A program made the position numbers and the translations under genes. A stretch of DNA of 64,000 nt from contig NC_087436.1 of NCBI RefSeq assembly GCF_036321535.1, positions 57,290,001 to 57,354,000 of the forward strand. Reading direction: 5' to 3'. The DNA is from Camelus dromedarius. Taxonomy: Eukaryota. This document shows, one piece after another, positions 1 through 64,000 of this stretch. Numbering within the stretch: the stretch's first letter is position 1; each line of letters starts with the position of its first letter. Below the pieces are notes generated by a model. The model was given only the letters and a program-made list of their open reading frames with translations. It was not told the origin of the DNA and did no database searches.

Positions 1-785
1 TTGTCTTTTTCCTGATCTTAGGGGAAAGTATTCTAGTCTTTTACCGGTAAGTGTGATGTTAGCTACAGGTTTTTCATAGATGATTTTTACTAGGTTGAGA
101 AATTTCATTTCTATTCTTAGTTTTCTGAGAGTTTTTATCATGAATGGATCTTGGATTTTGTCAAGCATATTTGCTCTACCTGTAAAGATGATCATGTGGT
201 TCTTGTTCTTTACTCTAGTATTACGGTATACTACATGGATTGACTTTTGTATGTTAAGCTAACTTTGCATTCCTAAGATAAATCCACTTGGTCGTGTTGT
301 GGAATACTTCTTATATGTTCTGGATTCAGTTTTCAAGTTTTTTATTCAGGATTTTTGCATCTATATTCACAACAGATATTAGTCTGATTCTTGGTCTGGT
401 TTTGGTATCAGGGTAATACTGGCATCATAGAATGAGTTAGGAAGTATTTCCTCCTCTTCTATGTTTTGGAAGACTTGTGAAGGCTTGGTATTAATTCTTT
501 AAATGTTGGTAGAATTCGCCAGTGAAGCTATCTGAGCCTGGGCTTTTCTATATAGGAAGTTTTAAAATTACTTATTCAATCTCTGAATATAGGTATTTCA
601 GATTTCATACTTCTTTTTGAGTCAGTTTTCATAGTTTGTCTTTCTAAGAATTTGTCTTCATCAGAGTTATCTAATTCATTAGCATACAGTTTTTCACAGT
701 ACTCTCAAAAATATTTTTTATTTCTGAAAGGCTAGGAGTTACTCCTTCTTTAAGTCCTGATTTTAGTAATTTGAGCCTTCTCTCA
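1..785 (-). mobile_element. Old LINE-1 ORF2 fragment, cut by the window edge
   Basis: Typical antisense L1 ORF2 text (cctgatcttaggggaaag...tgatgttagct...ggtatcagggtaatactggc...ccagtgaagctatctg). It is homologous to part of the L1 near 46.4-46.85 kb and has no intact frame. Confidence 0.9.
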
Positions 786-789
786 GGAA

Positions 790-1290
790 ATTCCCTGAGG
801 TGGTTGTCCCTCAACTTTCAAGAATTTGTTTACTATCCTCTGGGATGCATGTGTTTTACTAAGTGTTCTAGGTCTCTGTCATTGCATACAAAACCCTAAA
901 TTTTATGGCTTTGAATCTTCAACAGGCCACTTCAGTGGTAGGAAGCAGGGGTGGTTAGTGAGCATTCATGCGGGAAAGCCATATCCTCAAATGCTATGCT
1001 GATTTTGAGGAGTCCCTACACTTAACTATTCCTTGGATCTCCTTTTCCTCAGTCCCCCAATCTCATCCTTTCCAAGTTCCTGATCATCTGATGAAACCAT
1101 CTACCACTGTCCATGTAATGTGGATGTTTAACTCTAGCCAGCTCTCCCAGCTATGGAGTGGACAGCCAAATGTAACCCTGAACATTTCTTCTCACCAGAG
1201 ATATTTCTTTCTCTACATACTTCAGGGTCTCCCTGCTGATAGTATGCAGTCTTCAAATCATATAAAACCATCCATGACTCATAGTTTAAC
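790..1290 (-). mobile_element. ERV-L (class III) pol remnant, RNase H region
   Basis: Minus-strand translation from 1140 gives WLELNIHITWTVVDGFIR*SGTWKG*DWGTEEKEIQG, then (frameshifted) LRIWLSRMNAH. This resembles ERV-L RNase H as I recall it (WPDVRLYTDSWAVANGLAGWSGTWKxHDWKIGDKEIWG...KIFVSHVNAH). Boundaries are approximate. Confidence 0.8.
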
Positions 1291-1513
1291 CATTGATAAG
1301 GATTCCTACGTTTTTCTTTTCTTTTCTACTTTTCTTTCTTTTTTAATGGAGACACTACTGCTGGCAATTCACCAGAAATAAGAAATTTTTATGAATTTCT
1401 ATTTTGGTACAAATATGTAGATGTAAAGACTTCCAGTTGGACTTCCTATTATAACAGTTCACATTCAATAGGTCTAGTAGCCAATGTAGACTCTGTGAAT
1501 TGCTCAGCAACTT

Positions 1514-1583
1514 AGAAAGGGTTCCCTAAAAGAAAAAAGAAAGAAAGAAAGAAAAACAGAAGAAAGAAAGAAAGGGTTCCCTA
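1514..1583 (+). repeat. (GAAA)n/A-rich 40-bp insert flanked by a perfect 15-bp direct repeat
   Basis: AGAAAGGGTTCCCTA occurs at 1514-1528 and again at 1569-1583. Confidence 0.9.
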
Positions 1584-1804
1584 GGCTACAAAGCCTGAGC
1601 GGGAGAAAGAGAAAAGGTCATGAGTCCAAGAGGAGGGGAGAGCAAATGCAAAGGAGAGTATTATGAGCCCAGCCACAGCCTCTGCTGTTTCTGCTTTTCT
1701 GCCCCTTATTAATTGGGAATTAATCTCAATTTGAAAAGAAAATTGCAAGACTGGAATAAGGGACTTTCCCACCACCCCTGAATTAGTTGAGAGTACATTG
1801 CCAA

Positions 1805-2965
1805 CATTAATGCCCATTACCCTTAGATGCTTTAGTGTGTATTTCCAACGAACAAGGATAGACTCCTACATAACCATAACATAAATGTCAAAATGAAGAA
1901 AAATCCTTACAGATGCATTCCTGTCATCTAATCCCAAGACTCCATTCAGTTATTCCACTTGTGCCCGTTGATATATCCTTTAGAGCGAAAGGATCTGGTC
2001 CATCATCTCATGTTGCTGTAAGTTGCCATGTCTCTTTATCCTCTTTCAGTTTGGAGTTGTTCCCCAGTCTTTCCTTGGTTCCCATGACTGTGACATTTTT
2101 GAAGATTATAGGCCAGTTGTCTGGTAGAAGCTTCCTTAATCTGTCCTGATGTTACCTCATAATTAGATTTGGGTTATGATCTTTGGTGAGAATATCATGG
2201 AAGCAATGCTGTGTTCTTTTCATTGACTCTTATCAAGTATGCATGATTTTGACTTGTCCCATCATTGGTGAGGTTAACTTTAATCACCTGATTGGGTAGT
2301 GACTCTCAGGATTCTCCACTATAAAGTTACACCTTTATACTCTGTAATTAGTAAGTATTTTGTTATGAGTTACTTGGAAATAGTGCGAATATTCTGTTCC
2401 TCATCAAATTAGAAATGTTTCATTGATGTATTATATCATAATTTTTTTATTTAATGGATTATAATTCATTACTGTTATTTATTTTGTTGCTAAAATTGTG
2501 CCGGAGCTGGCCTGTGTTATGTGCTGTCAGGCTGGTTTCTGTGTCTTAATGAAACATCATCACTTTTAAGAACTTCCTTACTTTTTGGCAGAACAGGATG
2601 TTCCAGGTACATCTTGTATTTTTTCAGCCCAAGCCTTGGAATCAACCATTCTTCCAAAAAGACCTGGTTCCTTAAAGCATATTTAAAAAGCAGTATGTGG
2701 GCCCTATTTGTATGTATTGCTGTTTGAGGGTTGCAGCTCCTAGACTCTCTCAGTGGCCAGAGCTAGAAAACACTCACACACGTTCACATCTATATTTATT
2801 TCTGTATCTATCTGTATAGCTTCAAAGTCATGATTTCATCCCTCTATTTTTAATTCCAGTTCAACACGCAGGATTCAGTTTAGTTTTCTCTTTTTCTATA
2901 TGTGTAACTCTCCTCTCTGACAGTGAGAAAACTGGCTCCCATCATCTTTAATATACTTACTTGAG
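1805..2965 (-). mobile_element. Old L1 3' region (L1MC-like)
   Basis: Antisense L1MC-type 3' UTR motifs (tttagtgtgtatttcc...aacaagga...ctcctacataaccata; cagtgagaaaactggctccc). Confidence 0.75.
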
Positions 2966-3169
2966 AGATCTCCCCGTATGTGGCCAATCTTACTTTGCCA
3001 CTGTTTCCCCCCACCCTTCATGGGTGGTTTCCTCACTTGCTTGGCTCCGGCACTCCATTTCCAGGTATCACACTTCACTCTGGGCCATCGTGGATTTTCT
3101 TCCTTCTCTTCAACCCTCCTACTGTGGACGCATAGCTTGCTCAACTAATAGATTTTGGATTGAATTGTT

Positions 3170-3280
3170 TAGGAAGGGAAGAAAGAGAAGGGAATGGGAG
3201 AGGAAGAAATGAGAAAGAAAGGAAGAAGAATGAGAGGTGGGAAAGGAAAAAGTGAAAAAGAGAAAGAGAAAAAAGAAGAT
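3170..3280. repeat. GA-rich low-complexity tract
   Basis: Nearly pure purine run. Confidence 0.9.
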
Positions 3281-3781
3281 GGAGCTGAATGCTATAGCTT
3301 CTTTACGACCCAGTGAGTGCTTGTCCCCCCAGCCGCAGTCAGAGAGGCTGTACAAAAGTATTGCTGCACTGGACACTGCCCCGGAAGAGGATGAGCTCCT
3401 TCCTATCCCCTGTCTCCCATTGGGCACAGTGTCCCTCGTGGGGCATGAACTCCCACGTGTTTCTGATGGTATCACCTGACTTTTGCAGGCACTCGCTAGA
3501 GAAGCTAGAGGCCCCACCGGTCTGCCCTGGTGGTCTCTGCGTTAGGTCGCCCTGCATGTCAGTCTGGAGTAGTGGCAACAGAAACAGCAGCAAATGGGCT
3601 CAATGATACACAAGCTGCTGCCACAGCCATCCTGACAGGAAAACAAGGCAGATGTGTGAATCTGGAGTAATTAGTAAATGGAACTAGTACAGTCCATCCC
3701 TTTCCTCAGAGGAGAAACAGGCAAACCCAATTCTTCAAGCTGGTGGCCAGGTGCAGTTTCCCAGAATATTAACAAACGAAG

Positions 3782-4370
3782 CTACAGTTCATCTCTTGCA
3801 GTTTGTCCCAGCGCTGTCATGATTACCCAGTATCTTCTTTCTGCACCACCTATTTGAGATTTCTCTCTTTTCAGAGAGCACTTCAGCAGCCTGTGTTGCT
3901 TGCAGTAGAGTGACTTCCATCCTCAAGTGGTTTGAGACCTTGCTTACCTTTTCTTAAGGACCAGGGCTTCTGCTGTTGTCCACTTACAGCTATCTGGTCA
4001 TGGAAGGAGGACGAGAGCCCCTAGTGCCTCCTCTGAGTTCCTCATGGTAACCAAGGTTGGTTACTCCAGTCTCTGCCTGCTGGTCTTCTGACGTGAGGAG
4101 TCGGCTACTGCCCCCTTGCAGCAGCCATTGGGCATGGAAGGTCAAGAAAAACCATGGTAAATCCTAATTCTACATCTTGGTTTTCCTGATTTGTATATTC
4201 TAGCTCTTGGGGACACAGCATCATTTATCAGCCATTGGTTCAACGAATACATGCATCCTGGAGGGCAGAGTCCAAATCACACAACATATGTTCCTTAAAC
4301 TGGCACCTTATCTGAGTCTTCAACAGCCATTCCTTCATTTCACACAGCTGGCCCATAAAACCCGACCTGT
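3782..4370 (-). mobile_element. ERV-L pol remnant: integrase core, deleted dUTPase and pol C-terminus
   Basis: Minus-strand peptides LLKTQIRCQ...LQDA, YSLNQWLINDAVSPRARI, RLLTSEDQQAETGVT, IAVSGQQQKP, AAEVLSE and WDKLQ parallel ERV-L motifs from memory (LLKxQLQ..., YALNQRPIYGxVSPIARI, LLLPLSQQAKKGVT, IKVNGKLQQP, PAEVLAE, RDQLQ). Many frameshifts and stops. Confidence 0.8.
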
Positions 4371-4439
4371 GTGACTTTCCATGTTCTTTCCTCTTCTGCT
4401 TGCTGGATAGAAAACAGGGTAGTGACTTTAGAAGGTATA

Positions 4440-4612
4440 TGTTAAATATGGTAAAACCACAGAATGGAAGGAACTGAAACATCACATGAAGGTGATCACT
4501 TCACAATTAAGAATATCTATTTTGAACTTTATATGAGTGATAAATAAACTTACATTGTGTTTTAGTCATTGTGCATTTTGGGCATTATTCGTTAAATTAG
4601 CTAGTGTTACTA
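4440..4612 (+). mobile_element. MLT1 (ERVL-MaLR) LTR 3' fragment
   Basis: agaatggaaggaac...aaataaactt...tgtgtttt agtca...ttgggcattattcgtta matches the MLT1 LTR 3' end pattern. Confidence 0.6.
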
Positions 4613-5691
4613 GTAATGCAGTGCTTCACTGAGGCCAAAGCTCTGAGCTAAACTCACCTTTATAGAAGCTCATAATAACAATTACATGAAAACTAAATCA
4701 CAGTGTACTTTAGCTGTTACTTACCTAGTCTCAGACTATTTACAGCTGACTTCACACTGTAATGTCAAAGTATATGAAGGCCCAGTCATGGGCATAATAA
4801 TATTGACAGCTTTAATCATGTAGACTGTTCTATCCAGAATTTGCTAAAATTATGTAACCTTCATTATCAACATTGGCAGTCCTATTCATGTGCCCCATCT
4901 CAGACTGCTTTGTTGGGACCTGTGCAAAGTGAAATCATCAGTGTCCCCTGTCTTTGTAGGGGATGTTATTCAAGCAGTCAGCACTGACAGAGAGAGAAAA
5001 GTTCAGTTTTATTTGTAATGATGATGTAATACATGCAAAATAAGATAACCTATCCACTGCACATACTCAATTACTTTCCTAAATAGCTTTCAATGACAAC
5101 TTTGATTTTGAAGGAACATGGGGGGAAAGTGATTATTCTTCAATACTATTGACTTCTCTATGACTTAGATCAGTGGCTCTCAGCTGGTGCAGTTTTGCCC
5201 CCAGGGGACTTTCGGCAGCTCAGTCTAAAATAGTGTTCAATGTATGCGTTGAATTAGTGTTCAGTAGTATTGAAGAACTCTAACTTAGGTTATGATATTT
5301 CAAGCTGCCTTCTTTAATGTGGCTTATTTTGAGGTTAAAAGCCAAACCAAAACAAGCCAAAGTAAAATAACTGAAACCACTACAAAGTGGGGCAAATAGA
5401 ATAAACCTAATTGTCGATTTGCAGTTATACTGGTCCTGCTTCAGAATGCCACTGAAGAAATGTGTCACTCTCCTATGTGTATTACATTATCTATGAAAGC
5501 AGTAAAGCCAGCATCATTTTTATGGTTGTTCTGCACTCCCATGTATTCTTAGTCTTGATTTGCAGAATGGAACATCGAATACCAGATGTCTCCCAGGTTT
5601 GCACATCTTTATAAACTCCGTCATCAAAAGTGAGCTGAATGCAGAAATCTTCTTCTAGCCAGGGAAAATCCCCAAACATACGCATAAATAG

Positions 5692-5732
5692 GGGCAGTGA
5701 TCCAAAGGGCAGTGATCCAAAGGGCAGTGATC
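5692..5732. repeat. 15-bp tandem repeat, GGGCAGTGATCCAAA x ~2.7
   Basis: Read directly from the sequence. Confidence 0.95.
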
Positions 5733-7945
5733 AGGGTGATCACAACCACACAAGACTATAGGAGCTGGTAAGAAGAAAGCCGAAATCTCTTGGTGTCCCG
5801 CAGTGTTGCCAAGCTGTTCACAGCTGCCTCGGAGGTGTTAAGAACACCCAGAGGTCCCACATGTCTATAGTTTTGCTTAGAGCTACTCTGGGATTAGAGA
5901 ATAGAGTTGTGTGAGTGTAAACTCACAATGGAAGGAAGCACGACATGTACTTTCTTGCTGCCTTAACGTAGACTCTGTTGATTTTAGAGAACCTCACCCT
6001 AGACTCACAAAGCTGGCAAACATTTAGAAATAAAATAATAATAATAATTTTTAAAAAACCCAGCCTGGCTCACCTGGTGTCTTCCTTTTTTTTTTTTTTT
6101 TTCCCTTCTCCAAATATATCCAAGCTTAGGAAGGTGGCTTTGTCTTGGCAGTCAGGAAAAAAGTTCCTTGCAGCCCTCCTGTTCAGGACAGTGTAACAGA
6201 CACATAAAATTCACACACATTTGGGGGATGCAAGTCAGATGGCTCCTCCAAAGGATGTCACTGCTTTTTACCATGTAGGCTAGAGAAGAAACATAAAATG
6301 AATGTATTCCCACTTGTAATAATTCTTTAAATGCCAAGTGGTTCTCTTTAAAAGCTTGACATATGTAAATGGGAGTAAACATCACTAACATGAACTAATT
6401 ACAGGCAAGGCCCATAGCAAACTGAAGAAATACTTAGAAGAAAAGTAGTGCTCTAACTTTCAAGGACTTAACAATAATTTGTAATAATGCTAATAAAATC
6501 CTTCCAAGGAAAGATCCTTCAAGAAAATTGTTTTGGTATTCTGAGGCATAATCAGCAGCACTCATCTTAACTGAAAAAGTTATATGTTAAAGTCATTAAA
6601 ATGGTTTGTGATAATTAAGTAGGTTTAAAATGTCCTTAGATGTGGTATATTTACTGCTAATTTGCTAACCAAACCCTTTCTTTGTAGATTGGGTGAAGGA
6701 AATTTTTAGCTCAGATGAAGACAATTGATAAAAATTAGAAATTAGAAGAGTTGTAAATAAGATATATTACATTATGCAAAAGAGATCTTCTACTGAAAAT
6801 AGGATGTGGAACCTGGCAAGTCAGAAGTTAGGGATGACTCCAGGAGAAAAGGAAACGAGCCTACAGTGGTCTGAATGGGATTTAAGGGAGAGGAGACCAA
6901 GGAGGTGGGTAAGCATTAAGTTTCAAGAAGGAGGAGACTGAAATGGAGGCCAGTGATGGCCACTGTTTCCTCCAAGGAGGTGAACCTAATAATCAACTTA
7001 AAGTTGATGAAAATTGTAAATCTGGAAGAGTCATTCACCGTGGAGAACACAGAAGAACGCTGACTAGAGAAATTTAGGTATTGCCAGTTTAGGTTGAAAA
7101 CCATAAAACCACAACAATAAAAAAGAACCAATGAAAGGACAGCAAAAATGAAAAATAAATCATATTAACACATTGGGGACCTGAATCCTTTAAGGCAAAT
7201 CTTGTTTCAATCTGTCCTGTTTTAGCAGTCTTCCACCTGCATCTGTGGCTTCCTTCCACTCCAGCACGTCAGGTGAGGTGACCTCTGTTTCAGTCATAGT
7301 GCAGCAGCAGACCTAGGTCTTATCTTCTAAGGACGAGTTTGTTAATGCACATCAAACTTGGCAGCCGCAGCACTTTTTCAGTGAGGCAGTTCATTGATAA
7401 ACTCCAAACTTTAAATTAGTTTGTAATATTAATTTTTTGCTTGTAGACAATCACATGATTTGGGGAAGAAAGGATGGAAATAAAAGGAGGGAAATACAGA
7501 TATAGAATTAACCAGGCAACACGTTTTGTGTTGAACTAAAAAATTATTCATCTTAATCCAATCTTGGGCAAAGAGCCATTGTTTTCTTTCTATAATTTAA
7601 CTGCCCATTTAAAATAAGACCTTGTTGATTCAAGACCCACTGATTGGTAATATTCAGATATGTTCTGGGTTTAAATATCTTTTAGGGATCAATGAAGAAA
7701 GGTTAGGTTAGGTGGTAACAGTATAAATAAGATTAAAGAATGAATATTAAGCTACTTGTGAAAACAAAATATTTTCACACTTCTTCAAGAAATTACTAGG
7801 TCTTTATAGCATACAAAACTATGCTAATGTAAAATAATCCAAAAGTCCTGCCACACAAAGTCCTGTATTCAGCTAGAGATAATAACATTGCATCTTATCA
7901 GTTTCAACTACTCCAATGTGTTTCACACATTTAGTATATTTGACT

Positions 7946-8103
7946 CTTCTCAACCATGGTGGCTTCTTGATATCTCCTGGATAGCTTTTAAAATGCTATT
8001 CCCCAGAGATTCTAATTTAATTGTTGCAGTGGGGTTCACACATTCCTTAGTTTTAAAATCTCCCTAGGCAATTTGAGCAGGTAGCTAAGTTTGAGAAACA
8101 CTG
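7946..8103. mobile_element. MER5-like hAT-Charlie MITE
   Basis: ttctcaacc...ccccagagattctaatttaattg...ctccctagg...agtttgagaaacactg. Confidence 0.75.
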
Positions 8104-8399
8104 TGTTAGCATCCTGTGAAAACAAATTACTTGGTTAGAAAGCAGCATTTAAAAAATGAAACACAGTATGTATGTGGTAAGGGTAATCTTGATTTGTGAT
8201 ACTTTTGTCTTGATTTTGTTTGTGTCTGTGTGGATATGAGTATTTACTTAGTTGTTATGTAAAATTTATTTTTGACCCTGGCTTATGCTAAACTAATCGT
8301 TGAAACTGGTTTTCTTATTCACAAACTGAATTAATGAGGTTTATATGAAATTATTTTTCTAACCATAAGGATCTTCATAGGAAATTAAATTGGCTTTTA

Positions 8400-8630
8400 G
8401 TGTGTAAAAGGTAAGAACACAGATTCTGGAGCCAAACTATCTGAGTTTGAATCTCTGTCTGCCACTAACTGGCCTTAGTGACTGTGGGCAAATTACTTGA
8501 TCTCTCTGTACCTCAATTTCTTCACTTACAAAGTAGAGAAAATAATAGTTGCTGCCTCATAGGACTGTTATTAGGAGTAAATGAGTTAATGTTTGTGTAG
8601 CATTACAGCAGGATACTATAGTAAGTAATA
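8400..8630 (+). mobile_element. MIR SINE
   Basis: MIR core: gtgactgtgggcaaattacttgatctctctgtacctcaatttcttcac...aataatagt...cctcatagg. Confidence 0.85.
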
Positions 8631-10489
8631 TGTAATATGCAAATTCAAATACATTTTTATTAAATAAGATTAAAAAAACAGCTAAACTTTATTCTAGATC
8701 ACAACATATTTCTCTATCAAAAGAACATAGCAAAAACACAAGATTTATAACCAGTAATACACTGGAGGAAAGAGGTGCAAAAATCAAACCTAATTTCATA
8801 TTAACCTGGTTGGGAGAGTAAGTCCTAGAAATGTTGACTGAATATGTTTTGGGTTGGTGCTTATTTACAAAAATCTTTAAATTCGCTTTCTCTTTTATTT
8901 TAGCACATTGGATGTTTGGATATTTAAAAGTGAAATTATTTCTGTCTTTTACTTCAATCAAAATGTGATGTGATATGCTGCCTTTTGAATGTTATGTAAA
9001 CATGTAGTCTTGTACCAGGTCTCCCAACAGAATGAAGGTTCCCTGCAAGATATTTTGTTTAGAGCTTTTGAAGTTACAAGTTCAGCTCAGAAGTAGGAGT
9101 GAGTAAAATTTCAGTTCCTGTAGCCACTTGAGTAGATGTCAGTTTCAGATTTGGGAAATTATAGGCTCCATGATAAATATTTCAGGCTGCTGACTACAAT
9201 GAAAAGTAATTAAAGCAGCTATGACAACAGGTGCTGTATAGGGGAAATGGTGCCTTTTATCATGAGGTTGTGGGTGCATGTGCTGAACGTGCTCATCATT
9301 TTCTCTTTTCTATTATTCACCGAATACCCTGGGGAGATTATTCTATTGCCAGCATTTATAGGATATAATGAAACCACATTAAATATTTATCTGATTGCTA
9401 CCAACTGTGTAGAAAGCGTATGCTAACTATGGTTATGTACGGCAAGTTAGACTCAGACCAGTGAAGTTCGACTTCATTGGGACTTCTTTGTACTTGACCC
9501 ACGGGCCTTCACTGTTTCATTGACCTTTAATTCAAGCGTCAGGTATCTTTTTAACTGTTTGTTAAATGAAAACTTTAAGAGGGTGGTAATAAGATATATA
9601 CTTCTTTTAAACCTGTATGTTTCTATATAAGGAACTCCTTAACATATGGCATATGAACAGCCACAATGGAAAATGATTTTAATCTTATCAGCTTTCATTA
9701 CATATTTCTTGGGAATTGAGCATGATATTTCACAACTCATCTCATTTTAACTATGTCCAACTCATAGACTTCTCCTTAAAAACAAAAAGGAAAGGTATTT
9801 TAAATAACATAGTGTTTCAGTTTTAGTTCAAAGAATTATGTCCACATTAAATGTCTAAAATGAGGCAATGAATAAAAGAGTGTTTTATAAAATAAAATGC
9901 TCAATAAATGGGTTACGATAATGCTTTTCAAAAACTTTCTTTTCTTGAAGGGTAACTAAGATAAAGTTTTTAATCCTTTACTTTCTACTTGTATAGATGA
10001 TTATAATTGAATCAGACTGCTGCTTTAAATGTAGAAGCAACTTTTATGTATATATAATCCCTTTTTTATTGTGACATTTCCTTTATAAAAGGATACACAT
10101 TCTTCCAAGGATATACAGGTCCAGGAGTCATTACTGTGTATGTGTAGATCAGTACTTGTTCATAGATGACAACTTTATGGTATAGAGTTAGGTTTACTGA
10201 CCTCAGAAGAAAAAAAATTAAATCTGATAATGCATAGTAATATTTAATTATTTTACTACAAAATCAAATGCAATAAATTTAAAGATTAAATATCTTAAAT
10301 TTGCATACACTGTTGACATCCTTATGTTTCAAATAAATTTGCTATTAAAGTACCTGAGAGCTTTAGAAATGTCATATAAAATTTGATGACAAACTATGTC
10401 TTCTACACTTTGTGGCTTTATGAATATAGGAAAATAAATAATTCTAAAAGTTTGTGAAAGGGGGAGTTGGAATCTATTCTATGTTTTAA

Positions 10490-10580
10490 ATAATTTATTT
10501 AAACAAACATTTATAGTCGAGTACCTACTACATGCCTGGCACTGGGCCAAGCATTTAAGATAACCAGGCTGAGTAAGAGC
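10490..10580 (-). mobile_element. L2 3' end fragment
   Basis: aacaaacatttat...gagtacctactacatgcctggcactg. Confidence 0.65.
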
Positions 10581-10924
10581 ATGATGGTAGATCCCAACAC
10601 TTAGAAACTTGTTTTTCTTTCAGAGTGAGGATTGAGTAACCATCTTCCCAACTCTCTAGTGCTTAGAATTATTGATCTGCAAGGCAGAGATTCTCCATGG
10701 ATGTAGCTCTGCTTCCTAGAGAATTCCCTGGGCATGTGCATTCAACTGAGTGGGTGCCACAATTAAGTAGGAATGGAGCCACTGTGAAGAAAACAGATTT
10801 TTAATTGAAATTGACCTAGAACTTTCTGTTGCTTATAGGCATCATAGAAGAATTCTGCAATATGTATAGTAAATAGCACTCCTGCCTTCTGGTTGAGTAG
10901 CAGTTATTTATTTAACTAGGTTTT

Positions 10925-11110
10925 GTTCATTCATTTATTGGAAACCTTTTTATTTATTTATGTGCGGGGCAGTGTGCTGGGCAGTGGGGTTATGCGTGAA
11001 TGGGAAAGACGCCACCCCTGCACCTCTGCAGCTTCTGCACATCTAGTTGGGAAGACAGATAATGGAGCAGCAATTAGAACACAGTGTAGCAACCGCAGTC
11101 TTGAGTGTAG
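10925..11110 (-). mobile_element. L2 3' end fragment
   Basis: ttcattcatttattg...tatgtgcggggcagtgtgctgg...catctagttgggaagacaga. Confidence 0.65.
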
Positions 11111-11594
11111 CCGAGAGGCCAAATAGTATGAGTGCGAGTAGTTATATATGTTCATTAGATTAAGACACAGGATATTTTGTTGATTTGCCAAGAGTATACA
11201 TAGTTTCTGTGTCACATGTTCAGTGCAGCAACTTTCATGCTGTTCTAGTGTAATGATGTCCTAAGTCGGATGGTAGGCATTTTAGCTGTATTACCTCATG
11301 TGATCTTCACGATATCCCTCTGATCTGACACTTTTACATGCAAGGAAGTCAAGCTTATAAAACTTTTTTGAACCGCAGAAACTTATAGTTGGATGTAGGC
11401 TTCCTTTTTGCCTCTGTAGCGCATTGCCTAATTCTGGCCTAAGACCTGAGGATGCAGTATCAAGTTTTAACCATTTCAAGGCTGATCCTGATCTCTTTTT
11501 AGTCAAGTTTGCACCAGCACCCAGTTCCCACTTTATAACCCAGTTCAGACTTCAGTGTTCTCTGTCCAAGTTTTGTCTTAGAAATGTGTCTAGA

Positions 11595-11819
11595 GGAGGG
11601 TTTCTAGACAGCATGACTATTGACATTTGGGGCCAGATGACCGTTAATGGTGGGGTCTGTCCAATGCATTACAGAAGGTTTAGCAGCATCCCTGGCCTCT
11701 ACCCGCTAGGTGCCAGTTGCTCCCACCCCACTCTCCCCACAAACAGTGGCAATAAAAAATGTGTCCACACGTTGCCAAATGTCTCTGGGGGGAAGTCACT
11801 CCCAGTTGAGAACCACTAG
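11595..11819. mobile_element. MER20 hAT-Charlie element, near full length
   Basis: actattgacatttggggccagat...tttagcagcatccctggcctctacccgctaggtgccag...cccagttgagaaccact. Confidence 0.9.
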
Positions 11820-13244
11820 CCTAGAGCCACAATCCATTTAGGACCAAAGCTCTGCCTTATTCCTACTAGCCTTTCTCTCTTCCTCTTCCACACCACCAGG
11901 AATCTGGAATCCAGCCCCTGACAACTGGTCAAACTGTTACAATGCCCCTAGCTAATCACCACTGGCCCCCAACTTGGATTCTGAGTAGGCTTCTCCTGAA
12001 TATAGTGCCACTGGGCTCCACCTGCCTACAGGGGAAGTGTGTTAGACCACCTAAAACGTCCCACCTGGTGTGGCCCTTGCCACATCTGTGTTGACCCCAG
12101 TCTGTTGCTGAGCTGCATTTCTTCTTCATTCCTGCAGCCAAGTGGCTACCTCTCTAGTTTATGTTCTAAATACCTGCTTCCTGTCTCTTCCATCATAGTT
12201 AACCAGGAAGTTTCTGTCTATATTCCAAGATATAAGCCTCTGTAACACTAATAATAACACAAAAACTTGTTTAAGGGGGAGGGTATAGCAGCCTTCTAGA
12301 CAATTTCCAACGCATCTCTACTTTCCTTTAAAAAATCCTGTTACAGCTTAAGCATCTATCAGTTGGTTTAAACCCCCTTCCAAACTTTATTTTCTGTATT
12401 ATCCCTTGGGGCAATGTATCAAGTAAAGTAGTACCCCATTTAATATTAATAAAGTGCCTTTTTCAAATTCTAGAGTTGTGTACTAGTTTTAGAATTAAGG
12501 TCTTTAATAAGAAAAATTATACATACTCAAACCTGCACCTCTAGTCTTTAATTATTACCACAGGTTTTATGTTTCCATGCTTGGGTTTTTCTTTTTCTAT
12601 AGTATTCAGAAGCACTTTTTTCTTCTTGATTATTTCAGTTGCTATGCACTTAATACTCTTATCTTATGCTTGTTTTAAGCTTGAATGCAGTGTTCCAAGT
12701 GCAAATCCACCAGAGTTTTGTTTTGTTTTGTTTTGTTTTTAAAAGAGTAAAGTAATATTTTCTATTATAAACATTCTTTCTGTTAATTCTGATTTTGACT
12801 ACTGGGCTATATCAGACAATTCCACTAGAAAACAAAACAAGACAGTTTATTCAATGTATTGTTGTCACCCTAGTTGATGACATTTTATGTCAGATTCCCT
12901 CTTCCATATCAGATGATTTGTTTTGCTAATTTAGGTACTGAGCCAACTAGATCTATATATTCCATATCTGTATGTATTCCATATTCTAATATGAGCACTG
13001 ATCAGCCAGCTGTGGGCTGTAAGATTACATCCCCATTACTTGGCCCGGTCTCTTTTGAAAAGGTGTCATTCTGGGTGTCAGCCATCCAGGAAAACTAAGG
13101 TATAATTTATTTAGGTGGATGAGAGAATAATATTGAGTGTTCTTGAAATTTTACTCTCTTAAGCCTAGATGCAATGAATCTAAGAATGCTAAGAATGCTA
13201 AGGAGAGTCCCTGGATAGCAGGAATCAAGTGTATAAAGAACACC

Positions 13245-13470
13245 AGTCATAACTTGAGGATGCTTTATGTGAGGCAAATAAATTTATAATTTCATCTAGT
13301 CATCACAGTAACCATATTATGCAAGTGGGCACTATATTATTGTCCCTATTTTTTAGCTGAGGCAGTTGAGGCAGAGAGTTTAAGAAATACAGCCAAAGTC
13401 ACTCAGGTGGTAGGTGGAGAACTGGGGTGGAAACTCAGGTCTGCTTACAGTCAGAATTCCCAGTCTAAGC
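13245..13470 (-). mobile_element. MIR SINE
   Basis: attattgtccctatttttt agctgaggcagttgaggcagagag...ccaaagtcactcag. Confidence 0.75.
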
Positions 13471-13549
13471 CAGTGTATTCCTAAAAGTTTCCTCAATGGT
13501 GGCAGGCTGACAGCGAGGCAGAAATATTGCTAGAGCATTTCTTTAATGT

Positions 13550-13855
13550 ACCATCCAGTAGAAATATATTACAAAACATGTGTAATTTAAAATTTTCCAG
13601 CAGCCACTTCAAAGTAAAATAAATGGGTGAAAATAATTTTAATAGTGTATTTTATTTAACCTACCTAATATGTCCAAAATATTATCATTTTAATATGTAA
13701 TCAATATAAAATTATTAATTTTCTGTTCTTTTTTTGTATTAAGTCTTTGAAGTACAGTGTGTATTTTATACTTTAAGTACCTCTCAGCTGGGACTGTTGT
13801 TTATTTCAAGTATTTAATAGTCGTTGTTGCTAACAGCCACTGTGTTAGCACAGCT
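13550..13855. mobile_element. MER33/MER3-like hAT-Charlie MITE
   Basis: tccagtagaaatata...aatttaaaattttccagcagccac...atgtaatcaatataaaattattaat...tttcaagt. Confidence 0.75.
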
Positions 13856-15233
13856 CAAGAAACCACAAAACTGGATTTAGGCAACTTACATTTCAAAGAC
13901 TACCTTGTATCTTACCATTTCATGTCACCTTTAAGATTCTCCTAGCCTCGAGTAATTGCATGTTAGAATGGTCCAGCTTTGCCTCAGTTGTGTCATGAGG
14001 AATTAAAAGATTGATGGGGATCAGGATGCCCCTCCTCTGCTAGTGGCCATTATAACAGGGCAGGTGGAATTAGGCATCCCCAAGGGAAAGGTGAAATCAA
14101 GGGACAAAAGTTGGGATTTTAGGTCTAGCTACTCCACCTTCATCACAAATGCTGGAATTTTCTTTTCTGAGGGGGTGATTGCCTTAAATTGATTATCCCA
14201 GTTTGGAATTTGGGCACTAGTGATTTTCAGTATATTACGCTTTGATTTTTCCTTTCTTGCTTAATGTCCTTTTATTTGGTGAACTTACAAAAAGGTTGCT
14301 TTCTGGAAAGTGCAGACACATTTTTCCTCTTTGTTCTAAGAAGATTAATCTAGTGAATGATCTGGCAAGGGACGATGACTCTTTCTCCACCAGTAACCTC
14401 CATCAGCTCCCCTCCCCAAACTGATGCTGGAAATGCAACAGTAAAGGCAGCAATAAACTCCCAACCCCACTGCTGTGCAATAATCCCTTCTATTTAGAGC
14501 CTCTTGCACCACAGTATCTGAAACTAATCCTGGAAGCAAAATTAAGAGGCTAATAACAGACAACTGGTCAAGAAAACCAACCAGCCTACCATACTTGGCA
14601 GCTAAAAAGACATGAGCAAGAACTGGTGCACAAAATGGGCAACAGAATGTGTTACTAAAACATAAAGAAACTAGATATTTACGATGAAGAGCTTTGGGAG
14701 GCACACTTTTATTAGTAAAATATTTCAGGATGGTTGTGATGTAATCATGAGTTTTGAGAAAATAAGTAAAGGATGATAATTGTAAATCATGTAATTAATA
14801 AAATATTGTAAATCTTATACGTGCTGAAATTCCATTACAATGAAATTGTGTGGAAAACCTTAGATTCTACCAACTGAACTAAGGCAGTTGGCAGGAACCT
14901 AATATATGTGTAAATGTACACAGCAAGATAGCCTCAATATTCATCCTCACCTCCGGATGAAATCTTTTAAAGGTTTTCCCTTTTCTTTCTTCTTCTTTGT
15001 TCACCTAGATTTATAACTCAAAGGTGACTGTGAATGTAAAGGAGATAAGCAGAGTGTGGAGGCGGGGTAATCGAGGCTGGTATTATGACTTGGAGACCAG
15101 TGGAAAAGCACAGCCAAGACAGCTGAGAGGACGTAATAAAATAAAAAGTATGATTTAATGATTAGGCGCACAATTGATTTTGTGCTTTGTACCAAGCAAG
15201 CTGACAACTAGAATGTGGAGTCCCATCTATTTC

Positions 15234-15416
15234 CCTTTCTCTCTTTCTTTCTTTCTTCCTTTCTTCCTTTCCTTCCTTTCTTCCTTTCTTCCTTTCTTCC
15301 TTTCCTTTCTTCCTTTCTTTCTTCCTTTCTTCCTTTCTAAATGGAGGTACTGGGGATTGAACTCAGGACCCCATGCATGGGCTCTACTACTGAGCTGTAC
15401 CCACCCCCCTCCCCCA
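15234..15416 (-). mobile_element. Camelid tRNA(Ala)-derived SINE (vic-1-like) with a (CTTT/CCTT)n tail
   Basis: aatggaggtactggggattgaactcaggacc...actgagctgtaccc. The repeat ATCTATTTC at 15225-15233 and 15417-15425 is a probable TSD. Confidence 0.85.
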
Positions 15417-17402
15417 ATCTATTTCTTGAATAGACTTAAAAATGGAAAGGCGTTGGCTATAAAGTGACATTCTCTTTACTCCCTGCATACAACCTTATCT
15501 TCTAAGACCAAGCAGATGTTAATCTGGGAAGTATTTCAGCTGAATTTCTAAGCCTGTAAAGTGTTCTGTTCTGACAAATTTCCCTAATTTGTCACAATCA
15601 GTATCACCAAGACTAGGTCCTGAACAAAACAACAGCAACAACCAAGAGGACAGTGGGAAATACAAGTGGAGAACAGAGACATTTGTCCTTTTTCAGATTG
15701 AATAGTACTGCTCTCCCTGCTTCCTCCCTCCCACGATGAAAAGACTGGAAGTCCACGGAAATAGAAATAGGTCCATAATTTTAATCTAGTCTAGTTCTTG
15801 ATTACTGAATTTTTAAAATAATTGTTTGGGAAATATAATATAACTGACTTGGAACTAGAAGATTTTACAGAAAAGCAAAAAAAAAAAAAAAAAAAAGGTA
15901 AACTCTGAATGGTGGATTCTTCCCTTTCTCTACTACCTTTGTTTCTTCCAATAAAGCAGACTAGAATGGGAGATTTTTACCGACACCCTTCATGATAATG
16001 TTTCTAAGAAAATCATATCAGTCTGCCCCTGTGTTTTTTTTTAAACTACCATTAAAACTTATTTTAAAATTATATATAACAACGTAAGGCTAGTTTCTTA
16101 CTTTTTTGCACAACGGCTTTTTGCCTAAACTGTTAGACATCTCATGGGGAAAATATTTTGCATCTATTGAAGAAGGAACCTGATTTTACCTGGGTAATTC
16201 ATCCCTTGCCCTGGGCTGACAGCAAAAGGGCCAAGCTCTCCATATGTTGAACCACATTCCACAATGGCATAAGTACACAGACAGGTTTGTGGCTGTTACT
16301 ACTTGCTCCTATGTCAGATAGGGCATTTTCACTTCTCAAAACTTTCCTGGATTTTTTTCTTTCCTTTTTTATGTAGATTTTGCTGACCTATGACAACATA
16401 TCAACATAAATTTAATGGGACTTAACTAATATTTATAAAGACATAAAAAAATCCTTTTCCATCTACCATGCATGGTCCCCTCTTAAAAGCAAAAACAAAA
16501 ACAAAACAAAACAAAACAAAAAAAAATAGTTCCTTAAAATGGTACTGCATCTGAACTCTTAAGAGATCCTTTTTTTAATCAGCCAACTTGGGTTCAACAT
16601 ATATCACGATCACATCATTAAATAAACCTCTATTTGTAAATGGTATAAAATCTCCCCTCTAGGATATGAATTACTAGGTATCCCAAACTCTAGTGTACTC
16701 CAAATCTGTCTCATTAATCAGCTTCCTAGACCGATGTTCTTATTATTAAATCCCTTGTTTCACTTAGACTAAATAGATAGGAACTTTGTCTACATGAGGT
16801 TACTGTTTACAGGGAAACACAGCCTGTATATAAGATACATAGAACAGAAAAGTTTTGCTCAAATTGTATCAACTGTCGTTGATCTAGCCTGTGTTAACAG
16901 TAATCATCGTGGGGAATGGAACCTCTCCACGACACACTGTAAGGAAGAACTAGTTTTCAAAATAGAGGCTAAAGCAGAAAGAGCTCCAAGCCCAACTCTA
17001 CACTGAATATTTGATCCTACTGAAATCAAAGAATCAGAGGACTGGGAAATTACCGGTCCACCTTCAAACCAATCCACCTTTTTCAAGTTTTTTGAGGAGA
17101 TAAGAAGTTGTCCTGTTTGTACGTAAGTTCTTTCAAAGGAAGACTTCTGACAGCGACTCGTGTATACTAAATCTTCCTGGTGGGAAAATCTTTCCTATTC
17201 CCTAATTAAGTTTAGAGCCACTGTAAAAATAACCAGAAAGAATTATAGAGAAGTTAAGACCCACGGGAAAAAAAAAATCCCTACAAGAAAGCCCGAGTGC
17301 AATATTTCTTTGATGGTAAAATTAATAACCCAGAATTTCTTCAAGCTGAGTAATGAAAAGTTCACATATTTTCAGATTAGCACATGACAATATAATCCGT
17401 AA

Positions 17403-17420
17403 CAGTGACATCTGGTGGCT
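17403..17420 (-). promoter_or_regulatory. Candidate CTCF binding site
   Basis: The minus strand reads GCCACCAGATGTCACTG, close to the CTCF core CCACCAG(G/A)(T/G)GGC(A/G). Motif match only. Confidence 0.55.
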
Positions 17421-18949
17421 TTAATTATAATGCTGTGGCATTTTTTGTACAAAGCCATGCCATAATTAAATAGAATTATAACATGGCTTTGTGCTATGCA
17501 TGACAAAATAAACACATGCTTATGAGCTTTCTACCAAAGTATTCCTTATAAACTTGGGACAACAAAATTTCAAATATTTTTGTAAGTTCACAGATTTGAA
17601 ATTTGCAGATAAGAGTATACAAATTTGTATTTTAACCTTAAACTTTTTAGTCACACGACCAGAAACTTGCTGGCTTTAAATTTCTATGTGTTTAACTTTC
17701 ATTCATTTTCCTCTTGTTGATGGAGTGCAGGCTCAGATTGGCATACTCTTTCATAGCTGCTTCCAACATCAGTCTGTCACTCATGGGAGCTAAAACCACA
17801 GGCTGCCTGGAATAAATTTAATTCATTGCCCTCTTGAGCTCCACCAGGGCTAAATGGAGAGGGAAGGGTGAATAGGTGAATCTCAGTCTTTCTCTCAGGG
17901 TGTTAAATGTTAATGATGACCTTGATTTGTCTGTGGGCACCTCTCCCCTCCCCTCACCCCCTGTCCTGAGGTTTAGCAACCCTTTCTTTGAAAAACTTTG
18001 CAAACACAGTGAAAAAACTACAAGAACATATATAATAAGCAGCAAAGGTTCTTTAAAAAAGTGTGATATTTTAGCTCCATAGAGTTTTGAAATACTGTCC
18101 TTCCACTTGCACTTTTTTCACGGGTTGGAAAGCAGTCAGGAGACTGATCTGACAATTCCCATCTCTTAAAACTCTTTGACAGTCAGCCTCTTTGTAAATG
18201 TTTCTGATACATAATTCCTATGCCGATGTTCCGTCATAAAGTGACTTTTAACCCTGTGTTTCTGTGGATTGCGCACTGTTAATTTACATTAGGCCATCTG
18301 GCTTAATTTGCACTGTTGAGTCTAGGAATGAAATGTGGCCCAGATAGCAACATTTGCACTTGTGTGTGCAAGTTGAAGGTGACTCAAGCATCGGGCCAAA
18401 CTGGTGATATTTCTGATTATAATGTGTTATATTTAAATATACGCAAATATGCAAATTCACTGGCTATCTGCAAAACTGTGCAATTTCTGCTTTCTTTCTT
18501 TCTGTCAGGGCGTGTTATTTGTGGTAGATAACAGCATTTACCAAGAGAAATACTTTGAGAGTTATAGATACAAACTATATTCAAGCAAGATTTTCTTCAA
18601 CTGAATTGTATTAACAATAATTTACTGTTTCCGCAACACTACATTGTGAATACATTCAGGCAAAGAAAATACTAGCTACAGATGCTGTTTTCTAAGTAGA
18701 CTGTGCTGTGGAGTTCAAATTCAAAGAAAAAATCAGTATTAATAAGTCAGTTTTACTATCTCTTAATCCTTCATGAGAATAAGGAGTTCTTTTCCAGGTA
18801 TATCTAATCTATGAAATAGTGGATCAGAATTAGTGTTGGCCTGCCCTTTATGACTGTTTACATCAGGTCCCATAAAAAGCAGAAGATGCCTTGATGGACT
18901 TTTCCAGCTGATGAAACATCAAAACACTGAAAACTCCCAAACTGATAAT

Positions 18950-19753
18950 TCCATGTTTCTACTAACCTTCAGACTGTAGTAGTTATTATTTAACTGGATG
19001 TCTAGTAAACATTTCAAACTTAATATGTCCAAAGAGTTCCTGATCTGCCCACCAAAGCATCTTCTCCCACAGTATTCACCGTCTGAATAAATAACATCTT
19101 CATCATTCTAGCAGCTCACTCGAAAACATCTTGAGTCATCCCTGAATTCTTTTCTTGTCTCAAACTCATATCCAATTCATTCCATCAGTAAATCTATTGG
19201 CTTTCTATCATTAAAATGGATTCTAATTTAATCACCCGTTTACCACTCCATCATTATCATCTTGGTTCCAGTCACTATTTTCATCTGCCTGATTAGCCCA
19301 CTCTTGACCCTACTGTAAAATCTCATTCCAGCAGCCCAAAGACTCCTTTTAAATCCAGATTATATCATGTCATCCTTTTGTTCAAACCTTTCCCAGAGAT
19401 TAATTTCTCATGCACAGTAAATTTTATAATTTCTGAGAAGGCCCTAGATAGTCTGGTTCCTTCTCTCCTTCCTTTATTTCCCACAGCGGCCTCCTCTGGT
19501 TAGGCCCCAACAACCTGGCCTTCTTGCTTCTACAAGACTATACCACCATGCTGGCACTCCTTCTGTTCCCTGGAACATCCTTTCCCAGATAACTTCTGTT
19601 GTTCCCTTCAGGTTTTTATTGAAATCTCAACATCACAGCAAGGCTTTCCCTGCCCACCCCAGATGTGATTATCTCCTTCTGTCCATCCTTGGGCTTGCTA
19701 TCTTCCTTCTCTTGAATTTTCCTCCGTTTATCACCAACTGATACTATATCTAC

Positions 19754-19792
<39 letters not shown>

Positions 19793-19942
19793 CCTCTTCT
19801 GTATGTGTCCACTTTTTGTTTATCTCTACTCATTTCCTAGAATATAAACTCCATGAGAAGATTAACAACTTTTCTGTTCACTGCTGTATTCCCAGCACAT
19901 AGAACAGTGCCTGGAACCTAATAAGAACTCAATAAATGTTTA
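18950..19942 (+). mobile_element. L2 3' portion (~1 kb)
   Basis: ggatgtctagtaaacatttcaaacttaatatgtccaaa...ctagaatataaactccatgag...tgttcactgctgtattcccagc...ctcaataaatgtt. Confidence 0.9.
19747..19794. repeat. (TATC)n microsatellite
   Basis: Nine perfect units at 19755-19790 plus variant units. Confidence 0.97.
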
Positions 19943-20290
19943 TCTGTAGCTGCATCACGTATACACAATTCCTCAAAGGAAAGAACTTTCTCTCAGGTTA
20001 ACTGGGTGTGTAACAGCATATTTCTGATTAATCTGCTCTAAAAATCTATTGGTGGTGTCATAGAGCTTGAAAACTACTAAATTCACCACACTAGATTTCT
20101 TCAGTAATTGAAGACTAGCCTGGGGAATCTATAAATTGATAACCATTCCATTCTGCCTTTATTTCTGTTGACTCCAAAAAAATATTTGAAATGCATTTTC
20201 TGCTTTACTCTTGAGAGCAAAGATTGATTTGCAAATTAGATAGTTCTTTTGTTGTTTCAAATGCAATACTGCCTTGCAGGTTAGAAGTCA

Positions 20291-20800
20291 CTGTTTCTGG
20301 TTATCTATCGCTGTATATAACAAATCACTCCAAAACATTAATTTACCCATGGATCCCAACTGGGGAAAGGCTTGGCAGAAATAGCTTTATCTCTGTTGCA
20401 CTCAGCATCAGCTAGAGTGGCTCAAAGGCTGGGGTTGGAGTCATCTGAAGGCTTACAGTTGACTCTGAGACCTTAGCTAAGGCTCTCAACTGGAGCATCT
20501 TGACATGTCTCCACAAATAGTTTGGGCTTCCTCACCCTATGGTGACTGGGTTCCAAGGGTGAGCATTCCCAAGAGAGAATCTCAGGTAGAAACCAAAGCA
20601 TCTTTTGTGAACCAGTCTTGGAAATCATGCAGTGTCACTTTTCTGTGCTCTATTTGTCAAGGCCATCATTTCAAAGGCCTGTCTGATTTCACGGCAACGC
20701 GGAAGAGATTCTACCTCTCGATGGGGAGGTGGCAGGATTCTGAAAGAGCAGGTGAGACTAGAAATACTGTTATGGTCATTTTTGGAAAATGCAAACTGTC
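20291..20800 (-). mobile_element. MLT1 solo LTR (F/G-like)
   Basis: Begins ttatctatcgctgtatataacaaatcactccaaaac (antisense LTR 3' end) and ends ggtcatttttggaaaatgcaaactgtc (antisense 5' end). Confidence 0.85.
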
Positions 20801-20944
20801 GTAGATACTACAAGGTATTTGAGGTGATCTGAGCTCTACATTGATTAAAATGATAGTCCTTCATCGAGCTCATGGTGAAAAGGCCTAGGACTTCCATGTT
20901 GTCTTTCAAATGATCTATCTACTGCTATCATAAAGAGGGCAGCG

Positions 20945-21494
20945 TGATAATTTTAAAATATGTCCACAAATCTTTTGCAATCTTCCCATCAAGAAGTGGC
21001 CATTCTGTCCCCTCCCCCGAATCTGGGCTGGCCTTAGAGACTCACTCATAACCAGTACGATTCAGCAGAAGTGCTGTTTTGTGAATTCCAAGGCAGCTTT
21101 TAACTTTGTCCTTGGAACACTTATGTTTGGAACTGTGAGCTGCCATGTAAGAAACCCAACTATCCTCGGGCCTCCGTGCTGTAAGAAAGCCAATACCATG
21201 CTCAAGAGACCTTGCACAGGTGTTCTGGTCGACAGTGCAACTGAGATCCCGTTTGTCAGCCAGCATCAAGAGCCAGTCACAAGAGTGAGCCATCTTGGAT
21301 GTCCAGACCAGGTGAACTTTGAGAACTTCAGCCCTACCTGCCTCTGGTTGCAACCACATGGGAGACCCCAATGAGAACTGAGCAGCCAAACCCTTCCAGA
21401 ATTTTTGACCCACAAAGTCATGAGCAAAATAAAATGGATGTTTTAAGCCACTAAGCTTGGAAGTAATTTGTTATTTAGTAAACACAACTGAACA
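20945..21494 (+). mobile_element. MLT1F-like solo LTR, near full length
   Basis: aaaatatgtccacaaatctttt...cccatcaagaagtgg...aataaaatggatgttttaagccactaag...gtaatttgttat...aactgaaca. Confidence 0.9.
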
Positions 21495-23624
21495 GGTAGG
21501 GATAATGGTCAAAAGAGTCTAATTCTTGTTCAAGAGCTAAAATTATAATCTTCAGTTCTCCATCTGCTATACAAAACGTAGGTTGGCTTCAGTTATTAAA
21601 ACCTTTATTATTCCTTTGCAGTAAAATAATTTTAAAAACAGAGTGAGAAACTCTTCAACTTACTGAATTATCAATCCTAATCCTTTACAAGATTGTGAAC
21701 ATGCTGGACTGTGCACAGCTAAACATGAGGACACTCCTATGTAGGTTTCAACAAAGTCATTCTATAGTTGGAGGATGTCATCAAAATGTATTGAGTTTAT
21801 AATTGTAGATGAAGTTATTTGCTTAATATTTTAACTGTTTCCTTGTAATAAATCTGTACAACTTTCTAGTTACTAACACTTATCTATAAATGTATACTTT
21901 TTTATACTATCTTAATACAATTTGAATATTGAAAGTCAACCTTCTTGAAGAGGTGAAAACACTAGTAAATGTTAATCAGCTTTTTAAAATGACACCCTTC
22001 ACACACTTAAAAGCAACAGTGAAATGCATCTATAAGTTAGAGAAATATGGGAGTGGCAGACTGAAGATAGTGAAACATAAGAAGAAAATAAAAGTGAGAA
22101 TTACTTCAAAAAGTTGATCTGGTTCTTTCTGCTGATGAAAAATTTTAAAAACTCGTACTAGCAACATATATATTTATTCTTTTTCATTGTTTCTTATTCA
22201 AGGCTGGAGTATTACGAGCTCTACAATTTGTTTCCCTGTTCAAACTAAGCATTATTTATTTAACTTCTCTCTTGATAGAACAGAAACAAAGGGTGTGGCC
22301 AAAGAATACTGCAATTAAGAGAATACCTTGCTCCTATTGTGCTTGTAAATACTCCTGCATTCTAAGAAATGCAGAGCAAATCTCAATTGTTATAGTTTTT
22401 TAAAATAAAATCAAGTATATCGGGATCCAATTTCCTAAATATAAGAGGGCAACTATGTATTTCAATAAATATGATAGAACCACCATAAGACTCAAGAAGG
22501 GTAAATGCTCAAATTTTGTTTAAAAAAAATTTTTTTACTGTTTTTGACTTCTCACATATGAATATATTTGAGTCTCCCATCCCTTTCAAACAACCTTCTG
22601 TTTTTTTGACTTTCAGACATAAAATACAGCTTCTGTGAGAACTTTGAGATCATTTTGTTACCTTTGTGATGGAACGAAAATGGTTTACAATTTCAAACAG
22701 CTCGGAATCTCGATCGTGTGGTCTGTGTATGTGCCTGCACGTGGACGCCTGCCTGTGTGGGTAAATAAGAAGCATGCCAGGCAGCATGAAACATTCACTG
22801 CCGAGAGGTCCTGAATCTGGTTTGGCAAATCAGGATGCCGCCGTGTATGAGGGTATTACTTACACGAGCGGCAGCTGTTCTGGTGACTCTAATGTTAAAC
22901 ACACTGGCTAAGTAGATTCTGAAGCCAGTGATAAACAAGTGTCTCAGAGATACATCCATACAACAGCACATGTTTAGCCTTTGCTGCACTACAATGAGTG
23001 TCCCACATCAGCTTTCTTCTTCTTCAGGTTTCCTGCAGCCCCCCTGACTGTTCCTGTCACCCAGTGCCAGATGGGAAGTGAGAGCTCAGCTGATCCACTT
23101 CTTTGTGGTGGAAACCCCCAGAGCTTCAGCTCCAGGCTACAGGTTACCGAAGCCATCATGAAAAATTCAGAGCTGATATTAACAAGTCGGCTGAAAGTAA
23201 AGCGCGTGTCACATTATCTATCCTGCCTTTCAGTTACTACTAAAGCTACTGTCGCCAAAAGAAGAAATGCATACTTGCTGTGTTTGTGTTCAGAACTATT
23301 TGGGTTGTACTTTGTACATTCAGAAATAAGAAGATTGATGCTGTAAAAAATAGAAGAGAGAAAGATCAGACAGTTGAATTACTGAGAATCCTAGAGAATG
23401 AGAGGCAGAATAGCGAGGTGGAAGGAAGTGGCCTCTTAATACTTGGAGTGAAGTAGGGAAATATTTTACTGCAGCTTGATTAAATAATTAAACACATTTA
23501 TAATTGCTTTATATGCACATTGTTTCTATATTTATCCAGTAATAAGTATGTTTCATAAAAGTTCTTTTAATTAAAAAAGATAAGCCTATAGAAAAAATTT
23601 TGAGATATTAAAAAATTAATTAGT

Positions 23625-23865
23625 AATTAATTTACGGAATACTTACTATGTTCTAAGAACTATTCTAAGCACTTTTCACACATTCCCTCATCTACGTCTC
23701 TCAACTAGCCAAAAAGGTGGGTACTACTTATTATTAACACCGTTTTACTAATTAGGAAACTGAGGCATTGGAAGGTTAAGTGACTTTCCCCTGGTCATGT
23801 AGTAAGGAGCAGATTTAAATGCAGGCAGTCTCTCTCCAGACCCTGTGTATTTACCACTACTCTGT
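23625..23865 (-). mobile_element. MIR SINE
   Basis: ggaaactgaggcattggaaggttaagtgactttccc. Confidence 0.85.
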
Positions 23866-26800
23866 CACGCCATTTATTCATGATATTTCAAAGAATGCCG
23901 AGAAACTCAAAGGATACTGTAATACCTCACTCTCTTCCCAAATCAACAGAGATTTCATGCCTCAAAAACAACAGCAGCAGCATTTTATAGATGAAGTTCA
24001 AGTCCTCACTCCTATTACCCTTGAATCTTCCCAGAGGCAACTATTATCCTGAGTTTGGTGTGTGTTTTAAAATATAATTTTACATTAAAAATATATATAT
24101 AGTATGATGTCACACTGTAAATGTATTTTTACGGCTTTCCTTTTTTCTCAACATTTGTTTTTTGAGATCTAACCATAGTAAATATAAAACTTTAAAAGGA
24201 AAGCCTAGAGGACTTGAGTTTGTGAGAATTTAACAGGGGAGAAAAAAAAAAACCCAGCGATAACCCAGCCATAGGCTACAGTACATATATTACTTCATGA
24301 GCTGAATGGGATTTAATGGGAGCACATAGGAGGTCTTAGCATGAATGCAATGATTTAGTAGCTCGGCACACACATCAACCAACTGTCAAGCTCCTTTGAT
24401 TCCCACTCCCCTTTCTAATGAAACCAGGGAGCCATACCTCATCAGACTCTTTAAAGAAAAATACATGGAATCTCTTTACAATTAAGAGGGTTTTTTTTTT
24501 AATTTTCATAATATATTCATTTATGTAACTGTCATAAAGTCATCCCTGAAATTTATCAGGGTTAAAAAATGTTTCTCAACTCTAATGTTATCGTATACAC
24601 AATTTAAAGAATTAAAACTAAGTTATTGTGAAACTTTCATAGTGAAGTTTCCGAATAGCTGAGAACACAGGCAAGTTTCCACTTTGCTTCCAACAGATGG
24701 ATGTTAACTTACATCAGGGAAGAGAAATATTAGGTGAATTGACTATACATGATTTGACCACAACCCAACGCTCTTGGTGAGCTAAGCAAGAACTGTTTAG
24801 TTGTAATAGACCAGAACATTATCTGGCACTCAGCTAACCCTTTCACTGCTCTAAAACACAGTCCCTAAAGATGGGGAGGAGAAGAGGGCATGGGAAAGAT
24901 AAGCAGAGTGATTAAAATATCAATAGATAATATAATTATTATTCTCTAGCACGTGTGAGCTTTATTCGTGTAAACAAGTGGTGTAACATGGGTGAAATAT
25001 GTAATGAAATATTTTACCAGAAAACCATTATAAGATTGAGTTTGTGCTAGTTATTGCCATTTACTCACAATTCACCATTTGAAGGCCAAGAACAGGATTT
25101 ATTTGTATCAACGTTAGAGTTTTACATACATTTACCTACTGCCCAACTGATTCAATCTCAAAATCAAAATAGTTGTAATATGTTCAATTTTAAGAGAATA
25201 ATTAAAACTGAGAGTAATGTAAAATTTCAGGTTAATTGCTAGACCATGTAGATTGTTTGGTAGTCATAAATCTTGCCCCAGTTTTCCAAGAATTAAATAA
25301 GCAACAATGCCAAAATTACAACTGAATGAAAAAGGAAATGCTAACATTGTTTTGTTGTCATTGTCTGGGTTTTTACCCTCATTTATTTGTCAACATTTGT
25401 ACTTCATGGCAGTGTTCCAGCCAGTGAGTGATGGTTATTCAAGTGCAGTCTTAAACTCTAATAAATAAATGGGAAAGGAGAGCTTCTTTCTTCTTTTTTC
25501 CTTCTCTGTGAACAGTTATCAGCTACCCTAACAATGAGCAAAGTTGACAGGATAGTCATTTTAAATATCATTTGAAAATATGTTAAGTAGAATGTAATCT
25601 CTTATCTGAATCTGTCAACTGAGTGTTTCTGCACTGTGTCTAACTTCTGGGAGATTAACTTAAAAAACATAGCTTCTGTTCCAAAATTTAACACTTGAAA
25701 ATTATTCTAACCCATATCCAATACCAATTGTGATAGGCATTATTTTATCTTTCTTTTCATGACAGCCAAAGCTGGGGATTTCTGTTTTATTTGTGAATTT
25801 AATTGCTCAGATGACTTCCACTCTCTTGAAGGATTCAATATTCTCATTTCTCCTAGTAGACTGTCAGTTACCTGAGGACAGCTAGGAACAGTGCTTCCTT
25901 GGCATGCAGTAGGTGCTTAGTAAATTTTTAGATCTCAGGAAATTTGATTTAATCCAGAATTTATAGTTTAAATCAAACTTATTTAAATGTATAGTTTATT
26001 TTATCTTTACATTCTAAATCAGCACTAATAGCTATATAATTTTCAAATCAAAATTTCTGTGATTGGTTTGCAGACTTCGGGGTTTTTCTAGTTTTCACAT
26101 AACCAACTTAGGTAGGCAGTACTGACAATTTTATGTGATAAATCACAAACCTGGAACTTATGAGTTCTTTCTCAGAACTTGTGTTTTGCAAATATTAATT
26201 CTTATTCCCCAAATTGCACCTCTGTGAAGAACAGGCACGACCTTCTACTTTTTGGATGCAAAAGCAAGTCACAGAGAAGTTCAACAACTTGTTTAATATC
26301 ACATGTTCACTCTCCCTGGAACCTGTATCTTCTGTTTCCTGTATAGATTTAATTTTTAAATGTTTTAGCCCATATTCATATGGTAGAGCTGGATTATATC
26401 CCTAATACACATAAAATAGGAACTTAAGAGAAAAATGGTCTTATTAGAGTGTAGTTTTATTATCAATACAACAGCCAGGTTTCTACTACTGAAATAAATC
26501 ATTGAAAGAATTATCTGCATAATCAGTACACTTATTAATGCCTCTTTTTCTCTGAGGGCAGATGTTTACCATAATTTTTAAGTTTACTATAGTTTCGAGA
26601 TATGGACCTGAGTATAACTGTGCCAACATATTTGCAACATGTAGGACCATTTGGGGGAGAAGAAGGTAGATTAGGACCCATACTTTGAAGCAGAGTAAAA
26701 CGAAACAGTTTGGCACTGGGAGACCAGGCTCAAACCAAGTTTTCTGATGTCATTTCATTCCAACAGAGTTTGAAAACAATCATATTATTTTACAGATCTA

Positions 26801-27246
26801 GCCCCATATTCTAATACATGTCATCAGTCAAAAATTACATCTAATCAAGATTGGTTTGTCCTATGGCTGGTTGTGAGAACCCTGGTAGAAGGCCATAGCT
26901 ACTGAGAATTCATAGAAATTTTCTTGTCCAACTTTGTGAAAAATAAGCTAGTTGGTTGCCATATAAAGAATCTACTTATATATGCACTATGTATAGACTG
27001 ATATAGACGTCACCATGGAAATCACTGAAGTGAAGAACTTAACGAAAAATGTTGATGCAGTCTCCATGTTTTTCAGAACTATATTCACAGAAATATTTCT
27101 GAATGCATTTTAGTGACCTAGAAATCATGGCAGAGATCATGATTCATATCCAAATGAAACATGAGCTGAAAGAAAAGCTTCCTGTTGTAATTTTTCACTT
27201 TTAACTAAAATAGTCATACTTTTTTTTCTTTTAGATTACATGTCTA

Positions 27247-27304
27247 ATGGAAGCAACCTAAATGTCCATCGAAGGATGATTGGATAAAGAAGTTGTAGTG
27301 TGTG

Positions 27305-27382
<78 letters not shown>

Positions 27383-27852
27383 GGAATACTACTCAGTCAT
27401 TAAAAAAGAATGAAATAATGCCATTTGCAGCAACATGGATGGACCTGGAGATTGTCACACTAAGTGAAGTAAGCCAGAAGGAGAAAGAAAAATACCATAT
27501 GATATCCCTTATATGTGGAATCTTAAAAAAATAAAAAAGGACACAAGTGAACTTATTTACAAAAGAGAGGCAGACTCACAGACATAGAAAACAAATTTAT
27601 GGTTACCCAGGGGGGAAGGAGGTGGGGAGGAATAAACTGGGAGTTCTTGATTTGCAGATACTAACTTCTACATATAAAATGGATAAACAACAAGTTTGTA
27701 CTGTATAGCACAGGGAACTATATTCAATACCTTGTAATGGCCTATATTGAAAAAGAATATGTAAAGGAATATATATATGTATAAATGAATTACTATGCTG
27801 TACACCAGAAATTAACACAATATTGTAAATCAACTATACTTCAATTTAAAAA
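27247..27852 (+). mobile_element. Lineage-specific L1 3' end, 5'-truncated, with TSD and an internal (TG)n(TA)n repeat
   Basis: atggaagcaacctaaatgtccatc...aatcaactatacttcaat. TSD is TAGATTACATGTCTA (27232-27246) / TAGATTGCATGCCTA (27853-27867). Confidence 0.95.
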
Positions 27853-29811
27853 TAGATTGCATGCCTAGTTTTTAAAAGAACACTTAAAATATTACTTTGG
27901 TATAATCTCTTTGGTGAGACTATTGAGTCCAAATGCAATGAAGGTACCACAGAAGTTTATTAAACTTTGGTTTTTCCATGATACATCTCACATTCTGCTG
28001 TCAAATGCTGGCATAATTAACATGATACCAATTAATAACTCACTCACTTTTTTATTGAAGTTAAGCCTGTGATGATTACAAATGACATTCACTTTTTGTT
28101 CTTTAATTTTCCAAGTCTTTATTTCCTTACTATCTTATCTTTTACTAACATAGTCCTGGCAGCTTTTTTTTTTCCTTTATTGTTTATTAAAAAAAAATTA
28201 CTGGGTAAGGTATAAAATTTCCTTTCCTAGTTTCACTCCTTCCACTAGAAATGCCATTTCCAGTTCCTTTCACTGCCTGAAGTTTGTATTCCTGAGGGTG
28301 AAGTACAAGTTGTGGGGGAGGAGGGGAATAAATAAATGAAAAGTAAAATAAAGTTAATATTCTAATTGATACTTTGATCTTCTTAAAAATTCCCAGTACA
28401 TCAATGCAACTAGTGGAACAATATTTTTCATGATCAAACAGAGGTTTCCAACCATGCAGGGATGGATAAGAGTCTAGAAAGAGACTGAATGACCAGAAGA
28501 AACGGTAAGAACAAAGGACTTTCATTGCAAGTGTCTTTCATTGTGTAAGAGCAGGTAGCAAATATAGAAAGATAAAAAGTTGGATATTTGGAATTTCAAA
28601 TTTTTGAGGAGGATCCAAGCTGACAAGATTCAGGATTAGTCCTGGGAATGAGTGGAAATTAATTCATTAAAATTGCAGAGATCTAGATACTGTCTGAGTG
28701 CTTGGATGAGTCATTGACTTAGATGTATAAATCTTGATTATCACTCGCTTGAAGTTAGACAGCTAGTAACTGCCTGAGTTAGGATTGCAACTCTGGAGCC
28801 TCCCATTTTAATTCGTGTGTGCCTTTACTTGAGGACAATGCAGTCATGCTATGATATGGGTGGTGAGGAATCTGGAGAAGGATAAACACCTCTTGTCCTG
28901 CTGCTCGTGAAAGATGAGAAAATGAGCTTCCTCCACTGGAGAAAGATGCAATGTGAGAGACGCTCTCAGTGCTGAGTTATAGTCCAGATAAATCATCCTG
29001 CAGAAATATTGAGGAAATAGGGGAATTTACCTACAATGGAAGGAGGATTCAGAAGATTTTCAAAAGAGTTGGAAAGAAGGATATAAAAATTATAATAAAA
29101 TCAAGGGTAGACTATTTTTTTGCTTTCCCATGAAACTGGAAAATTCCGGGGAAAATAAGAAGAAAAAAAAATAAAGAGGAATGGAAAGAACAGAAAGACA
29201 AGTATGAGGAAAAAGTGGCGACAAGTCACATGAGCTGTGTGTTGTTCACAGGAACGCCAATTTTAAACAAACCCAAACACAAATATATTTTATTTATCTG
29301 AATATCATGATCACCTATTTTGCCACCTCAGAGCTGCCAGAGCACATTTCAGAATTCTTTTCCTGGCCCCTCATAAGCTGGTACGCAGCTGGACAGCATT
29401 TGTGCTCCAACAAGAATACACAATTCCTGCTTCTGAGATTTTGCATATGGTACATGATACATCCTCAACATTTGTTGAATCTGAATCTAAATATCAGTTG
29501 ATTAAACTCTCTGCTTATTTTTTTTGTTTGGGGAACTGGATAAGGAGGTGATGGTGAGGGGAGAGGTAGAAAGTTAGAAAAGAGTAGGGGAAAAAAAAAG
29601 GAAGACCAATGCTGACTGAGACCAATTGATTCCCACCTATCCCTGGAGTGTGCTCCACTTCTACAGAAAGCATGGAAGAATTAGAATGAAAGAAGACATC
29701 TGAAAATAAAGACAGAAATATGCAATATAGTCTCCTTCACCACGATATGCCTTACGTGGAAATGCTGATTTTCAAAAAGAAAATGATTTATTAAAATTAG
29801 AATTTGCTGCA

Positions 29812-29967
29812 GGGGAGGGTATGGTTCAGTGATAGATCATGTGCTTTGCATGCACGACGTCCTGGGTTCAATCCCCAGTACCGCCATTAAAAAAATAAAT
29901 AAGCCTAATTGCCTCCCCCCACCCAATAAATTAATGAATAAAAAGAAACTACTGCTTAAAAAAAACG
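29812..29967 (+). mobile_element. Camelid tRNA(Ala)-derived SINE (vic-1-like)
   Basis: ggggagggtatggttcagtgatag...tcctgggttcaatccccagtaccgcca followed by an A-rich tail. TSD ATTAGAA(T/C)TTGCT at 29796-29808 and 29968-29980. Confidence 0.9.
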
Positions 29968-30089
29968 ATTAGAACTTGCTCCCTATAACCCAGCTGAATG
30001 CCAATTTACTTGTGAAGAGAGGGGATGGCAGTTCAGTGCTAAGAAATCATCCTGAGCTCCCAGAAATACATTATGTGGTCTCCCCATCT

Positions 30090-30410
30090 TCTTCCTTTTT
30101 CTTATAGTAGTTCCTTTGTAGCCATTTTCTTCCTGTGATTCTGGTGACAGGACTCCTCAAAATGAGGGAGCTATTCCATGAAGTGTAGGTGGAACAGACT
30201 TCTCCCCCCAGAGGCAGGCACACGAGCCAGCCTTGACTAGTCAGAGCCCTGAATTCCTTTGGCCACAGGCATTGGTTCATCAGTCCACTGACCCAAGCAG
30301 AGCCACCTGGAACTCCCCCAGGTCTTTACTGAGCAAATGTGGAAGAGGGGTTTTCTTTTCTCTGGGATTGCTAGCCTAAGAATAATAGAAATCTAGAGCT
30401 GCCAATGGTC
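30090..30410 (+). mobile_element. Old MLT1 (K/L-like) LTR fragment
   Basis: ttgactagtcagagccctgaattcctttggccacag...attggttca...tgacccaagc...ctagagctgcc. Confidence 0.55.
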
Positions 30411-30449
30411 ATTTAAAGAATAAAGAATTTTTATAAATGTAAAATGAGA

Positions 30450-31380
30450 GGGTGAAAATATAGGGAGATGGAAAATGAGGCTGGAATAATAGGCAGATTT
30501 CTGATTAATTGTAAAGCATTTATGTGATAGACAGAAATATTGGCTGTCCCCCTGCACGCAAAAGAATGCCAAAATGGTATAAACAGGTGTGGTAGCAGGG
30601 GAGCCTGGAACTGTGGTGTGCCTACCTTTTATTTTTCTAGAAAAATAACACTGTCATTAGTGTGAACTAGATAGGAGTAAATGAAGAGGGGAAGAAAACA
30701 GACCAGCTGAGTGGCCATGCAATTTTCCTTGCAACAAATAATAATGGTATAGACTGAGGTGTTGACAATTGGTCTGGACACAGTCAAGTCTACTTTTGTG
30801 ATATAATTAGCAGGGTTTTAGTGAGCTAATAAATAATTTGAGACAAAAGAAGGAATCAAGGGTCACTCACAATTTTCTGGGATATTGTAGACGTGATCTA
30901 TTAACAGAGATTAGGAATAGAAGTCAAAAAAGACTTCGACGGGAGCTGAGGACCAGCAATGAACTTGGATTAGTTCAGCTGGAAAAGCCTATGTCATCCA
31001 CATGAAGACGTCCTGAAGTCATTCTAGAAGCAGTATAGGTCTGAAGCCTCGGAGCAAGATGAGAGTGATTACAAAAGTGGGAGTCATCAGCATATGAATG
31101 TACATAAAATCGCTGATATAAATGAGGTCACTCAGGGAAAATAGATTGTGTAAAATGAGAAGTTGCTACGGATGAAGAAAATCAGGGAGAGTGTTGGTGA
31201 CGTGGAAACCTAGAAGGAGTTTCAGTAGCTGTCTAGAGATCAAGGAAATTAAGGATTAACAGTATCCCCTAACTTTGTCACTTTGGAGGTTACCTTGACA
31301 TGAGAATGAACTGTTAGGGCAGTGATAGTGTGGAAGTCAAATGGCACTAGGTTGAGAAGGGAAATAGAAGCGCAGAAAAG
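30450..31380 (-). mobile_element. L2 fragment
   Basis: gaaggaatcaagggtcactc...ataggtctgaagcctcggag...gggagtcatcagcata...atgaggtcactcagggaaa. Confidence 0.75.
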
Positions 31381-34049
31381 TTAAATTATTTTAGATTTAT
31401 AGATTATTAAGACTTAGATCTGAGTGAAAACCAGGATAGTACACAGAGAAGAACAAGAATATGGAAAGCTAGGGTTGGTTTGGTTTTTTTTTAATCTATT
31501 TGTTTAGTGTTTTAGATGTGAACTTTGAGGGAAGAGGCAAAACTGATGGATCAGGATCTCTGAAAAACTGAGATGGAATCTAGAATGCAGGTACAAAGAT
31601 TCTTAAGTTTTTTATTCTTTAATTATTTCCCAAACCACATGTAATTTTCATCCTCTGATGCCTCTGCTAATGTGACCAGGCCTTCTAATTTTAACTCCTA
31701 AAAATAGGTAATTTTAAAAAGATTTTTCCATAAGAATCCAATTTTCTGATGACAGTTTTCTAGCTTTTAGAATGACTATAGTAGATTAAAAAAAAAAGAA
31801 TTATATGCATTTCCAAATACCCTATCTCAGATTCACATACACATAATACAATTTCAATGAAACGTAAGCAACGATTGCAGCATATAATTTAAAACTAAAT
31901 TGTGGGTTCTTTACGATTCAGGGAACACTTCATTTACATTTTCATTTATGTTTTACTTACATTTTACATGTCCTTTAAAATCAGATCTTCTGCCTAGGAA
32001 TATTAGTAGCCTCAACCTCTAATCTTAAGATTAGAGTTTTATTTTACATTGATTGCACTCTGGTCATTTTTGTCTTTGTAATTAAACCTAGAAATAATCA
32101 AAGTGCTGCACTCTTGAAATCTCTGGTAGATATTTAGTTCTATTAATAAGTAATATTTTTTGTTGGGCTTCATTGACCGGCTGAGATCTCAGGCAAAACC
32201 TGTTTTTGTTACTGCTCCTTTGCTTTAAAAGTTTCTTTTAGTTTAATTTTTATAAATATTTATCTGAATGATATGCATACTTTCTGCTTCAGGTATAATA
32301 TATATGATGGATAACATATAGGATGTCATGAATAGTATATGAAGTAATCTTGGTCTGCATAATGTAAAAATATATTATTCCTGACATTTCCTTTAAATTG
32401 AAATGGAATTAGTCTTTGTAGCAACTTAAATATTGAGTCACTATTTAACATATAATGACAACACAGCATATTGTTTAAAATTGACATATAAATTTAGAGA
32501 CAAGTAGAAATGAATATGAAATTAACACATACGTATGTCTTTAAAGACAGTTTGCACACATCACATGTGTTCAGTTAGGATTTTATTAACTAAGCCAAAG
32601 AATATTGCAGCACTTAGTTTGTTGATGTTCAAAAAGTCGACAGACACACTTTTAAAGTTCACCTACTGATATAAACACAAATAATGTTTTGCTCCTGGCA
32701 TAAACCCACAAGATATAATTCAGATACGGTAAATTTATGTCAATTATAGTCACATAGATCATTGGCCAAAAAGAATATCAGTCCAAGAAAGAAAGAAAAT
32801 CCAGTAGTGAAACTGACGTCTATTGAAGTAATCTTATCTAAATTGCAGAAACAAAGATTAGTTTACAGTGTGCACTTTACATAAGAAGCTGAAGTCATCC
32901 CTAATCTAACCAACAATGAAAGAGCTCTTGACTGAGGGTGTGCTTTGTTCCTACTCTCCCTTCCTTCTCAGCTCCCTTGGAGCCTGAACACATAAGAAAT
33001 CATTAGCAGAAAGAAAGAAAAAGCTAAGAACATTTAATGTCTAGGAGATTGAAATGATGGCTACAACCTGGAGGAATGTCCTTAAAGTTTTCCTGATACT
33101 GGTTGTTGTTTAATCTCAGAATAGTTTCTATGGGGATAGATTAAATGGAAGCACACAGGGTTACAAAATATAAGAAAAAACTAAATGCTTTTATAACCGT
33201 GCTTTTAAAAACACAGAAACACCATCTAAATACAGTTTTTGGGAATAAAGAAGAAATATAAGGAGATTGAATTCGAAATACACATGAGAATTCTGGAACA
33301 ACTTGGATGGTGATCTTAAAACCCAAGAGTTGTCTTTGTTCTTTAATTGACTCCTTCACGGATGAGGGGAAGCTCAGCCTCTCATCCCTGCTGTTTGACA
33401 CCTCCGTGAGCTTTTGTGCCTTTTAGCAATGTTCTTACAACGCTGGCAGAAAAACTGAGCAACACTCGGTTAAAGAAGAAACTAAATTCTGTGCTCTTCT
33501 CTCCCACAGATCAGCAGTAGATGCATACACAATGAGTGTGGCTTGGGGGTCTAAATCAATGATGCTGTTGCCAATTACTATCCCTCACTCTCAGTATTGA
33601 TCTTTACCAAACAACAGATGAAGCTTCTTTTTTAGAATTTCAGTCCTTACATTTTAGGGTGGGCTCAGGGTAGAGATTTGGAGAAACAGCAGGGAAAAAG
33701 GCAGTGAGTTGTCAAGGCAATGATGTGGTTTTTGCTTTCCATTAAAGATCAGGCAGCCTGGAGCTCCAGGTCTTCATTTGCATACAGTCTTGTCTTCCTT
33801 TATAGCCCTTGACAACTTGCCTTTTCCTCTCCAGGATCTTCTATATGCCTCCAGGGTAAAATGGAACTACTACTCAGGGTTCTGATAAGGATTTAAGTTC
33901 AGCTCTTTAAAGATGAGTAGGGTTGTGTTATTTTTAAGCAGTATAAACTTCTGGTGGAGAATACAAAGGTTTCTTCCTCAAAGAAATCATCTTGTATACA
34001 AGAGAAAACTCCAGTTTGATTATAAGACTTAATATAACTAAAACAGATA

Positions 34050-34283
34050 TAGTGCTTTACAGTTTACAGTATTTTTACACACTTAATCCCATTTAACTTT
34101 TAAAATAACATTATAACCTGGTTAAGGCTAATATTACTAGCCCTATTTTACAGAAGAGAAAACTGAGGTCCAGAGAGATTGAATAATCTGCTAAAGGCCA
34201 CTCGGCTGGTAAATGCATAGCATGGATTTAGGGACTCAAATCCAGATCTCTGTCTCCAAATCAGTGTTCTTCCACTGTATTAC
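34050..34283 (-). mobile_element. MIR SINE
   Basis: ccctattttacagaagagaaaactgaggtccagagagattgaataatctgc. Confidence 0.85.
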
Positions 34284-34689
34284 GGAAGTCTCCTAAAATG
34301 ACCTACTTCATCCCATTTTAATTAATATGATCTATTTTAATACATATGACTCCCCCCACCCCCATAAATTGAAAACATAGCAGTTCCTTTAAGAGAAGAA
34401 AAGCTCTGATCTACATTTTAGAAAAAATTCTCACGTGGAGCTTATAATGGGGCACCAAGGGATATACACGCCTTCAACAACATCAGTGTTGTGAGTGATT
34501 TAATCAGGTTTTGTAGGTTGCTTTAAACCCTTGATTAAATCTAAGGGCTTACCATTGGAGTGCAACTCAATAAAAATAAATTTGAAGAGGAGTCAAGACA
34601 CTATTATCCAAATAGGCAGCTTTCTACTGACCTTTGTCCAAGGATAAGATGCTAGATAAGCCTGAGAGTATGGCTATTTTAGCCAAGTG

Positions 34690-35150
34690 ATACTTTAGTA
34701 AGACTCATTTGTGTAAGGGACAGAAATTAAACTCAAACCGTTTAGGCAAAAGGAGAACTTACTGGTTTATGTAGGCAAATTGTGTAAGTGTCAGGAACGT
34801 CTAGAACTGAGGATTTGAATATCGTAATGACTCTATCTCTGTCTCCCTTTTCCCATATTTTCCTCTGCATCTCTCTACCTGTTGACTTCACTCTCTGAGA
34901 CTGATTCCCTTCTCATGTGGGGACATAGCTACAAGCAGCTTTGAAGCACACTCCTACATGCTCCTTTCAGGGAGTTTTCCAAGCAAGACTCACTACTCTA
35001 TTTTTAAAACTCAGGGAATTATACTGATTTGGACTAGCTTTTGTCATGTGTCCATCTCCAAGCCAAATCACCTTGAGAGGGCATTTAAGTACTGCGATTA
35101 GTCCAGTTTGATTCAGGTGCTCACCTCTGGACCAATAATGAAAGTCAGGA
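34690..35150 (-). mobile_element. Old MLT1 (K/L-like) LTR
   Basis: gtaagggacagaaattaaactcaaac...ttaggcaaaagg...ctgattt ggactagctt ttgtcatgtgtccatc...ccaaatcac. Confidence 0.7.
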
Positions 35151-35539
35151 GATGAGGTGAAATAAAATGATGGCAAATTCCTATGTGAATCATGGAGTTT
35201 CTGATGGGTCGGGCGGAGTAAACGTTTTCCTCCTCCAAGTGGAAGAAATTACGGGTAAAAGAAACAATGGATGTATATGCCAATTATACCTCAATAAAAA
35301 AATAAATAAAATTTTCACTACACTCCTTAGCAATGTTCTCCAAGAGCGCGCAGCCGGAAAGGCAGGCACAACCAGGCTGCTTCGGGGAGCGCAAGCCCCG
35401 CCCCGCCCCACCCGCGCCCCTGCATGCCTGGCTGCAGGTCGGGGGCCGTGTACCTATGGACTGCCTGGTTCCTGGCCATCATCACCCAGGTGACCAAACC
35501 CAAGAAGGCCTAGGACCTCCCAGGCACCAGCGAGAAAGA

Positions 35540-35770
35540 AGAAAAGAAACACAAAGACACAAGAAGAAGATAGCCATGTGATAGGTGGAGACAGAGTGGA
35601 GTGATGTGTCTATAAGCCAAGGAAAGCAAAGGATCGCCAGCAACTACCATAAGCTAGAAGAGGCAAAGGATTTTCCCAGCAGGTTTCAGAGGGCACATGG
35701 CCCTGCCAGCACCTTGAATTCAGACTTCTAACCTTCAAAACTGAGACAATACACTTCTGTTGTGTCAAGC
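35540..35770 (+). mobile_element. MLT1C/D-like LTR, 3' half
   Basis: ccatgtga...aagccaaggaa...gccagcaac...aagctagaagaggcaa...ggccctgccagcaccttgaattcagacttct. Confidence 0.85.
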
Positions 35771-36969
35771 TCCTCCCCCCAAATTTTTTTTCCCATGAAT
35801 ACTATACTCACTCCTCATCTTTATTTGACAATTTTTCTTCATCAAAATATTACTGTGCAACGGTAGTATTTCTCTAAAATTATTCTAAGCTGTCTCCACC
35901 TGGATTCATGCACCCAGTGACTCCTCAATTCCCGTCAATGTCACCAAGTTCTTCTTTTATCATTTCAACCCTGGGATGTACCTCTTATTCAAAATGTAAT
36001 TTGTTGCACGTGTTTCTCTAGCTTATATTGAAAAATATTTGGGAATGAGTGTTAACTTGTAAGCTTTAAAGTCCTAGCAGACAACTCTTTGCTAGTATAT
36101 TAATATACTAGTTTTTATTTGCCTTGATTATCCCTCAGCTATCAGATGTTAAGCTTTTGGGAAGTAATGATTTTGTTTTGAAATGAGTCCAAAAATTTAA
36201 AAAACATTTATTGATCTTTAAAAAATTTTCTATAAATGAAAGCCATTAATGTATAAGTCATGGAAACACCCCAAGAAAATTCTAAGTTTTTAGAAAATAT
36301 TTACTCTTGGAAATACTCCTATCAGATTTGTTTTGCTAGTTCAACAGCAAACATACACTCTTGAAAAGTTCTTTCACAAATTTTGCTTACAAATCCTTGC
36401 ATATTTTGACGTTGGGATTGGTACTGGCTGAAAATGTTTGCATGGGGAGGAGTTCATTTCTAATGAAACACAGCTTGATCATGGAAAACAGAGTTGAACC
36501 ATTTTGAGTACTTCTGAGCGTTGGAGGTTAATGTTTAAAATCACTGAAGGGAAGGTGGAGCTTTTTTCAAAGCCATAAAAAGGAATAATTGCGATGACAC
36601 ACCACAGTATGCATTTTATACTGTTGAATGATGGCAGCTCCACTTTTGGCTCCATGCCCCAGAGGCCCAGCACACCCGGGGAGCGCTGTAAAAGCTGCCC
36701 AACGCACACCCTGGCGTGTGTGTGCCCACTTTTACAGCCAGCAATAATTTTAAAGGAACATACAGTACCTACTAGGAAGCTTTTTCAGAAGTCAACATGC
36801 AAATCAATAAGAATATAAGCCCTTTATATAATATCACCACTAATACGTGAATAAATAGCAATCCTGTTTTGAAATTCTTAACCAAATAATCCTTTGTTGA
36901 AATATTCTGATGATGGGAAGATCAGGATTTGAAGATATGATGCGTAATCATATAGTCTTCCTTTAAAGA

Positions 36970-37058
36970 AATTTATTTGTTTCTTTAATTGTTTATTTAA
37001 TGGAGGTACTGGGGATTGAACCCAGGACCTCATGCATGCTAAGCACGTACTCTACCAG
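36970..37058 (-). mobile_element. Camelid tRNA(Ala)-derived SINE (vic-1-like)
   Basis: aatggaggtactggggattgaacccaggacctcatgcatgctaagcac...; TAATCATATA is repeated on both flanks. Confidence 0.9.
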
Positions 37059-37429
37059 TGCGCTCTACCCCTAGCCCCTGAATAATCATATAATCGTCTT
37101 GAAAATGGTTTTCTACTACTTTTCAATTTAGAGTCATTCAGTTGCCATATGCAGTACCACATTTTTCAAATAAGAATGAGTAGTTTGCTGTCTTGTGGAG
37201 GTATGTTATGCCAACTGCTGTAGAATTGTGAATGCTTTTTACAATTAATGTTTTTCCCAATCAGAGGAAAATCCTCAAATTATACCAAAATAATCCTTTA
37301 AATACCAGTGGTACTTTAGGGCATTTGATTTGACTTCATAAATAAGAAGAAATATGATTGTCTTGTACAGTTTTTTTTTCCTTTAACAACTGGGTGAAGC
37401 ATCTACAATATTCATAAGAAAGTCATTCA

Positions 37430-37780
37430 TGGAGGTAGATCCAGGCTTTGCGCCCTATTGAATGTGCACAATTTGATGGGTTTGGGAGTTGCCTCTTGAA
37501 AAACATAAATACAAAATTAGATAAGAAAATGAATAATTAGAATTTAAAAATCACAGTAAATTACTGAGGCTTGTAGATCTCACCTACTGACTTCTAAGAT
37601 GTCCTTAGGGCAATTTATCAGGAAAGTTTACATAGAAATTCTTCCTGATTGCAACCTGGCTTTCCTTACCCCACCTGGAACTCTCCACAACTCCCAGCAA
37701 CTCAGAGTGCTCACCATGCCCGTGCCAGTGAGGGGCCTTGAAGCTTAAGCTTTATTAGCTGCATGGTAACCCTGCCTCTG
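37430..37780. mobile_element. MER115/Zaphod-like hAT-Tip100 non-autonomous element
   Basis: Both termini are recognisable: ggtagatccaggctttg...aatacaaaatta and gtgaggggccttgaagcttaagctttattagc...gcctctg. Confidence 0.65.
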
Positions 37781-38359
37781 CTATCCATATGGAATATTGG
37801 TGGAAACAAGTGGTAAGAAGTATTGTTTCTGACCCTGTGCCTTCAGACTTAATATTTTTAGGTTCAACTTAAGATTGTGGACAAGATTTGGATCAAGGTT
37901 AAGAGTCCACTTAAAGGGACATTATTAAAATATTTTCATTTTACAATCTTGACTATATTTCACTCCCTTGCATGCTTTCAACTGGGAGAAATTATGTACA
38001 GAAATGTAAGCAATTCACCTTTTCATGGGCTCTGACTCTGAAGCAAAATATGAACTAGGAATCTTGGAAGCATTTTTATTCTCAGCCATCCATTGCAAAC
38101 ACATTCATATATAACTTCATAATTATAATAACAACACAATAATACACAATAAGTTGTTTGTAATTCCTGTCAATAAATCCTCTATGAAACAAGATCCCAT
38201 TTTCATGCTACAGACACATTAAGAAGACATTAAATTTCTGAGACAATTTTGGTAAGATAGACCCACAGGACAGAGCCTCCCACCCCCACAAGGAGTCAGA
38301 TGATGTAGGTCTTCACTGCTGGGCAGGATCAGAGGGTCCAGGACTAGATCACAGGAGTG

Positions 38360-39110
38360 ACAGGAAGTTAGAACGTGTAGGGCCTGCTTCCTTTGAGTAA
38401 CTTTAGGTTTACTCTGAGTTAAAAAAAAAAAAACAAACCATAAAACCATTTAGAGTGTTTTGAGCAGAGGAGAGGGGTGGCATGATATAACTTATGTTTC
38501 AAAAAGGATCACTCTGCTGCTATGCGGAGAATAGATTATTGGAGGCAAGGGCAAAGCCAGGGAGAGGTTGTTACTGTAACTTAGACGTGAGATGATGGCA
38601 GCGGTTGTATTCCAGGTTATGAAGATAGAGCTAACAGGATTTGCTTGTTGATTGTGTGTGAAGTGTGAAAGTGTGAAAGAAAAAGAAGAGTCACAGGTGA
38701 CTACAAGATTTTTAATCTGGACAATTAGAAATGTCTGTAAGAGCAAAGCCTGAACCTACAGTGTGTTTAGGAAGAGACCACCAAGAAGTCGGTTTCTGAC
38801 ATGTGACCTTGAGGTGCCCATCGGTCGTCCGGATGGAGATGTCAAGTAGAAAGTTATACAGGTGAGGCTGGAGTTAAGGGAGGAGGTCCAGACTGGCAGT
38901 ATCAGATTATGAATACTATTTAAAGTCATGTGGTTGGAGGAGCTCGTTAAGTGAGTGAACACAGAGAAATCCAAAGATTAAGAGGATTAAGTCCTGGTAC
39001 ACTCTTATGTTTAGAAATCAGGTGGGTAATTAGGGACTAGCAAAAAGACTGAAATAGTGTTGCCAGTAGGGTAGGAGGAAAAGCAAAAGAATGGGTACTG
39101 AGCAAGTAAA
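38360..39110 (-). mobile_element. L2 fragment
   Basis: ttttgagcagagg...aaaggatcactctgctgct...tgaggtgcccatc...ggagatgtcaagtag...ggagttaagggaggaggtc. Confidence 0.85.
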
Positions 39111-39849
39111 GGTGGAATGATTTGGTTCTGCACACACATTAACCTGCAAAAGTATTAATTAATCCAGAGGAAGATGCAGTAGCAGGTTCCCATCACACTC
39201 TGGACATGCACAGGGACCTAGGAGGGCTGAGTATTGTATCCCAGGTAAGGAGTCCCAGCCCTTAGGCTGTGGGGCTGAAAACCTGCCTGACTAGAGAAGT
39301 CCCAGCTGCTCCCTGGATATGATCAGGGGCTATGATCCAAGTCTGTGCTTCTATCTTAAAATGTGGCAAAGGCCCCCAGATCTTTTCTGTCTGTGATTAA
39401 CCAGGGACAGTTCTCAGGGAGAAAAGGAGTAGGAGACCACTTATAAATGGAAGGAAGGAGAAACTATGAGGCACCATAATAAAAATAAAAATCAAGATGT
39501 GTACGTGTGTGCTAAAACAAGGGCAAAGAGGTACAGGAGGAGAATTATAGACTGATAAAAAGAATAATCAAACAAGAATATAACCATCATGCACATATAT
39601 GTTCTTTCTCCTCTAAAGATCCCATTCCCTCCCACGGCTTTAACTCCCAAATGTGTTCAGATGACTGACTTACCCTTCATGCATGACTATTTGAAATCCT
39701 ATGGGCACCTCATGCTCAAAATGCCCAGAACTGAGCTCGCTCCCATCCCATCATACTCTACCCTCGAACCCCCACCCCACCAAATATGTGTTTCTCCTAC
39801 TGTTATTCCCTATCTTCGTGTATGGTTCAGTTTTAGCTTTTCTGTGTAA

Positions 39850-40150
39850 ATATAATCACAGACATTATACATACAATATATACAATAACACACATTTACT
39901 TCTCACTTACGGGGCCAGGGGTTCGCAGGCAGTTTCTGCTTTAGCTGTGGGTTAAGGTCAAATCTGTTCTGTGAGTTTCCTTCCGGGGCCCAAGCTGAAG
40001 GGGCAGTGGCTGCCTGGGGCATGTCCTTCTCTTGGAGGTAAGAAAGAAGCCTTCAGAGTGGTGAGTGACACCCTTTAATTCCTAAACTCCAATGAGCACC
40101 CATCATTTTGCCCACGTTGCATTGGTCAAGGCAAGTCAAAGAGTCTTCCC
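39850..40150 (-). mobile_element. MLT1 (H/I-like) LTR fragment
   Basis: catttacttctcac...ggggcccaagctgaaggggcagtggctgcctggggcatg...cattggtcaaggcaagtca. Confidence 0.7.
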
Positions 40151-41069
40151 TAAAATTACAGTGACAGTTTATGGAGGAAACCCAAAAGTTTTGTCTGACT
40201 CCACCGTTCTCATTCCTAACCATTATGTTCTGTGTTGGTTTTTCTATTATTCCTTTTCCACACCTGGCACTAGGACAAGGGTTTGACCGTTCAGTGGGTC
40301 TGATTACTTGACTGTAGAGTCTAAATTCACTAAATGACCACACAGACTTCCCTTTTCTTTAATATGGTTCAGAAACTGCTAGTGTGATTGCCCTTTTCTT
40401 TGACAGTTTAGATCATTCTTTATACTAAATATTCCATTTCAGAATATTTCTATTTACAGATGTTTTCTAGAAGCCAAATTTAGCTGAGGACAATCAATAT
40501 TTCTTTCATAGCAAGTGACAATGCTGTTTATTGTGTATACTGTTATTGTGTGTACACAATACTTTTTAATCTTATATATCAAAGAATAAAAGAATATATA
40601 GGAATTAGATTAATATTGGATATTTTCACTTATTTATCACTAAATTTTTGTTTGAGTGCTTTATTTCTTCAATAAAGGAGAGCCAGGAGTGTGTTGATCA
40701 ATAAGTTGTAAAAATAGATCTTTTTAAAAGAGAGAGAACTGCATTCTGATTTTGCCTTGTATTTCATTGAATATAAAGTAACTCTTTACAAAGAGACTAA
40801 CCATTTTATGAATTTTTTGTTAAGAAAACATGGAACATTATTCAAAACTTTTTGTTTTCTCTCAGACTGAGAATGCCAATTAAATTAGAGAATTTGGAAG
40901 TTAAAAAACACAGTTTTAGTTCTGTACCCTCCACTCCACTCTATCTAAAACTTCTCTAAAAAATAAAATCTATTAATTTTTAAAACCACAAAAAATTTTT
41001 AGAATAATTTTTAACATATAGTTCAGTTGATTATCAGGTTGTCTCAAAGTCTAACAATTTGCTTTAACT

Positions 41070-41295
41070 CAGTGGTTCTCAACCCTATCTGTCTGAATAT
41101 TAGAACTCTTGAGGAACATTAAAAACGTGGTTACCCCAACTGTGAAAATATGAAGTATTATTTTAAATTAGTGAGTTTTATAATATGTGAATTATATCTT
41201 GATGAGGGTTTTCTTTAAAAAAATGTTAGTGCCCAGTTCTTACTCTGAGGAAAGGTCGAGGCACCCAGGTGATTCTAATGGGCAGCCAGGGGATA
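41070..41295. mobile_element. MER5-like MITE, interrupted
   Basis: cagtggttctcaaccct...attagaa at the left end and cccaggtgattctaatgggcagccaggg at the right end. Confidence 0.6.
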
Positions 41296-44200
41296 ACATT
41301 TGCCCTGTTTAGCTAAAATAGTTATTAGCATTCATCATGTTTAGGATTTATTCTGGCAAAAGAAGTGTTGAAAAGCAAAACAGTTTCATTCCCCAGCTTC
41401 GTTCAGGTTGATTATAAGTCTTCAGGATTGATAAGTAAGGGTAAAACGCTTTGGAAATAATAGAAAGCAACCTAATTGCTTTCAACTCACTTCAATGTGG
41501 TATAGAAACAAGCTCATTTCATACTAGATGGAAAGGCAGAATTATATTCAGAACCAAAGAGACCCCTTCTGGAGAGGGATTGTGGGGGGTGGGGGGTGAT
41601 TTCCACCGCAGGGCACAGGATCAGCAAAACCTACCAGAAGTGTCGGGACTGGATTGGCAAGTGGAACGTCACTGTATATGATGACACAGATTTTCAGTGA
41701 CACATACACTCACCTTGATCATTATGCTGAGAATGTGACAGGTTGTGTCCATGATGTGAGTTTACTGCTGGAAAGGGAAGTGTCCCGTAGTGGGATATGC
41801 TGTTTACAGACCCCTTCTCCTCCTCTCCTTTCATGGCATCACCTGCCCTGCCAGATGCCAATTGTCTTCAGGAGATAACTCATAAAACAGGACTTACCTC
41901 TAAAATAACCTTCTCAGGCCTACCGTTGGAGAGTGCCCAACTCTGGACATCTCTCTCCATCTTTTAAAGTCTATCACAAGGTCTACAGATTGAGCACTGT
42001 CTTTATCTCCCCTATATTCAGATGTTTCCCATTGTAACAGAGATGGGCTCTAAGATTTAAGTTACTCAAGGTAATATCCTTTCTCCTGACAAAATGATTG
42101 GTTCAGTGGAGCTCAAGACTTCTGTTTTGTTGTTGGGGGAAAACACATGTTCTCCCTCTGGCTTTGAATGTGGAAGCATGTGGCCCTGTGAATTACTCAG
42201 AACTATATTGTTTGCATTAGGGAAGCCACGCTGAGAACAACGTCAACCTGTCTTGTGGACAGAGCTGAGAAAATTGCATAGGATGAGATGAAGCGTCTTG
42301 ATAAAACTGTGACAATCTGGATCAAACCCTCACTGATCCAAGAGCCTTCTGTTGGGTGAGCCCATAAGTCCCCTTTAGTGTTTTTTTTCATTTCGAGGGA
42401 GTCTTTCTGTTCCTTCTGTTCTGCAAGGAACTAATTTGACTATTATATGTGGAATTTATTTTAATTGGTTAATTCAAAAAATAAAATTAAAGAACAATAT
42501 AATCTTTTGGTATAATTAACAGCCTTCTCAGGATATTTAAATTTAAATAGGGAAAATGCCTAAAATTGAAGAAGTTCATTTAAAAGTAATAATACAGTGA
42601 ATGGCCTGAAGATTTTTAGGGTTGAGATTTCAGATAGAGAGGACTTCCCAAACCAAAACACTCCAAGAGAGGACCATCTGGCCTCTAGTTTGTGTCCAGC
42701 AGAATCTGCCTTCCTTTTGATAGCTGATTCTGTTACTTCTGTCATGGTGCCTACTCCTCCAAATAGAACTACACCATCACCAGCTAAGTCTCTCTCTCTC
42801 AGCCTAGCTTCTCTTTTCTCTCTCCCCTTTTTATCCTTCTCCTTTTCATCCTGAGCCTCACTGTTGATCCAAGAACCAGATGCGTTTAAGCCTTTCCTTT
42901 TTGCTCCTGAATGTCATCCCTTCAGGACACTGAATAACTAATAAATTAATCCAAGTCAATATTCTAGTGGCTAGATAGGCTGTCCCAGATTACACATTAA
43001 TTCTTAACCATGCCCAGAATCTCCCTTGTTTAATCTAAAGATTATTCATAATTCTGATAATTTGGTGGAAGAAAGGACCAAGAGAAGAAGGGGGGAAGCT
43101 TTTGAGGAGATTCTCAGACCACCCTGACAAAGCAGATATGACCAGGCGACCGAGCTAAGAAATTCTGGAATAATGGAAGTGGAACACGGTTTGGAGGGAA
43201 CTTGGTACTCAAGTGTGTGAAGTGGGGTAATGAAAGGAGAGAGACTGTACTTCTAAACTGAGTAAGGAGACAGAAATAATTTTGCCCATTGGTGAAGAGG
43301 GTAGGAAAGTGAGATTACCGTCATGATCTCAGAAAATCAATAATCAGACTCAAAGTCTGCAGAAATTCAACCAAAAGTTTAATTATAACTTTTATATCTA
43401 AACATAACATGAAAATGTAGAACAAAAGCTGTTTTAAAATTGGGGCGCTAGCAGAGACCACCGCTAGTTGTGATTGGTCAAATACAACTATTAGAAAGAA
43501 GGGCAACAAATAAATTTTGAATGGGTAGGTTAGCACTAATTTTTACCTTTCATATTCTCCATCCTTGACTCTCTCTTTGCACAAATATATCTTTTTTCCT
43601 GCCAGACACTAGAATGAGAGTTTTATCTTAATGCTTTTTATGTTGATTTTTTAAAAAAAACTGTTTAGATCTGCTCTATGGAAGGGCCACATCCTTGAGA
43701 ACACCTGCCTTGCTGTTAACTGATTATTATTAAGCAAGAGCAAATGACATGAAGTCAGTTACAATAAAGTGTAAATAAAAAAGTTTATGGCAGGGTGTGT
43801 AAAGCAAAAAAAAAAAAAAAAAAAAAAAACTGGAATTAATCATCCAGGCAAAGCAGGGACAGATCCAAAGGTCATTTTTTTTTCTTCACTTAAATACATC
43901 TAACTTTGATTAAAAGTTGTGTTCAGGTTTCAAAATTTTTAACTTGGGATCATAATTGATTAATTCTTTGTGACTTCCAGTGAAACAATTAAGCTCACCC
44001 TCTAAAGAAAATGATTTTATTAATATAACAAGCTTTTTTCCTCTGGGGAGTAGTCTGAGCAGTAAATCAGCCTAGAACATTTTAAGATATTGGGCTTTTT
44101 GTAGCTGAAATTTCTTCCAAGGACATGAAAAATTCAGTTTTCTGCATTCACTTCTGTTTAATTGAGAACCAGAGTTATTTAAAAACTTAGCACAAGGGAT

Positions 44201-45189
44201 AGAATTATTCTTTGGTTAGCCCTTTTGTTATCATCTTTTGTGCCCTATCTCATATGACCTGATTTTCTTTGAGAACTCAGGAGACAACTTAGAATTGGAG
44301 GAAGAATTCTACTCAATTTCAACTGAATGATGTTTATTAAACACTTATTTTGTACCAGTCAGTATGCTTAGGTTGCAGGAGGTACAGACATGAGCAATAT
44401 ACTTCTTATCATTGGCAGTGTCAGTGGGTGGTTAGGGTGGGGTTAGATCCATCACAAGATGTATAATTCACCATCGCCTATCCCAAGTAAGCACGCAATC
44501 TAAGGAAAACCACTTCATCTAACACTTTAAAGTACCTTCTACACACGTACCCTATTAGGAGCCCTCCACCTCCACCTCCACCTCATACTCCTAACAAGAG
44601 TGCTTCCTCTAAGCAATTCTATATTAGCTCTTGTGCTAAAGAAACTTAGAGTCCACACACACACACCCCTCAAACCTTTTGCTATAAAAGAATACAGTAT
44701 AGAAAGTGCTTTTCTGCCTCTCTTATTTACAAACTACCATCTGGATGTGTTTCTTCCAAACCTCTTCTGTGTTCTCTATATCCTTTTTAATCATAGGATT
44801 CTTGGTAAAATCTGTTTTCTTAGAACTTATGTGTTAATTTACAATGGTATATGTTTTGGCCAATTTATTATTAAAACCTGGAATCTTCCAACCAATGTCA
44901 CTCTCAAAATTCATAAATATAATGTTCTAGATTTTGACTCCAGTCTTTGTTCTCTCTCACTGGGTCTGAGGTATGACAGTTAGGTCATGACTTATAGTGT
45001 CTCTTTAGTACCCATAGTATATACAATTTGAATCATCAGGATGAATTGACCTTCATCTCTCTTCATTTACTTTCTTCTAAAGCAGTTTTATTTCTCCAGA
45101 ATCACAATTACTATTTTTTAAGTGCTTCTTTTCTTACTTTATTTTTTAAATGAACAAAGATTGTCTTTTTCTTGTGTTTTTGTTCTTTG

Positions 45190-48100
45190 AATTTTACCAC
45201 ATGTGTGAATTCATACAACCATCCTCACAATCAGGATGCAGAATAATTCCACCACTCTCCTTGTTTAAAGTTGTTCCTTTTCTTATTGTTGGGTTTTGAG
45301 AGTTTCTTATGTGTTCTGCACAGATATATGTTACTGGATATATGATTTGCAAATATTTTCCTCTAGTCTTTACTTTGTCTTTTCATTCTCTTAATGATAT
45401 TTTTTTCAGGGCCAAACTTTTAATTTTGATGAATTCCAATTTGCCAATATTTTTCTTTTATAGAGCACAGTATTAGTGTTGATTCTAAGGATTCTTTGCC
45501 TAACCTTTTCTCTTATGTTTCCTTCTAAAAATTTTATAGTTTTATGTATTATATTTATATCTCTAATCCAATTTGGGTTAATTTTGCCATAAAATATAAA
45601 GTCTAAGTTGGGTTTTTTTTTTAAACAGATGAATATCCAATTGTTCTGACATGATTTGTTGAAAACATCATCTTTCTCAATTGAATTAACTTTGCATCTT
45701 TGTGAAAAATCAATTGACCTTAACTGTGTGGGCCTATTTCTGGGTACTCTATTCTGTTCCATTGATCTATGTGGCTATCCTTTTGCCAAAACCACAATTT
45801 ATAGATTAAAATACTGTTATAACAATTCTTAAAATCAAGTAGTTTAAATCTTGCAATTTTATTCTTCTTTTGAAAAATTTTTTTGGCTCTCCAAATGCCT
45901 TTGCTTTTCCATGTAAATTTAGAATCAGTTTGTCTATACCTACAAAAATTCCTGCTTGGATTATTATGTTAAATCTGTACATCAATCTGAAGAACAGTGA
46001 CATGTTAACTACTTTGAATCTTTCAGTCCACAAACGGGGTATGTTTCTCAGTTTATTTAGGTTTTCTTTGATCTCTCTAATTAATGTTTTGAAGTTAGAT
46101 TTATTCCTAAATATTTCATTTTTTCAAACTATTATGAATGCTATTTTAATTAAGAAATTTGAGCCTCCAATTGTTCATTGCTGGTGTATACAAATATGAT
46201 TGATTTCTGTGTGTTGTGTAACCTGCAACTGTGCTAACCTTACATAATAGTTCTAAGAACCTTTTTGTTGATTCTATGATATTTTTAAAAAATATACAAG
46301 CATGTCATCTGTAAATAATGACAGATTAATTCTCACCTTCCAATCTGCTGTCTTGCCTTATTGCACTGGCAAGGACTTCCAGTACAATGTTGAATATGAG
46401 CAGTAAGAGTTAACAGTCTTGCCTTATTCTCTGTCTCATAGGAGAAACCATTCGTTGTTTAACCATGAAGCATATTGTTAGCTATAGGTTTTTTGTAGAT
46501 GCCTTTTATCAGGTTAACACAGTCCCTTCTCTATTCCTGCATAACTTTTATTATGAAGAGATAATGAATTTTGTCAAATGCTTTTTCTGCTTCAGCTAAT
46601 ATAATTATATAGGTTTTCTTCTTTTGTCTGTTAATATGGTGGATTATCTTGATTGATTTTCAAATATCAAATGAGTCTTTAATTCCCAGGACAAATTTCC
46701 CTTGGTCACAGTGTATTATTCTTTGTATATGTTTTGATTTGTTAGCATTTTGCTGATTATTTTTCTGTCTATATTCATGAAGGATATTAGTCTCTAGTTT
46801 TATTTTCTGGCAGCATCTTTGGTTTTGGCATCAAGGTAATGCTGGATGTGATTATCTTAGTGAATATCCCTTCTATGTTTGAGAAAATATGTAATCTGCT
46901 TTTCCTGAGTCAGACGTTCTATAAAAGTCAGTTAAATCCAATGGATTAATGGTGCTATTCAGTACTTCTATTCTTAAATTTCCTCTGTCTACTTGTTCTA
47001 TCAATTACTGAGAAAGGAACGTTGACATTTCTAAGTATAATTGCAGATTTGCCAATTTTTTTCTTTCTTTTCTATCAGTTTTGGCTTTATGTATTTTGAA
47101 GTTCTGATATTTGGTTGTATACATTTAGGATTCTTTATGTCTTCTTGTAAATTTAACCCTTTTATTATTACATAATGTTTCTCTTAACCCCTAGTAATTT
47201 TCCTTTCTTCATAGTCCCCTGTGTCTGATATTAATATAGCCACTGAAGCTTTCTTTTGATTAGTGTTTGCATGGTATATCTTTTTCCATTCATTTATATT
47301 TTACCTCCCAATATCATAATATTTAAAATAGATTTCTTATAAGCAATGTTAATAATAGTTAAGCCTTTAATAATCATTCTGACAACTTCTGTCTTTTAGT
47401 TTATCTTCTTGAACTACTTATATTTAATAAAATCATTGATATGTTTGGAATTAGATCTACAATTTTGTTACCTGTTCTCTTTCTATTCCTTTTGTGTTTT
47501 GCTCCTGTTTCCCCTTTACTGCTTTCTTCGGTTTATTTGTATATGTTTAATGATTCCAATTTATCTATTGAGTTTTTTTTACTGTCCCTTTGTATAGTTT
47601 TTTGTTTTTTTGTTTGTTTGTTAAGGGTGGCTGTAAAGATTACAATATATGTATTTAACTTTTCACTGTATACTTAGAATGAATACTTTACTATTTCAAG
47701 GAAAACGTATAAAACTCCTATAGGTTCTTTTACCTACACCATCCATGTTGTAATTGTTGAATGTATTACTTCTATGTACATTGAAAAGCCAATCAAGACA
47801 ATGCTTTTTGAAAGCAGTATTTTTTGCTTTTTACAGACATAAATATTTGAAAGAACTTAGAAGAAAAGAATAATCTATTACATTTATCTAGCTTCTACCA
47901 TTTCTGTTACTTTCCTTCATTTCTAAAGTTCCAAATTTCCCTCTTGTATTATCTCCCTTCTGAAGTCTGAGAAAGTTCCCGTGGCATTTTTCAGAGCAGG
48001 TCTGTGGTGATAAATTCTTTTATTTTTCCTTCATCTTAATATTTCTTTATTTCTCTTTTATTTCTGAAGGATGTTTGCACCGGATATTCTCTGTTGACAG

Positions 48101-49840
48101 TTCTTTTCTGAAGCACTTGAAGATTCCACTTGCTTCTTACTTGCATAGTTGGAAGTAATGATAAACCCAGTCATTGAAATCACTGTTACGCTAAAGATAG
48201 GATACAGCTTTTCTCCAGTTGCTTTCGGGCCTTTTTTTTTTTTTTTTTTTTTTTTGTCTTATTGTTCAGCAGTTTGATTATGATGTACCTGGGCACTGAT
48301 TTCTTTTCTTTAAAATGATCATGTCTGGAGTTTACTGAGCTTCTAGAATCTGTGTCTTTTGTCAAATTTGGAAAGTTTTCAGCCATTATTTTTCTAAGTA
48401 TTTTTTATGTTCCATGTTCTTTCTCATCTTCTTTTGGAACTCTGATGACAAAACTCAGACCTTTTGCTATTGTTTTATAGGCTCCAAGGCTTTGTTCACT
48501 TTTTTACAACTTTTTTTGTTTCTGTTATTTAGGTGATTTTTGTTGATCCACTTTTAAAGTTTGCTGACTTTTTATTCTGTTACCTCCTTTTTGCTGTGAA
48601 ACCTGCTTAGTGGGTATTTTTTGTATTGACTATTTTAAATTGTATTTGGTCCTTTTTTATGTCTTCTATTTCTTTGCTGAAGTTTCTCATTTATTTCAAG
48701 TGTATTCTCTCTTACTTCTTGAAATATGGTTATAATAGCTTCTTTGCAGTCTTTATTGGATAATTACAACATCTGATCATCAGATCATCTGTTGATTTTC
48801 TTTTCCCTTGTGGGTTCAGTTTTTCCTGATTCTTTATATGGCAAGTACTTTTAATTGTATCCAAAGTTGAATAGTAGTTTGACCCTGGGCTTTGCTTAAA
48901 TCTTAAGAAGAAAGCTGATTTTTTGTTTGTTTCAACAGACAAACAGGTTAAAGATGGAGACTCCAAGTTTTGATTTGTCCCCTTTGGTTTGTGGTCCAAA
49001 TATCATTCAGGTTTTAAAGTATTTGTAGTGCTATTAAGATCAGTACCAGGTAAATGCCAGTGGCCAGTCTGGGACCTAGACAGTGGTCTACCTTGTAACT
49101 CCACTGTCAAAGCAGGTGGTATGCTATTTAGAGTCAGATCCATGCATGCACAGCTCTTAGGTCAGCCCAGGAGTCCGTGTACAACTTTATGAGTCTCATT
49201 TCTTGATTTTTCTTTTCACCATGATCTCCCCCAACACGTTCTGGCTCCCACAGACCTCCCTTTCTGGTCCTCTGTACAGAAAACTAGGACTTCAGTTTTC
49301 TTATCTGTCATGTTCTTCTGCAACTGTGTCTGCGTATACTGCCTAGCAGCAAAAGGACAGAGAAAGAATAAAAATAATGAGGATTCACTCCATACTCCCA
49401 TGACCATAGCTCTCTCATTATAGAAAGATACTTCACTCATTCAGAATTTTATGTGCCTCCCTGGCCACGACCACCATCTGAAGGCTAGGACGGGAGAAAG
49501 GAAAAATAATAATTTAAAAGTTTTAAAAGCAGGGAATGTGCTCTTTTCTCTGACCCGTGAGATTCCTCTTTTCCACAATCTCTTTCTCAGAAAGAGAGAG
49601 ATTTTCTTAAAGTTTTTTGCTTCTCAATCATGCACACTTCTGGAGTTAGAGCCTCCCTTGAGTTTATGCCAGTGATACTGGAGGGAAAAAAAATAGGGAA
49701 CTCACCACTGGTTTGGTGTAACCTCAAATCCTAGCTTTTTTCCTACAGTCTTCCTGCTAAAATTTTCTCTTCAGCATCTTCATATAGCTGCTTCCGTATT
49801 TACACTTGCATTCAGGGCAGAGTGTGCTTAATTCTTCCTT
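45190..49840 (-). mobile_element. Old L1 (~4.6 kb, internally deleted) with ORF2, ORF1 and 5' region remnants
   Basis: ORF-track remnants are L1-like: 45406-45762 (DVFNKSCQNNWI...KINPNWIRDINI, ORF2 C-terminal half), 45806-46033 (MYRFNII...IDKLIL) and 48186-48386 (MAENFPNL...PRYIIIKLL, ORF1). Confidence 0.92.
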
Positions 49841-49899
49841 AGAACTTGCAATCTTTCTCAAGTACTCTTAATCCACAATTTATTGCTCAAGTTTGGGGT

Positions 49900-50110
49900 T
49901 TCCATTGTACTTTAATAGCTCTTTGCAATTTACAAATCAATTTATAAATTTACTAGTAAATGTCACGTGAATGATATCATTTAATCCTCACAACAATCCT
50001 TTAAGTTTGAGTAGATATAGGAACCAAGATGCAAAGAGTCTAAACTTATTAGAGAAATGATGAGAAGTCTAGTCTCCCAATTCCAAGGTGTGTTCTTTAT
50101 ACCACAACAC
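49900..50110 (-). mobile_element. MIR SINE
   Basis: atcatttaatcctcacaacaatcct. Confidence 0.65.
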
Positions 50111-50609
50111 CACTTAAGGTTATTCTGATGCATCCTCTTTCATATTTCCCTCTTGATGGTATAGCCCAGGTGAAAATATACATGAGTAGTGTATTGTGGC
50201 CATAACAGAGGTTTAATTAAGTGCTGAGGAATCTGAGCACAGAGAATATTACACATCTTGCCGTTTCTCTGCTTTTCTTTGGACTCTTCCTTTTACCTGA
50301 CATATCTTTCCTCCCAATTCTACAGTCAAAGATCTATTCAATCTCTAGCACCTATATAAATCTGTCCCCATCAGTACTGCCTGGATTTAGCTAGAATGAT
50401 GACCAAATGGCCAGTGCTAGGGAAGGGGTTCTTGTTCCAGCCTTTCTCAGCTCCGCTCAGCTGCAGTTTCTCATTAATTTAATAGTTACTATATTCCAAA
50501 TGTTTTGCTAGGGGTAGCAAATAAAGGGAGAATGAGAGCCACCTCTGTACTTAATGAGCTCTCAGTCTAGCAAAAGGGACAAATCATGTTGTTGCTTTGG
50601 TAAATACCA

Positions 50610-50865
50610 GCAAAGATTTACTGTCTGCTTATTATGTGCAATGCACTGTGTAAAGCCCATGATATGGATAAATCTATCAAGTAGTAAAATTCTTACACCC
50701 ACTTGACAAATGAGGAAGCAAAACTCTCTAGGGAGGTTAACTAACTTATTCAAGGTCACACCGTATTGGAAGTGGTTATGTCAGGATTTGAACCCAGATG
50801 CCTAAGTATTAAGCGATTAGAATCCAGGTTTCCTAATGATACATTGGATTCTTTCCACTACTGCT
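50610..50865 (-). mobile_element. MIR SINE
   Basis: acaaatgaggaagc...gaggttaactaacttattcaaggtcaca...ggatttgaacccag. Confidence 0.8.
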
Positions 50866-50964
50866 TCTTTAAAGTTAATCAAACTTCATTCTGTTTTTGT
50901 TCAAACAGATTCTTCCTTCTTGATATTCAGAGCAGAGAAGTCACCAAGAGCTCCTTAAAGAAGA

Positions 50965-51250
50965 GTTAACATGTCCAAACCGAGCTTCCTGCCCATCACA
51001 GCCAAACTGTTTCTTTTTCTGTCTTTCTTATCTCAGCTAATGGCATTTCTATTCCTCCAGTTGCTCAGACCAAAAACTTTGATGTGATCTTAGTCCCCTC
51101 TCTTTCTCTCACATCTCATTTTCGGAATGTCAGCCAATTCTGTTGTCTATACGTTTAAACTATGTCCAAAATTTGATAAGTTCTCACCAATCACACTAAC
51201 TACCTGATCCAGGTCATCAGCATCTCTCACCAATTTGCATCCCTGCCCTT
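50965..51250 (+). mobile_element. L2 fragment
   Basis: aacatgtccaaaccgagct...ccagttgctcagaccaaaaac...ctctctttctctcaca. Confidence 0.8.
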
Positions 51251-51503
51251 AAATCTTAGGCAAAATGGGTCCGTCCACCTGAATTGTGAATTGAGCCACA
51301 ATTTCACAATGAAAAATATTCCCAAAGGAGAGATTATCAGCACTTTAATATATTTGTCCCACTGTGCAATGCTAACTAAAATTGACTGCTACTTAATCTT
51401 GGAGATGATTGATTTAGCCATAAATGATACATGCAGTGATTATTTATCACTATTTTTGCTCCTTCAAGAACACAGAAAGAAATTCTATTGTATCAAGATC
51501 CAT

Positions 51504-52885
51504 GTTTGATAAAAGAGACGAGAACATAAAATGAAGTAAAGACAGTCTCTTCAGCAAATGGTATTGGGATAACTGGACAGCTGCATGTAAATGAAGTTAG
51601 AACACTCCCTCACACTGTACATAAAAATAAACTCACAATGGCTTAAAGACTTAAACATAAGACAAGACTCTACAAAACTCTTAGAAGAAAACATAGGCAA
51701 AACATTATCTGACATAAATCTTAGGAATGTTCTTCTAGGGAAGTCTACCCAGGCAACAGAAATAAATAAAAAATGAACAAATGGGACCTAATTAAGCAAC
51801 AACAAAAAAAACTTTATAAGCTAAACAAAAAGACAACATGCAGAATGAGAGAAAATATTTGCAAAAGATGAGACTGAAAGAATATATAAACAGCTCATAC
51901 AACTTAATAAGGAAAAAAAAAAAAAAACTAATCCAAAAATGGGCAGAAGACCTAAACAAGCAATTCTCCAATGAAGACATAAAAATGGCCAATAGGCACA
52001 TGAAAAAATGCTCAGTATCGCTAATTATCAGAGAAATGCAAATCAAAACTACAAAGAGGTACCACCTTACACCAGTCAGGATGGCCATCATTCAAAAGTT
52101 CATGAACAATAAATGCTGGAGAAGATGTGGAGAAAAGGGAGCCCTCCTACACTGCTGGTGGGAATGCAGTTTGGTGCAGCGATTATGGAAAACACTATGG
52201 AGATTCTTCAAAAGACTAAAGGCAGACTTACCATATGATCCAGCAACCCCACTCCTGGGGATATATCCAGGGGAACTTTAATTCAAAAAGATACATGCAC
52301 CCCAATGTTCATAGCAGCACAATTTACAATAGCCAAGACATGGAAATGACCTAAATGTCTATTGACAGATGACTGGATAAAGAAGCTGTGGTATATTTAT
52401 ACTATGGAATACTACTCAGCCATAAAAATAATAAAATAATACCATTTGCAGCAACATCAGTGGACCTGGAGATTGTCATTCTAAGTGAAGTAAGCCAGAA
52501 AGAGAAAGAAAAATACCATATGATATTGCTCATATGTGGAATCTGAAAAGAAAAAAGGGAAACAAACTTATTTACAAAACAGAAACAGACTCACAGACAT
52601 AGAAAACAAACTTATGGTTACCTTGGGGGAAAGAGGGTGGGAAGGGATAAATTGGAAGTTTGAGATTTGCAGATACTAACTACTATATATAAAATAGATA
52701 AACAACAAGTTTCTTCTGTATAGCCCAGGGAACTATATTCAATATCTTCTAGTAACCTATGATAAAAAAGAATATGAAAATGAATATATGTATGTTCATG
52801 TATAACTGAAACATGCTGTATGCCAGAAATTGACACATTGTAAACTGAGTATACTTCAACAAAAAAATATATATAGCAAAAAAAA
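51504..52885 (+). mobile_element. Lineage-specific L1: ORF2 C-terminus, 3' UTR and A-tail (5'-truncated, frameshifted)
   Basis: ORF-track peptides 51591-51776 (LTLYIKINSQWLKDLNIR) and 51838-52281 ([19 protein letters not shown]...HCWWEC) are L1 ORF2p C-terminal motifs. Confidence 0.97.
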
Positions 52886-53229
52886 TCCGTTTTTTAAAAA
52901 ATCAGATATTTCAGTGAATGTCTAAGGATCTATTTGCTAGGAAAAGTGTGATCTGTCCTGGAATTAAGTAAAATGTCAAGCTTCATCTCCAAAAGCTTGG
53001 GCCAATGTTTTCTGTATCTCTGAGGGAATATATCCATTTAATTTAATGACCTCTGAGTAAGTTCACTTTATAGAGTTAAATCACAAAAGGGTACTGATGT
53101 TAGATGAATTCATGTTAGCCCCTAATTCCCAGAAATCCCCAGTGTTCTTTCATAAATAACACTTTTCACCTGCAAAGCACTATGCCATTTATAATTTCTC
53201 CCCCACGAAATCTTTTATATTTAAGACTA

Positions 53230-53570
53230 TACTCTAAGTAGCCCCAGCTTTCTTCCATGGTAGGTTCATGCTTCCTGACCTCTCTGTGATTGAATGGGGC
53301 CAATGAATTAGGAGTAGAAGTGATGTGTGTCAGCTTCAAGCAGATGATGTGATTACCTCCAGATCTTTCTTTCCCTCTGCATCTGGTTTCTAGCAATATT
53401 TGAGATGATGGCCACTGTGTCATTCTGGTTTCTTAAGTATCACAAGCTAAGCTCTAACAGACCTGTTGCTTTGTATTATGAATAAGAAATAAAATTTTGT
53501 TGCTTAGGTCACTGAGATTTTTGGTCTTATTTGTTACCACAGCATAACCTGGCCTTATCTGACTGACACA
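53230..53570 (+). mobile_element. MLT1 LTR
   Basis: gtagaagtgatgtgtgtca...aagaaataaaattttgttgc...actgagatttttgg...ttgttaccacagcataacct...gactgacaca. Confidence 0.8.
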
Positions 53571-53689
53571 TACATGATTCTCATGTTTTATCTTATTATA
53601 AAAATATTTAATATATAATTCATATATACATACAAATACATATGTAAAAAAATATATATATATAATATATATCTTATATATGATCTTAC

Positions 53690-53865
53690 ATGATTCTCAC
53701 AATAACCCCTGAGGTAAAAAGCTCAAATTTAATGGTTCTTTCCCCTTTTATAGATAAGGCTACTGAGGCTCAGAGCAGTAAATACTTTGCTCCACATACA
53801 CAGAACCAATAAGTGAAAAAAACTCACAATGAAAATTAGATTTATTGACTTCACATTTACTGTTC
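53690..53865 (-). mobile_element. MIR SINE
   Basis: ctcacaataacccctgaggta...tttatagataaggctactgaggctcagag. Confidence 0.75.
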
Positions 53866-54060
53866 TTTTAAAAGATATAACTCTAAACACAGAAAGAACC
53901 TTCCACTTCTAATTCTTGACAGAAACATTTTCAACTTGAAAATTTTCAAAGTTGAATATTGTATGTCATAATTTATATTAAAAATATCCTAATTCACCAG
54001 AATATTTCATGTCATCCCACATCTCTGAAAATTTGCTGTCATTTGTGGGGTTTTGTCTTG

Positions 54061-54887
54061 TTTTTAAACCTTTTTTTTAAAATTGATGTACAGTCCATTT
54101 ACAATGCTGTGTCAATTTCTGGTGTACAGCACAATGCTTCAGTCATACATATACACACATATATTTGTTTTCATATTCTTTTTCAGTATAGGTTGCTATA
54201 AGATATTGAATATAGTTCCCTATGCTATACAGAAGAAACTTGTTTATCTATTTTATATCTAGTAGTTAGTATCTGCAAATCTCAAACTCACAACTCCCAT
54301 TTTACCCCTTCCCATTCCTTTCCCCCCTGGTAACCATAAATTTGTCTTCTATGTCTGTGAGTCTGTTTCTATTTTGTAAATAAGTTCATTTGTGCCTTTT
54401 TTTTTTTCTTCTTAGATTCCACATATAGGTGATAACATATGGTATTTTTCTTTCTCTTTCTGGCTTACTTCACTTAGAATGACAATCTTCAGATCCATCC
54501 ATGTTGCTGCAAATGATGTTATTTTATTATTTTTTATGGCTGAATAATATTCTATTGTTTAACTATACCACAGCTTCTTTATCCAGTCATCTGTCAATGG
54601 ACATTTAAGTCATTTCCATGTCTTAGCTATTGTAAATTGTGCTGCTATGAACACTGGGGTGTATGTATCTTTTTGAATTAAAGTTCCCCTGGATATATCC
54701 CCAGGAGTGGGGTTGCTGGATCATATGGTAAGTCTGCCTTTAGTCTTTTGAAGAATCTCCATAGTGTTTTCCATAATCGCTGCACCAAACTGCATTCCCA
54801 CCAGCAGTGTAGGAGGGCTCCCTTTTCTCCACATCTTCTCCAGCATTTATTGTTCATGAACTTTTGAATGATGGCCATCCTGACTGG
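54061..54887 (-). mobile_element. Lineage-specific L1 3' end, inverted relative to the 51.5-52.9 kb copy
   Basis: Same family as the plus-strand copy; ORF 54678-54899 repeats the same ORF2 C-terminal peptide. Confidence 0.97.
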
Positions 54888-54965
54888 ATTGAGTGTCACA
54901 GTCTTTTAATTGATCAGAGTAGCCATGAGATAGAGAATACAGGAAGGTAATAAGTGTCACTTTTT

Positions 54966-55042
54966 AAAGTACATACTTTGAAACGATGAACAGTACATAT
55001 ATGTAAATTTTAAAAAATAAATAATAAAATACATACTTTGAA
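54966..55042 (+). mobile_element. ~43-bp A-tailed micro-insertion with a 17-bp TSD
   Basis: AAA(G/A)TACATACTTTGAA at 54966-54982 and 55026-55042, preceded by TTTTT. Confidence 0.75.
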
Positions 55043-56045
55043 CTAATGGCTGTGTTTGCATAAACTTTTTTTAATGTTTATTCAAACAAAGTAGAGCCTT
55101 GACAACACTAACCTTGTGTTCATAATCTATCCCTTTGACAGTCTAATGTTGTGAAGCCCCATTCTCTTGAACGAGGAAATCACACACCAGTTCATCCCTT
55201 TCAGGAAAATGTACCTTAAGAGATTTCTCAAAGCAACATGATTTACACAGAGTTGAGGTTAGAAAAAACATCAACAACAATGAAACCTTACCAACGGTCT
55301 GGGGTTTGGTGTGTGAACAGAACTGAAAAAAGTTGTCAGGCCTGGATCTTTCAGGACTCCATATTTCTGAAAGCCTACACCCTGTAAAACTATTCTGGAG
55401 CAATTATTAACCACACAATGAGCCTGCGAGACAGCAGATGCTAGGCTCCCCTTTCCCTCCCTTTTCCCCTCCTCAGTCAAACATATTTGTAGAGTACATA
55501 TTTATCTACTTAAAAAAAGAAGAAAAAACCCTGTCACCTCCCTTCTAACAGGAAGTAAGCAGGACTTCTCCTCATAGGCTCTAAAAATATTGACAGTAGA
55601 TAATGGGCCTGTATAAGATACTGGTGGGAAGTGAGTTAATAATCACAGGCTCCAACTGCAGGGAGCTTCAGATGCTGCCTAAAAGCAGACGGCAATGAAT
55701 ACTGTTTTTGTTAATAGCTAGCTGGTGACAGAAAGCTCTTTCAACCTTGCTTTACTGGAAGTGGAAGACACAATACCAGAGAAATATATAGTAATAAGAG
55801 ATACCTATATTATTTAGATCCATGAATTAGTTGTTCACAAATATAAGACAGAAGTAAGCATCGTCTCTATGAGAAAAAGGTTTATTAAATTTATCTAAAT
55901 TAATATACAATTAGCAGTAATTATGACTATTGGAGGATGAAACTCTCTTTTTTAAACATTGCAAGAAAGTAAACTAATTTAGCCCAAAACTATTACCTAA
56001 TTTAATGAAATATCTAGAATATTTTTTCTTTTAAAAATGTCACTA

Positions 56046-56174
56046 TACCTGTAATGAAAAAGAATCTGAAAAGGAATATGTATATACATTTGTATAACTG
56101 ACTCACTGTGCTGTATGTACACCAGAAACTAATACAACATTGTAAATCAGCTACACTTCAATTTTATAAATGGC
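56046..56174 (+). mobile_element. Short L1 3' tail with TSD
   Basis: gtataactgactcactgtgctgt...caccagaaactaatacaacattgtaaatcagctacacttcaat. TSD AAAAATGT(C/T)ACTA at 56033-56045 and 56175-56187. Confidence 0.9.
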
Positions 56175-57159
56175 AAAAATGTTACTACAGTTCAATATTC
56201 TTATAAGCCTTCGATGTTGGAACGTCTCAGGAACCTAAGAAATTTTCATATAGCCTAAGAAGATCAAGTAATCTTCTCCCAGAATCAGAGCTCTTTTAGG
56301 GAGAGCTGGGGATGTTCCTTAAGACAGATGATCTATCTACATTTCCTTAGAAATTAAACTTTCAAAGGAGGCAACCACACTCTGAAAATACATTTAATCC
56401 TCCTGCTAAAGCATAAATCTTTACTGCCCTTCTGTATAAAGCAAACTGAAAAGATATGATGCATCATTTTCTGTAATGATTAACCCCCTGTTTGCCAGCT
56501 GTCCTGGAGAATACCTCTAGACTTGAGCAGGCATTAAGCAACCTCAGGTCCTACAGGTGCAAATCCCTTCTGCAAGTTTTGAAGCAGCTTTCTCTCTCTC
56601 TCCCCCTCCCTCCCTCCACCCCTCCTTTCCTCTCTCCCTCCCTTCTCCCTCTCTCTTCTGATTTCTACAGGTATTATTATTTTAACCAAATATCTTATGC
56701 ATTCATTCATTTTTTACTTATGGAGTACAATTTGAAATTATTTAAATCTTCTGTTGTCTGTGAAACGTATAATGGTGAAACCATCAGTTAGGGATGAAAC
56801 TAGTTTACTGTCAAAAAATTCAGAAGGATCCAGTGAAAGGATCAATTACCTTGGTAAACTTCAGGACACAGTTCTGAATGGTTCATTTCATTTCCTCTAT
56901 TGTTCTTTATAAACGGCCTGCAAACCAGTTTACAAGCATGATGAGAAATTATTCCCATCAATTGAAGACAGAGTCTTTGGGAGAATTTCATTTATTGCCT
57001 AGATGAAAATGAACTGAAGGGAAACAGAAAGAACGGAGGATTGTTTTTAGAGAGAAATTATCCTGAAAAGTATATTGTTTAGTGGCTATTTGGTGTTGAA
57101 AGCAGCAACACGTTCTTTGGGTTGCAGTCAAGGTGAACTTGAAAAAGATGTTCCTTGAA

Positions 57160-58210
57160 GCCTGTTCCTTGAGTCCTGCAGGCCGGCGGAGGTATCCTTC
57201 TGAGAAAAGCCGTGTCGGTGAGCTCCGATGCTCAAGATAATGGGAGTATTAAGTGAAGGTTACTATAGCAAGGTGCCTGTCCGGGGAAGAATTCTGACCG
57301 CAGAAGAAATAGAGATCTCTGACTCTTGATCAAGCAGATGAGCTGATGCTGACCTGCATCAGTGATCCCGAGTTGATTAACCGAGATTAGGAGGCAAAAG
57401 TCGACAGCGCAGCCACCGAAACACTGCTGGGTATTTTTGTCTGGAGAAAGCGGGGAGGGAAAAAGAATAGGGGAGAAAAAACGCAGGGAGTTCACAGTGA
57501 CAGGAGATCCAGTTTCCCCTGCTCTCTCCTCCCCCCTGCACCTCCCGCCTCTGCTCCCTTCCCCTGCCAGGGTTAAGGGACCAAGCCCGCAGCTGCTCCT
57601 ACAGGAGGCGCTGCAGATTTTTCCATCTTTGCAAGATGTTAACGAGCAGCAGCCCCCGCCTCGCCGCTGGGAGGAAGCGGTGCTGTCCGCTCGCCAGGCA
57701 GCGAGGCGGCTGTTCGGGTCTTGCCCTGACTGTAGGAGGCGAGAGGCCAAGAAGGCTGAACCCGAGGACTGCAGAGCGATGAGGCTAGGGCTGTGTTGGC
57801 AAAGGAGCAGAGACGCGAAATAAAACCACTAGCTAAGAAGGATCAGTACTGGGAACCGAAGGTCGAGGGCGGGTTGGGGCAGAAAAAAGTGGGAAAGGGA
57901 CCAAGGGATGACGCAGGGCTGGGGGCAGTGGAAGGGAAAAGCGAAAGAAGAGGTTGAATGAGGAGCCCTCGAGAGCTAATGAAAAGGAAGGGAAGATGGT
58001 GTGCAGGAGGGAATAATGGTCTAGAAAAGAAAAGTTGAGAGGCAAGGTGAGGGGGAAAGAAGATAAAAAGGCAGGTCGGTGGCCTTCCGGGGACCGCGTG
58101 GTGTGATCGGAGCGGCGGCCTCGCGTCCTCAGGTCCCCACCGCAGCTTTCCAAGTCTGGCCTCCAGGCATTGGTCGTTCCAGATAACCCCTGGAAAGGCG
58201 TATTGGGGAT
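57160..58210. promoter_or_regulatory. CpG-enriched region; candidate alternative promoter or enhancer
   Basis: Sharp rise in GC and CpG over the AT-rich background, no recognisable repeats, and GC-box-like motifs (cccgcc at ~57545 and ~57655, gggcgg at ~57867). Confidence 0.7.
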
Positions 58211-60349
58211 CTCTAAGCTCAGATACAAAGGTGAATAAGACCTTGCCCTGACTCCAGCGGCTCATGGAGGGTTTATGGAAAAGCTCTTCCTAAATAGTTT
58301 CAATGGCACTTGTTAAAAGGACCATTGGAGCACAGAGCTGGGAGCACTTACCTCAGCCTGGGGAGTGCAGGGGTTAGGAAAAAAGTTAAAGAAGGGCAGG
58401 GACAACCTGTTAGAAAGGCCTTGTAGGAGTTTTCAAGATAGAGAGAGGTTCTGGTGTTGGCTGCAATCACTTTAATGAGTCTATCTAATTCAGAGAGACC
58501 GTGAGACAAGGAATTCTGTGGCCCGTAGAGCACTTAGAGGCCTGGGTGACCTTGATTCTCACGTCTCTCTTCCCTGGGCATTATCTGTTTACAACTGGGA
58601 CAGTGGCAGAGTCAAAGGAGATATTGGTTCCTACCCTCAAGTGTCTGGCCCTTTAAAAATAAATTAGCAGTATCCATGGAATATGTGGAACTTTGCTTCA
58701 GGTTCCAGGAGAAAAGGAAAAAAATGAATCTTTACTAGACCTTAGAGGACTAAGGAGGCACCAGGAAGGAAGTGAGCTCAGAGGTGAAAGTAGAGTTTTG
58801 AGGACAACCCCTACTTAGTAAGTGAATTATTTCCTTCTTTATTTTCCAGGAATGTGAGGGTTGGGAGGGACCTACTGAGAGGAACCTGCATTTAAAATGC
58901 CTAGCACGTGGGAAAGTGCCCAAGAGACTCTCCCCAAAAGACCCAACTAAATGACTCCTCCCTTTCTATAGCCCTGAGCAGCCAGGGCTCCCTCATTAAC
59001 ATAGTCTTTGACTGAGCAACACCGAAACAAAGCCAATGTCCTTGAGTTGAGTAGGTCACACCTGTCTTTGTTGATAGCAAAATGGACACCGTGCAGGGAC
59101 AAGCAGAGACACATACAACAAAATATTGGGAAAGTAGCCTCTTAGCTAACACCAGTGAATTCCTTCGGGTTGTTTTCAGAGTAAGGCTAAATGGAAAAGA
59201 GCCTTTGTCACAGCTTTGAACTCCCTTTCTGGATATAGGAGTCATATAGACAGTCCAAAATAGTGGGGAGAAGTTTAGCATGGTGGGTCACATGATACTA
59301 TAACACGGGACATGTTAGGAGGCAGTCTGGGTTTAGGTCTTGGCATAAAGGGCTCTGAAATAAATCCTTATGAGCTGTCCTGGGATGTGGGTGGGAAAGA
59401 GCAGTGAGGGGTGCATAGCCTGTGGGGAAATATCTAGGCTCGACAGCAAGCACAAAGTTTATTTCTTGGTCTTAAAATGTGGCCCATGTAACTGCTTGCA
59501 AGCATTCCTTTTTGATTAGAAATATTTTCTGTTTTTCAAATACTCCCTACTCTCCACTTCACTCCTGAGGAGAGGGGGTTGTGAAAGCATCCAAGTCACA
59601 AGCAATACAGAAGAGATTGCCTTAAACCAATGAATAGAAAGAACTGTAATAGAGTCCTGATTCGTGATAGGTAGAGAACAGAATTTCTAAAACAAAGAGG
59701 TATTTTTTTCAGACATTAAACTGCTCAGGCAGTGGTAAACGTTTACTTGGAGAAAGGTTTGAGAGGAAAAAGCCAATAGCTCAGATGACCAAGCAAATAA
59801 AAAATGCATGTTATCACTGAATGAATACACAGCTACAAATGTAGCAGGTTAATTTACTTCACCCTTGGAAAGAAACAATAAAAATTATAGCCCAACTTTC
59901 TTAACCATCCTTACAAGCATTGATGGAGTGACAAATATGGGAAATGAACTGCTTCGGGGTCATTACTCTTCAGGACACACTTTCACGTAACAGTCTTTTG
60001 TCTCATTCCCTAACCTACATGTGTATTTAGTATTTGGATGGATTTTTCCAGATGAGAGCAGAAGTGAATTTCTATACAGAATAAGAGACACTCATGTCCA
60101 GTATCAGTTGAATCAGAGGAGCAAAGCTGACATCTGAAACGAAAGTGTTTCTAACCAGGTACTCTTAAAACTTACCACCTGGAATTGGAGTCTGGTCCAT
60201 GGCCATTTGCAAAGAATGATCTCTCTCTGGAACAAATGTATACTGAAAGAGTGTAGGAATCTCCATCACCAACAGGCTTGACTAAGAATAGGAGGAGCAG
60301 GTGTAAGATGGCTGGCTGTGAAGATAGACATCTGAAGCAGGTGAAATGT

Positions 60350-60500
60350 GGTAGGTAGAACTCTGACCCTAGACTCAGAGCAGACCTGGGTTTCTGTGGC
60401 CATGGTCTCTGCGGGACTGAGGCTACCTTACCTTCTGCAGGCCATTTAATGTCTCTCAGAGTCTCAGTTTCTTCTGGTATGAATTTATGACTATACTCTC
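60350..60500 (+). mobile_element. MIR SINE fragment
   Basis: cagacctgggttt...ggccatttaatgtctctcagagtctcagtttctt. Confidence 0.6.
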
Positions 60501-61484
60501 ACTAATAACTTCATAAGAAACAAAATAAGGGTATCCTTTGCATTCAAAAGGAAGATACTGGGATTGCGGTTGATTTGAAGATTAGCATAAGCTAATCAGC
60601 AAACTCTTTGAGGGAAGCAATGAAGGCTATGAACAGGGTACCCTTGGATCTGTGGATGAAATAATTTGACAGCAACCATAAGACTATAAAGATGGTTGGC
60701 CTCTCTGTAGCAAGAATGCCACTCTCACCTAGGGGACACAGCTTTTTTTCCATGTTTTACTCTGAAATTCCACCAACTTCTAAGTTCTGTAAGGACAGGG
60801 ACTCTGTTTTGTTTTTGTGTTTCTCTCCCGGCGGTTAACTCAGTGCTGCTCTGCCATCAGCACCAGGAGATGACCATTCATTGATGAAGAGAAGGGGAAC
60901 ACGGGGGAATATGAATGAGGCAGTTTGGCAAGAGTTTGGAAGGAATAAAAGAATTAGTCATCAAAGGAAGTTCCTCCCACTCTTTCATGAAACCATTGCC
61001 TTCTAAATCATAAAATTTCTTTTCTCTGTATTCTCAATGATCATTTTCAAAACAAGGGAACAACTACTTTTTCAGTCAGGTTATATGTGACTGACTCTTC
61101 CATTAACGTGAATGGCCCTCTAAATTCATGCTGAGTTTTCACAGTGAGGCGACTTCATTTACTGACCTTTAACTAAGGGCATGTGACAACCTGACTCAGT
61201 CCCTCTATTTCTCTTAGAGTTTGTGTAGCTTAAGGAAATTCTTGTCTCCTGCTTTTCACAAGCACTCAGTGGTTATGATTTTGGCTTCTCTCACCCAGCC
61301 AGAGGGTCTCGTACCTCCTGGGCTTGTATCCCCTTATGCCTCCAAAGGCAGCTAGTGTCACTTTAGAGTTGAAATATCTCAGGCCTCAAGCATCTTGTCC
61401 CAGGCTCCATAGGCTGAAACAACAAAGTCAGGTCCATAGGATCCAAGAAGCTAAGTTGTCTGCTTCTCTCTTCTTGGGAAAAAG

Positions 61485-61529
<45 letters not shown>
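61485..61529. repeat. (TATC)11 microsatellite
   Basis: Read directly from the sequence. Confidence 0.97.
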
Positions 61530-62679
61530 CAAAATGGGATTACTAGCCAGTGTCCATTTCTATAGGCAATCTCAAGAAGAGGTCTAATAGAGACTCCTGT
61601 AGGTCAGTCCGTGGCTCTACTTGGGTCAGATTCACCTGGGAATCCTGTAGGAAGCCTCTTGGCTTTCTTCTTTGACCTGCCAAATCAACATCTTTTGGGT
61701 TATAAGAAATTTTCAGAAAAAAAAAAAGTATCCTGTACATTTCTGCTAGGCTGTTTCCGGAAGCAGATACATGTTATTAAAAGGGAAAAGAACTGACTTG
61801 CCACTTTCCTGGTCAACCAGTGGCCCTATGTTTTCAGATCTTAGTTTTGTGGCTTTTAAGATATAAAGGCCGCAAATGACACCTGCTCCTTCCTGAAATG
61901 CCAACTCATCCATCACCCCTGCCACACAATGAGAACTCCTCCCAACCCTAGGCCTTCCCCCACCAGCATCTCATCACCAAGAGTTTGTAGGGGCAGGAAG
62001 GAAGAACTGTCTCTAGAAGAGACAAGTAAGTGACTAGTGGCCCCAAAGAGCATCTGTTGGCTTGGAAAACCCCAAGACAGCCACCTCAGATCCTAACTCA
62101 TACCTTCCTTAGTCATCCTGACAGTAACTGGGCTGAACCTGCCAGCCATCAGAACGCATTTCCTTCATCAGATCACTGAACCGCTTAACTTTTTAATCAG
62201 AATTGTTAAAACTAAAAAAAACCAACCAAACAAACAAACAAACAAAAAACCCAAAACCAAAACCAAAACCCCAAACTTATATTAGAGAGCAGCTTGTTTT
62301 CATGCCTATGGAGGAAACTTCTGGTTTCCCTGGGGGAACTCATGAGGCCTGGCCTTCCTGCAGATCAGGCAGCAAAAACCAGTTTTACTTGCCTTTTGGT
62401 TTTGAAGCAGGACTTAAATAGGGAGAAGAATTCTGGGATATAGAGAGGCCTCAAATCTTTGTACCAAAATGCTTAGTTCTGCTTTTCTTTTCTTAAGGAG
62501 CTGAAGGAAAGTGAGTCATACACGTGTCTGAGCCCTGGATTGTGGGAGACAGTGCCCGTGCTCTGTTGTCAATTAAAGTTGAAACTAATTTTAACAGCAT
62601 CCACATATAGAGAGAATATGGGATATTTTAGAATAAGGGAGGGACTGGAGAACTGTATCTAGCCTGCAAATGTGAGTGG

Positions 62680-63270
62680 ATCTTCCACCGCAAGCCCTGG
62701 GCCGAGTAGTCGCGCAGAGCGTTTGCAAGGCCCCTGCGCGGGAGGATGCGCCTGCTTCCCTGTCCCGGTTCACTGCTTCAGGTGCCTCAGTCCCCAGCCC
62801 AACTCTTCCCGGGCGACCCCTCAGCTCGCCTGCCGCCGCCGCCTCCAGCTTCCCCTCCCCTTGGCATTGCTTGGCTTTAACTTTGCGCGGCTTCTTTTCT
62901 CGCCGGGCTGGTTGCCGGGAGGTGCAGTGGGCAGTGGCGGCTCCCGCTGCGAAGCCGGGGGAGGAGAGGGGCCGGGGCCGGGAGCGGGAGGCGGCGAGAG
63001 ACGCTCGCTTCTGTGAGTTCTGCCGGTGGGGGGCCGAGGAAGGCTGTCGACGAGGAGGAGGCCGGGGTGGAGGAGGCCGGGGAGGGGTGATGATGGTGTT
63101 AAATGTGGCCGCGCTGCTCCCCGGGGAGCTGCCTGAAAGGAGAGTGCGCTCACCAGCTGACAGCGCGTGCTCCGCTCCAGACGCTCCGCACCGCGGCCAG
63201 GAGCCTCTGCCAGCCCCTCTATTGTCAACCGCTCTCTAATTAAGAAACACTCACATTACGGCAAACCACC
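62680..63270. promoter_or_regulatory. CpG island promoter
   Basis: Very high GC and CpG density, with GCC runs and G-tracts. AP-1 (TGAGTCA, 62512) and E-box (CACGTG, 62521) motifs lie just upstream. Confidence 0.85.
62820..63012 (+). other. Probable non-coding first exon of an unidentified gene; start position is a guess
   Basis: GC-rich, ATG-free, 5'UTR-like text ending at the donor TCT|GTGAGT (GT at 63013). A second donor CTG|GTGAGT has its GT at 63467. Confidence 0.45.
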
Positions 63271-64000
63271 CCCACGCTTCTTGGTTCCTGTCCTTTTCTT
63301 TATCTTCCCCCAGACTTCTCTCCTCCCCTGCCTCTGCCTGGCGTCCCAGGATTTTAACCCATTCTCCTCTCCATTCGCCTTTTCTTGTTGGTGGCCCAGC
63401 AGAAGGGGAGAGACCTCAGTGGTCGGCGGCTGGAACTCTGCTCAGCCTAGGGGTTGAGGGTGGCTGGTGAGTGCGGGGTCCAAAACAGCGAGAAAAAGCG
63501 TTACCTTTTTATAACTATCCTCCTCACAAAACTAACTAACTGCAAGCGATTCAGCTGCTAGAGGTAGTCTTTAACTCTCACTAGTACTTGCTGGTTTTTC
63601 CAGATTGCAGATGATGAGTCTAGACTGCAATTGCCAAATGGGTCTGCTACTTTTACTTTCCAGCTCTAACTGGGCTTTGGAACTGCCCAGAAGTTGATCA
63701 CCTGTTTCTTGAACATTCAAATGAACAGAGAAGAGAAATAATTACAAGACACCCTTACATGAAAGACTACTTACTTGGTTAAGGTTTAAGTCTCTAAAAT
63801 CAATAGAAAGGCCTAGTGAAAGCTTTGGTCCTGTGTTGGTTAAGATTCTTTTTCTTTTTTTCTGGTCAAGCTGGGCCCCCAGTTAGCAAGGTCCCATGGA
63901 GAAGAGTTTAAACTTGCCTGTTGTCAAAAAGCCTCTTCCTTCAGCTTTCTGTGAAATCAAATAAGTTTCAAAAAGTGTGATGAGCCAAAACCCTCCACAA

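Follow-up and report, generated by a model that had tools for sequence, protein, structure and literature searches.

In a 64,000-nt stretch of the dromedary (Camelus dromedarius) genome, hereafter the window, we identified two 5'-truncated and decayed L1 fragments, copies A and B, which lie tail to tail with about 1.2 kb between them (Table 1). The translation of copy A has relatives among ORF2 C-terminal sequences with up to 78% amino acid identity and E-values down to 1e-71. Its LINE-1 identity is indicated by 6866 of the 8000 scored candidates, which matched at E <= 1e-20; one relative is named DUF1725, and others, from peccary and horse among other species, are named for the reverse transcriptase zinc-binding domain. 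Both ends of copy A are uncertain by 10-20 nt, the 5' limit being set by alignment to an older L1 at 45.4-45.9 kb. A-runs terminate both A and B, following a 3' UTR that they have in common with two further L1 fragments of the window, copies C and D. When aligned in inverted orientation, A and B match over 809 columns at 89.6% identity, the strongest self-match within the window. The spacer between their tails is not repeated elsewhere in the window according to self-BLAST, and none of its three open reading frames of at least 58 aa matches Pfam.

Table 1. Coordinates of the L1 copies, the identical tract and adjoining features (window positions)
Feature	Position	Strand	Remarks
Copy A	51495..52885	+	last ~1 kb of ORF2, 3' UTR to ~52860, interrupted A-tail
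Identical tract, copy A	52072..52296	+	225 nt of ORF2; 1 nt deleted near 52275-52285; private residue changes
Shoulder of copy A, putatively partly homogenised	52297..52395	+	pairs with about 54564-54662
Unconverted 3' part of copy A	52396..52860	+	11.7% diverged from B (54/460 columns differ)
Spacer between the two 3' tails	52886..54070	.	~1.2 kb, without coding match
Copy B	54071..54887	-	shorter 5'-truncated L1 of the same family as A, tail to tail with A
Identical tract, copy B	54663..54887	-	ends at B's 5' junction
Outer flank of B	54888..54909	+	20 nt ending in TTTT, then AA; target-site-like
Copy C, third L1 3' fragment	27247-27857	+	target-site duplication 13/15 (27232-27246 and 27853-27867); control
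Copy D, short L1 3' end	about 56047-56170	+	target-site duplication 12/13; 1.2 kb right of B and inverted relative to B; control

Comparison with copy C over 52341-52860 gives 23 A-specific and 26 B-specific sites, and with 44 shared differences A and B are nearer each other than either is to copy C; they probably represent a single subfamily. The similar numbers of private sites meant that deducing the direction of copying from decay rates had to be dropped. The possibility that B is an old inverted duplication of the 3' end of A was rejected, because the 3' flanks of the two copies are unrelated (p = 0.67). About equal decay outside the identical tract, together with unrelated 3' flanks, is consistent with two independent insertions.

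In the assembled sequence, 52072-52296 and 54663-54887 are perfect reverse complements of each other (225/225), as a previous sequence-only reading of this DNA had claimed, and the bases just outside the tract mismatch at both edges, the first inner mismatch being at 52297. Outside the tract A and B differ in 59 of 559 aligned columns (10.6%). Exactly 11 of these mismatches were counted in the next ~125 bp, where about that number had been noted before, and the alignment contains the indels in the 3' UTR that had been noted with them. At the background rate the chance of 225 straight matches is (1-0.106)^225 = 1.3e-11; when 59 mismatches were placed at random over 784 columns, no run of 225 arose in 200,000 simulations (longest run, 179), which excludes chance as the source of the inverted identity. 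The next longest exact A/B run elsewhere, at 53 nt, is ordinary (P = 0.12). Local identity thus lies above the paralogue background, as is required of gene conversion (0/225 versus 59/559 differing columns). The outer edge of the tract is the point where the L1 homology of the minus copy stops (54887), so the earlier observation that the tract terminates at the 5' end of that copy stands. Degenerate L1 homology past 54887 was considered and rejected, since the flank, when aligned in anchored fashion with copy A over 15, 25 and 40 nt, scored p = 0.63, 0.04 and 0.26, with only one of the three lengths nominally significant.

All of the damage inside the tract, a frameshift and private residues, is common to both copies. 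The tract departs from the relatives in 11 of the 61 columns where at least 80% of them agree, as compared with 5 of 40 in the 5' part of copy A, and four of the 11 departing residues were seen in none of the ~120 aligned relative rows, although these relatives may not be of the host family and single residues could be subfamily states. The frameshift is due to a 1-nt deletion, which leaves 26 nt where 79 of 99 informative relatives carry 27 (nine codons); this count is based on the 141 of 238 proteins that have the anchoring motif and enough following sequence, with 42 that lack a Cys in range left out. The frameshift is unlikely to be a subfamily state. Because frameshift and private residues are found in both copies, the tract appears to have been transferred after decay had begun, and the private damage means that shared descent from an active source fails as an explanation. 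Shared derived changes within the tract, a further criterion for gene conversion, are thus represented by the 1-nt deletion and the four residues, and they support the earlier proposal that the two L1s exchanged sequence after insertion. That proposal would have been undermined if unrelated family members were equally identical over the tract; at the protein level they are not, the best relative reaching 79% (119/120 aligned).

Adjoining the tract on its inner side is a shoulder with 5 mismatches in 99 columns, all of them transitions, versus 54 in 460 further in (Fisher p = 0.049, with the boundary picked post hoc). At 52320 A and B share a Gln, and at 52347 a stop codon, which occur in 0 of 44 and 0 of 27 relative rows, respectively. 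These data hint that the shoulder goes back to an older conversion that has since aged, which would be the simplest reading; it is possible, as a rival to an older round, that a single patchy event produced it. Earlier homogenisation had been suggested from the sequence ggaaatgac, which is indeed common to both copies where the 27-kb copy has ggaagcaac. The shoulder supplies a second marker, with a nominal p of 0.049, and the suggestion is still a weak one; we take it as a hint of repeated rounds of copying at the A/B pair.

Ages were calculated with two alternative rates, one of which is 2.2e-9 substitutions per site per year. The other, 5e-9 per site per year, corresponds to the 2.5e-8 substitutions per 5-year generation given in PMC8605555. 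These rates yield an upper bound (95%) of 1.3-3.0 My for the age of the perfect tract, and ages of about 5-12 My (range 2-26) for the shoulder and 13-29 My for the A/B background divergence. The copying event would accordingly be recent, probably falling within roughly the last 1-3 My.

The flanks of the copies were compared in an anchored test for target-site duplications (TSDs), which detected those of the controls, copy C (p = 0.02) and copy D (p = 0.035). The best of the four pairings of the A and B flanks is the weak A5'/A3' match (p = 0.18). Copy B has no TSD at its own 3' end (B5'/B3', p = 0.66), in agreement with the sequence-only reading and in contrast to both controls, and swapped TSDs were not seen (A5'/B3', p = 0.98; B5'/A3', p = 0.90), so that B is without a TSD in either pairing; the test is a blunt one, as one unrelated pairing also gave p = 0.05. 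The 20 nt outside B end in TTTT/AA, which we take to be the shape expected of an L1 target site. Under a strict definition 2.4% of random positions, and under a loose one 12.9%, are followed by such a motif at a distance of 8-22 nt; with up to five mismatches allowed, neither tail contains a match to the 20-mer. The motif speaks slightly for 54887 as the original truncation point of B, with the 3' copy of the TSD lost or never made, whereas the missing TSD speaks for a new junction; these opposite hints roughly offset each other.

Some smaller repeats surround copy B. At its 3' tail a 13-nt near-tandem duplication (54057-54081) might record a rearrangement that removed the 3' TSD. The right flank (54888-55045) contains direct repeats about 60 nt apart, an 8-mer near 54892/54953 and a 13-mer near 54970/55031, which are possibly due to chance. 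The 8-nt repeat was considered as a templated insert and judged, with no formal test, to be a chance match.

The A/B tract is a real feature of the assembled sequence and very probably records a recent copying event, and real copying after insertion, when all readings of that kind are taken together, is highly likely. As for the form of this copying, we give an even chance to short-range non-allelic gene conversion or template switching between the neighbouring inverted L1s. Under this reading, A and B would have been inserted independently from one L1 family and would have decayed separately to a difference of about 12%. Being inverted and 1.2 kb apart, they could pair within one chromatid, and a break or stalled fork near the 5' end of B, or in the matching part of A, would be repaired by copying the neighbour via strand invasion or fold-back template switching, followed by a return to the original template, presumably without crossover. 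In this way 225 nt would be overwritten, and if B already reached 54887 before the event, as seems likely, copying would halt at its 5' end because the shared homology stops there. A nascent strand that runs past the end of homology would be trimmed as a flap. An earlier event of a similar kind probably extended inward by about another 100 nt. The conversion reading must assume either a separate loss of the TSD of B or a TSD-less insertion, as no TSD was seen for this copy.

Non-allelic gene conversion between neighbouring Alu elements was reportedly described by Aleshin and Zhi in 2010, as cited in PMC8230782 and PMC6598467. The A/B pair resembles that system in that the copies lie within 10 kb, are about 89% identical and share a partial tract of a few hundred bases; unlike it, the elements here are L1s, they are inverted and they reside in a non-primate mammal, and the published cases were polarised with orthologues whereas the A/B pair is known from one sequence. 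Gene conversion of transposable elements is raised within about 10 kb (PMC8230782; PMC6598467), has its optimum at 89-100% identity and is often partial (PMC8230782), and mammalian conversion tracts usually measure a few hundred bp (PMC3961182). The distance, identity (89%) and tract length of the A/B pair fit published conversion of transposable elements. Inverted Alu pairs are under-represented in human DNA (PMC3670932), which points to interaction between the members of such pairs, and PMC4888836 makes only a general statement on long-tract gene conversion. The A/B tract adds one more case to a known process that has been reported in primates for both Alu and L1. Our search of the literature, mostly outside subscription journals, found nothing on the A/B locus or on inverted L1 conversion in camelids.

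An alternative, which we consider unlikely though the strongest of the remainder, is that B was extended: a shorter or broken B would have primed on A in the shoulder, copied 225 nt outward and been end-joined to the right flank, by either one-sided invasion or a four-point-type fold-back template switch. In the one-sided invasion model, copying is ended by end joining, and the A/B pair is similar to its product in that one junction is homologous and the other lies where homology ends. Extension would explain why the identity reaches the very last L1 base, after which homology ends abruptly, and why B has no TSD while both control L1 fragments have one; the shoulder, as the most similar unconverted part, would favour priming. 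The TTTT/AA motif 20 nt outside B argues against it by suggesting an original insertion junction. With regard to the fold-back route, template switching is known to perfect imperfect inverted repeats (PMC8755829; PMC8604942), and human events, as recorded in haplotypes, can reach 318 bp, which favours this route, but average only about 12 bp (10.1101/2021.11.26.470150). As described there, template switching or quasi-palindrome correction removes the differences between the arms of an imperfect inverted repeat and can lengthen these arms, as would be needed here; in contrast, the published events are mostly about 12 bp, with short arms and spacers, and the A/B pair has arms of about 800 bp and a spacer of 1.2 kb. 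One sequence alone does not separate conversion from fold-back extension, and with orthologues the A/B locus would provide a single-locus test of conversion versus templated extension. Four exact look-ups of orthologous translations gave no hit, the best of 1341 matches to the frame that spans the junction has 78% identity, and DNA copies of the A/B L1 family were not found in metagenome contigs (two patterns), viral contigs or prokaryote genomes.

It is rather improbable that non-allelic homologous recombination of A with B inverted the interior, leaving the 225 nt as the conversion tract at the crossover and both copies chimeric. Inverted L1 pairs do cause inversions, the oppositely oriented A and B bracket the segment as required, and a clear TSD of its own is missing from A as well as from B. 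According to PMC2603318, 21 of 252 human-chimpanzee inversions are L1-mediated, and the 49 retrotransposon-mediated inversions have a median size of 1452 bp and include 12 with deletions, which could erase a TSD. The published mark of L1-mediated inversion is a pair of exchanged TSDs (PMC2603318). The published events as presented there are like the A/B pair in having oppositely oriented L1s around a kilobase-size spacer, but they involve mostly younger L1PA elements of higher identity, and the A/B pair, in which no TSD swap was seen, is not classed here among L1-mediated inversions. The sequence-only reading had offered inversion breakpoints as one explanation, and the TSD-swap comparison (p = 0.98 and 0.90), itself a weak test, lends this no support; the sole weak TSD match is the uninverted A5'/A3' pairing (p = 0.18), and a crossover alone would not make the tracts identical.

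Improbable as well is an assembly, gap-filling or polishing artefact, in which reads of A filled or corrected the 5' part of B, or the reverse. Perfect identity of two repeats within mate-pair distance is, on general grounds, the expected product of such an error. On the other hand, reads of A and B should normally be separable at about 10% divergence, the window contains no N, and the shoulder combines shared damage with five real differences, unlike a collapse. The region itself is real and widespread: 20 of the 24 listed runs (10 studies, two organism labels) contain 0.90-0.93 of the sampled 52900-60000 words, a measure that is blind to the short junction and to which copy A also contributes words of the tract.

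A more elaborate scheme, in which we have very little confidence, is a ratchet whereby repeated fold-back copying would produce divergence stepped inward at 0%, 5% and 12%, each round easing the next, until relics 12% diverged had become a perfect inverted repeat. The 2.4-kb interior would then flip again and again, and living animals would be polymorphic for its orientation, at a distance of about 2.4 kb from a CpG-rich region. The absence of any exchange, with the tract identical by chance, by constraint or through the same defective source, is extremely improbable: A and B do share 44 differences from copy C, but the simulations never yielded such a run, the tract is frameshifted and more damaged than the 5' part of A (11/61 versus 5/40), and with a common source the divergence would be uniform along A and B.

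If the copying is real, the pair is a neat natural illustration that L1 relics with about 11% divergence go on exchanging sequence as long as they are close and inverted. Tracts of this kind also give old copies a young appearance and can conceal small inversions from short-read data. The A/B tract opens no new mechanism, has no evident function and is linked to no gene or phenotype.

The remainder of the window contains other repeats and few coding signals. Copy C carries a compound microsatellite, (GT)n(AT)n, at about 27297-27380, which interrupts the end of its ORF2. An older L1 relic occupies about 45400-48400 on the minus strand, with ORF2-like frames at 45.4-46.1 kb and an ORF1 match to Transposase_22 at 48189-48404; its ORF1 and ORF2 remnants are nearer each other than in an intact L1. 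A 65% match links 57-385 with 46476-46793. Among 230 open frames of at least 58 aa searched against Pfam, with the frames over B, the 3' part of A and C left out, the L1 ORF1 domain at 48.2-48.4 kb was the one match above the cut-off, and no host coding exon was recognised. Two CpG-rich regions, 57000-58000 and 62000-64000, have a GC content of 0.50-0.53 and a CpG observed/expected ratio of 0.47-0.60 and are without Pfam match; both are probably promoters or first exons of a gene. A short SINE-like family, presumably tRNA-derived, is represented by three copies, at about 15325-15385 (-), 29817-29902 (+) and 36985-37070 (-); TSDs can be seen by eye in two of the three, and the tail of the 15.3-kb copy is a purine-rich tandem repeat. 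Finally, 19747-19796 and 61485-61530 are tetranucleotide-type repeats that match over 45-46 nt at 96-98% and are most likely independent microsatellites.
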